A stretch of 64,000 bases of DNA from Octopus vulgaris (lineage: Eukaryota): positions 8,556,001-8,620,000 of the forward strand of contig OX597819.1 in assembly GCA_951406725.2 (NCBI GenBank), read 5' to 3'. The notes below the pieces were generated by a model that worked only from the letters and a program-made list of their open reading frames with translations, was not told where the DNA came from and ran no database searches. How positions within the stretch are numbered: the first letter of the stretch is position 1; every line of letters starts with the position of its first letter. This document shows positions 1 to 64,000 of the stretch, in pieces. The translations under genes and the position numbers were made by a program.

Positions 1-223
1 AAACTCTCGGCCTTTAAGTATTAAATATTGTATACACACACACACACATACACACACACACACACACATATATTATATATATATATATGTGTGTGTGTGT
101 ATGTATGTATGTATGTATGTAAATTTAAATTTAAATGTATTTCGTCACTGTATTTACTATGTATGTATGTATGTATGTATGTATATGTATATATATACCT
201 ACATACATGCATAATACATACAT

Positions 224-265
<42 letters not shown>

Positions 266-407
266 GGATACACTTTGTTACATATAGACTTCTGTGTGTG
301 TGTGTGTTCATGTGTATGAGTGCAGTGACGAATTTATAGATTATGCTATTTTGTATGATCGATAACACTATAGCTCTCTCCCGAACTCCTTCTTCTCCCT
401 CCGCCTT

Positions 408-439
<32 letters not shown>

Positions 440-732
440 AGTCTCTATGTGCATGTATTTCCTTCTCGCTTTCTCAATCTCCCTACAGCGCCCCCTTATA
501 TTCACCTTCTCAATGAATTTCGATCTTCTCCGTTTCCTTTCATTTAGTATCTATCGTTAATCGCTCACTTGTAAAACTTTTTCTTTTCCCGCATTTTTCT
601 TTCCGTCTATATCCCCCCACCACCACCACCCCCTTCTCTCTCCGTTCTCTCTCTTCTTACACCCGACCATACGCACCCGCGCACACACGCTATTGATAAC
701 AACTAAAGTATGCTTCTTTTTCATTCACTGAG

Positions 733-831
733 GTGAATGTAGCTTTAACCAAGAGGAATTGATGTCATCAGACGGTAACCAGCGATCATCGGGTGCTTCG
801 ACCCTGAACCGTGAAACCCTTTCATTGGTAG
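733..831 (+). CDS. Candidate internal coding exon of an unidentified host gene (ECSFNQEELMSSDGNQRSSGASTLNRETLSLV)
   Basis: Pyrimidine tract followed by AG at 731-732 (alternative TAG at 740-742); open frame; donor G|GTCAGT at 831/832 in phase 1, matching the next candidate exon. No homology recognised. Confidence 0.35.
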
Positions 832-1053
832 GTCAGTAGAGTAGGCCAAATCACTACTCATGTCCTTCTGGCTTATAGCTTAACTCCTCTCTCATGCCTC
901 ATAACCAGCAAGACGCATTTTCCGCTGCCTCTCCCATCCTGTGCACCGGTCACCCTTCGCATTGTTTCTCTCTTTCTAATAGTTGTAAGCACTCTCCACA
1001 ACCGATTAGGCAGGGAATTCCCTACACACAACATTGGCTGGGAATAGCCATGA

Positions 1054-1420
<367 letters not shown>

Positions 1421-1803
1421 AAATAAGCAACAAGGATATCTAAGGTAGTGCTTATTTTTATTATAATCACCCCATTTGATTTATATGGATAATACCATAC
1501 CAAATTCTGGTGCCTTTAACTTAAGTACCATATTCATCTGAATCTAAATTTTGATGAACTTATATATACATATATATATATACATATATGTTCATATTAT
1601 GTAGATAAGGTTATAATCCAATATGTGTCCTTTGGAAGCACGTCTGCTCATTCCAGTATTCCGAGTTGAATGTAGATTTTATATTTGTGTGAGATATTCA
1701 TAAGAGTTGAAAAGTACTGGAAAATATTTTTTACTTAAACAGAAGATTAGAAAAAATTGCTATTTCTTATTCACCATTACACGTGTTTCATTTGCTAATA
1801 GGA

Positions 1804-1957
1804 GTTATAAAATTGTACATATATAAGAGAAATATATAAGATATCTTCTATTAGAAATTCTTCAGGTAGAGAATCATATAGAGAATCAAATAATAGGTAT
1901 TATTTGATTCTCTGAAGATTTTGTAATAGATATCTTTTATGTTTATAACTTTATAAC
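1804..1957. repeat. AT-rich imperfect palindrome (fold-back)
   Basis: Perfect core AGAGAATCAAATAAT (1880-1894) / ATTATTTGATTCTCT (1899-1913); pairing extends imperfectly out to GTTATAAA/TTTATAAC. Confidence 0.8.
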
Positions 1958-2258
1958 CAGCTGATCTAGCAAGCGGGGCTTCATATCAGTGAGGGGGCCG
2001 GTGCGCATTGATGCCGTCGAGAGGTAGGCCCCGAGACGGCATGCATTCTCTCCTGATGACCCCATACACTTGCTATCTTCCGATATACGGAGCTTTTAAC
2101 TGGTAGCACTTGCATGTGCAAGTTGTTTGCAAGACATCTCCTATACGTACAATTTTACAACACCTATTTTTAATTGAGACACGTGTGATTGTGAGTAAAA
2201 ATACTAAAAAGATTTTTTCCAATCACCTGCTTTGATATATATATGTGTGTGTGTGTGT

Positions 2259-2568
2259 GGAGGCGCAATGTCCCAGTGGTTAGGGCAGCGGACTCGCGGT
2301 CGTAGGATCGCGGTTTCGATTCCCACACCGGGCGTTGTGAGTGTTTATTGAGCGAAAACAGCTATAGCTCCACGAATCCCCGACTGAGGGTGGTGGTGAT
2401 CCCTGCTGTACCCTTTCGCCGCAGCTTTCTCTCACTCTTTCTTCTGTTGGCCTGCTTGCTTAGCCAGCAGGGTGGCGTCATTTGAAGACTAAAACAATGC
2501 GAAGCGCATTGTGACCAGCGATGTGTAGCAACATCTGATAGCCTGGTCGGTCACGTGTTGGCGGTGAT

Positions 2569-2570
<2 letters not shown>
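2259..2570 (+). mobile_element. tRNA-derived SINE, family E, tail variant 1 (resembles octopus OR/OK-type SINEs)
   Basis: A-box-like CCCAGTGGTTAGG and B-box GGTTTCGATTCCC; 5' ~190 nt shared with copies at 48423, 61607 and 63612, but with a different 3' tail. Confidence 0.85.
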
Positions 2571-2628
<58 letters not shown>

Positions 2629-2848
2629 GAATAAAGGTCAGGAGAACAGAGATTTGCACATCCAGTTTTATTATACAGTTAGTCACATCGTTGTTCGTCA
2701 AGACTTACGCACGTTTCCGCTGCCTTTCCAGTGCACACCGAGTGACTATTCACTGTGGCTAGCTAGCATTGATAACCGCTAAAAGCGAACAAGGTTTCCG
2801 CTAGGATTATTGTATTTCTATAAACCATTTTGGATATATATATATGTA

Positions 2849-2903
<55 letters not shown>

Positions 2904-3337
2904 TATCGATACCATCCAGGCCTGCAAGAATGAAAGGCACAACTGGCTAGAATATAAAGGATAAAAACCCGCAACAAACACTGCCAAGCATTTTCTTCGA
3001 GACTCTAACGAATCTGACATTTCACAGCCTTTATGGTTACTGACTTAGGCACAAGGTTAGCATCATTGTTGGATGAGTGGGGATATTATTTGTCACCATG
3101 GAAAGTAGCATTATTTTTCTCAACCCTTGAAGGATTAAAAGATTAAGTCGATCACGGCGAAGAAACTCTTGCGAAATATATATATACCATTCTGCTTTCT
3201 GTTCAGTAATTTAGCATTTGTTACTTAATATATGTCGCGAATATATTAAAAAATATTTCTAAATTCGTTCGCAAGCTACGTTGATCGAGTAAATTTTCAG
3301 AGGAAAGTCTAATTACGCAGGAAACTCAAAGTAATAC

Positions 3338-3390
<53 letters not shown>

Positions 3391-3470
3391 AAAGGCGGTA
3401 CCCCAACTTGGCTGTAGTGCAATAAGGAAAAAGTAAATGAATAAAATATACATGCGCGTATGTGCGTGTG

Positions 3471-3503
<33 letters not shown>

Positions 3504-3914
3504 CTTATGAATATAAAATACATGTAAACGAATGTGTGCTAGCGTGCGCGTACCCATATGTGTGTATGAATGGATATCACTCTTTTTTGGTCCTTCTCCA
3601 TGTCAATACATGGAGAGATTTTGCCACCGATATAAGTATGTCACAAAATGTATTTGTACGTGTGTGTTTGTGAGTGTGTGTATATGTATGTATTTGTGTG
3701 TCTGTGTGTGCGTGTGTGCTTACGCCATCGGTTGGATATGGTTATGTGAGAAGTGAGTAGGTACACGTGCACGCGCGTGCTGACACGCGTTGATGCGTTT
3801 GAGTACATGTCTGTATAGTGTCCGCGAGTGTAAATAGAGAGAGATGGGGAGGAAGAGAGAGAATGTGAGAATGTGTAGCGAAAGAGAAGGAGCAATGTTC
3901 TCACTGTCTGGCGT

Positions 3915-3975
<61 letters not shown>

Positions 3976-4132
3976 TCTGCGAGCGTGCGCATGCTTCACT
4001 GTATGTATGTCGATGGTATTGTTCTAATGTGAATGTGGAAGTGTGAGTACTTGTACTTCTGACTAGCCGGCGCTTGCTTGTGGTCATGTACCCCAACATT
4101 TTGGAATTCATATATATATAGATAGATATATA

Positions 4133-4260
4133 TATTTCTTTATTACCCACAAGGGGCTAAACATAGAGGGGACAAACAAGGGGATTAAGCCGATTACATC
4201 GACCCCAGTGCGTAACTGGTACTTTATTTATCGACCCCGAAAGGATGAAAGGCAAAGTCA
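4133..4260 (-). mobile_element. SINE family B2, 3' fragment, inserted in (TA)n
   Basis: Matches the B body and the tail ...GCCCCTTGTGGGTAATAAAGAAATA; abuts a family A copy head-to-head. Confidence 0.85.
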
Positions 4261-4398
4261 GGCCAGGAGTGGCTGTGTGATAAGAAGCTTGATTGCCAAT
4301 CATATTGTTCCGGGTTCAGTCCCACTGCGTGGCACCTTGGATGCTATAGCCGACCAAATCCTTGCAAGTGGATTTGGTAGACAGAAAGAGGCCCGTCG

Positions 4399-4429
<31 letters not shown>

Positions 4430-4434
4430 ATGTT

Positions 4435-4504
<70 letters not shown>

Positions 4505-4712
4505 CACACATATATATATAGTGTGTGTGTGTTTGCGCCCCCACCATCGCGTGACAACCGATGCCGGTGCGTTTACGTCCCCGTAACTTAGCGGTTCAAA
4601 GGAGACCGATAGAATATGTACTAGGTGTTCAGGGGTCCATTTTTCTTCGACTAAAGGCGGTGCTCCAGCATAACCGCAAGTCACATGATTGAAACCAGTA
4701 AAATAATAAGAT
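4261..4712 (+). mobile_element. SINE family A (tRNA-like head, internal TA/TG microsatellite)
   Basis: AGGAGTGGCTGTGTG...CCGGGTTCAGTCCC head and GGCGGTGCTCCAGCA tail shared with >12 copies in the window. Confidence 0.88.
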
Positions 4713-4792
4713 AATATATACACGCATACAATGCTATGCGAGGGTGTTTAAATGTTTGGATACGTTGATTCTTTCTCTCGTTTGTTTTAGTC

Positions 4793-4838
<46 letters not shown>

Positions 4839-6568
4839 TAGACATACGCATATGGCTGTGTGTGATCATGTGCCTTTTAATGTGCCTTTCAGTATCATTG
4901 TTAAGTTTGTGTTTGTGTGTGTGTGTGTGCGTGTGTGTGCGACTATATGTCAATGAGTGTGTATGTGCGATTGGTCACGTGTCATGCTTGTATGTGAGAG
5001 GAAGGCAGCGCAGCATTTGTGGAGGTTATTGGGAGAGCAAGTAGAAAGGAAGGGAGAGATGTGCAGTGAATGAGTGACGGAAGGAAGGATTGAAGTGAGT
5101 GAATTTTGAATGAATTAATGAATTAATGAATGAAGGACAAGTCGACAACCTGCTTTGTTCTCTCTCTCTCTCTCTCTCTCCTTTCCTTCTCTCCGCCACT
5201 CTCTCTATCTCTCTCTCCTACCCAAAAATGATTCGATGGAAGTAGACACGGGCAGTGGTGCTGCTGTTAAAGATGGTGGTAGTAGTAGTGGTGTTGATGA
5301 TAGTAGCGAAGACAGCGGCGGTCATAGTAACAGTGGTGGTTTCGTGGTGAGGGTGTTGTTGCTGTTGTTATTGTTTGGTCCTAGGTCAAATCCAATCGAG
5401 CAGACTTATGATCAAAGACATTCCAATCCTGATTATCCCGTCTATTTCTTACACGCAAGGAAGCAAGGATCACATCATCTATTCTACACATTTTTTTAAG
5501 GTAGCAGCGTGTGTTATTTCCAGCACTTCGAGCGACCACGGAGTAGTTTTATGGTTGAGGGTTGTGCTACATATTGAAAGTGAAGCGACTGGAATGAAAG
5601 TGGCGGCAGTGAGGGTAAAAGCAGTGGTAATTGCTGTATATGTGGCAGTGGCGAGAATAAAGTTATTGTTGTGGTGGTGTGTGGAGTGGCGGTGGTTGTG
5701 CTGAGCGATGTAGTGATGCAGTGAAAGGAATAGAGATGTAAAACGGAAGTAGCGGAAGAATTACAATAGCGAATTGAGCAGTAGCAACAATGTTGTTTGC
5801 TGGGACCTTTATCCGTCGCCTCACTCTTCACCTTACTCTTCGCCTTACTCTTCGCCTTCCTGGATTCATCGACTGGAGGACGAGGGGGAGAGTGAAAGAC
5901 AAAATAATACACAAGGCTAACAAAATCAAACGAAAGATACTTATCGTCTTGCGTAGTTCTGTCTGGGTACTGCCCGGCTACAAACCACCGCCAACAAATT
6001 TACCAATGACATGCCAAGAAAAGAGGGAACCGGAAGCCACTACATAGACACGCGAGCAGCTAGACATAACAGTCAAAATTTCCCTCATATCATACTATTA
6101 AAAAAGGACATATTTGAGACGATGTAGACTTTGATATAAAAAAAAATTAGAGTGGCCACATTTAGTGCGGTCTGTCCGATTAAAGTTGATCTGGGTACTT
6201 AGAAACAACAATGTGGATGGCTTTGCAACGCTATAACTCCTCGAATAGCATTATACTGCTATTGGTATCCTGCTGAATGGTATCCTGCTGAGTTAAAATC
6301 AGGATTATTAATCAGGATATTTACCAGGGGAAAGCCTTTGGTCAATGCTCCGCTCGATAACGGCGTTGAGCAGGCGCTAAATATCATCATCATCATCATC
6401 ATCTATGACCATAATCTCTTGCGCCGATGCAGGGACACAATGAAATCGGCTGTTTTGCCCCACAAAATTGTTTCTAATGTAGTTGCTATGTTATTGGTAC
6501 AATTTTTTCTTATTGTTTGGTCCAGAGGTAGTGATTGTTCTTATGGTATACGCTGTCCTGCAATTCAG

Positions 6569-6696
6569 GGAAGATTAATGCCGTTAATGTTGCACTTTTT
6601 CAACCAGATGATGGCACAAAACCCATGTCTAGGGCGGGAGTTACAGAAGGCTACACTAACAGGGAACGGTCGACAAATGCTTTAAGATCATATTTG
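6569..6696 (+). CDS. Candidate internal coding exon (GKINAVNVALFQPDDGTKPMSRAGVTEGYTNRERSTNALRSYL)
   Basis: Acceptor TTCAG| in phase 1; 42 open codons; donor TTG|GTAGGC in phase 0, compatible with both flanking candidates. Pyrimidine tract is weak. Confidence 0.4.
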
Positions 6697-7633
6697 GTAG
6701 GCATGAGCTCAAATTCTCAATGTTAGTTTATGTAGGGATGGAGAATATTTGGAATACCACCTCTAGAACATTAACCGACTCCTTTGCTGTTTAGTCCGAA
6801 GTTAGTACTGATATATACGAGCTCCTTATTTCATTGCCAATGAAGAAATGAAAAGAAAACTATAATAGGATCTGAACTCAGAGTCCAGAATTCCAACAAA
6901 AAGGTACAACAAGTAACTCTGATAAATTTTGTTGGACTCTTAACCTTTTTGCCAGCCCTACCAATCTGGAGAAATTAACAATAACCATGAGACCCTGCGA
7001 AAGAACCTATTCCTAAGAGCTACATATGCAAGCAAAAAAAAAAAAAACACAGGACAGTTATGGTTGGCAGGCTTCCGTCTATTAATCTTCTCAGTTAAGG
7101 TTGATATAGGAAAATCAACTACTATATTACCCATGAGCTTAACCCGTTAGGAATAGTAGACAAACCTCTCTAAGATTATACCTTTTCACCACGAGAAGGT
7201 TACATTAGCCAATGTTGTCCTACAAAAAATTGGGATGGTTATGGTTGGATCTAGGGCTACACTACCACTACTACAACAACGACAGTACGCAGCAGCAACA
7301 GCAAAACTGTGGCTTGTTAGAAATAACAGTCCAATCTCTCAGAAATCACATGTTATCACCTTGAAAAGTTAAGGACAATGGATAATTCACAATAGCTGAA
7401 TGGTAACGGGTTGAATGCCTTTCGTTGGAGATCTACGAAACCGGAGATGTCGTAATGCTAAACAACAACAGCAGTACTTCTATAACCTTAACAATAAGCT
7501 TAACCCCTTCCCCCAGTCTGTAACCATTCACACTATCAACCAGAGTTGGGCATCTTAACAGTTAGTCTCAGTTACATTCGAAAGACATGGGTCGAGTTGA
7601 AGCGACGGGGAAAAATACTTGCCTAGATGCACT

Positions 7634-7818
7634 AGACTCTTTTACTTGTTTCAGTCATTTGACTGTAGCCATGCCGGGGCACCGCCTTTAGTCGAGCAAA
7701 TCGACCCCAGATTTATTCTTTGTAAACCTAGTACTTATTTTATCGGTCTCTTTTGTTTACGGAGACGGAAACACACCAGCATCGGTTGTCAAGCGATGTT
7801 GGTGGGGATAAACATAGG

Positions 7819-7887
<69 letters not shown>

Positions 7888-8050
7888 GGCGGGCTTCTTT
7901 CAGTTTCCGTCTACCAAATCCACTCACAAGGCTTTGGTTGGCCCGAGGCTACAGTAGAAGACACTAGCCCAAGGTGCCACGCAGTGGGACTGAACCCGGA
8001 GTCATGTGGTTGGCAAGCAAGCTACTTGCCCCACAGCCACTCATACGCCT
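7634..8050 (-). mobile_element. SINE family A, full length
   Basis: Colinear with the other A copies. Confidence 0.9.
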
Positions 8051-8193
8051 ATAACTAGAGTTGATTATATATATACGTTTCTCGGTGGATCGTGTGCTCA
8101 TTTCTCTTTTTGCTATCTGTGGTTTTATTTTTGATCTTCTATATAAACGAAGATATTTCCTCTGTCTTGGCTGCTTTTCTTTCTATAAAACAG

Positions 8194-8343
8194 GAAGTTA
8201 CATTGTGGAACAGTTATTTTAACGACTTGCATTTATTCATCACACGTGGGGATACATCTGCACCACCGGATGCTCCTGAACCAGTTGTTGAATGTCCGAG
8301 CCATGAGGAATCGATGGTAGATGTGTCGAAACAATTGTCGTGA
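8194..8343 (+). CDS. Candidate terminal coding exon ([49 protein letters not shown])
   Basis: Good acceptor CTTTTCTTTCTATAAAACAG| in phase 0; non-repetitive protein-like composition; TGA at 8341-8343; AATAAA at 8349-8354. Confidence 0.5.
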
Positions 8344-8454
8344 TTAATAATAAATTCTTGTATATTCCATCTTCTGTCATTTGCCATATATATATATATA
8401 TATACATACATGCGTACATACATAAATAAATACATACATACATACATACAAACA

Positions 8455-8565
<111 letters not shown>

Positions 8566-8574
8566 ATATATATG

Positions 8575-8615
<41 letters not shown>

Positions 8616-8721
8616 TGGTGACAGCTAGAACTTTGCTGACCATAAGTCTGCACAATTAAAACTACACCTAGGTTTAAGTAACGAGTACAACAAAATCAGC
8701 AGCAATTTCAAACACTAATGT

Positions 8722-8926
8722 TGGTTTGAAATTTTGGCACAAGGTCAACAATTTCGGAGAAGTCAATAACCTTGACCCCAGTGTTCAACTGGTACTTATT
8801 TCATCGACGCCGAAAGGATGAAAGGCAAAGTCGACCCCGCGATATTGGGACTTAGATTGTAAAGTCGGAAGAAATGCCACTAAGCATTTTTTCCGGTGCG
8901 ATAACGATTCTGTCAGCCCATCGCCT
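8722..8926 (-). mobile_element. SINE family B1, diverged
   Basis: Core CGAAAGGATGAAAGGCAAAGTCGAC and tail TTTGGCACAAGG. Similar diverged copies at approx. 27470-27690 (+), 29320-29445 (-), 59651-59870 (+), 60580-60757 (-) and 61275-61440 (+). Confidence 0.8.
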
Positions 8927-9342
8927 TATTTCGAACATTAATTTTGATGTGGTACAACCACTACACAGCACTTTTAAAGTAATATAACAACAATCTACCA
9001 CCACCGCCGCCGCCGCCACTACCTGTAAAGGTAGTGGGCGCGGCGTTATCACCATCATCATCTCAACCACAAAAATCATCATCATCATCAGTAACAACAT
9101 CAACGGCAACAACAAACTGGAGTTAACGATGGAGATTGTACGTGGCCGTTTCGACCTGTTAGTAATAATAGCCAAATCTCGCCGAAAAAGAAACCTTATG
9201 TCTTTAACAAAGGATAATGCAGTCTTTGATATATTATACCTGAAAAGCCAAGATAGATTCGCATGGTTGCGGCTACGATAAGTCAGCTCGAGCAGAGATA
9301 GACAAGGGGCTAAATTAATATTAGTAATTATCTCTACCGTTA

Positions 9343-9428
<86 letters not shown>

Positions 9429-10377
9429 AACAACAAACAACTACAATTAAAACTACAACTCCTACCGTTACTCCAACCTTTCCCCCAGCTATGTATTATC
9501 ACTTCACTGTTCACACTCACTATCATTACCATCGAAGCGAATACCTTCACTTCTACCGCTAGTAATATAATGCTATCCCAACCGAAACGGCGTCGCTTGA
9601 CCCGCATAAAATAGCAAACAAATCTCCCTTAAATTGTACTACGTTAATAAAAGAGGACACTGTAGCTTACTGTCATCACAAATAATACAATACCAGAAAA
9701 AAATATATTTAAAAAAAAAAAAGCTAGCTTTCAAAATCGGAATGCCTTTGATCGTTGCCTGTCAATCAGGTTTCACCAGGTGCTAAACAACAATAAAAAT
9801 AACGTCAACAAAAAAACATTGCCATAGCAAAACTATTACAATCACCCATCCTGCTTCTACTGTTGTCGACACCGCTATGATCACAGTTCGGTGATCGTAA
9901 TCATTATTGCTACAACAGTTACAATTGCTGCTGTCATTAATTTTATGATCCTATCCAACTTTCTAATTATCTTCTTGTTCCACTTCCAGCACTTGTTTAG
10001 TACTACCAATACAACCGCTATTATAATTAGTATCCTTGCCATGACCACTACTGTTACACTGGTTTATTACTTTGTTGTAAAGTCGATTTTTAAAAGCGGT
10101 GAATTGCTTATTTCATCAACTTCAATACGTTACTGATATACATCGACTCAAGAACGCAGAAAAGGAAAAGAGATGAACACAGCAGAATTTGAACTGGGAA
10201 TTGATACTAGAGACTTTGATATATTTTATGCGACAATCAGCAATATCGACTACTTTCAACGGCCCATGACAAGGAAGTTTCTGTATGCTCAGCCTGACAG
10301 AAACTGCAACCAGATCTCCCCCAAATGACCCTCTGCTGTCATAAATAGGCCTATTGGATAATATAGTCTTACAAATG

Positions 10378-11597
10378 TGAGGGTGGTAGGAAAAGTTCAG
10401 AGACTGACTATGAAGGGGTGATCCTAGATTAGTGAAATCTTGTATGCATTAATTTAATCTCTTCTCATTCGCAACTACATTCTTTCTTTCTTTCCAGGTA
10501 AACTGACATCTAACTGTTGAAAGACTTCAAAAGTTACTCGTAGTGACTTCTCTTGAAAATGAGCAAAATTTGGCATCGTGGTGTTATCAAGTACCTGCAG
10601 AAAACGGGTTTCGCCTCCAAGCCCCAAGGACAATCATGCTGACAAGGTTGCTATATTAGGAGACGACGCTACACTTTTATCCACAGTGTAAAAGTGGACA
10701 ACTGAATTTGGGAAGGGAGAGTCTTGAAGATGACCCAAGATCTGAACATCCTGCAACTGCCACCAACGAAAAAAACATTGATCGTGTTCACTACATGGTG
10801 GATGACAGCGATTGGCTATAAATCAAATAGCCAATGTTGTAAGCACATCCCGTGACAGAGTAAAGAATATTCTACACAATGAATATGGAATGACGAAGGT
10901 TTCTGCTCGGTGGGTGCCATGTCTTCTGACACCTGATCGAAAGCACACCAAGCTGATCACATCACAGGGAAATTTGACATTGTCTGAGGCAGATCCAGTT
11001 GGTTTCCTTGAATGTTTCCTAACTCAGGCTTCAAAGAGACAATTTATGCAGTATAAACACCCCTCTTCGCCTGCTCAAAAAAAGGTCGTTTCATCTGCAG
11101 GGAATGTGATGACCTCAGTGTTTTGGGATGCAAAAGGTATTGCATTAATTCACTATCTTCAAAAGTGCCGTCTCATCATTGGAAAATGCTAAGCCAACTT
11201 ACTGAGGCAGATACGAAAGACTCTCGAGACCGAATGCCCAGGAAAACTGACGAAATGGGTCTTGTTTCATTCAGACAATGTTCCAGCACACAAGCCCTTG
11301 GATTCAATGGCTGTTGTGCGTGACTGTGACTTGTTGATCATTCTGCCTACTCTCCTGATTTGGCCTCTTCTAGCCATCATCTATTTCTCAACATGAAAAA
11401 CACTTGACTGGGAACCAGTATCGCAATGATGATGACGTCTTATCTACAGTTGATGACTTTTTTCTAACCAACAGAATGATAGCGTCTTCATCAATGGGAT
11501 CCAAGCACAGCAACATCAATGTTTAAAAATTGACCTCATTTTGTCACATTCCATGAAAGTACCATGGTCAGCCTATGAACTTTTCAGCAGACCCTTA
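10378..11597 (+). mobile_element. Full-length decayed mariner transposon, irritans (Himar1-like) type
   Basis: Degenerate ~30-bp TIRs (TGAGGGTGGTAGGAAAAGTTCAGAGACTGAC / GTCAGCCTATGAACTTTTTCAGCAGACCCTTA) with TA at the right end. Transposase remnants from ATG 10559: WVPCLL, SAGNVMTSVFWDAKGI, FHSDNVPAH, YSPDLASS. Frameshifts are present and the first and third catalytic D are lost. Nested in a family D copy (10290-10375 + 11600-11680). Confidence 0.92.
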
Positions 11598-12701
11598 TAC
11601 ACCTGAAAGGTTGGGATGATCGTGGATACAATGCTTTAATCACAGGACTGCTGGATCAAGTTTCATCTTGGATTAAACACCAACTGTTTTCTGTCATAAA
11701 GATTTATTATACTAGACATGGGACAAGGGACTTTCAGCGGGTGGGTTTAAATAAGCAATGTAAGCCAACTGATAGTATATTATTCCCCTCTACAGTAAAC
11801 CAACAGAGCGGAAAGTCGAGTAATATTTGTTATTGAAGAAAGGGTTCACCATGCTTCAAAAAGCCATAGAGGGTGGGATAAGAAAGACAAAGAATATTTA
11901 TAATATTACCATAACTATGGTAGGGTATGAAAACATTTGGCATGATGCCGTTGATTCTGCTAGTAATATTTTCAGGCTTCTTAACTACCTTCAGTTAAAC
12001 CCAGTCATAAAGCCATATTTATTAGTACAACAGTGCTTACAGTGTTTATGTTACTGCAAACGCAAAATCTTCAAGAAGAAACAAAGCTAAATTTAAAGCA
12101 AGATCTTGATAGACAAGATAGACTTTGCAACGTTAGTATCTTACAGTGTGTTCCGCCTTCTGGACTGAAGAATATTGCGTTAAGGGTCTTAGAACACAAC
12201 CACCAAGTTACAGTGCAACGTAACAGAAAATTTAAACATGTAGGGTTTATTAAACAACTTAATCCTTCAACAAAATGTCCTATTTTTGTCTTTAACAGGA
12301 CGTGTAGGCCCTTACACAACCGAACCATATTCCTTTCTTTTCTCCTCTGGTCTATATAGTGTAAGTGGTGTGATGTAATAATGCTATAATATAGAAATAT
12401 CATCACAGACGTAGACAGAAAGTGTAAAGAGGAATTTCTGAGCTGAATCGCAGAGAATTACGAACTCGTCATCGAGTGTGGCGAAAAGCAGTTCGGTAGC
12501 AAATTCAAAAGTATTTCACAAGTTGAAGAATATGTAAAATTGAACAATAGAAGGCTTTCTGCTTACTTCAGCAGCATTGAAGAAATTATTGTGCTGCCCT
12601 AGTAGAACATTCCTCATTTTCCAAAATATTAATCTGCCTGTTTGCCTGTCTGTCTGTCTTTCTGTCTCTCTCCCTCTCTCTCACGCACACACATGTATAT
12701 A

Positions 12702-12760
<59 letters not shown>

Positions 12761-12766
<6 letters not shown>

Positions 12767-13390
12767 ATATTTCGGAATGGTCATTTTGCCAGTTTGGCCA
12801 ATAAAAACACACGCACTATATATTTGGTGTTACTTTGCTTCAGTGTTATTTTTTTTTTACATTAATCTTAATCTTATTTCGGCCAGAGTTCTTTCGTCAC
12901 ACTCCTGTGACCGCATCAGTGGTCCTTTGTTTTCTTCTTACTTATTTGTGTCTCTCCTTACTAACCGTCAGCCATTTTGTATTTCTATTTTATGTCTTCA
13001 TTTGCGCATGCTTATATCTCTATGTGCGTTTATGTTTATTTAGTGTGTGTATGTGGGGGGATGCCTGTAATATTTGTATCTTTTGTTTATATATGTTCAT
13101 GTAATTTGTAATTTTATATGTTCATGTAATTTGTATTTTGTATTTTGTTTTTTGTTTTTTGTTTTTGTTTATTCTTATTTTGTTCATGTGTTTATATCCA
13201 CCCATTATTATCATTACATATGCTTGTATGTATGTATGTATAACAACAATACTAGTAATAATAGGATGTATGGTGGGTGGCATGGATGTGGTATCCCTAT
13301 ACCCATCGATCGACGTAGATTTTGCGGTGGATACATGTAAACGTATTTTTATGTACTGATATGTGTGTCTGTTCAAGTCGTATACATAAC
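12761..13390. mobile_element. Non-coding interspersed element flanked by (TA)n, possibly Penelope-derived
   Basis: Bounded on both sides by (TA)n. The minus strand carries a hammerhead-like CTGATGC-GGTCA...TGGCC-GAAA segment at ~12877-12920. Confidence 0.4.
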
Positions 13391-13408
13391 TATTACTCTG
13401 TCGAAGGT

Positions 13409-13477
<69 letters not shown>

Positions 13478-13820
13478 GTTCCTTTAATCCTCGTCTAACG
13501 TTTTTCAGTACATATAGCGAAATTCTTCTCTTCTGTGTAATTTCAACAACCCTATTTGTCAACTCACCGTACGCATCTTTATAAATCATTGTATACTAAG
13601 TTTAGGTTTCCCTTACAGTTAACACAATAACTAAAATACTTTTTTAAAAATGTCTCTTGCAACATAAGCATGATTCCAAATATATAAGCAAATTTAAAAG
13701 ATAATGAAATTAATAAGTACAAAATTGATTGATCCATTATTGCAGTCGTGTTCTCTTCGTTAATAATCCGACACGGGGCAATCCCTGTCGCTCAGGAAAG
13801 TTAAGTTGTTTATAACAGTA

Positions 13821-14217
13821 CTAGCAGTATCGCCCGGCGTTGCTCGGGTTTGTAAGGGAAATAACTATATAAGCATTTTTAGAGATGTAAAGTATAATAG
13901 CCATCTCAATATGGCTAACCACAAAAGGAGGGGGTGTTACTGTAGCTTTTTACGTTCTGAGATTTAATAAAGCATTTTTAGAGTTACATTCCTTATATAA
14001 TAGCAAAAAAAATGCATTAAAAATGGGAAAAAATTATGGTAATTTTTTTTTTAAATCGTAGACTCATCGTAGACGTGCGCTAATACCCAGAAGGGCTCGA
14101 TATGAATCACGACTATAAGATACCCGGTTTTGGTTAAACTGCACCGCAAAATGTGGGAGTAGTTAGAAAACTAAATCGCAGGAGACAGACACACAACTTC
14201 ACTTTTATATATAAAGA
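13821..14217 (-). mobile_element. Non-autonomous Helitron
   Basis: On the minus strand it begins A|TCTTTATATATAAAAG and ends CCCGAGCAACGCCGGG (hairpin)-CGATACTG-CTAG|T. Inserted between A and T with no TSD. Confidence 0.9.
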
Positions 14218-14399
14218 TTTTACACTTATGAACAAAAGAATGAAATTGCTTGATCTTATAGATATATCTATTATAATTTTACTAATGACATTCTCTATCG
14301 ATATCTGTACCTTTACGGTTATTATATGCAACGAACCAAATGAGCTCCTGTACACTGAACGTACAGTCTAGGTTGACATTATTTGACTTACACTTTTCT

Positions 14400-14548
14400 T
14401 CTTTCTCTTAGGACTTACCTCTCTCCGACGAAGAGCAACGCTCAAAACATTAACGACTTTCAACGAGCGTCAAATTTATATTGCTTGTGCACATCCTCAC
14501 GTTCATTTTTTTCTGTCTATTTAATTACTTGTTCTTTGAATTGACTGC
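14400..14548 (+). mobile_element. Penelope-like pseudo-LTR fragment with degenerate hammerhead
   Basis: CCGACGA-AGAGC-AAC-GCTC-AAAAC resembles CTGANGA-stemII-GAAAC; followed by a T-rich tail running into a microsatellite. Confidence 0.45.
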
Positions 14549-16173
14549 ATATATACATATATACATACATAAATACATACATACATACATACATGCATGC
14601 ATGCATACATACATACATACATACAAGCAAACATACATACATACATACATACCTACATACATACATACCTGCATACATACATACATACATAAATACATAC
14701 ATACATACATACCTACATACATACATAAATACATACATACATACATACATACCTACATACATACATAAATACATACATACATACATACATAAATACATAC
14801 ATACATATATGCGCACATATACAGTACAAAACCACTGTTTTGTTCTCGCTATTGCACGTATTCATGTTATTGTGGAGTAAGGAGTAACCGACTGGGTATT
14901 TTATAGTTATTTCACCACTTTAATACTCAGACAGTAAATCTTGCTGAGCTCAGCTAATCCATATCTTCGTCCCAAATCCAATCGTTTAAATCACCCGATA
15001 TATATGATGCATCAGAGCACATCGATTATACCCGTTATTAATGCATTCTGATATATTTCGGAAATAGTTTTGAAATCTAAGATGTAAATTATAGAAACGG
15101 GTTTTTGAAACTTGCTTATTTTTCCCAGGGATGACAGCAGAATTTGAGACCGGTTTGCGGAATCGGTTTAGCAAGAATTTTTTTTCCTTTTTCATCGCTT
15201 TTTATAAGCCGCATGGTATTAAATATTTATTACATAAACATTATGCCTGATATCTCTCGAGAGTTTATATTGGTATAAGAGAGTCGAAGCTGGATTGAGG
15301 ACTTACCAACGCATTATGACATAAGCCATACACAGCTAATTAATTATTTCTAGGAGTAGATTAGTTGAAACACAAAAAGTTCATGCCAATCTCATGAGTG
15401 TTAGTGGCATAAGTTATCTGAAATAATTCCAGCAGGTGTTATTTCAACATTTTATCACCGACTATACATAGTCAGCGCTATGGTAATATACATTGTCTGT
15501 AAATTCTTGATATTCTTTAACCGCAGGATGAGCAAACCAATGATCAAAGCCTTTCCATCTGTGACCTGCTTCATTGTATCTAAAGTGCGCTTTCTTATTT
15601 TTCAGATGATATGATGTGCGCTGCTAAATTATACGCGACGCATGGCTATACATTTGTCGACATCTGCACATCTACTTTACATATTTCATTGATCCCTGCA
15701 GGAATAGAAGGCAAAGAGGATCTCGTTACGATTTGAACGTATATTAAAACAGATTCATCAAATGCATTTTGTTGCGTATATTGTTTCTACAATCCCATCA
15801 TGAACTACACAACTGATCAACAGGGAAAATGAGCGAAAATATTTCGTGACCGTTAATTAATTACCGCGACATTGTCAAAGACAATTGACATCGTCATCAG
15901 TATTGTTATAATCATGAAATGACCGGAGACCAAGTCAGTTGTGGTCGTAGCTACACGATATGAGGTGAAATTAGTAAACCAGTGATTGAAAGGTTATTAC
16001 ATATTCGAATCGGTGGGAGTAGAGGACCATTGTACGGAACTCGCTTATATATTAATAAAGAGTGTTGTACTAAAGAAAAAAAATCTATACTATATGTAGC
16101 ATATTTCATTCTATATAGTATATATGTGTGTGTTTGTGTACACACACACACACACACACACGCATACACACTG

Positions 16174-16204
<31 letters not shown>

Positions 16205-16205
16205 G

Positions 16206-16244
<39 letters not shown>

Positions 16245-16482
16245 TCGTTGGTCAGATGATGCTGTAACAGTTTTGCTGGTACATAAAATCAATAACAGAA
16301 TAACAATAATATTTGAGTTAGCATTAAGTATTCAGAGCAGTTTTTGTCTGCAGATCCTACCTGGCATGCTTTGATACTATATATATTGTATATTTTATGC
16401 AAAATTACCGACGGACGTATAATGGTTTTTGTCTATTTTGGACACTATTCAAAGTGAAAGAGAATCAGTAGCAAATAAGCAC

Positions 16483-16528
<46 letters not shown>

Positions 16529-16611
16529 ATATGTTTATGTATCCATGTATATATATGTATATATATATACATACATATACATTTATATATAACTACACAC
16601 ACATATACACG

Positions 16612-16645
<34 letters not shown>

Positions 16646-16800
16646 AATACATATATACCTCATGCATTATATATATAATGCATAGATATTCAACATATAT
16701 ATTTACATAAAATATACACGTACACACTGATACATACATACATCATACATACATACATACATAAATAAATACATATATATAGATATATAGATATATATAG

Positions 16801-16861
<61 letters not shown>

Positions 16862-17274
16862 TACATACCTACCTACATACATGTGTGTGTGTGAATATGT
16901 GTGTATGTGTTTGTAAGTATGCATGTATTTATATATTCATATATTTTATTTATATGTATTTTATCCATAAATATAATTATTTCTCAAAATACCTCAGAAA
17001 TGTATAGTCAAGCAAACATTCTACTAGAGTGCACAATAAACATAGTTCAATGCTATATAACTTAATATAATATGTGTACATCAAATTGAATTTTAAAAAA
17101 AATGAAAAATATATTTTATGCCACAAAATTTTAGCTTAATTCAGTTAAGACTACATATTTTATTGGATTTTATAAACATATATAACCACACAATAATACA
17201 CGTATATTCACACCACACACACAAACACATGTATACATATATATACTCATATGTGTTTGTACACATACAGATAC

Positions 17275-17315
<41 letters not shown>

Positions 17316-17326
17316 AACATATATAC

Positions 17327-18409
17327 AGTGTGTGATGGGTAAATTGTTGCTATTTTACATATTTTAAATTTCATGCATGCGCATTGTTTGTTGATTTTGC
17401 TGACTAAGCAGTATAGTGGGGCCAGTTGAGCACCGTCTGATGACGCAATTCCCTCCACCAGAAATTTGGAAACGACATGCTGTACTACTTGGCATTTGCG
17501 CCGGAAGCTCCAATATGAACATTACAGAGGACAGTGCAGAGTGTTCAGAAAGAACTGAATTAGTTTAATGGAGATTACGAAGGTACGGCAGCTCGGAAAA
17601 CTCACTCTGATCGTTCTGATAAGAAAAGAACTCCTGAATTTGTTGGTGTGATCCAGGCCATGATTGACAACGACCCCTCACCCAACTCAATCAGGTCCAT
17701 CGTCAGGGGCATGGGGGAGTGTCTGTGTTTCTTATCAGGCAAGTAATGCATGAAGATTAGGTATTCCTCATACAAGATGTGGAAGAGCCAATTTTTATCC
17801 CAAGCCATCAAAGAAAAGAGAAAAGACCACGCTAGGAAGCTTTTTAACAAACTCAAGCGACCCCTCGAACCGACCGTGATTTGGTTTTTCACTGATGAGA
17901 AAAGTTTCAGCAAGGATCAGATGATAAACACACAGAACAAACGTCCCCAAAATGTGTACTGATAGTGATAAAAATCAAACAAACAATCAACATCATGTTG
18001 TTTGGAGTGATCATTAGTGACGGCGACGTTATGCCTCCATTCATCTTCCCACACACCTCAGACTCAACACGGAGGCCTACATCAAGTGCCTGGAGGAGAT
18101 CGTACTGCCCTAGATCAAGAGAGTAGCTGCTGGAAGATCCTGTGTCTGGCAACAGGACTCTGCACCATACCATACAGGTAGGAGAACCCAGTCATGGCTG
18201 TCAGACAATTTCTGCGATCACATCACCCTTAACATCTGGCCACTTAACTCCCCAGACTGCAACCCTCTTGGTTATTATGTGTGAGCGAGAGACGAACAGA
18301 ACTCCTTGTAACACCAAAGATGAACTGAAGGCAAGGATTATGGCAGCATTCACCAACTTAAACAAGGAGACCCTCCAGAAGAGTTGCAGAAGAGTCCGAA
18401 ATCGTCTGG

Positions 18410-18415
<6 letters not shown>
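17327..18415 (+). mobile_element. Decayed Tc1/mariner-superfamily transposon, DD37D (maT) family, 3'-truncated at (TA)n
   Basis: 5' end TA|CAGTGTGTGATGGG; WFFTDEK; VWQQDSAPYHT...WPLNSPDCNPL(G)Y with exactly 37 residues between the 2nd D and the mutated 3rd D position. Confidence 0.9.
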
Positions 18416-18486
<71 letters not shown>

Positions 18487-18617
18487 AATATAAATATATA
18501 TATATACTGTATATATATATATATTTATATATAATATATATATATATAAATATAAATATAAATATATATATATAAATATAAATATAAATATGTATATATA
18601 TATATATATACATATAT

Positions 18618-18656
<39 letters not shown>

Positions 18657-18706
18657 TATGATATATATATATATATATAATATATATATAAATATAAATA
18701 TAAATA

Positions 18707-18768
<62 letters not shown>

Positions 18769-18915
18769 GGTATGTAGAAAAATACAACATGGACAAGAAC
18801 GTATAACTCTTAGAAGACGACACAATAAACACGGACAGGACATTCGAAACCCTCAGTCTTCAGTCAAGAACCGGATCATCGTAGTAATTTATATATATAT
18901 ATATACAGACATACA

Positions 18916-19280
18916 CAGGCTGCGTAAGGTATTTGAGGACGTACCCTGAGTTTACTCAAGAAATGAAGAGGCCTGCTATTATTGTGGTTATAAAGGCTGA
19001 ACATAGCGAGTTATAACTATTACTAAAAGCCGCCAGATCTTTCCTATACAAAGTTTGTAATAATCTAGAGATCGGAAATGGAAGTGTATCACCAGTATCA
19101 AAGTATGAAAAGCATTCTAACCGCTGTGAAATCATCAAAATACCAGAATTCATCCAGCAAGTTCACCGGACCATTTATTACTATCCCCGAAAGTCCATGA
19201 GGTCAAGTGCAAAAGATCTCCATGTGTCAGAAAGAACAGTCAGAAATGTTGTCCACGAAAACGTCAGATATAAGTCTTAT
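18916..19280 (+). mobile_element. N-terminal fragment of a second maT-like transposase
   Basis: PEFIQQVHRTI...PRKSMRSSAKDLHVSERTVRNVVHENVRYKSY, an HTH region homologous to that of the 17.3-kb element. Confidence 0.7.
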
Positions 19281-19665
19281 ATATCGAACAACAGGGGATG
19301 TTTTTAATCTTACAAGACTGAAATAGTTCAGATTTTCATTTCATCAAAACTTTTTTTTTTTTCGTTTTCTTTCAAAAACACTTTCTTTCTACAAGCGTTC
19401 TTATTTGTTTTAACTTATTACTTTCATTTTGTCAGTTATGCTAGAAAAGAAAAAGGCTCAAATTTTTATTTCTTGAAAACTCTCTTACGGGACTGTCACA
19501 TTGAGTTGACAGTATACGACCACTATATTTTTTCTTTTCATTTTCTTTTAAAAACACTTTCTTGCTATAAACGTTATTCTCTCACTCATATTAATTTCAA
19601 TTCGTCAGTTCAGCTACAAAAAAGGGTTCAGATTTTCTTCTATCTATCTATCTATCTATCTATCT

Positions 19666-20060
19666 TGACTATGATTCTATGAACCGTAAAAATTAATACA
19701 GAGAGTTGCTTATTTGCAAAAAAAAGAAGAAATATAACATGTGACTTCATTGACCGAGGTTACCGTGGTCTTTTCCGTAGGCTTTTCTTTCCACGGGTAA
19801 ACCTCACCTGTCCTCCCCTTTACACTTCATATTGACATTTCTGTGATTACGATCCATATTGATCAACTTTTTTTTTCCTCTCCCCTTTTCTTTTTTTCCT
19901 CTTCCCCCCTTTTTTAAAATCCTCCCCTTTTTTGTCCTCTTTCTTTCCTTTTACGATCCCTTTTGATCGAAAACCAACCCCCTTTTTTTCCCAAAAAGAA
20001 AAGCTCTACCTCGTAATTTGTTCTGTCTGTGTGCAGCCCTGTGTGGCTAATAAAGAAACA

Positions 20061-20061
<1 letters not shown>
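19666..20061 (+). mobile_element. Family C retroposon (non-LTR 3'-UTR-like), inserted in (TATC)n
   Basis: Near-identical to 42095-42496; ends CAGCCCTGTGTGGCTAATAAAGAAACATA; (TATC)n on both sides. Confidence 0.88.
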
Positions 20062-20118
<57 letters not shown>

Positions 20119-20135
20119 GCTAGCTAGCTAGCTAG

Positions 20136-20204
<69 letters not shown>

Positions 20205-20345
20205 CATCTATCTATCTATCTAAGCGTTCTTATTTGTTTGAAGTTATTACCCTTCTATTTCTCTCTGCCAGCAACGACCATTTTCATTCCGTTAGTTAAG
20301 CTGATTTTAAAAAGAATATTTATTTAGGTATCCTATTCTTACATC

Positions 20346-23300
20346 ATGCCACGACGAGGAAGAAGAAAAACATCTGGTTGGTCTATAGATAATGCGAAGA
20401 GAGCACGGCTAAGAAGACGACTTAATCGGACGCGCGGAGAGCTGAGTATCTGGCAGAACAGAGAGAAAGAGACAGAAGCAGGAGAGATCAGGAATCGGAC
20501 GCACGGAGAGCTGAGCGTCTAGCAGAAAAGGGGGAAAGAGAAAGAAGCAGGAGGCAGCATGAATCAGACGCTTGAACAGCTGAACGTCTGGCGAAACAGA
20601 CGGACAGATGCAGAAGCAGGAGATATGATTCGGACATTCAGCGATCTGAACGTCTTTCGCGACAACCCATTACGAATACAGCAAGGACAGTTCAACGACG
20701 CGACCTATCTGCTGATGTTGGACAAATGAACAAGATCTGTGTCTATTGCCATGCAATGTTTTTTCATGCTAAATGTTTTTGCGCCGGAAGCTCCAATATG
20801 ATCATTACAGAGGACAGTGCAGAGTGTTCAGAAAGAACTGAATTAGTTTAATGGTGATTACGAAGGTACGGCAGCTCGGAAAACTCACTCTGATCGTTCT
20901 GATAAGAAAAGAACTCCTGAATTTGTTGGTGAGATCCAGGCTATGATTCGCAACGATGCCTCCAAGTCAATGAGGTCCATCGCCAGAGGCATGGGGGAGT
21001 GTCTGTGTTTCTTATCAAGCAGGTAGTTCATGAAGACATTAGGTATTCCTCATACAAGATGAGGAAGAGCCAATTTTTATCCCAAGCCATCAAAGAAAAG
21101 AGAAAAGACTTTTGCTGTACGAATGGAAAAGTCAGGCTGGGGAATCCGCAGCCTTTACCCCAGAAACGTTACAATCTATTTAGTACTGATCAACCTACTG
21201 CAAATGAGTTCAGGAAGACCCTCGCTTGTTCTAAATGACATCTTTTGGGGGCCCAAAATGTTCCTCCCTCAAGGAGTGGATGGAATTCTTCCATCGTTAT
21301 TCAGGGCCATATTCATCATTGCATCGGTTCCTTAACTCCTAATCACAATGAACAACCCCAATTTCTTCAAATTTACATCTTAGATCCTCAGGATAATGTC
21401 GATTTAAGGATGAGGATATTCCATAACGATAACATTCAGCGTGACATAATTGAATGATTGGAAATTATACTCAGACAATATAACTAAAGGTATATTTTTG
21501 CCAATGTTTACAACGATAAACGCGTTCTATAAACGTGTTTACAGGAGGATTCTCTGAGAACAGGATGAAATACATTTCATTGTTACAAAGTGGACAAAAA
21601 GATTTACCTTTATCATACTGAAAAGATATAGATAGAATATTCCATTCAAAATCAAATTGTTTATTATGATCTTTTAGATACCAAATCAATTGCATCATGT
21701 AGAATGGCAAAAGAACAAATTACAAATATTCCCGGAGCTACGATTATTATTGATCCCGGTCCGAGACCAGCAATAGAACACGAGAGAAGATTCAATGCAC
21801 AAATGCAAACGAAGTTGCCATCATTATACAAAACAGCACCGAAAATCCAAACAACAGCATGGCACATTGTGTGGAAAGAAAAAAGCGGACAACTGCAAAT
21901 ATATGTTGGAGCGATGCCAGGATGCCATGACTTATATACGGAAATACGGCAATGCTTCGGTCTTCATCACAATGACATGCAATCCAAACTAGCCTGAAAC
22001 CCGGCAGAACCTATTCCTGAATCAGAAGTTGCATGGCAGGCCAGATCTAATTGCCAGAGTATTTGATCTGAAGCGGATTCTGTTCATAAATTATTTTACT
22101 GGAGTAGATGGTTTATTTGGCAAATGCATCACTTACGTGATCACCGTCGAATATCAAAAGCGAGGTCTTCCCCATGTACATTGTTTGCTATGGCTCAATG
22201 AAGGAAGACACATTGGTGCTTCAGAAGCTTTTGCCTCAGTCCTCGGATTTCAAATTCATGAGAGGGAACCAGCTGTAGTTCGCCTTCAAGTTCATCTACC
22301 TGAGGAAAATCAAATCTTCTTTCAGGACAATGCTGCTGTTACAGTAAACAATAACAGGCATAGGACAACTCTCATTGAGTTCATGGATCTTTGTGCTTGC
22401 AATCCATTAAAAAAAACTTTGTGTTATGCCGATGTGCCAAGGTTTTACACTTGGAGTAACAAGACATGGGAAAAGAGGAAGGTGGGGAAGAGAGTTGACC
22501 AGTATCCAGGGATTTTTGAGGCGAACGTTTTTGGACGAGTAAATACTGTTTCTCCACGAAGTGGCGAACTATATTACTTAAGAATCCTTCTGCATCAGAT
22601 CGAAGGGACAGTATCGTTCAACTCTTTGAAAATGTGTGATGGAGAACTTTTGCCATTATTCAAAGACGTCTGCAGAGAGAAAGGTTTGCTTCAATCGGAT
22701 GGTCATTGGCAGCAGACTCTGGAGGATGCTGAGCGAACATGGCTTCTCAAAGCCATGTGAGATCTATTCATTGTGCTCCTCACAAATACGGAAATTAACA
22801 ATTCCAGTGCTCTATTGACTTGATTTAGGAATTCGCTGTCTAAGGATTACCTTCAAATAGAAAAAAAGGGTTACCAGAAACATTAACCTTTTGATTAGCA
22901 AGAGACATTATGATCAATGTTTTCTGTATTTCCAAGACAAACTTAATGACCTGGGCAAAAGTCATACTGACTTTAACCTGCCAATGCCAAATGTCGCTAA
23001 TCAGGATATTGGCAATTTGGAATTATTGCATGAGATGCAATACAGCAGAGAAGAGCAGCAACGATGTGTAGAAGAGAGAGAGAGAGAGCCTTTATCGAAT
23101 AGGGAGCAAGAAGATGTGTACATATTTGTTTGTAACAGTTTGCAGAGGAACACATCTGCATTGATTTTCATTGACGCTCCAGGTGTAACAGGAAAGACAT
23201 TCCTGATTAACTTTAATCCTTTCAAAAGTGAGGGGAAACAGCGACGTAGCTATTGCGGCGGTGTCATCTGGTATTGCTGTAACATTGATGCCTAGTGGAA

Positions 23301-23475
23301 GAACGCCGCATTCTAGGTTCAAAATACCGATAGTACTCTACATGACAAATGCGACAGCAATGAGCCATTCGGTGAAATTTTGACAATCTGCTGTGGACAT
23401 TTCCGTCAGCTTCTATCAGAAGTGAAAAGAGGAAATGATGGGGACATGGAAAACGCCTGCATTACAAAATCATAG
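20346..23475 (+). mobile_element. Decayed autonomous Helitron RepHel coding region
   Basis: Arg/Glu-rich N-terminal repeats; Zn finger CVYCHAMFF...CCTNGKV; Rep motifs FITMTCNP and VEYQKRGLPHVHCLLW; linker ELYYLRILL; Pif1 motifs FIDAPGVTGKTFL, SGIA..L..GRTPHSRFKIP and GHFRQ. Stops, frameshifts and internal deletions are present. Confidence 0.95.
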
Positions 23476-23477
23476 CA

Positions 23478-24362
23478 TTACAAAATGACAGCTCGCGTGA
23501 CTATTGGCACTGAACAGCGACCCATCAGCGACGACACGGTACGACGTCAACAAACTGTGTTGCTGTCGTCTTGCTCAGGGGTCTGCCCTCACCGACCGTC
23601 ACCAGCTACAGTGGGCAACACAGCACCAACATAGTTTTTTTCTGATGAGAGCCGGTACTGCGTTTACAGCTCGGATGGCAGAGTGAGAGTGTGTCGTAGA
23701 AGGGGTGAACACTTCAGAGACGCATGTCATGGAGAGAGACACGTGGAGTGGTCAAAGCATCATGGTTTCGAGTGCTATAGGCCTGAATCAGAGAATTGGG
23801 GCCCATGTGTTCTAAAATGTTGGTGTAGGCAGAGGGAATGACATCACAGCGCACCGCTACGTTGACCAGATCCAAAGCCACGTGTTCCAGCAGGGTAATG
23901 CTTCTTCTCACACGACCAGGGTCACTGTCGACTTCCTGCGTTAGCGCAGCATCAGAACCATGCTGTAGCCCTCTCTCAGTCCGGATTTGAATAAAATCCA
24001 GAGACGGCTGAATCAGGTTGTCCAAGGCCACAACTCGTGTGGAAGTGGAGGTAGCTTTCCTCATGGTGTGTGCACAGGTGCCAATAGCTTTTGTGAACAG
24101 CTTCATGCTCTCCATGTACCGACGGTGTATGGTCGTTTTGAACACCCAGGAAGGGTATACACGGTGTTGAACATGTCACACCCTACAATCTCGATGTCTG
24201 GATCCGCCACTACCAGAACACATGACAACAACCTATAGTCTGTGGTCAAAGTGCAGCCAAGAAATTGACTTTATATGATTTATCAAAATTCATCTCTGAC
24301 ATAATGAAATTAAAAGATATTTCACAGTCACACATGTCTCGCGTTTCTTTTGCGGTTCAGTG
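23478..24362 (+). mobile_element. Decayed Tc1-like transposon, 5'-truncated
   Basis: FFSDESRYC..SSDGRVRVCRRRGE, SIMV..AIG, SPDLN; right TIR end TTTTGCGGTTCAGTG|TA. Confidence 0.85.
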
Positions 24363-24379
24363 TATGTGTGTGTGTGTGT

Positions 24380-26810
24380 GTGTATTTCCAATGCTTAAAA
24401 TAACACTGAAAAAATAAATAAATAGTTACCAGAGTAACAAAAAAATTCACACAAGTATCAAGGATGTAACAGCCTATTTATAAAAGTAGAAACTCCATGT
24501 TTAGGTGAAATGTTTTTGTATAATATAGATAAATAAATATATGGTGTTAAAAGCAGGTGTTGTTCAAATCATTTTACTTCTAACATATGTTTCGAAGAAA
24601 ACATTGGTATTATTCCAGAAGTAATAAAATGGTGTAAAACAATTCAATCTTCTCATCAGGAAAAGAAAGAAACCAAGCACATCAATAAGACATTTTAACA
24701 GAATGTGATGACAGCGTATATGATGAAGGAAACGCTAGCAAGTTTTTGTTTTAAACCTGTTAGTAGGTATAACGTCAAAGGTCGTTTATAGAAAGAGAAG
24801 GGGGAGAAAGATAGAAATTAGCATAGTGGAGAGATATAGAGCGATAGTTGAGTATGAATAAAGCTTAAAGGCATGGAAGTAGATATGTTTTATGGAAGGG
24901 AAATGTAAGAAGACAGTGAAGGGTCGAATTTTATAGAATGGTAGAAATCCCTTATGGGAACTAAAGGTATGTTTTTGCCAATGTTTACAACGATAAACGC
25001 GTTCTATAAACGTGTTTACACAAGGATTCTCTGAGAACAGGATGAAATACATTTCACTGTTACAAAGTGGACAAAAAGATTTACCTTTATCATACTGAAA
25101 AGATATAGATAGAATATTCCATTCCAAATCAAATTGTTTATTATGATCTTTTAGATACCAAATCAATTTACTAAGCCCAGTATTGTTATGTTTATTGATA
25201 TGTGTAAATGTAGAGTAATGATTAGATATTCTTTTGGACAACTGAGATGAAGAACTACCTGTATGAAAAAAGACGTCAGAACCGGAAGTAATTTTACATC
25301 GATAAATAGAGTTTCTAGTCTTAGAATTACTGCTAAGGCGACGAATACGATTGGAATCAGCATCAGAAGCATTAATACCGCTGCTATTACTATTTAAAGA
25401 ATGGTTAGTGTTAACAAAATCAATGTTACTATTTTCATTAAGTGGATGTGTATTTAACAACGTATTATTATGCGAAGATGTGGTTTGTGAAAAAAATTTT
25501 TTTAGAAAACCCTATCGTGATTCGGTGTGAATTAATAATCGAATAGTATCTTGAATTTCTTGGGAAATTATTTTCTATAGCTTCACGAAACTGGTAAGGG
25601 AAGTTGGATTTGATCTGCTTACCATATGGAATTATTAACCGAACAGTTTTGCTTGGACATACCTTGTTATTAGGGTAATTATCTTTAAAAGTTCTCAACG
25701 TACCTTTATAACGAAGAAGGGTCTTAAATAACGGTTATCTCCCTTACATTATTCCATTACATTACTCGATTTGGTGTTGTTATTCGAAATAAAATTAATG
25801 TTGTTAATATCGTCATGACTTGATTTCATATCCTGATTAATAGAGGTAGAATTAATGTCAATAGGGTTAATATAGGCATTTTTTCTTTATAGCCTGCTTT
25901 AAGTGAGGCAGAGTTATAAAACTCGGCTTTATCGTTGAAGATATCAACATTAGCAGATAATCTAGAAAGTCTAAGTGAAATATTCCTGACTAAATTCCTT
26001 GTTATAGCCTTTGAGTGTTTACTGAAAGAGTTAACATATTTTAAATCAGTTGAGGGTTTATGGTATGAGAAATATGAATCATTGTGCAAGTTAAGGATAA
26101 TATCCAAAAAGTTGGCTTTAGTTATATCATCGTCAAAAATCATGCTTAAACCCATGTTTCAGAAAAAATTAACTAAGCTATTCTTAACCCTTTATAATTT
26201 TTGGTTAGAGGCATTTTGAAGGTAGAGTAGACAATCATCACGATATAAACCTCTATTGAGAGGTTTATATCGTGATGATTGTCTACTCTACCTTCATATC
26301 GTGATGTCTACTCTACCTTCATATCGTGATGTCTACTCTACCTTTATATCGTGATGATTGTCTACTCTACCTTCAAAATGTTAGGGAATTGGTCAGCCAT
26401 CTCATAAACCGACCAAATCAGCGATTTGTGCTGAATCAGAACTTCGTGACATCAAAACTGTCGGACGTATCTTTCCGGACCCAGAGCTTGTTATCGAATT
26501 TGATAATGGATTTTCTGGCGGCTAACACGACATTAATTTCGTCCCTGGTGAGACCTGCTTTCTATTGAGCGAGCCAGAGTGCCTTGTTGAGTACGATTGG
26601 GCTGATGGAGGGATAGAAACTAGAAATGTCAAACTGGATAAACTTAGTGCACTTCTTGTTATTAATAGAATTAAACCAGTCGATCACTTGAAACGAATTA
26701 GACCATAAATTAAGCTTTAATTTTTTTAACTAAAGTAGGAATATATTCATCTAAAATATTTTTTCTAAGTACACCGATGTTAGTGCTAGAAGGACAAATA
26801 AGTCCATTTA
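24380..26810 (-). mobile_element. Penelope-like retroelement (RT + GIY-YIG endonuclease), decayed, 5'-truncated
   Basis: RT motifs FIQFDISSFYPSI, DSAQIADLVG, GLYRDD, FLDIILNL and YHKP; C-terminal SIYRCK...FFHTG...KRISNH and CPLC..E; hammerhead-like motif in the 3' region. Confidence 0.92.
24577..24665 (-). ncRNA. Hammerhead ribozyme-like motif in the Penelope 3' repeat (possibly degenerate)
   Basis: TTTC-CTGATGA-GAAGA...TCTTC-GAAA-CATATG-TT(A)-GAAG; palindromic stem III as in minimal PLE hammerheads; the cleavage-site register is off by one base. Confidence 0.55.
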
Positions 26811-27044
26811 TTTATTTATCTATCTATCTATATATATATCTATATCTATATATAGAAAATAATAAAAAGTGAAAAAACTACAGAAGGCTTGTTTTAAAAG
26901 GTTAAAAAATATATTTGAGTCATTATGCCAGAAGAATGTTATAAAATTTTTCCATACAGTGACATAGTTTTTGAAGAAATTACCGGTTTCGTGTTAACTT
27001 TTCAAATTTCTCTAAACATCGTGTTATGTCTTCGTTATGAAGTG

Positions 27045-27099
<55 letters not shown>

Positions 27100-27944
27100 T
27101 TTTTATACAACTGTATACAGTATGTATATGTATATGAATGTATAAAATGATGTTCAATGAATAAATGCTGCACTCGCTCAGGAGCAGCAACATATTGGTT
27201 CTCTGCTTCACTAATTGCATAGAATTCACCCACAAGCCAAGTTGATGTTAACGATTTTCTAATCCGTTAATATAGGAGAACTGACAGTATATTGTCCAAA
27301 GTAAATCGAAGGTGTATATGAGACAACTAGTAGCCAAACCTCATCTCGGTTGAACTTCTACAAAGCAGACTGGAAATAGGTTCAACAAGATTTTAAACAA
27401 AATTGGTTCGAAAGTCTCTCTTTACATGACAATAACATGAAACGTGAAGAATTAACCTCAGCTCGCCATAGGGATGCGAGCTGACCCACTCGTTAGCACG
27501 ACGAGCAAAATGTTTAGAGCCGTTTTACCGTTATTACGTTCTGAGTTCAAATTCCACCGAGGTTGACCTTGCCTTTTATCGTTCGCGGTCTAAAAAAAAT
27601 AAGTACCAGTTGAGCACTGGAGTCAATGTAATCGACTCAGCCACTCATTCGAAATTGCTGGCCTTCTGCCAAAATTTGAAACCAATAATACAAGCCATAT
27701 GCATTGAATTTGTTCCAGAGAGAAGATCCAGTACACGCATGAGCATTATTCCTACAGGTAGGAGAGCCGTTATGAGATCTCAAATTGCTCAAATAAACAA
27801 CTTTGAGTCAGTGAAGAGTTCCACTAAAATAAGGCACTTTTGGAGATCGGAAATAAATTCAAACACTCTCGTGAGAAAAATGGTAGAGAAAACTGCACAG
27901 TTGAAAATATAGCAAAATTTACCCTAAGGTCTTCAACAAATTCT

Positions 27945-28640
27945 TAGCGGACTCCCTCAAGGAGTTATACTGGAACCATTTCCGTTTGGGATGGTTCTCT
28001 TGGACATGTCTTCAGTTATACAGTTGGTCACTCTTACTAGTTACGTTAATGATATAAAAGTATCACAGGCAGCCAAGACCCAAGATGATAACGAAAACTA
28101 TAGTCAGGCCTGAATACAATATACCAGTGGGCTGAAGAAAACAATATGCAGTTCAATGTTTAAATTTTTAAAGCACTCACTTTCAGCTCACAAACAGATT
28201 GCAATGAGAATATACAGGACGAGTGGTTTTGCAAGCCAGAATCACTAGGAATGGAGGATTTGGAAATTTACATGAATAATTATGCAGCCCTGTGTGCAGG
28301 TGACTGGCGGGTGTATATTCTGAGGTCATTCAGTGCGAAGATAAAAAAGGAAACCGTTTTTGTCCCGTGGAGTATATTTGTTAGCCGTCGCTTGAACTAA
28401 CTCTAATTATGGTCGCCGTAAAGCGTCAAACAAACACCGGGGCTCAAAGCGTCACGATGTTGTTACATCAAGAAGATTACCACAATGCAACAGATGAGTC
28501 ACAGGGAAAAGCTAAGAGAACGGACCTTTCTCTAAAGCAAAGCGGTGAAATATGCAATGATATATATAAGTAAGACATTAGAGGCTTTGTCGCCTAATTT
28601 TGGAACTAGAAGCTATATCAACGGCTGGAAGTGAATGTCG
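27945..28640 (+). mobile_element. Highly decayed CR1-group LINE RT fragment
   Basis: SGLPQGVILEP, SYVNDIK (YADD-like), IYQWAEENNMQFN; many stops. Confidence 0.8.
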
Positions 28641-29961
28641 TCTGCGTGTGTTTATGCATACACCTCTTCATATAATTCAGAGCACGACTACTTCAGATGA
28701 TCGATCCAATTATTTAACTTTTAATTTAAGTTAAAGTGCGGCAGTTATTTGCGATGCTGGATTCCTTCAAGGATCATATAATGTTTTTGATTAGTGACCT
28801 GTCATTTCTCTGAATTTAGCTAAACATCTTACAATGTCATTTATTTAATGGATTGATAGAGAGTCGTATCGTAGACTAGTCTTAAAAACAAATTTCATGT
28901 TGCATAAACATCTCATTTTCCATCAAAGTCGCATTATAAGGGTTTACAAGGTAGGCTGGAGAGTTTTCAGTCAAACATATGCCTGTGTGTCCCCTGAAAA
29001 AATATGTCAATACGTATTGCGCTATTATTATAGCTTGCCTTCATGCTGTAGCCTGTACCTTTAAAGTGTAGAAGGATAACTTCACTGTAACTAGAACGGA
29101 GGGACCAGGAAAACTAGATAATAAGCGTTAAGTTAAATTTGTTGTGTTGGTTAGCTGAGATCAGCCTTGATCGCTTCTATATACATATTTATATTGAGAG
29201 TGAGCAAGTGTGTGTGAGAGAGAGAGAGAACGAGTGTGAGAGAGAGGGAGCGAGAGTGAGAGAGAGAAAGCGAGAGTGAGGGAGAGCGAGAAAGAGAGAG
29301 AGAGGGAGAGAGACGAATTATCGCGAGCACTCGACTACTACTTTGTTTATCGACCCCGATATAATGAAAGACAAACTCTCCTTGGCGGGGTTTAAACTCA
29401 GAGCGCAAACAGCCTGACAGAATGCTACGGAGCATTCTGTCTGACACTCTTATCACACAACAAACTTGGTGTCTATCAATTTACAAATTCAATTTGCCAA
29501 GTTCCTTCACATATAAAAAAGAGAAATTACATCCAGTTAAACCAAAAATATATTCATCTGCAATACCATTAAGCTTATTTTCTCAAGCTAAACACGGTTT
29601 AATACATGGAATTGTATCCCATTCAGTAAAAATAAAATCAATTTAACAGTTATAAATAGAAAGAAAATTAAAATTTATAACTGAAAGATAGAATTTATCG
29701 TTGTCTATAGCCGTGTTATGTTCTTGCTAAGACTTCATCCAACATAGTAAATGCAAAATTCTATTTCAACTTATAATCTACTGTTTGAGATAGAAACAAT
29801 TTTCTCTTTAGAAGGGGACCTAGTTTAAGTTAAGCCACACGTTTAGTTCTAGGGCTGTAGACACTAATCAAGTTCGTAGAATGCTTAATGTGTCAAAGTT
29901 ACTCACAGCAAAGTTGCTTTCTCAATGATTCACTGATTTGCCGCCATTCTTTTCCTCGTTC

Positions 29962-30355
29962 TACTCTTTTACTCTTTGTTTCAGTCATTTGACTGCGGCC
30001 ATGCTGGAGCACCGTCTTCAGTCGAGCAAATCGACCCCGGGACTTATTCTTTTTGTAAGCCCAGTACTTATTCTATTGGTCTCTTTTGCCGAACTGCTAA
30101 GTAACGGGGACGTAAACACACCAGCATCGGTTGTCAAGCAATGCTAGGGGGACAAACACAAACACACACAAACACACATACATATATACATATATACGAC
30201 AGGCTTCTTTCAGTTTCCGTCTACCAAATCCACTCACAAGGCATTGGTCGGCCCGGGGCTATAGCAGAAAACACTTGCCCAAGATGCCACGCAGTGGGAC
30301 TGAACCCGGAACCATGTGGTTGGTAAACAAGCTACTTACCACACAGCCACTCCTG
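29962..30355 (-). mobile_element. SINE family A, full length
   Basis: Colinear with the other A copies. Confidence 0.92.
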
Positions 30356-30547
30356 TTCTGTTTAATAATTTTCTTTCAGAGACGTTTTTTTAATTTTATT
30401 TTGCTATCTATTTTATGATGAGTAACTAGAAACAAGACCAGCAAGTTCGGGTAACGGGGTTAAGTCGAATCTTACTCACTCCAACAGAGGGGCCTCCATG
30501 GACACAACGCTCCCAAACAAACAACAACAACACCATCAAACTACAGC

Positions 30548-30985
30548 CTACTGAGCACACTTAGATATATTATCTGAATATAACACGTTATGGTCACTCC
30601 TGAAACCACTTTGACAAAAGGCCTGCTTAAAGCTGTAGTTAGACTGAAAAAGGAAGGTCTCCTCCAGGTCTGAAATACCCAAAACACTGGAGTTCACGAC
30701 TTCCTCGGGTGTTGAGAATACGTTATCCGTGTGAAATGCTTGAGTGTATAATGCGTTGTGATATGAAGCTATCGTCAAATTCACACGAAGCGCTTCGTTA
30801 TGTTTCATTTTCATGAGTAACATTAGCAACAATTTATTGCAAGAAACGTTTGTTGAAATACTCTTAATACAGATTGGTGCCCCTTGTAAAGGTTCGTGGA
30901 ATTCTGAACTAGAAGTTACTTTTATTAGATTTTGTTGGGCTATGAAAACATTATTATCATCTAACTGATATCAGCACTATCTATA
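30548..30985 (-). pseudogene. Exon-like coding patch of an unidentified minus-strand gene or pseudogene
   Basis: 140 stop-free non-repetitive codons (30970-30551). The strong acceptor TTATCTTTCAG| at 30986 joins this frame only with a 1-bp indel. Confidence 0.45.
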
Positions 30986-31398
30986 CTGAAAGATAACATG
31001 CATAACAACTAAATATCGTAAATGATATAAACTGTGGTGGAGAACAGTTCACACGTGTGCTGAGGCTAACCAAAGGATTTTATATTTAGATATAGCTGGG
31101 GTACTTATATGTACTCATGACTTTTGCTTCGGCTTTTTTCCATGGGCGCATGTAGATATTTCATTTATTTCTATTCGTATTTTCTACTGAAGAGGAAAAA
31201 AGCTTTGAGATTAATTCCGAAATTGATTCAATATAGAAATAAGGAACTTTTTAAAAAATTCTGTTGGCTAGCTTTCCTCGATTTCAGCACAACATACTTC
31301 TGTAGTGGGTATATAATAATGTGGAAATTGACGATTTAAAAGTCTGTTATCAGCATATTGGCATAGAAATAATTTTATTTTGCCCTTCTTTATAATTT

Positions 31399-31457
<59 letters not shown>

Positions 31458-31554
31458 CAAAAAGGGTAATAACATAGATTATTATTACCAGTGGCCTAGC
31501 ACAAAAGACGAATTAGTCATTAGATAAAATATTATTCATATATAGAAAAATATT

Positions 31555-31634
31555 ATCGAGAGTGAAAATCAAAAACATTTACCATTAACGGGATATATCG
31601 TTAATGGTAAATGTTTTTGATTTTCACTCTCGAT
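31555..31634. repeat. Perfect 36-bp inverted repeat with 8-nt loop inside a (TA)n-flanked insert
   Basis: ATCGAGAGTGAAAATCAAAAACATTTACCATTAACG-ggatatat-exact reverse complement. Confidence 0.95.
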
Positions 31635-31708
31635 GAATTTATCCCTTTTTGTGTCTCTAGCACTAGGCTTCCTTATTTGGGAGCCCTTTATTATATTTCT
31701 ATATGAAT

Positions 31709-31801
<93 letters not shown>

Positions 31802-34409
31802 ATATGCTGGTGTGTTTACATCCCCGTAAGCACACCAGTATCGAGTTCAGCAAAAGTTAGCAGTTCAGCAAAAAAGACTGATAGAATAAGTCCGGGGGGT
31901 CGATTTGCTCGACTAAAGGCGGTGCTCCAGCATAGCCGCAGGCAAATGACTGAAAAGAATAAAAGAATATATGTGTGTGTTATATATAAATATACCATAT
32001 GTATTAATATATGAGTGTGTGTGTGCGTGTGTCCCCGTTAATGCATGTTAGTGTGTGTATACTCGTTAATGTATGTATGCATGTGAATGTGTATATGTAT
32101 GAGTTTTCGTAAGCGTTCCTGAAGTTACACGAAAAAAAAAAGCATTGATATATAGCTTTCTGTTCTATTGTAAGTTATCGACCCGGTTTCTCTTGGCTGG
32201 ACAGAAATTTATATGGTTTATCCTTTACAAAAGACTCTGGCACTTGGCATGTTGTAATGAATGATTCTGAGACAGCTTCAATGATATTGCGTAAAACTGA
32301 CAGATTTTCCCCCGTCTTATCCCAGGCGTTATGAGACTGCCCGTTCTATGCTATCTTTAGCTGATTCATTCATATTTATTTTTTCATTCAATATTCATTT
32401 CATTTGTTATTCAACTAGTCGAAGACATGATGAATTCCATAGTTTGTCTGTACTCTGTTAATATCATCTCGTCTCAGACTCTATTTTCTTTTCATACGGG
32501 ACGGGGCATCGTAGTCCTCCCAGATGATATTTTCCATCAGGTTTCATAATTATGAGTTGACATATAGCTTCAACAAATTTCCTTACATCAGTCTTATTAA
32601 ATGAATATGTTTATTGTCGTCGTTGTTTAGCTCAAGGTCAGCTCTATAACCAAAGAAGTTTAGCTATGACAATCCTTTTCTTATGCATTGTGAATTTAAA
32701 ACTACATTAGCCAATGCATAACATTAATTCTAATGCAGTAAATGGTGATTTGAGAAGGATTTACTGGCTATTTCTAGCGTTTTGGGCGATCATATAAAGG
32801 TTCCAGCCTAGGAACCTATATGGTCACTCTGTTATACTTGATTCTGCTATACTTGATTCAGATCTGAAACTACCATCTTAAAAAAGGACATGGTGGGTAA
32901 TGTGATCCTGATTCCTCTGCATGGGAATCCGGAATTAAAATACCTTTGGCTATAGACTCACTGGATCAACACTGACCTGGGGTTAAACCACAACAGTAAC
33001 AACAACATTCACGTAAAGATTTACTTGTTGGCTCATAAATTATTGTGAATTTATTAGTCGTAGTGCCTCCATGGCCCAGATGGGAGACGGAGGATTATAT
33101 ATTTCAAAACGCTAGTAACTTTGTTGAAAGTCCGTCCCCACGTTATAATGCTATATACTCTGGTACTAAATATATTGAACAGCTGAATGTAATCTACATA
33201 TTATTTTAACAGAACAATATTTGTACGCTAAAATTGGGAGCAAAGCTTTCGTTAATTATTTTTTAATTTATTTTATTTATGTTTCAGTAGAAATGATTTT
33301 TTTCTGTAGCATTTCTGAAAGTGAGTTCCAGGTTCCATTACAAAAACCCTAAGATTTTGCATGGCAGAGGGTTTGCTAAAAAAATTTATCAAAATTTGTT
33401 TTCGAAGTAGGTTAATTTTTTTTTTTTTAATTTCCTCTTGAGAATAAATTTTCTCTGCAAACTACCTTTGTTTCATTAAAGAATATACCGGTATAGGGTT
33501 TGCATTGTTTGGAAAATCATGTAAAAGGTTCTTGAGAACCACTGGTTTATTGATTCTGTCCCTGTGAAATTAAAAGACTTGGAATTTGAACTACAATGAA
33601 AACCATACAATTCATCTATAGAGGCGTTTCTTTAAATTTGTTACCTTTATAATATTAAAGATTATTAAAGATTTCGGAGTTGTAAATGGGACAAAACAAA
33701 GTTATCCTTCAATATCGTGCTATGTCTTTAACAAAGACACTTTTCTTTCAGTGTCCCAGTCTGTCATTAATTGCTTTATTTTCTGATAGATGTCACTACA
33801 TGAATAAAAGTTTAAAAAAAGAAAAAAACTGTGTTCCTCGCCCTTCAACTTTGATGTCGTACATCATTTGCCATGTAGTGGTGATAAAAAAAAAATTTAT
33901 CATGTGTTATGTCAGAAATGAAAAACGCTATTATATATGGTGAGAACAGACACACTTATGACTTAACTTGCACTATACTTAACTTTCACTATACTTAACT
34001 TACACAGTAATGTATATTATTAACAGCAATGTTTCAATTATGTTCTTGCTTAAAGCAAAACTTCGCATTAAGAAAATAAGATTATGTAGCGTCAGGAGAG
34101 CTCATTTCACATGGGAGTGGAAACTGTTACTTAGACAGTTGCACAAAGTATATAAATACAACTATTATCATCATCATACTTCAGGCTGTGATTGAATCAG
34201 CGAGTATTTCTATCAGATGTCAAGAATGGCAATGCAATTAAAGTGGACAATGTAGATACGAACGAACTCCGTTACATCATTATTAGATGTAATGGTTTGA
34301 CGCTTAGGATGGCAGCATTGATAGCGTCTAGTGTCAGGTTAGTGACCTGTCAGAAAATCATAAGTAGTTATGAGTAATAATAGCAAACATGGTTGATGTT
34401 GTTATCTTC

Positions 34410-34990
34410 TATATTCATCCATTTTAACACAGAAGTGTGAAGAGTTCGAGAGGATTCGTCGTGTCATCAAATCTGTTTCCCCAACCCTTTGTGGACACAA
34501 GAAGTTAAAGAGAAACGGATAAGGGAGAGAGTCTCTATCTTGTAGATTGTTTGGCAGAATGTTAAATAAGTGAAGATCCCTGAAAGCCGAGCTATTAGTA
34601 TACTGGGCCTTATTCGAGATGGAGAAAATTGGATCTTTGGTATTATGCGGTGCCATCCAGTTCGGTGCTTGGTATAGCTTTCAGTTCCAAAGTTAGGAGC
34701 TAGATCTTTCAAGGATCTTCCATGTGTATATCACTGCATATCTTTCACGCCTTCTCTCTAGGGAGTAGAGTTTCAGTGCTTTTAACCTCTTCCACTAGCT
34801 CATCTGTTTCACAGAGTCACTCTTTATTCGTGTAGTGACGCTGAATTACTTCAAGTTTGACGCTCAGCAGCGATCACAATAGGGAGCAGTAATCCAGACG
34901 ACTGAGAGCGAAAGCTCTCCATAGCAATAGCATGCTATCCTTTTTCTGGTTTTAATGATCCATCTAATTGCTCGCCTGCACCGGATGGTG
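34410..34990 (-). mobile_element. CR1-group LINE 3' fragment
   Basis: LSRLDYCS, LKALKLYSLERRRERYAVIYTWKILE, LFNILP. Confidence 0.8.
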
Positions 34991-35598
34991 ATTCGACGAT
35001 TTACCCTCACAGCTGCATGGCCATGTCTCCCAGAACGTTCGTCAGCATCGACATATTTTTGGCCATCTTAGAAACGCCTGAATCACTGGCACACTTGCGT
35101 GCGGCTCATACACTCCTGTCTTTCTGAAACTTTACGCACGCCTCTGAGCAGGTATCACGACAACTTTCCCAGTCATGGTCAATGCGGCGATCACACGCTA
35201 CACACCTTCCTTCCAAGCACTTCAGTGCTTAGTGGAAGTGAGCTCGAACGTTAAAACTTTGTGCACATGCACAACAGAATCCAAGGTCAATCTGTGGCAA
35301 GCGGCTTCACTCTGCATGCTTTAGCTTCGTTACTATGACAACCGTCCGGATATTTATTGATCAGACCTCGTATATCAATAACATTGTATATACAGGTATG
35401 TGTGTATGCAAATATATATACATACACATCTATATTTATATATACAAACGTGTGTGTGTGTGCGTGTGTGTGTGTGAGAGAGTGTGTATGTGTCTAATTA
35501 TATGTATGTATGTATGAACGTGAGTGTGTATGCATGTACGTATATTTATATAAGATAATATGCATGTATACAGATGTACACACACATGTATATATATA

Positions 35599-35639
<41 letters not shown>

Positions 35640-36134
35640 ATGAGCATAGATATAAGATACACACACGCATCCATATATGTGTTTGTATGTGTTTGAAATA
35701 CAGTGATGTATATCAACAAAAGGACAGAGGTAAAATACTATTTCATGCTCAGTACGTATACGATATTGCATCAGTTCTTATTTCAAGTAGTAGTAGTAGT
35801 AGTAGTAGTAGTAGCAGCAGCAGCGATTAATTGCCTTGTCTTTGCTATAGCGTGTGTTTGATTATGCGACCTTAATGAATGGCGGAGGTGGCATGAACTA
35901 ATGAACTAACGTCATGTGATAATAGTGAATGGACTGAGATGAACTGATGAACTGCGCGACACATTTGTCTCCCATGCCCCCCCCCCTCTCTCTCTCTCTC
36001 ATACAATTGTGTAAAGAAAGAATATGTAAATGATAGGAAGTGACAATGATGTCACAACAGGCATACGATGTGTGACTGGGGCGATGCGTATGAAAAGCAA
36101 GTTACTCATAAAAAATAATTATCTACATGGTTAT

Positions 36135-37290
36135 ATGTATGCATGTGTGTATGCATGTATATATGTATGCATGTATGTATGTATGTATGTATGTATGTAT
36201 GTATGTATGTATGTATACATGTATGTATGTATGTATGTATGTATACATGTACGTCTGTATGTATGTATGTATGTATGTATGTATACATGTATGTATGTAT
36301 GTATGTATACATGTATGTATGTATGTATGTTTGTATGTATACATGTATGTATGTATGTATACATGTATGTATGTATGCATGTATGTATGTATGTATACAT
36401 GTATGTATGAATGTGTGTATGTATGTATGTATGTATGCATGTATGTATGTATGTATGTATACATGTATGTATGTATGTATGTATGTATGTATGTATACAT
36501 GTATGTATGTATGTATACATGTATGTATGTATGTACGTATGTATGTATGTATACATGTATGTATGTATGTATGTATACATGTATGTATGTATGTATGTAT
36601 GTATGTATGTATACATGTATGTATGTATGTATACATGTATGTATGTATGTATGTATACATGTATGTATGTATGTATGTATGTATACATGTATGTATGTAT
36701 GTACGTATGTTTGTATGTATACATGTATGTATGTATGTATACATGTATGTATGTATGCATGTATGTATGTATGTATACATGTATGTATGAATGTGTGTAT
36801 GTATGTATGTATGTATGTATGTATGTATGTATGTATGTATGTATACATGTATGTATGTATGTATGTATGTATGTATGTATGTATGTATGTATGTATACAT
36901 GTATGTATGTATGTACGTATGTATGTATGTATACATGTATGTATGTATGTATGTATACATGTATGTATGTATGTATGTATGTATGTATGTATGTATGTAT
37001 GTATGTATGTATACATGTATGTATGTATGTATACATGTATGTATGTATGTACGTATGTATGTATGTATACATGTATGTATGTATGTATACATGTATGTAT
37101 GTATGTATGTATGTATGTATACATGTATGTATGTATGTATGTATGTATGTATGTATGTATGTATGTATGTATGTATACATGTATGTATGTATGTATACAT
37201 GTATGTATGTATGTATGTATACATGTATGTATGTATGTATGTATGTATGTATGCATGTGTGTATGTATGAATGTATGTATGCATATGTTT
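36135..37290. repeat. 1.15-kb (TATG)n array with variant units and higher-order structure
   Basis: Read directly; rare variants recur 380 bp apart. Confidence 0.97.
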
Positions 37291-37482
37291 ATGCATGTGT
37301 ATGCGTGTGCGAGTCTAGGTGGAGGTGTGGTTGTGTGGTTACGTACTTCTCTTCTCCCCAACATGGTTTTGGGTTCAATCACGCTGCACGGCTCTTTGTG
37401 TAAGTCACTTCTATAGGAGCCGCAGACTAAGCAATGTTTTCTAAGTGTATCTGACTGAAGAAAATTGTGCGAAAACCCGTCC

Positions 37483-37544
<62 letters not shown>

Positions 37545-37570
37545 CACACACACATACACACACACACATA

Positions 37571-37604
<34 letters not shown>

Positions 37605-38425
37605 TGCACACACACTCATACACACATTTCACGCACACGTATATACATATTTATACACACATATATATATATACATGTATATGTATATATATGTATATAC
37701 ATATATACCCAAGAAAAAAGCTGCAAGAATGGATCGGTAGTTTAGTACAATTGTTTCATACTATAAACATTTTATTTAAAGCTGCAAATATTACAGCAAA
37801 TATAATTTTAAGGTTAATACCATAAAGAATTCTGGTGCATCTAAGTTAAGTACCATATTCATTTGAATTCATTTGAATCTTAATTGTTTTGCTGAAATTA
37901 TACACACATATATATATATATATATAAATACATACATACACACATGTACATAAATACACACATATATATATCGTTCTGTCATAATTATCTATATGCATAT
38001 ATGCACGTCTTTTCTATTTTTCAATTATTATAACTTTTCCACTGATAAGGGAGCCGACTACCAACTAAGATACAAGGCTCCATCTTTGAGATGTAGTTAA
38101 CAGACAAATTCGCATTTAGAACTTGATGCATGTATGTATGCATATAGGTATGTGGCGTACACGTATGCATATATGTATGCGCGTGTGTATGTGTATAGTG
38201 AGGGATGTATGTGTGTCTGTTGTACCCACATTTTTTGTTCTGCTTGTTTGCATCCCTGTGATCCGGAGGTTCGGCAAAAGAATCCGATAGAATAATTTGC
38301 ACAAATCTATACGTATACATACACACACACACACACGCACGTGCACAAACACAAACACGTGTATATATAAATATATATATATACATATATATATGTATAT
38401 ATAAGTATATATATATGTATATATA

Positions 38426-38498
<73 letters not shown>

Positions 38499-38561
38499 TA
38501 TGTATGTATATATGTATACAAAACACACACACGTGTATATAGAAATATATATATACATATA

Positions 38562-38696
<135 letters not shown>

Positions 38697-39208
38697 GTAT
38701 ATATATATATATAGTATGCGTTTACTAGTTTCAGTCATTATACCTTGCAGCCATCAGTCTAATAAAACATACGCATCATGCTTACATAAAAGGTTAAGAA
38801 GAAGAGGCAGGGGAAGGTGGAGTGAACGAAGGAAAAGTCTGGTAAAGGAAGTGCGAGTATTAGCCCCCCCCCCCACGCCAGCACAGTCCCACCACCTCTG
38901 TACATTGTATTTTCGTTGGGTAGACACAGAAATGATTTGTTGAAGGAAAAGGTAAGATTTAAAATACAGGTAAATCGACGTCACACAAAGACACAAGTAT
39001 TCTTGCAGTGAGGTGTGCGAGTTGAACATACATGAAGGTAGGTGTACATGAAATGATATGCGTACCTGTGAACACGTGGTGTAGGTGTCAGAGGTGTCAA
39101 ACAGGAACACGATTTTATGCTCAGTTCATTGAATGTCTATCTATCTATCTATCTACCTACCTACCTATCTATCTCCCTACCTACCTACCTATCTATCTCC
39201 CTACCTAC

Positions 39209-39268
<60 letters not shown>

Positions 39269-39396
39269 ATCGAATTTATCTATCTCAATCAATTAATCAA
39301 TCTATTTATATCAAATATATATATTTCAATCAATCAATCTATCTATCTATCACTATCGATCAATCAATGTATTTAGCTATCGATCATTATCAATCA

Positions 39397-39480
<84 letters not shown>

Positions 39481-39485
39481 GTCTA

Positions 39486-39586
<101 letters not shown>

Positions 39587-39595
39587 ACACACACA

Positions 39596-39640
<45 letters not shown>

Positions 39641-40605
39641 CACGTTTCATAAGTGACATATTAGATATGCTGACAAGAATTATGTCGTTGTATAGTCATT
39701 TTTTTTTATTATTTAAGAATACACTAATGAACTCTTGTAATCAGTTTCCGTTTACTTATTAAGAATGGTTTTTATGCAGTGCTTTTAATTTTCAATGCAA
39801 TCATGCAGTATGCAAAATGTCAGTTTGCGAAATTTGTCTATAATTACAGTAGTATATACACACACGCGCGTGCACACATTTATATATTTATATATGTACG
39901 TATGTATGCAAGTGTGCATGTGCGTGTGCGTTTACTCTTTTACTCTTTTACTCTTTTACTTGTTTCAGTCATTTTACTGCGGCCATGCTGGAGCACCGCC
40001 TTTTTTTAGTCGAGCAAATCGACCCCGGGACTTATTCTTTTGTAAGCCCAGTACTTATTCTATCGGTCTCTTTTTACCGAACCGCTAAGTGTATTTTTTC
40101 TGTAACTTTTACTGTATACATCTTCAGTTCTTTAATTTTCGTTACCCACCAAGAATAAGGCCACGCTGGAGCACTCAATGCCTATGCAGTAAAGTGACAT
40201 CATTACTAATACCTTATTTAACATGAAACTGTTTTCTTGTTTTTTTTTCTTGTATTTCTTTCTTTTGTTTTTGTATGATTTATCTCGTTTTTTAAATTGA
40301 GGCTGGAAAATTGTAAGTATATAATCTAGATGTGGCTTTAGTAAAACAAAAAAATCTACTAAACAGGCTCTCAAACTTAAACACACGTATGCATGTGTAT
40401 GTACGTGGAGACGCGCACGCATGCACGCACGCACACACACATGTGGTTGTGGCGTACCATAGTTTGTATGCAAGAAATTGTGTACAAATGGTACACTGTA
40501 TATATTAACCAAATAAAGGCACATAATGAATAAATTGCATGACTGAAAGAAGAATGCAATGGAGATTTGTTGAACGAAACGTTGTCTAAATGTGATTTCG
40601 CTTAC

Positions 40606-40723
40606 CACTTATTTGAAGTTTATCAAAAAGTCACAAAATAACTTCTGCATCGCTTCTCTCTACTAAGGACAGAGCTAGAATTGTTAGGCTGGATTAGTTT
40701 TGAGCACTTGAAAGATTTTGCAA
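40606..40723 (-). pseudogene. Exon-like patch (AKSFKCSKLIQPNNSSSVLSREKRCRSYFVTF)
   Basis: Acceptor CTTGTTTTCAG| and donor TG|GTAAGC; open in phase 1 until a T5 run, where removing one T restores the frame. Confidence 0.35.
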
Positions 40724-40821
40724 CTGAAAACAAGTTGCTGAAAACTTTGTAAAGAATGAATTTCAAGTTATAAGTCGTCAACAATATCAACTATTTGCAT
40801 CTTTCGTGTGCTCTGCTGAAA

Positions 40822-41218
40822 TATTCTTTTTATTCTTTTTATTCTTTTACTTGTTTCAGTCATTTGACTGCGGCCATTCTGGAGCACCGCCTTTAGTCGA
40901 GCAAATCGACCCCGGGACTTATTCTTTGTAAGCCCAGTACTTATTCTATCGGTCCCTCTTTTGCCGAACCGCTAAGTGACGGGGACGTAAACACACCAGC
41001 ATCGGTTGTCAAGCAATGCTAGGGGGACAAACACACACACACATACATATATGTATATATATATATACATATATACGACAGGCTTCTTTCAGTTTCTGTC
41101 TACCAAATCCACTCACAAGGCATTGGTCGGCCCGGGACTATAGCAGAAGACACTTGCCCAAGATGCCACGCAGTGAGACTGAACCCGGAACCATGTGGTT
41201 TGTTAGCAAGCTACTTAC
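40822..41218 (-). mobile_element. SINE family A lacking its first ~20 nt
   Basis: Starts exactly at GTAAGTAGCTTGCT; otherwise colinear with the other A copies. Confidence 0.92.
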
Positions 41219-41328
41219 ATGTGTCTTCAGGATTAAAAGTTAATGGAATAAAAGAGATTTCGGTTCGTACAGATATGACGCCCTCATTAGAATTTCTTTT
41301 TACAAAAAATGGCCATCTACCTCGATTT
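41219..41328 (-). CDS. Candidate 110-nt exon (NRGRWPFFVKRNSNEGVISVRTEISFIPLTFNPEDT)
   Basis: Acceptor TTTTTCTACAG|; open frame; donor T|GTAAGT in phase 1, compatible with 40723. Confidence 0.4.
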
Positions 41329-42094
41329 CTGTAGAAAAATCTTCAATAATGTTCCGTATTTTATATTTCCCCTTTGTTATAGTTCTTTATTTTTTGTTTT
41401 TTAATGAATAAGTGTTTAAGATTTGCATTTTTCAAGTTGCACTTGTTATAAGTATATCATTTATAAACTTATGCTAAGTTGTATTTAGCATTAAATATGC
41501 AAAATTAAAGATATAAGTTATATCTAATAAAATTGTAGGTTTTGGCCCGAGGATTTAATCTGTTATTTCACATCCACCATTTTGTATGTCTGAAAGTCTT
41601 GTCGAGGAGTACTATATGTTGGCATGTGCTTAAGGCCCCAAATAGCAAGATCGAACGAATGTAGCAGATTTTGCAGGACGAGCACTATTATCAAAGTAAT
41701 CATTCGCTTAAGAACACATTCACACAATTGCTTCTCTCAGGGAAAAAAAAACACATCTGAAGAGATATCATGGTCACCATGCGTAAAAGCGAACAGAATA
41801 TTTAAGATCAAAGGGTTAAGAATACTATTATCATTAATAAATTAAACTTCACTATCAAGAACAGATATCAGTTGAGCGACGTTAATTGGCTAATATAACA
41901 TAACCTGTCTGCGCATGTCACAACCCTATGCCCATTTATCTGTGCAGATCAGAGCTAAGCTCATTCCCTATTTTTCTCTTGATAAAGACATTTTAAAGCC
42001 GAAATTTTGAAATACAGTGTAAATCTGCAAACGGTTGATTGCTTTTGTGTTTATTTTGTTTTCATCTCTGTTACCAACTTTTATTATTTTAACA

Positions 42095-42496
42095 TGACTA
42101 TGATTCTATGAACCGTAAAAATTAATACAGAGAGTTGCTTATTTGCAAAAAAAAAAGAAATATAACATGTGACTTCATTGACCGAGGTTACCGTGGTCTT
42201 TTCCGTAGGCTTTTCTTTCCACGAGTAAACCTCACCTGTCCTCCACTTTACACTTCATATTGACATTTCTGTGATAACGATCCCTTTTGATCAATTTTTT
42301 TTTCCTTTCCTATTTTTTCCTCTCCCCCCCCTTTTTTTTAAAATTTTATTCCCCCCTTTTTTTGTTCTCTTTCTTTCCCTTTACGATCCCTTTTGGTCGA
42401 AAACCAAACCCTCTTTTTTTTACCCCCAAAAGAAAAGCTCTACCTTGTAATTTGTCCTGTCTGTGTGCAGCCCTGTGTGGCTAATAAAGAAACATA
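42095..42496 (+). mobile_element. Family C retroposon with TSD
   Basis: Direct repeat TATTTTAACATGA at 42085-42097 and 42495-42507, partly overlapping the element ends. 5'-truncated copies lie at 49343-49510 (-) and 55158-55475 (+). Confidence 0.9.
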
Positions 42497-42734
42497 TTTT
42501 AACATGAAGAAATTAGAAACAATTATTGCGCCTTTGTAAAAACATTCACATACACACACAGGCACACACGCGGAAATTTGTTGTTCGAAAACTAAGATGA
42601 AGTGCTCAATAAATGTACAGAATATATCAATTTTGTGAATCCTCAGCATATATATTCCTCCTCCTCCCCCTTCTCCCCTTCTCCTCCTCCTGCTGCTGCT
42701 GCTACTACTACTGCTACTACTACTACTACTACTA

Positions 42735-42782
<48 letters not shown>

Positions 42783-43010
42783 TTACACACACACAGGCAT
42801 ATATATATGTGTGTGTGCGTGTGTGAGAGAGAGAGACGATAAGGATACGAATACACAGGTATAGACACATATATAATGATAAATGCACATACAGCTACAA
42901 CGCATGTAGAACACAAATGCACACACACACACGCACACACACGCACATATTCATACTTTTCATGTGATAGCACCCACATCACAACAGCACGTACGACTCT
43001 CAAATAACAC

Positions 43011-43080
<70 letters not shown>

Positions 43081-43081
<1 letters not shown>

Positions 43082-43490
43082 GGCGATGAGCTGGCAGAAA
43101 CGTTAGCATACCGGGCGAAATACCTAGCGGTATTTCGTCTGCCATTGCGTTCTCATTTCAAATTCCGCCGTGGTCCACTTTGCCTTTCATCCTTTCGGGG
43201 GTCGATAAATTAAGTACCAGTTACACACTGGGGTCGATGTAATCGACTTAATCCTTTTGTCTGTCCTTGTTTGTCCCCTCTGTGTTTAGCCCCTTGTGGG
43301 TAGTAAAGAAATAGGTATTTTGCCCGTCGCTATGTTCCGAGTTCAAATTCCACCGAGGCTGACTTTGCTATTCAACCTTTCGGGATCAATAAATTAAGTA
43401 CCAGTGAAACACTGGGAATCGATGCAATCGATTAGTCCCCTTCCCTAAATTTCAGGCCTTGTGCCTTTAGTAGAAAGGGTTACTATTATT
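43081..43490 (+). mobile_element. Composite SINE B: head + body + B2 tail + older body + B1 tail
   Basis: A-box-like TGGCAGAAACGTTAG and B-box TTCAAATTCC; junction AAAGAAATA|GGTATTT at 43313/43314. Confidence 0.9.
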
Positions 43491-43535
43491 ATTAATTCAT
43501 AAAGACCACATAATAATCATGCCCTATGTGTGTGA

Positions 43536-43606
<71 letters not shown>

Positions 43607-43609
43607 TGC

Positions 43610-43656
<47 letters not shown>

Positions 43657-43745
43657 GGAGTAAACACATAAATGTGAAACAAGGTGGAAAAAAAGAGTAC
43701 TCAAATACCAGTGGTTGAGTAATATGCTTTAGAATCTAGCAAAAA

Positions 43746-43783
43746 CTGTCCGATGAACGGCAACGGGAAACTCAGAGTAACAG
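43746..43783 (+). ncRNA. Minimal type I hammerhead-like motif in a (TA)n-flanked Penelope-like fragment (43637-43815)
   Basis: CTGT-CCGATGA-ACGGCAACGG-GAAA-CTCAGAG-TA-ACAG. Stems I and III pair correctly; core U4 is C and stem II is weak. Confidence 0.6.
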
Positions 43784-43814
43784 GTTTTGTTGAATTTTTC
43801 TGCTTTAACTAAAG

Positions 43815-43881
<67 letters not shown>

Positions 43882-44040
43882 ATTAATATAGAAGCCGTGT
43901 GCAATGTTTTACCAAAAGGGAAAACTATAATCGTCACTAAATATGAATAGGATGTTAGAACACCTGTAGTTGCAGAAATAAGAACTAAAATCTTTAATGC
44001 TATAGTTATGCACATAATTATATACATATGTACTGACAAT

Positions 44041-44155
<115 letters not shown>

Positions 44156-44697
44156 CATACACATAATCAATTACAAGAAAAATACAAACTCAACTATAAA
44201 TAAAATGTTAAAATATAAATTATATTAGAAATGTCAAAGTACGGCGAACGCATTGACTGGTAAACTTGGACACATGCGCACTTGCACACACGCACACACA
44301 AGCAGTTCGGAGTTCCACGTGTTGCGTGATTCCTCAAGAGATGGTATTTCCCTGTAAGTGTCGTGCAATACGAGAAACTGTTGTTACGCAGCACAACGGG
44401 TACCAATTCCATACAATAAATAAAATAGCCTACAATTTGTAAGCATTGAACATATTTTCGTTTTTTTTCTTTTTTTGCAAAAAATTAAAGTGCGTGTGTG
44501 TGAGTGCGTGTGCATAATTGCATGTCTGTGCGTGTGCGAATATGCGTATGTCTATATATATATATACACACACATATATATTTATATGACTGTATATGTA
44601 TTTATATATATAAATATACATATATATATATATACAAATAAATGTATGTCTGGATATATAGTATGTATGTATATATGCATATATATGTACATAAAGG

Positions 44698-44733
<36 letters not shown>

Positions 44734-44827
44734 ATACATATACATAAGTACATAAGAGTATATAGGCATAAATGAGTGTGTATCTATATGTATGTGTGTA
44801 TTATGTATATATACATACAAACCTGTG

Positions 44828-44860
<33 letters not shown>

Positions 44861-44892
44861 ATATATACATATATATACATATACATATACGT

Positions 44893-44935
<43 letters not shown>

Positions 44936-44937
44936 CG

Positions 44938-44973
<36 letters not shown>

Positions 44974-44991
44974 TATACATATACATATACG

Positions 44992-45023
<32 letters not shown>

Positions 45024-45042
45024 TATACATATACATATACGT

Positions 45043-45091
<49 letters not shown>

Positions 45092-45389
45092 TATAACATG
45101 TACACGCATTCATGTTAACTTTATATATATCTGTCACATGATTAACAAAAAAAAAGCAACTAAACGAACAAGCCGCATTCATCATCAAAGAAGCAACAAG
45201 CAGCAAGCACAGTGCTGCAACAGAATGAAATGACGAATAGGAATAAGAATAAGACTGAAATAATACTTACTGTGAAAGGCAGGCAAAAACCGCCGGCAGA
45301 CTGTGGCTGTTGGTCAAATGACTGACGCCAACCGACCGACGTTGGTAGACGCACACAGACACACAGACATTTTGCATCTGACATCAACA

Positions 45390-45404
45390 GTTGTCCCTGG
45401 CAAC
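45390..45404. promoter_or_regulatory. RFX X-box-like motif upstream of a strong minus-strand splice donor
   Basis: GTTGCCAGGGACAAC on the minus strand, in a CpG-containing unique patch; ACA|GTAAGT donor at 45271/45270. Confidence 0.35.
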
Positions 45405-45514
45405 CACTGAGTTTCGCATCCTAAGATGGAGCACGAGCTTTTACTACTGTGCCTTAATGCATGTGCCAAGTGCAGACTGGCAGTGCAACAGTTTAAGTGG
45501 CAGTGCACTCAATG

Positions 45515-45545
<31 letters not shown>

Positions 45546-46356
45546 TGTAGCGATAGTAGTGATAGCTGTTGTAATGAAAGAAGTAGCAGCAGCAGCTGCA
45601 ACCGAAGTAGTAGTGCAGTGGTGCATTAGTGTAACGGGTTCAGTCAAACAGCTGCAAAGTTCAAACCCAACAGACGGCCAACGTTGATAACACTGCTCTC
45701 CTTCTCTCCGCTCTCTTTCTCTCTCTTCCTCTCCACATTCTCTCTGTCTTTCTCTTTCTTTCTAAATTATTCGTTTTTTTTTTTAGAAAAAGCTGACCAT
45801 GCGCACATAAGCAACTTCATCCACCCATAGACACATCACAAAAGAGCTTCCATACGGCCGGCCAGTCGTCCTGCTAGAAATAGCAGCGAGGTTGTTTCAA
45901 ATTACAACCTAGCGCCCTAACAACAAAGATGGACAGTTTGAATATAATACTGTCATACACATACACATTTACACACACACGCGCGGGCGTACAGGTTGAT
46001 CATGGCTGGAACGTCTTTTGGCTATAGGTCGGCTGAAACAGAAATGACTGAGTGGGCACTAACCAACAATCACACACACACACACATACACACAAACTTG
46101 TATTCTTTTATCCAAACAGGATGGTGTGAGTGTGTATAAAGCATCACATGTGCACAAGGTCACGCGTTTGCAGAGGAGGAAATTACATTTTTCTGTATTT
46201 TGTCAGACTTTCAGTCTTGTTCCGTTCTCGCGAGCAGATGCACTGTTAGAGAAGCGAGTTCACTTCAGCCTGAAATCGAAACTGGAGCACAGAGCCGGCT
46301 CACTGAGAGATTAACTCATTTGATCTACACCATTCATTACACATTCTCTCTCTCTC

Positions 46357-46387
<31 letters not shown>

Positions 46388-46622
46388 TAAATATACATAC
46401 ATACGTATGCATACATGACAAAAGGCAAGTTATAAATGTGTGTGAGCGTATTTATATATGTATCTGTGTGTATATGTGTGTATGTGTGTTTATTTTTACC
46501 GTTGTAGACTGTTGCACGTCCTCTTCTAGGGTTTAAACTTTCAAGATCATTAACAGACTGCTATAAATTTTAAAGGGATGATAAACTACAAGAGAACCTA
46601 CACGCTTATATGACTTTAACCT

Positions 46623-47042
46623 AGGCGGCGAGCTGGCAGAAACGTTAGCACGCCGGGCGAAATGCGTAGCCGTATTTCGTCTGCCGTTGCGTTCTGAGTT
46701 CAAATTCTTCCGAGATCGACTTTGCCTTTCATCCTTTCGGTGTCGATAAATTAAGTACCAGTTACGCACTGGGGTCGATATAATTGATTTAATCCGTTTG
46801 TCTGTCCTTGTTTGTCCCCTCTGTGTTTAGCCCCTTGTGGGTAATAAAGAAATACGTATTTCGTCTGCCGTTGCATTCTGAGTTCAAATTCCGGCGAGGT
46901 CGACTTTGCCTTTCATCCTTTCGGGGTCGATAAATTAAGGACCAGTTACGCACTGGGGTCGATATAATTGATTTAATCCGTTTGTCTGTCCTTGTTTGTC
47001 CTCTCTGTGTTTAGCCCCTTGAGGGTGGTAAAGAAAAAGGTA
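46623..47042 (+). mobile_element. Composite SINE B2-in-B2 dimer
   Basis: Junction AAAGAAATA|CGTATTTCG at 46854/46855; TAACCTA on both flanks. Confidence 0.9.
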
Positions 47043-47914
47043 ACCTAGTGAAAATCGATGTGGTAGGATTTGAACTTAGAACTTAAGTAAACGAATTCCA
47101 CCAGGTAAGCCACTGAACTGTTTTAACATAAAGCTTTGTGAAATTGTCACACGGCCAAGACTTTATTGGGAAGATAGTGGCGAATAACTTAACCTCAGTG
47201 TATTACAGATACTGAGTTTCTTGGCATGAATGGACAAAAGCCTACCTTGACGGGATTTGCAATCAGAAGGTTAAAAAAAATATTGCAAGATGTTTTGTTC
47301 GATAAATTATGAAGCTGTCGATCCACATCACGTTATATTCAGTATTGATTTCTTACACAATGACAATGTCACACATCTACGGGTAAGGGAAATATCGATT
47401 GGATTAATCCCGCTACTTGACTGGTACTTTATGTTTTCGACCCCGAAGGGATAAATGACTTGCTTGATCTCAGCGAGTTTGAAATAGAAATCTCTCTCTT
47501 TCTCACACACATACATAAGTACATGCATGCATACATATATATATATATGCACACATGATGAAAAGAGAAGTTATATGTGTATGCGAGTGCTTATGTATGT
47601 GTGCGTGTGTGAGTGTGTGCTAATGAAATAGAGCCAGGCCTCTCTATCGATTCTGCCAATCTGCCTCAGATTATATAATATTTAATATTGGTAGCGGTAC
47701 ATAACATTTCGATTAGCACAAACATATATATGCATGTGTGTATGTGTGTATGTGTGTGAGAGAGACAGAGAGAGAGAGAGAGATGTGGTGTGTTGTGCTG
47801 GATATTTATAGATTTGTCTACAGATATCTATTATAAGAGGGAGGCACATAGACAAATATACTCATATCTATTAATACCTTTTTTTTCTTTTTTCTTTTTT
47901 CTTTTTTCTTTTTT

Positions 47915-48312
47915 CTTTTTACTTATTTCAGTCATTTTGACTGTGGCCATTCTGGAGCACCGCCTTTAATCGAGCAACTCGACCCCGGGACTTATTCTTT
48001 GTAAGCCCAGTACTTATTCTATCAGTCTCTTTTGTCGAACCGCTAAGTGACGGGGACATAAACACACCAGCATCGACTGTCAAGCAATGCTAGGGGGACA
48101 AACACAGACACACAAATATACACGCACATACATATATATACATGTATACGACGGGCTTCTTTCAGTTTCCGTCTACCAAATCCACTCACAAGGCTTTGGT
48201 CGGCCTGAGGCTATAGTAGAAGACACTTGCCTAAGGTGCCACGCAGTAGGACTGAACCCGGAACCATGTGGTTGGTAAACAAGCTACTTACCACACAGCT
48301 ACTCCTGCGCCT
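47915..48312 (-). mobile_element. SINE family A, full length
   Basis: Colinear with the other A copies. Confidence 0.92.
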
Positions 48313-48422
48313 ATACATTGAAAATTGTAGATGTGAATACATATGTCGGATTATTAAGTCGCGTAGTTATTTTCGCTGTTCGTACACGCATATCAATACA
48401 CAGAGACATACTTTGTCTCAAA

Positions 48423-48808
48423 GTGGAGGCGCAATGGCTCAGTGGTTAGGGCAGAGGACTCACGGTCGTAGGATCGCGGTTTCGATTCCCAGACCGGGCG
48501 TTGTGAGTGTTTATTGAGCGAAAACACCTAAACCTCCACGAGGCTCCGGCAGGGATGGTGGTGATCCCTGCTGTACTCTTTCACCACAACTTTCTCTCAC
48601 TCTTACTTCCTGTTTCTGTTGTACCTGTATTTCAAGGGCCGGCCTTGTCACTCTCTGTGTCACGCTGAATATCCCCGAGAACTACGTTAAGGATACACGT
48701 GTCTGTGGAGTGCTCAGCCACTTACACGTTAATTTCACGAGCAGGCTGTTCCGTTGATTCGGATCAACCGGTACCCTCGTCGTCGTAACCGACGGAGTGC
48801 TTCCATCC
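48423..48808 (+). mobile_element. tRNA-derived SINE family E, tail variant 2, with 13-bp TSD
   Basis: ACTTTGTCTCAAA at 48410-48422 and 48809-48821; A and B boxes intact. Confidence 0.93.
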
Positions 48809-49277
48809 ACTTTGTCTCAAACAAACATAAACACACAAAACACGTACATATGCAGATGTGTATTGGTCAAGAGAAAGGCCACAAATACTTTAGTGGGATC
48901 TGTTTGACTGGTGCGATGTCATACAGGAGACCTGTTCTGAACGTTGAAGACCGTTAAATGCATACTAAGACCAGGTGTTCAAGCGCTCGAACCTGGCGAC
49001 GCATTACGTTTATAACTAAGTAGGTTAGGGCAAAATTTGAGGTCAGAGTGCAGAAAGCTCGAATAAATAACGAAAGGGCATTCCGCCCAACAATTTAATA
49101 GTCCACTGCCTGAAGCCCATACTTCATCTATCAACCTTGGAAGGATGAAAAGCAAAGTTGGTCCTTAAAAAGATCTAGAGTAGCAGCATGTTGAAATGAA
49201 AAGAAAATTTTAATCTGCAAGGCTTTCGTCTGGCGCTCTAATGACCCTGCAACTTCAGTATATATATATATATGTAC

Positions 49278-49312
<35 letters not shown>

Positions 49313-49511
49313 TTGACAGACAGACAGACAGATAGATAGATAGCTATGTTTCTTTATTAGCCACACAGGGCTGCACACAGACAGGACAAATTACAAGTTA
49401 GAGCTTTTCTTTTGGGGGTAAAAAAAGGGGGTTTGGTATTCGTTCAAAAGGGATCGTAAAGGGAAAGAAAGAGGACAAAAAAGGGGGGAATAGAATTTAA
49501 AAAAAAAACAC

Positions 49512-49546
<35 letters not shown>

Positions 49547-49699
49547 GCATATTTATAGCTATTACCAAGTACTAGGCTTACAAAGGATCGATTCCTTCGA
49601 CTAAAAGCGGTCCTCCAGCATGGCCACAGTCAAATGACTGAAACAAGTAAAAGACTAAAAGAGTAATATGAAGGATTAGCTCTTCAAGTTTCTACTGAA

Positions 49700-50171
49700 T
49701 CCCAGACGTTCGATGTGGGCGCACTTTGCCCACACCGCAGACGTCTACACGACAGTTTAGTTCACACCACATCCGTACTAGCATAACCTGATCAACTGAG
49801 TTCACCGTGTTGCATATCCGTTGCTTTAGCTCCAGTAAGTCCTGTGGAAATGGGAATATGAACATCTTGTCTTTCAGATAGCCTCAAAGGAAAGCGTCGC
49901 AAAGCGTTAGGTCGAAGGACCTGGGTGAGGTGTGGGGGCAGGGAACAGACCATCATTTCAACTCAGCACGCGCGCAATCCAGGGTTCTGGAAGATGCTGG
50001 TTGAGGTACTCGCGTACATGTTTATGCCAATGTGACAGGGCACCGTCTTGCTGCATAATGAAATCGGGTACCTCTTTTTCCAACTGGGGTAGCACCCAAA
50101 TGGACAAGCATGGTGAGATATTGAGATAAGTGCACTCTGTAAGGGTGGGCCATTCATTTTGAAATACCCTG
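49700..50171 (-). mobile_element. Internally deleted Tc1/mariner-superfamily element (rosa/DD41D- or Tc3-like)
   Basis: 5' end TA|CAGGGTATTTCAAAATGAATGGCCC; FIMQQDGALSHW..HVREYLNQHLPEPWIAR; RSFDLTLCDAFL*GYLKDK. Confidence 0.8.
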
Positions 50172-50236
50172 TATATATGTGTGTGTATGTGTGTGCGCGT
50201 GCATGTGTGTGTCTGTCTGTTTATGCATGCGTGTGC

Positions 50237-50609
50237 GTAGCTTGCTAACCAACCACATGGTTCCGGGTTCAGTCCCACTGCGTGGCATCTTGGGCAAGTG
50301 TCTTCTGCTATAGCCCCGGGCCGACTAATGCCTTGTGAGTGGATATGGTAGACGGAAACTGAAAGAAGCCTGTCGTATATATGTATGTATATATATATAT
50401 GTGTATGTCTGTGTTTGTCCCCCTAGCATTGCTTGACAACCGCTGCTGGTGTATTTACGTCCCCGTCACTTAGCGGTTCGGCAAAAGAGACCGATAAAAT
50501 AAGTACTGGGCTTACAAAGAATAAGTCCTGGGGTCGATTTGCTCGACTAAAGGCGGTGCTCCAGCATGGCCGCAGTCAACTGACTGAAACAAGTAAAAGA
50601 GTAAAGAGT
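50237..50609 (+). mobile_element. SINE family A, slightly 5'-truncated
   Basis: Colinear with the other A copies, in opposite orientation to 47915-48312. Confidence 0.92.
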
Positions 50610-50838
50610 ATGTATGTGTTTAGATGCGTGTGTGTGTTTATTGCGCATGCCTGCCTGTGTGTATGTGTCCGTGAGCGGAAGTGGTTAAGACTTTAGACCG
50701 GGAAATCGCTTTCCGTTAATCGTTCTTGTTTTCTGCGTTATGAGTTCAAATAACACCGAGGTTAACATTGTCTTTCGTATATTCGGATTTGATAATGTAT
50801 CATCCCTGTATGCAGATGTGGACTCTTGCTTCCTCTTG

Positions 50839-50946
<108 letters not shown>

Positions 50947-51285
50947 CGAGAAGTCAGGCTTATTCAGACCTGGAGAGGGATGGGTTCAGCCAGTGCTAAA
51001 AACGCTTTAAACACGCCGTACGTTACGTCGGAGCCCGCACAACTCCATTAGAAGTCGAGGAAGCAAAGCAAAGAGTATGTATGCCTTTATGTGCGTTTGA
51101 ATGGACGGATGGGTGGTGGGTGTATTTATTTATCTGTATATAACTTAAGCTATACAATATAATCACGTGATATATTTTTAAATCACACAAAAAGAATAAG
51201 ATGCAAGGTGCAATACATACATACATACATACATACATACATACATACCTACCTACATACATACATACATACATACATACATACA

Positions 51286-51312
<27 letters not shown>

Positions 51313-51316
<4 letters not shown>

Positions 51317-51543
51317 TTCTTTATTACCCACAAGGGGCTAAACATAGAGGGGACAAACAAGGACAGACATAGGTATTAAGTCGATTACATCGACCCCAGT
51401 GCGTAACTGGTACTTAATTTATCGAACCCGAAAGGATGAAAGGCAAAGTCAACCTCGGCGGAATTTGAACTCAGAACGTAACGACAAGCGAAATACCGTT
51501 AAGCATTTCGCCCGGCGTGCTAACGTTTCTGCCAGCTCTCCGC
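51313..51543 (-). mobile_element. Solo full-length SINE B2 inserted in (TATG)n
   Basis: Head, body and B2 tail, flanked on both sides by (CATA)n. Confidence 0.92.
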
Positions 51544-51844
51544 ATACATACATACATACATACATACATACATACATACATACATACATACATACATACA
51601 TACATACATGCATGCATGCATGCATGCATGCAATCAGCAATTTCATATGCAATCAGCATAACAGGCCAGAAATAGTTGTATGGGGCAGGGAACAAAAGCC
51701 ATGCATTGTTGTAGGGATCAGCTGCCTAGTAGATATAAATGACTAAAAAATTGGGGCTGAGGTGAACATGTATGGAGAATTGCTGAACTACATATAAGAA
51801 CTGCAGCTCTTATATTCCGACTACAGATTTTCACTTGTTCCTAT

Positions 51845-52827
51845 TATTGTCTTCTACACTTGGCACAAGGCCCGAAATTTTGGGGTAGGGAGCCAGTCGA
51901 TTAGATCGAACCAGTACGCAACTGGTACTTAATCTATCGACCCCGAAAGGATAAAAAGCAAAGTCGACCTCGACGGAATTTGAACTTAGACCGTAAAGGC
52001 AGACGAAATACCACAATACCTATTTCTTTATTACCCACAAGGGGCTAAACACAGAGGGGACAAACACGGACATACATAGGTATTAAGTCGATTACATCGA
52101 CCCCAGTGCGTAACTGGTACTTAATCTATCGACCCCGAAAGGATAAAAAGCAAAGTCGACCTCGACGGAATTTGAACTTAGACCGTAAAGGCAGACGAAA
52201 TACCACAATACCTATTTCTTTATTACCCACAAGGGGCTAAACACAGAGGGGACAAACACGGACAGACATAGGTATTAAGTCGATTACATCGACCCCAGTG
52301 CGTAACTGGTACTTAATCTATCGACCCCGAAAGGATAAAAAGCAAAGTCGACCTCGGCGGAATTTGAACTTAGACCGTAAAGGCAGACGAAATACCACAA
52401 TACCTATTTCTTTATTACCCACAAGGGGCTAAACACAGAGGGGACAAACACGGACAGACATAGGTATTAAGTCGATTACATCGACCCCAGTGCGTAACTG
52501 GTACTTAATCTATCGACCCCGAAAGGATAAAAAGCAAAGTCGACCTCGGCGGAATTTGAACTTAGACCGTAAAGGCAGACGAAATACCACAATACCTATT
52601 TCTTTATTACCCACAAGGGGCTAAACACAGAGGGGACAAACACGGACAGACATAGGTATTAAGTCGATTACATCGACCCCAGTGCGTAACTGGTACTTAA
52701 TTTATCGACCCCGAAAGGATGAAAGGCAAAGTCGACCTCGGCGGAATTTGAACTCACAACGTAACGCAGACGAAATACCGCAAAGCATTTCTCCCGGCGT
52801 GCTAACGTTTCTGCCAGCTCGCCGCCT
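51845..52827 (-). repeat. SINE B-derived tandem array, 192-bp period
   Basis: TATTTCTTTATTACCC starts at 52021, 52213, 52405 and 52597; a single head at ~52827 and a single B1 tail at ~51845. Confidence 0.96.
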
Positions 52828-53451
52828 TACTTGTTCCTATTATTATAGGTGCACTGGTGTACGTCGCAATTGGTAGGCATAGAAACCTAGAAATGCTTGA
52901 ATTCTCAAAAAAAATAATAAATAAAAGAAGAAAAGAAAAGAGCAGACTAAAATACACACGTTCCCGATACACTCGATGAGAGGAACAACGAAAATCAGTA
53001 AAACATTGCAAAAGAGATTCTCCACTCGAGGTCTTTCGATGAAGACACGCACACAATTACATATACAAATGGAATACAACTACGTACGCACATGAATTGT
53101 TATGAAATATACACTTGTGTATTCTTTTGTGATACGCACATCCGCAATTGTAAGTTTATCCACACCAATACACATACACAAAACATGCACACATGTGACT
53201 AAATCAACCAATCCTGAGTAAGCAGAACATTCAAACAAAGTAGCTTTGACATTTTGTTAATGGACAAAGGAGAAATAAAACTAAAAATAAATCCCAAAGA
53301 TAACATACGTACATTCATAAATACATATGGAAAATCAAACTGAGGCGCAGGCTTTTGCGGATTTATGCGTGCGCACTGAATTAACACATTCATATATGCT
53401 CGTGCCTGCACACGCTCAAACAGACATTCACATTCAAACTCACATTACTGT

Positions 53452-53677
53452 ATTCTTTTACTCTTTAATTCTTTTACTTGTTTCAGTCATTTGACTGCGG
53501 CCATTCTGGAGCACCGCCTTTAATCGAGCAACTCGACGCCGGGACTTATTCTTTTGTAAGCCCAGTACTTATTCTATCGGTCTCTTTTGCCGAACCGCTA
53601 AGTAACGGGGACATAACCACACCAGCATCGGTTGTCAAGCAATGCTAGGAGGACAAACACAGACACAAACACACACA

Positions 53678-53743
<66 letters not shown>

Positions 53744-53910
53744 TACGACGGGCTTCTTTCAGTTTCCGTCTACCAAATCCACTCACAAGGCTTTGGTCGG
53801 GCCGAGGCTATAGTGGAAGACACTTGCCCAAGGTGCCACGCAGTGGGACTGAACCCGGAACCATGTGGTTGGTAAACAAGCTACCTACCACACAGCCACT
53901 CCTGCGCCTA
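53452..53910 (-). mobile_element. SINE family A, full length
   Basis: Colinear. Further minus-strand copies at 54502-54918 and 56093-56518, partial ones at 39933-40090, 57707-57910 and 61000-61150; plus-strand fragments at 31806-31968, 37318-37485, 49565-49665 and 58250-58470. Confidence 0.92.
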
Positions 53911-54016
53911 CGTATAAATAACAATTGTATGTATGTATAAATTGTATGTATGTATAATTGTATGTATATATAAATTGTATGTATAAATTGTATGTATGTA
54001 TAAATTACAATTCGAA

Positions 54017-54132
54017 ACATAAAGCTATCTATGATCCACTCGTTCTATATTTAGCAACATACAATAACTCCCAACACTCGCACACATTACGTTGCTAAAA
54101 ATATAACACGTGGATCATAGATTGCTTCATGT
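54017..54132. repeat. Imperfect ~40-bp inverted repeat with ~32-nt spacer (MITE-like)
   Basis: AAGCTATCTATGATCCAC...TTTAGCAAC pairs with GTTGCTAAA...GTGGATCATAGATTGCTT. Confidence 0.8.
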
Positions 54133-54311
54133 GTTCAATCGGTATACATCCTGTGGAAGCTGCTTATTATGATCACTATGGGACGGATATTTCTAGGGTA
54201 CAACTATATGCTGATTACACTGTGAAAATATGCTAAACATATTTCGAAAATACTAATTTTGGTAATAATAACCGTTGATAACATAATCCCTAGTTATGGC
54301 TAGCGTGTTTA

Positions 54312-54491
<180 letters not shown>

Positions 54492-54682
54492 TATATGTAT
54501 GTATTCTTTTATTCTTTTACTTGATTCAGTCGTTTGACTGCGGCCATACTGGAACACCGCCTTTGGTCGAACAAATCAACCGCAGAACTTATTCTATCGA
54601 TCTTGTTTTGCCGAACCGCTAAGTTGCGGGGACGTAAACACAGATATACAAACATATAGACATATATATGTGTGTATATATA

Positions 54683-54747
<65 letters not shown>

Positions 54748-55007
54748 TTATATATATATATATGACGGGCCTCTTTACGTATCCGTCTACCAAATCCACT
54801 CACAAGGATTTGGTCGGCCTGAGGCTATAGTAGAAGACACTCGCCCAAGGTGCCACGCAGTAGGACTGAACCGGGAACCATGTGGTTGGGAAGTAAGCTA
54901 CTTACGACAGCCTGTGCCCAACAAAAGAGTAGTATAAAAATATTTGTATATTTGAATGCCTTCATACACATACACACTCACAAATATATAAATATATAAA
55001 TGTATAC

Positions 55008-55046
<39 letters not shown>

Positions 55047-56282
55047 TGTATATATATACATGTGTGTGTGTGTACATACGTATGTATTCATGTGTGATTA
55101 TGTATACACATGTGTGTATATATGTTTGTGTCTATCTATCTATCTATCTATCTATCTCACGGGTAAACCTCACCTGTCCTCCCCTTTACACCTTCATCAT
55201 GACATTTCTGTGATACACGATCCCTATTGATCGTTTTTTTTTCTTCTCCCCTTTTTTTTCCTCTTTTTTCTTCTTTTTTTCCTTTTTCTTTCCCTTTGTT
55301 TCTTTTCCTTTTTTTTTTTTCTTTTCCTCTACCTTTTTTGTTCTTTCTTTGCGATCCCTTTTGATCGAAAACCTACGCCACCCTTTGTTTTTTTTTATTC
55401 TTTTTTTCATCCCCCAAAAGAAAAGCTCTACCTTGTAACTTGTCCCATCTGTGTGCAGCCCTGTGTGCCAATGAACTATCTATCTACCTTATCTATCAAT
55501 AATATGGACATTCTTTCCCCTGAGGATTTGCTATCTCTGCCACATGGAATCTAACTGGGTATTTGAAGCCTACACTTAATCCTCTTCTTCATCAACAATA
55601 AAAATAATTTCGTTATATTTATTTCACTCTTCCGTTCTGAAGTGCGCAGCCAAACATGCTAGAATAGTAAAGTGAATGAATCTACGTCGGTCTTGTGAAG
55701 AACATTCAGTAATTCACTCGTTTTTATTACTCACAGAATTAGCGAGTAAGTGGCTAAACATTCCTCAGGCACATGTGCCCCTTGGCACACTCCTCAGGCA
55801 GAATTCGTTAGTGAGCCGGTGTGTGACAAGGCGAGACCTTTCCATAACAAATTATATCCATTCTATAGCTTTTTGGCACAGTTTCCGTTTACCAGTTTTA
55901 CTGATAAAGTTTGGATCGATTTGAAGCGATTGTAAACGACACATGGCTAAGAAGCCATACACTAGAATTGAACACGGGACCTAGTGATTGCGAAGTGAAC
56001 TTTTTAAAGAACTGAGACGTATAATGTTTTGTATAAACGTATGCATGTAACCGAAAGGGAAGTTCTACGGATATTGAGAACGCCCGACAACCGTTTCAGT
56101 CATTTGACTGCGGCCATGCTGGAGCACCGCCTTTAGTCGAGCAAATCGACCCCAGGACTTATTCTTTGTAAGCCCAGTACTTATTCTATCGGTCTCTTTT
56201 GCCGAACCGCTAAGTAACGGGGACGTAAACACACCAGCATCGGTTTTCAAGCAATGCTAGGGGGACAAACACAGACACACAA

Positions 56283-56356
<74 letters not shown>

Positions 56357-56733
56357 GACAGGCTTCTTTAAGTTTCCGTCTACCAAATCCACTCACAAGG
56401 CATTGGTCGGCCCGGGGCTATAGCAGAAGACACTTGCCCAAGATGCCACGCAGTGGGACTGAACCCGGAACCATGTGTTTGGTTAGCAAGCTACTTACCA
56501 CACAGCCACTCCTGCGCCAAAACCGTGTTAATTTTTCTTTTCTACTTTCGGCACAAAGTCAGCAATTTTTGCATCGACCCCAGTAATTGTCCGGTATTTT
56601 ATTTTATCGATCCCAAAAAGTGCCTTTCATCAATTTGAGGTCGATGAAATAAGTACCAGTTGAGCACTGGGGTTGATGTAATCGACTAGACCCCTCCCCC
56701 CAAATTATAAGCCTTGTGTCTATAGTAGAAACA

Positions 56734-57055
56734 AGGTGGCGAGCTGGCAGAAACGTTAGCACGCCGGGCAAAGTGCTTAGCGGTATTTCGTCTGCCGCTA
56801 CCTTCTGAGTTCAAATTCCGCCGAGGTCAACTTAGCCTTTCATCCTTTCGGGGTCGATTAAATAAGCACCAGTTACGCACTGGGGTCGATATAATCGACT
56901 TAATCCGTTTGTCCGTCCTTGTTTGTCCCCTCTGTGGGTAGCCCCTTGTGGGCAGTAAAGAAATAGGTATTTCGTCCGTCTGAGTTCAAATTCCAATTCC
57001 ACCGAGGTCGACTTTGTCTTACGTCATTTCGGGGTCGATAAATTAAGTACCAGTA
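56734..57055 (+). mobile_element. Composite SINE B (B2 followed by an older headless body)
   Basis: Junction AAAGAAATA|GGTATTTCG at 56965/56966. Confidence 0.88.
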
Positions 57056-57661
57056 CTGAGAACGGTCGTTAAAATAAAATGCAAGTCAAGTTCTAGGGTC
57101 ATTGAAATGTACTAAGCGGCTAACCTTAAAATTGCTGGTCTTCTGCTGAAATATGGAAACAATTATCGACTTCATTCCTCTGTTTTTAATCAACATCGTA
57201 ATTTGAAGATCTTTAAAAAAGTCGACACTTGTAGTAGATTTAGCGCGTTTAGGTTTGGCATCAACAACGAAAATGAATGAGCGCTTCCATGATTTTTGAT
57301 TCAACTAATTTGTACAACATATAACCATTGGCTATGCGGGAGGTGGGAGGTGGTTATATGGAGGGAGAGTGAGAGAAGGAGGCATAGAGTATTGTGGGGC
57401 ATATAACAATAATGAACAGCTTGCACGCACTCTCCTCTCTCTCTACCCTCCCTCTCTCTTTCTCCCCTTTCACTCTCACCCTTTTGTCTCATTCATTACT
57501 TCTCTTCTCTCATAATCAGTGAACAAGTGACTGCTGTAACTACCACTCATTTGCACTTAAGCCTGAAGTGAGAATACACCACTCTGCTCTAAACAAACAC
57601 GCGCGCTTTCTCGTGTGCACATGCGCACATATACACACATGCATGGCTACACATATGTGTA

Positions 57662-57708
<47 letters not shown>

Positions 57709-57901
57709 TCTTTTACTCTTTTACTCTTTTACTTGTTTCAGTCATTTGACTGCGGCCATGCTGCAGCACCGCCTTTAGTCGAGCAAATCGACTTATTCTT
57801 TGTAAGCCCAGTACTTATTCTATCGGTCTCTTTTGCCGGACCGCTAAGTGACGGGGACGTAAACACACCAGCATCGGTTGTCAAGCATGTTAGGGGGACA
57901 A

Positions 57902-57951
<50 letters not shown>

Positions 57952-58154
57952 TTCGTTTTTGAATTTGGTTTGCAAGATTCTTTATATGAGTTCGTGTGTT
58001 GAAGCATATTTTACACACGCCGGTAAAATTTCCACTTTTTTCTTATTTTTTATTGTCCTAAAATTTTCGTTGCGTCTTCAAATTTTACCGGTGTGTGTGT
58101 TAAATAATAAGGCACAAAAAGAAAATGACTCTCCCCAGACACAACAGTATATAC

Positions 58155-58216
<62 letters not shown>

Positions 58217-58730
58217 ATATATTTTCGTGTGTCTTTGTGCTTATGTTTTCGCACTCCCGCCCTCACTTCATGACAACTTGTTCTGGTCTTATTTTTCCCG
58301 CCCCCGTAATTTAGCGGTTCGGCAAAAGAAGTACATCGAAAGAAAACAAGGCTCTAAAGCTGTTACAGAAAGTACTGGACTCAATTTGTTCGCCTACAAC
58401 CCTTCAAGGAGGCCGCCCAGCATGGCTACAATCCAGTGACTATAACAAAGTATAAGAGATAAAAAGATAAAGTATATACATGGTTGTGTGTGTGTGTGTG
58501 TGTTTAGAGAGGGAAGAGAGCGGGAGACTGAATGTAAGGGTAAAATCCTCGTTTCCCGGCAATTCACACACTCATTGACTTGCCTAATTAGATAAAATTT
58601 CTCAATCGATTTTTATCCATTCATGTAATCAGTAGTGAAATTGAAGCCACTATTCATTCTATGTGTGCTTGCGAGTGCATGTGTGAGTGTGTGTATATGT
58701 ACATACATCTATTCATATACTTACACAAGG

Positions 58731-58789
<59 letters not shown>

Positions 58790-58963
58790 TATATGCATAT
58801 ATAAATATATATACATATATAAACATTTATGTGCATGTGGATGGATAGATAGACCGATAGTCACACTCAAATAATACAGAAGTATGTGTGTATGCACACA
58901 CACACACACACATATATATACATGTATGTAAATGTGTTTGTGCGTGCGTGCGTGCGTGTGTGT

Positions 58964-59013
<50 letters not shown>

Positions 59014-59016
<3 letters not shown>

Positions 59017-59350
59017 GGCGCATGGCTCAGTGGTTAGAGCGTCGAGCTTACGATCGTGAGGTTGTGAGCTCGAATCCCGGACCGGGCTGCGTGTTGTGTT
59101 CTTGAGCAAAACACTTTATTTCACGTTGCTCCAGTTCACTCAGCTGTAGAAATGAGTTGCGACGTCACTGGTTCCAAGCTGTATCGACCTTTGTCTTTCC
59201 CTTGGATAACACTGGTGGCGTGGAGAGGGAGGCCGGTATGCATGGGCGACTGCTGGTCTTCCATAAACAACCTTGCCCGGACTTGTGTCTAGGAGGGTAA
59301 CTTTCTAGGTGCAATCCCATGGTCATTCATGACCGAAGGGGGTCTTTACC

Positions 59351-59354
<4 letters not shown>
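59014..59354 (+). mobile_element. tRNA-derived SINE family F with CORE-like central segment, inserted in (TA)n
   Basis: TGGCTCAGTGGTTAGAGC A-box and GCTCGAATCCCGG B-box, followed by TGTGTTCTTGAGCAAAACACTT...CAGCTGTAGAAATGAG. Confidence 0.85.
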
Positions 59355-59387
<33 letters not shown>

Positions 59388-60078
59388 TTTATACATGCAC
59401 GCGCACACACATACACGCATATACCTATGTACATGCAAAGAGACTGACATATATCTTTTTAGTGAAAACAACTAAGCTTGAGGACTTGAACTACATGCTG
59501 TCTTTATCTGTTTACATTGGGAGGAGGAAAGTGATGAGGCAAGTTTCAGAATAATGAGGATGAAATGCTGCTATTAGAATTCATTTTATTAATTTCTTTC
59601 TTTTTTTTTTTTTTGAAGAATACATTTTTGAACCATTATAATTATTATAAAGCGGCGAACCGGCAGAAACGTTAGCACGCCAGATGAAAAGCTTAGCAGT
59701 ATTTCGACTGTCTTTACGTTCTGAGTTCAAATTCCGCCGAGATTGACTTTGCCTTTCATCCTTTCGGAGTCGATAAATTAAGTACCAGTTGCGTGCTGGG
59801 TCGATCTAATCTACTGGCCCCCTTCCCCCATAATTTCGGGCCTTGTGCCTAGAGTAGGAAAGATAATTATTATTATCCTAGTGGATATGCCGAGCATCGA
59901 TCAAAGAAAGATGTCTCGCACTATGTGTCACGGAAATTTGCAGTTTAAGGTCCTCTCCAACCAAAATTGATTTTGGATTTAATTGTTCGGAGTTAGATGA
60001 AATAAAGCACTAGTGAACTAGTGGTTAAGAAATTCACTTTGCAAACTTTGGTTCGGCACCTTCAGCAAAGTCTATTAC

Positions 60079-60462
60079 CAGTGTTTCTCAACCTTTTTTT
60101 GTTTTTACCTATAGATCCCTTTGATTTCTATTTTACTTGGATGAATCTTCCTAGCCAATCACCATTTAAAAAAATCTTATCATAATTTATTAATTAAATA
60201 TTAAAAGGAACTGTATTAAAAAAATTGTTAAAATATTTTGTGTACTGCAGAAGTATATATTTCTTTACTATAAAAAGAGATCTGTGCATCGGCCGGGAAT
60301 CGAACCCGGGCCGACCGCGTGGCAGACGAGCATTCTACCACTGAACCACCGATGCTCACTGAACCACCTGCAGAAGTATAACCGATTTATTGCTGTTAAT
60401 TTTAACAGCAAAATCTTATGTTGGCCTGTAAAGGCCATGTGAACCTCGGTTGAGAACCACTG
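60079..60462. mobile_element. hAT (Charlie-like) MITE, itself inside a decayed SINE A
   Basis: TIRs CAGTGTTTCTCAACC / GGTTGAGAACCACTG; flanks 60020-60078 and 60463-60535 align to family A. A lone similar TIR lies at ~33531-33545. Confidence 0.85.
60285..60355 (-). tRNA. tRNA-Gly(GCC) sequence, most likely a retroposed copy
   Basis: GCATCGGTGGTTCAGTGGTAGAATGCTCGTCTGCCACGCGGTCGGCCCGGGTTCGATTCCCGGCCGATGCA folds as a cloverleaf with anticodon GCC. The anticodon stem has a C27-U43 mismatch and a U31-G39 pair. No CCA; a trailer and T5 follow; flanked by a 13-bp TSD. Confidence 0.93.
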
Positions 60463-60961
60463 GTCTTTCCTAAAACTCTGGTCTGACTACAGAGCGTGAG
60501 TGAATTTGGCAGACGAAAGCCTGTCTTATGTGTGTGTGCTGACAATTTGTAAGACTTTGGAGAAATTCGTACTCACGTAATTGTTTCAAATTTTAGCACA
60601 ATGGGATACTAATTGACTGATACTTTATCTTATCGACCCCAATTGGTCGAAGGCCAAATTTGATCTCAGCCGCATTTGAAATCACAACGTAGAGAACCGG
60701 AAGAAATGACTCCAAGCGCTTTGTCCGACCCGCTAACTATTTTGCCAGTCAGCGGCGTTAACGTGCATTCACATAGCAAATGATTTGACTTGAGATTCTA
60801 CTACGATTCGAAACCAGATGTCGATGTATTATTCCACAGGTTCTGAATGGAATATGCCGCCCATATCCTTATACTATACACACACACACACAAATATAGA
60901 CATATATACATATATATACATACATATACACAAATACATAAACTTATATACATATATGCAT

Positions 60962-60995
<34 letters not shown>

Positions 60996-61606
60996 TATTA
61001 CTCTTACTCTTACTCTTACTTGTTTCAGTCATTTGACTGCGGCCATGCTGGAGCACCGCCTTTAATCGAGCAACTCGACCTCGGGACTTATTCTTTTGTA
61101 AGCCCAGTGCTTATTCTATCGGCCTCTTTTGCCGAACCGCTAAGTAACGGTATACATATATATATCTTAGATGCTTTCTCGTATAGGAGCAAAGCCATTG
61201 CTAGAAAGAATCATTGAAATGAGTTACACACACACACACACACGTTTATATTGTTTTCAAATATAACAAGTTCAAAGGCAGCAAAATCGTTAGCACGCCG
61301 GACAAAAATACTTAGCGGCATTTCGTACGGCTTTACGTCCTGAGTCCAAACTCTGCCGGTGTTGCTTTTGTCGTACATCCAGGTTGATGTAATCGACTAT
61401 CACCATACCCGAAAATTTCAGGCCTTGCACCCATATTAGGTATGTAAAAAAAAACAACCTCCAACCAAAGGGGGGACAAAACCAGAAAGGAGAGGAAAGG
61501 ACAATAACTAGTTCTCAGTTACTTAAATTCGTTTTGGGACTTTAAATCAGCTCGATTTGGATTAGATAACACAACTACGATGGGATTTTTTTTTGTCTTC
61601 TCTCTA

Positions 61607-61993
61607 GATGGAAGCACTCCGTCGGTTACGACGATGAGGGTTCCGGTTGATCCGAATCAACGGAACAGCCTGCTCCTGAAATTAACGTGTAAGTGGCTGA
61701 GCACTCCACAGACACGTGTACCCTTAACGTAGTTCTCGGGGATATTCAGCGTGACACAGAGAATGACAAGGCCGGCCCCTTGAAATACGGGTACAACAGA
61801 AACAGGAAGTAAGAGTGAGAGAAAGTTGTGGTGAAAGAGTACAGCAGGGATCACCACCATCCCCTGCCGGAGCCTTGTGGAGCTTTAGGTGTTTTCGTTC
61901 AATAAACACTCACAACGCCCGGTCTGGGAATTGAAACCGCGATCCTATGACCGCGAGTCCGCTGCCCTAACCACTGGGCCATTGCGCCTCCAC
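61607..61993 (-). mobile_element. SINE family E, tail variant 2
   Basis: Near-identical to 48423-48808; direct repeat ACACAACTACGAT at 61569-61581 and 61992-62004. Confidence 0.93.
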
Positions 61994-62809
61994 ACAACTA
62001 CGATATGCTAAGATGTAGTGATATTCATCTCTTTCTTTCGATCATTTTCGGATAATATATTTAGATTTCATTAAAAATTATATGAAACTCATTGCTAATT
62101 ACGTGAATGTGTCATAGGAAATACATAGAATCGTGAACCAAATAGTTGGGGGATCGACTTACACTGGATGACTCTATATTGCAAGGTCTCCCATTTGAGT
62201 ACAATATTGATTGTAAAACTGTACTGTGTGTATGTATGTGTGTGTACCCGTGTCTGTGTGTGTGCGTGCACGCGTGTGTAAAATGGCAGTATATTAGACT
62301 CAACCATTAGAGCGAAGGAGGAAATACCTTCCCCTCTTTATGTACTTCCCTTTCAATTTCACGTTCAAATCACTCCGCAAGCCATTTTCCTTTCATCCGC
62401 TGGGGACTGAGATAATTAAGTGCCAGTGAACGACTGCAATCTGTGCTAGAAGTTTAAACTCCTCCTTCAAAAGGTGTGGCCTATTGTGTATGTAAGAAAT
62501 CCTATGTGTAAATATGTATATGTGCCAATATGAGTGAGTGTGTTAATATCTTCATGTGTACGAATTCTAAGGAGTAATAATTCACAGATGTGCACCAACA
62601 AGTGTATGTATAAGGCTCATTCTTACAATATATCCACTTACAATTCAGCCTTTATGGTCTGCGACACACACAGACACACAGACACATACACACACATACA
62701 CACACACACACAAACAAACACACACAGAGACACATACACACACACACATATTAATGCATGTATGCATATATGTATGTCATATATATATTTATAAATGTAT
62801 ATATATATA

Positions 62810-62895
<86 letters not shown>

Positions 62896-63113
62896 ATTTA
62901 AAGCAGAAATTTATTTTACTGATCATCAGCATGATATCATTTACATATATATATATGTATGTATATATATATATATATATATAAGGAGAACACGTAAGTC
63001 TGTGCTATCGTAATACTATAGTCTTATGAAACCCTAGAATGCCTTTAGTAAATTAGAAGAGAGACTCTCGGGTAAGATGAAAGAAGCCAATCAGCCTAGC
63101 AGGAATGGGCTTC

Positions 63114-63245
<132 letters not shown>

Positions 63246-63611
63246 AGGCAGAGACCGAAAGCGGGAGATACAAACAAAGATGGGAAAAGAAATACCTCAG
63301 GCTGATCTGGCAGCGTGGAGATGATGTTTGTTCTTCGCTTTCGAAGATAGCCAAAACCCCACTTCTTACGCGCCAAAACAAAGTAGAATTCCAGCTTCAG
63401 TCACCTAACCTTTATAGTGAAACTACGAAAGTGGCAGTATTTCTATGTCACAAAAGCATATGATAATCCGAGCGCTGCAACGAAAACTCCACCGAATTTT
63501 TTGGGGTGACTTGAAGAAGCAGGAGCTCTAACATGCACTGAATTCGGATCATAGCAAAGTGGGCTGGTCACCTCGCCTTGATTTTCTGGATTAATGGCAA
63601 GAGGTGGCAAA

Positions 63612-64000
63612 TGGATGGAAGCACTCCGTCGGTTACGACGACGAGGGTTCCGGTTGATCCGAATCAACGGAACAGCCTGCTCGTGAAATTAACGTGTAAG
63701 TGGCTGAGTACTCCACAGACACGTGCACCCTTAACGTAGTTCTCGGGTGGAGATTCAGCATGACACAGAGAGTGACAAGGCCGGCCCTTTGAAATACAGG
63801 TACAACAGAAACAGGAAGTAAGAGTGAGAGAAAGTTGTGGTGAAAGAGTACAGCAGGGATCACCACCATCCCCTGCCGGAGCCTCGTGGAGCTTTTTTAG
63901 GTGTTTTCGCTCAATAAACACTCACAATGCCCGATTCTGGGAATCGAAACCGCGAACCTATGACCGCGAGTCCGCTGCCCTAACCACTGGGCCATTGCGT
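63612..64000 (-). mobile_element. SINE family E, tail variant 2, reaching the window end
   Basis: Near-identical to 61607-61993. Confidence 0.92.

What the first reader, a model, noticed from the sequence alone, without database searches (positions are those of the whole stretch)
60245..60380. Chimeric pre-tRNA-Gly retrocopy carrying the retroposon 3' tail: a possible SINE caught at birth
Seen: between two copies of CTGCAGAAGTATA (60245-60257, 60368-60380), the + (cDNA) strand reads TATTTCTTTACTA, one extra T, AAAAAGAGATCTG, the whole tRNA-Gly, one extra T, then CACTGAACCAC. The first 13 nt are the exact complement of the SINE B2 end TAGTAAAGAAATA (43301-43313). The next segment looks like an unprocessed Pol III trailer with its oligo-U terminator and no CCA. 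The last 11 nt re-copy tRNA positions 7-17. Known: R2-type reverse transcriptases jump end-to-end onto new RNA 3' ends after adding non-templated bases, and tRNA head + LINE tail is the standard SINE architecture. Inference: priming began on the retroposon tail, jumped onto a nascent pre-tRNA and then jumped again. The product sits inside a hAT MITE inside an old SINE A, so it is unlikely to be an ancestral tRNA locus.
Basis: partly seen in the sequence, partly recalled or inferred. Interest (0 to 1): 0.75.

Follow-up and report, generated by a model that had tools for sequence, protein, structure and literature searches.

The report
Pre-tRNA retrocopy with a retroposon tail
A 110-base insertion joins an unprocessed glycine tRNA copy to the last 13 bases of a mobile element; it is a single copy, likely a dead-end by-product of a jumping gene's copying enzyme rather than a new mobile element, and dozens of similar tRNA and U6 fusions lie elsewhere in the same genome.

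Summary
A 110-nt insert (pre-tRNA-Gly with leader and trailer, one A, 13-nt tail) lies between identical 13-bp duplications in a MITE; 23 of 27 other MITE copies show one empty site, none a tRNA. The likely source gene (L033) differs at 3 of 88 positions and lacks the tail. The tail is the end of a CORE-type SINE that shares its 3' end with an L1/Tx1-like LINE. One correction: the 5' 'extra T' is the native leader GTGA, so the second jump used a 3-nt microhomology. The locus is not unique: a U6 copy (L235) carries the same 13-nt tail, and 37 of 103 tRNA and 36 of 47 U6 loci sampled have a sense retroposon piece within 45 nt downstream (random anchors 65 of 1000). 'SINE at birth' is not supported: it is single-copy, the terminator precedes the tail, and the tail lacks the hairpin. 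It belongs to the U6/LINE chimera kind; full-length sense pre-tRNA heads on several tail families at this frequency were not found in the papers searched. This scan noted related chimeras before (e1-8670349, e1-9231776).

The parts
60245..60257 (.). target site duplication, copy at the 3' side of the RNA sense (13 bp)
   Evidence: identical to 60368-60380; single site in 23 of 27 other MITE copies
60258..60270 (-). terminal 13 nt of the CORE-type SINE ('B2'), whose 3' end is shared with an L1/Tx1-like LINE
   Evidence: exact match to 43301-43313; same 13 nt on U6 copy L235
60271..60271 (-). single junction A; non-templated, oligoadenylation or read-through of the source gene (T7 then A); undecided
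60272..60284 (-). unprocessed pre-tRNA 3' trailer with T5 terminator, no CCA
   Evidence: 12 of 13 nt equal to the trailer of gene L033
60285..60355 (-). tRNA-Gly(GCC) body, 71 nt, two changes (positions 30 and 42, both in the anticodon stem); A and B boxes unchanged
   Evidence: ARAGORN; comparison with 38 Gly loci
60356..60359 (-). native 5' leader GTGA of the source gene; its GTG equals tRNA positions 15-17
   Evidence: L033, L050, L054, L069 have the same leader; only 4 nt are shared upstream with L033
60360..60367 (-). re-copy of tRNA positions 7-14 (7-17 with the shared GTG); second jump
   Evidence: 1-nt overlap (G) with the TSD
60368..60380 (.). target site duplication, copy at the 5' side of the RNA sense
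60079..60462 (.). host MITE with 15-bp inverted ends (14 of 15 alike); hAT label recalled, not tested
   Evidence: best other copies about 76-82% alike
43079..43313 (+). SINE copy that shows the donor 3' end
42095..42494 (+). 3' end of the L1/Tx1-like LINE that shares the tail (35 of the last 44 nt equal to the SINE's)

Best explanation
The insert is a single-copy fusion of a pre-tRNA-Gly (leader, body, trailer) to the last 13 bases of a SINE, bounded by a 13-bp duplication, and it was likely made in one target-primed reverse transcription by an L1/Tx1-like LINE enzyme that likely switched templates twice. Inferred order: the enzyme nicked the MITE and copied 13 nt of the SINE RNA up to the foot of a small predicted hairpin. 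It then moved to the oligo-U 3' end of a pre-tRNA from gene L033 or a close paralogue and copied it to the end of its leader. The cDNA end CAC then re-annealed to GUG in the D-loop (positions 15-17) and ran to the base of the acceptor stem before joining the target. The copy keeps its A and B boxes, but a Pol III transcript would stop at T5 before the tail, so it would not be mobilised as a SINE. It is one member of a genome-wide class of Pol III RNA + retroposon-tail chimeras.
For: Shown: empty site in 23 of 27 MITE copies and tRNA in 0 of 27. L033 is the closest of 38 Gly loci (3 of 88 differences), lacks the tail, and shares only 4 nt upstream. No second copy was found (1 match; 1 of 40 loci). 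The SINE and the LINE share their 3' end; the LINE ORF has RVT_1 and zf-RVT, and its best solved relative is LINE-1 ORF2p (E 2e-30, against 2e-16 for R2). U6 copy L235 has the same 13-nt tail and a 9-bp TSD, two bases of which overlap the tail; L244 has the 13-nt tail and an 11-bp TSD. Class: 37 of 103 tRNA and 36 of 47 U6 loci, against 6 of 103 and 2 of 47 on the upstream side, 65 of 1000 random anchors and 26 of 1000 anchors at T4 runs (Fisher p 9e-8 and 1e-13). Whole-unit duplications of 9 bp or more occur in 8 of 67 testable chimeras (permutation mean 1.1, max 5); tail-only duplications in 0 of 67. L051, L081, L156 and L162, all with this tail family, have 13-15 bp. 5' truncation occurs in 13 of 31 tailed tRNA copies against 5 of 52 untailed (p 0.0009). 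Known: U6 chimeras with L1, L2, RTE and their SINEs (PMC4476161, section 10).
Against: DNA cannot distinguish template switching from RNA ligation before insertion (PMC6789731, abstract; PMC8857657, passages, says LINE-1 assay chimeras arise from preligation). The source is not an exact match, and no gene with the exact trailer exists in this assembly. The hairpin folds no better than shuffles (z -1.5 to +0.9). No orthologous empty allele was seen. A 5' re-copy is rare (2 of 73 chimeras), and two DNA-level steps could also give it. Most chimeras with the CR1/L2-like tail show no clear TSD, and one of the five TSDs of 12 bp or more (L173) is tandem SINE homology, not a TSD. Transcription and termination were not tested.
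Confidence: 0.72

Rival explanations
1. The pre-tRNA and a 13-nt SINE fragment were ligated as RNA (RtcB-type or another ligase) and the chimeric RNA was then retrotransposed; only the 5' re-copy is a template jump.
For: RtcB joins U6 to L1 RNA, and such RNAs retrotranspose (PMC6789731, abstract). Joints cluster right after the oligo-U end of U6 and pre-tRNAs, and many U6 copies are followed by full-length SINE heads.
Against: RtcB needs a 2',3'-cyclic phosphate (section title), while nascent pre-tRNA ends in 3'-OH oligo-U (established knowledge, recalled). A 13-nt fragment without the hairpin would be a poor substrate for stringent recognition (inference). In a CR1/L2-like LINE, 14 of 30 sampled copies break just upstream of the hairpin with no tRNA or U6 seen upstream (read by eye), so the enzyme stops there by itself.
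Confidence: 0.17
2. A true proto-SINE: the locus is transcribed through its T5 terminator into the tail and can be, or was, mobilised.
For: A and B boxes are unchanged; tRNA head + LINE tail is the SINE plan (PMC5729268, passages, proposes such an origin for PittSINE).
Against: One copy only; terminator upstream of the tail; tail without hairpin; 3.4% divergence with no daughter found; no two tRNA chimeras share both trailer and joint.
Confidence: 0.05
3. Two separate events or a DNA-level copy: a tRNA gene was duplicated into the MITE and a truncated SINE end later inserted behind its terminator, or the 13-mer match is chance.
For: Oligo-T followed by the 13-mer also occurs without an RNA or TSD at 5 of 14 separate loci examined (reversed-pattern control 18 matches). 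Very short truncated tails are common in this genome.
Against: One perfect 13-bp TSD bounds the whole unit, and there is no trailer duplication after the tail. Homology to L033 ends at the leader and at the terminator. The match ends exactly at the SINE's last base, and the same joint recurs on U6.
Confidence: 0.06

Closest known systems
U6/L1, U6/L2, U6/RTE and U6/SINE (Mon-1, AnolisSINE2) chimeric pseudogenes (PMC4476161: passages and section 10 read)
   Same: Pol III RNA joined in sense at its oligo-U end to a retroposon 3' piece, one TSD around the unit, several LINE clades and their SINEs as donors, short tails and 5'-truncated heads as in platypus.
   Different: The head here is a pre-tRNA with leader and trailer; the tail is only 13 nt; there is a second jump at the 5' end; the host is an invertebrate.
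Human tRNA/LINE-1 chimeras (PMC13174262: passages)
   Same: tRNA and LINE piece inserted together with 9-19 bp TSDs.
   Different: 21 loci, mostly tRNA halves in antisense, explained by twin priming. Here the tRNAs are mostly full-length, sense and carry trailers, and make up 37 of 103 loci sampled.
Pre-tRNA and tailless retropseudogenes (Schmitz 2004; paper not held; known only from its citation in PMC4476161 and PMC4494074)
   Same: Pre-tRNA copied into DNA by LINE machinery.
   Different: As cited, these carry no retroposon tail; I could not check the original.
PittSINE (PMC5729268: passages) and SINEU with Tx1-Mar (PMC4494074: passages)
   Same: New small-RNA head put on a LINE-derived tail by proposed template switch; Tx1 partner for SINEU.
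   Different: These amplified into families from master copies; this locus is single-copy, which is the distinction Kojima draws between SINE families and sums of independent chimeric retrocopies.
RtcB-ligated U6/L1 RNAs (PMC6789731: abstract and section list)
   Same: Same end product in DNA.
   Different: Needs a cyclic phosphate end; not tested here.

Membership tests
Small-RNA/LINE or SINE chimeric retrocopy | One TSD bounds RNA copy plus tail | tested here: met
   13 bp, identical; empty site in 23 of 27 MITE copies
Small-RNA/LINE or SINE chimeric retrocopy | 5' part copies a cellular RNA, homology ending at transcript bounds | tested here: met
   L033: 4-nt leader to terminator, 3 of 88 differences
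Small-RNA/LINE or SINE chimeric retrocopy | 3' part is the true 3' end of a retroposon, same orientation | tested here: met
   exact last 13 nt of the SINE; recurs on U6 L235
Small-RNA/LINE or SINE chimeric retrocopy | Joint made by template switch rather than RNA ligation | not testable with these tools
   both give the same DNA
tRNA-derived SINE family | Internal Pol III promoter (A and B boxes) | tested here: met
   both changes lie in the anticodon stem; activity not tested
tRNA-derived SINE family | Multiple dispersed copies from a master | tested here: not met
   1 match genome-wide for tRNA end + trailer; 1 of 40 Gly loci with this tail
tRNA-derived SINE family | Transcript includes the LINE-recognised tail (no terminator before it) | tested here: not met
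   T5 at 60276-60272 lies upstream of the tail; 26 of 37 tRNA chimeras have T4 or more there; read-through not measured
tRNA-derived SINE family | Tail keeps the partner LINE's 3' stem-loop | tested here: not met
   the 13 nt begin at the last base of the predicted inner stem; the fold itself is weak
Functional tRNA gene | Intact cloverleaf at a native locus | tested here: not met
   C26-G42 pair broken, C30-G38 turned into a wobble; lies inside a MITE between TSDs
Tx1 group of L1-clade LINEs (partner) | L1-clade RT with C-terminal zinc domain | tested here: met
   RVT_1, zf-RVT, closest solved relative LINE-1 ORF2p
Tx1 group of L1-clade LINEs (partner) | Placement in Tx1 by RT tree | not tested
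   label rests on recalled motifs, the (TATC)n context and earlier AI notes

The most novel reading that the evidence does not exclude
This genome is a SINE nursery. LINE enzymes of at least three kinds (L1/Tx1-like, CR1/L2-like, RTE-like) routinely capture nascent pre-tRNAs and U6 at their oligo-U ends, leaving dozens to hundreds of independent tRNA-head + LINE-tail fusions, the predicted first step of SINE birth. Most are sealed off by their own terminator, but those fused inside the tRNA or before the terminator (L032, L132, L142, L187) could be transcribed with an intact hairpin tail and act as real proto-SINEs. That would make the origin of SINEs directly testable, and it means a quarter to a third of apparent tRNA genes here are fossils.
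Probability: 0.3. Interest if true: 0.68.

Novelty: new variant of a known kind. Interest (0 to 1): 0.42.

Why it matters
The locus itself is a clean but inert fossil. Its value is as an entry to a class. It shows the long-proposed first step of SINE formation (tRNA head gains a LINE tail) as many dated, independent events traceable to single tRNA genes by their trailers. It also offers a simple reason why that step rarely yields a SINE: the captured terminator sits before the tail. In practice, tRNA and U6 gene counts in this genome are inflated: 14 of 17 exact-match Lys(UUU) loci and 36 of 47 top U6 hits carry retroposon pieces.

Tried and rejected
Exact source search: tRNA end + trailer gave only the window itself. 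A generic B-box + gap + tail pattern could not be run; shorter patterns gave one U6 hit. They also gave 104 oligo-T + tail matches, of which 100 were listed, most from one tandem array on C14. The 14 separate loci examined were: the window, U6 L235, L244, 6 SINE copies with a mutated or repeated end, and 5 without RNA or TSD. An Rfam scan of 13 of these loci found no Pol III RNA next to the tail. Reads: two layings on contigs of 6 runs showed no orthologous empty allele; the joints seen came from paralogous MITEs, and the second laying was uninformative. No RNA run held more than 0.07 of the words, so expression is untested. The first classifier was dropped because a microsatellite in one reference inflated the controls; one search replaces it. 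Hairpin folds did not beat shuffles. NCBIfam gave nothing for the LINE ORF. Rejected: non-templated T at the 5' joint; DNA duplication of a gene that natively carries the tail; tail inserted behind a standing gene; amplification from a chimeric master. Schmitz 2004 and Buzdin 2003 were not held; no supplements were read.

Full report
Setting. The window is G000:C6:8556001-8620000 of a 2.8-Gb genome; an octopus is inferred from the repeat content and earlier notes, not from a label. ARAGORN finds one tRNA in the window, Gly(GCC) on the minus strand.

Anatomy. Read on the minus strand, the 110-nt insert is: GTGGTTCA, GTGA, the 71-nt tRNA, trailer CAGATCTCTTTTT, one A, TAGTAAAGAAATA. It lies between two identical 13-bp copies in a MITE (60079-60462) that interrupts a decayed SINE. 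The 13-mer has two exact copies in the window, here and at the SINE end 43301-43313.

Empty sites. Of 27 other MITE copies fetched (the best of 2154 candidates), 23 run straight through a single site and none holds a tRNA; 4 are broken at or near that point by other sequence. Both duplicated copies share a C found in only 2 of 27 paralogues, so the duplication was made on this copy after it had decayed. A contig of run X4 (a second species label) matches 60228-60309 without a difference, and one of X2 spans the 5' joint. No orthologous empty allele was seen.

Source gene. Forty loci carry the exact tRNA-Gly 3' 22-mer (all 40 read, 38 after merging near-identical paralogues). L033 is closest: same leader GTGA, 12 of 13 trailer bases, 3 of 88 differences in all; the next best has 5. 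L033 is followed by T7-A-T6 and flank sequence without the tail, and shares only 4 nt upstream with the insert. So the 5' 'extra' base is leader, and the leader's GTG equals tRNA positions 15-17 in the D-loop: a 3-nt microhomology explains the re-copy of positions 7-17, which stops at the base of the acceptor stem (inference). The 3' A may be non-templated, an added adenylate or read-through; this is undecided.

Partner LINE. The SINE's last 44 nt match at 35 positions the end of a repeat at 42095-42494 (sequences). Longer copies carry an ORF with RVT_1 and zf-RVT whose best solved relative is LINE-1 ORF2p, and most are followed by (TATC)n. I call it L1/Tx1-like; the Tx1 label is recalled and not tree-tested. 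The TAGT form and final ATA point to the SINE, not the LINE, as donor. The 13 nt begin at the last base of a small predicted stem, which folds no better than shuffles.

It is a class. I examined 164 RNA loci, 150 after merging duplicates: all 40 Gly and all 17 Lys(UUU) exact matches; 28 of 56 Ala/Cys matches (one more sits in the Rfam set; 27 members of one Cys array were left out); 31 of 34 Rfam tRNA hits directly (two others are in the Lys set; L220 was left out and shows no tail); and all 48 U6 hits. A sense retroposon piece starts within 45 nt of the 3' end in 37 of 103 tRNA loci and 36 of 47 U6 loci. Controls: 6 of 103 and 2 of 47 on the upstream side, 65 of 1000 random anchors, 26 of 1000 anchors at T4 runs. 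With the Cys array counted as untailed, the tRNA share would be 37 of 130. These samples favour young and well-scoring copies and are not random. L065 is probably a false positive, L142 is a fusion scored on the wrong piece, and a few candidates were missed (L169, L209, L219). Tails come from the L1/Tx1-type pair, from a LINE with CR1/L2-like motifs (label recalled) and its SINE, and from an RTE-like element (label recalled).

Whole units, not tails behind genes. Among 67 testable chimeras, a duplication of 9 bp or more bounds the whole unit in 8 (permutation mean 1.1, max 5) and bounds the tail alone in 0 (mean 0.67). The four real long ones (L051, L081, L156, L162; 13-15 bp) all carry the L1/Tx1-type tail; L173 is tandem homology. 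Most chimeras with the CR1/L2-like tail show no clear TSD, as reported for U6-L2 in platypus (PMC4476161, section 10), so single-event origin is less secure for them. Tailed tRNA copies are more often 5'-truncated (13 of 31 against 5 of 52), and none of the Gly, Ala, Cys or Lys units in those pattern sets is followed by CCA. One Ala trailer occurs with four different tails (L075, L185, L192, L210), which argues for independent events. L244 has the same tail with an 11-bp TSD but no clear RNA head.

Not a SINE. There is one copy. The terminator precedes the tail here and in 26 of 37 tRNA chimeras. The tail lacks the hairpin, and no two tRNA chimeras share trailer and joint. Better proto-SINE candidates are fusions inside the tRNA or before the terminator (L032, L132, L142, L187); none was shown to be amplified or transcribed.

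Literature. U6 chimeras with L1, L2, RTE and their SINEs are known and ascribed to template switching (PMC4476161, passages and section 10); RtcB ligation is the tested alternative (PMC6789731, abstract and section list). Human tRNA/L1 chimeras number 21 and are mostly antisense halves (PMC13174262, passages). PittSINE is proposed to have arisen by a switch onto a tRNA (PMC5729268, passages), and SINEU is distinguished from sums of chimeric retrocopies (PMC4494074, passages). R2 RT needs non-templated addition to jump, adds mainly A, and jumps best with a 1-2 nt overhang complementary to the acceptor (PMC8857657, passages); this would favour oligo-U ends (my inference), though that paper calls long A overhangs non-productive. 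An octopus repeat annotation lists 'U' and 'U-L1' SINE categories without the word chimera (PMC13282606, passages). PMC4758252 and PMC3747384 (passages) and PMC5786205 (abstract) added background only. Eight searches found no report of frequent sense pre-tRNA + tail chimeras in a mollusc; subscription papers, Schmitz 2004, Buzdin 2003 and all supplements were not seen.

Verdict. The feature is real and well explained as a new variant of a known kind. The locus is a dead end; the class around it is the part worth follow-up. Interest 0.42.

Noticed in passing
L095 (G000:C1:159763971-159764043): Mature tRNA-Lys copy ending in CCA between duplicated flanks of about 15 bp and without a retroposon tail: a second route of tRNA retroposition.
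   Followed up: no
L132-L148: Of 17 exact-match Lys(UUU) loci only L145 looks like a native gene; the source genes of at least eight other trailers were not among the matches (unassembled, diverged or lost).
   Followed up: partly
L138 and L140, downstream of the tRNA: Two Lys copies on different chromosomes share about 50 nt after the terminator that match no reference used: read-through of a source gene or an unidentified tail family.
   Followed up: no
L136 and L146: Both share a trailer and three CpG-type changes in the tRNA but have different joints; a possible trace of a common master or a variant source gene.
   Followed up: no
L229, L167, L236: U6 copies with U6 fragments re-copied upstream (L229; L167 also inverted) or a tandem second U6 (L236): further multi-jump 5' ends.
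   Followed up: partly
L156, L162, L171, L172, L222, L226, L233, L081, L210: U6 or tRNA joined directly to the 5' end of a full-length SINE; L081, L156 and L162 lie inside one 14-15 bp duplication.
   Followed up: partly
window 52021-52820 (-), 46640-47040 (+), 43079-43480 (+): SINE tails are followed by GGTATTT and a further SINE body, forming head-to-tail arrays of 192-nt units; fits earlier notes on insertion into SINE heads.
   Followed up: partly
L270-L299: A young LINE with CR1/L2-like motifs has 1507 exact tail matches; 14 of the first 30 are pieces of about 40-60 nt cut just upstream of the terminal hairpin.
   Followed up: partly
G000:C14:37346863-37351029: Tandem array of about 43-nt units, each containing TAGTAAAGAAATA, next to a run of N.
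   Followed up: no
window 21993-22760 (+) and 24786-25511 (-): Open frames that resemble a Helitron Rep/helicase fragment and a Penelope-type endonuclease fragment (resemblance recalled, not searched).
   Followed up: no
G000:C12:25259264-25419560: Large tandem cluster of tRNA-Cys genes at about 155-nt spacing, with variant anticodons.
   Followed up: no
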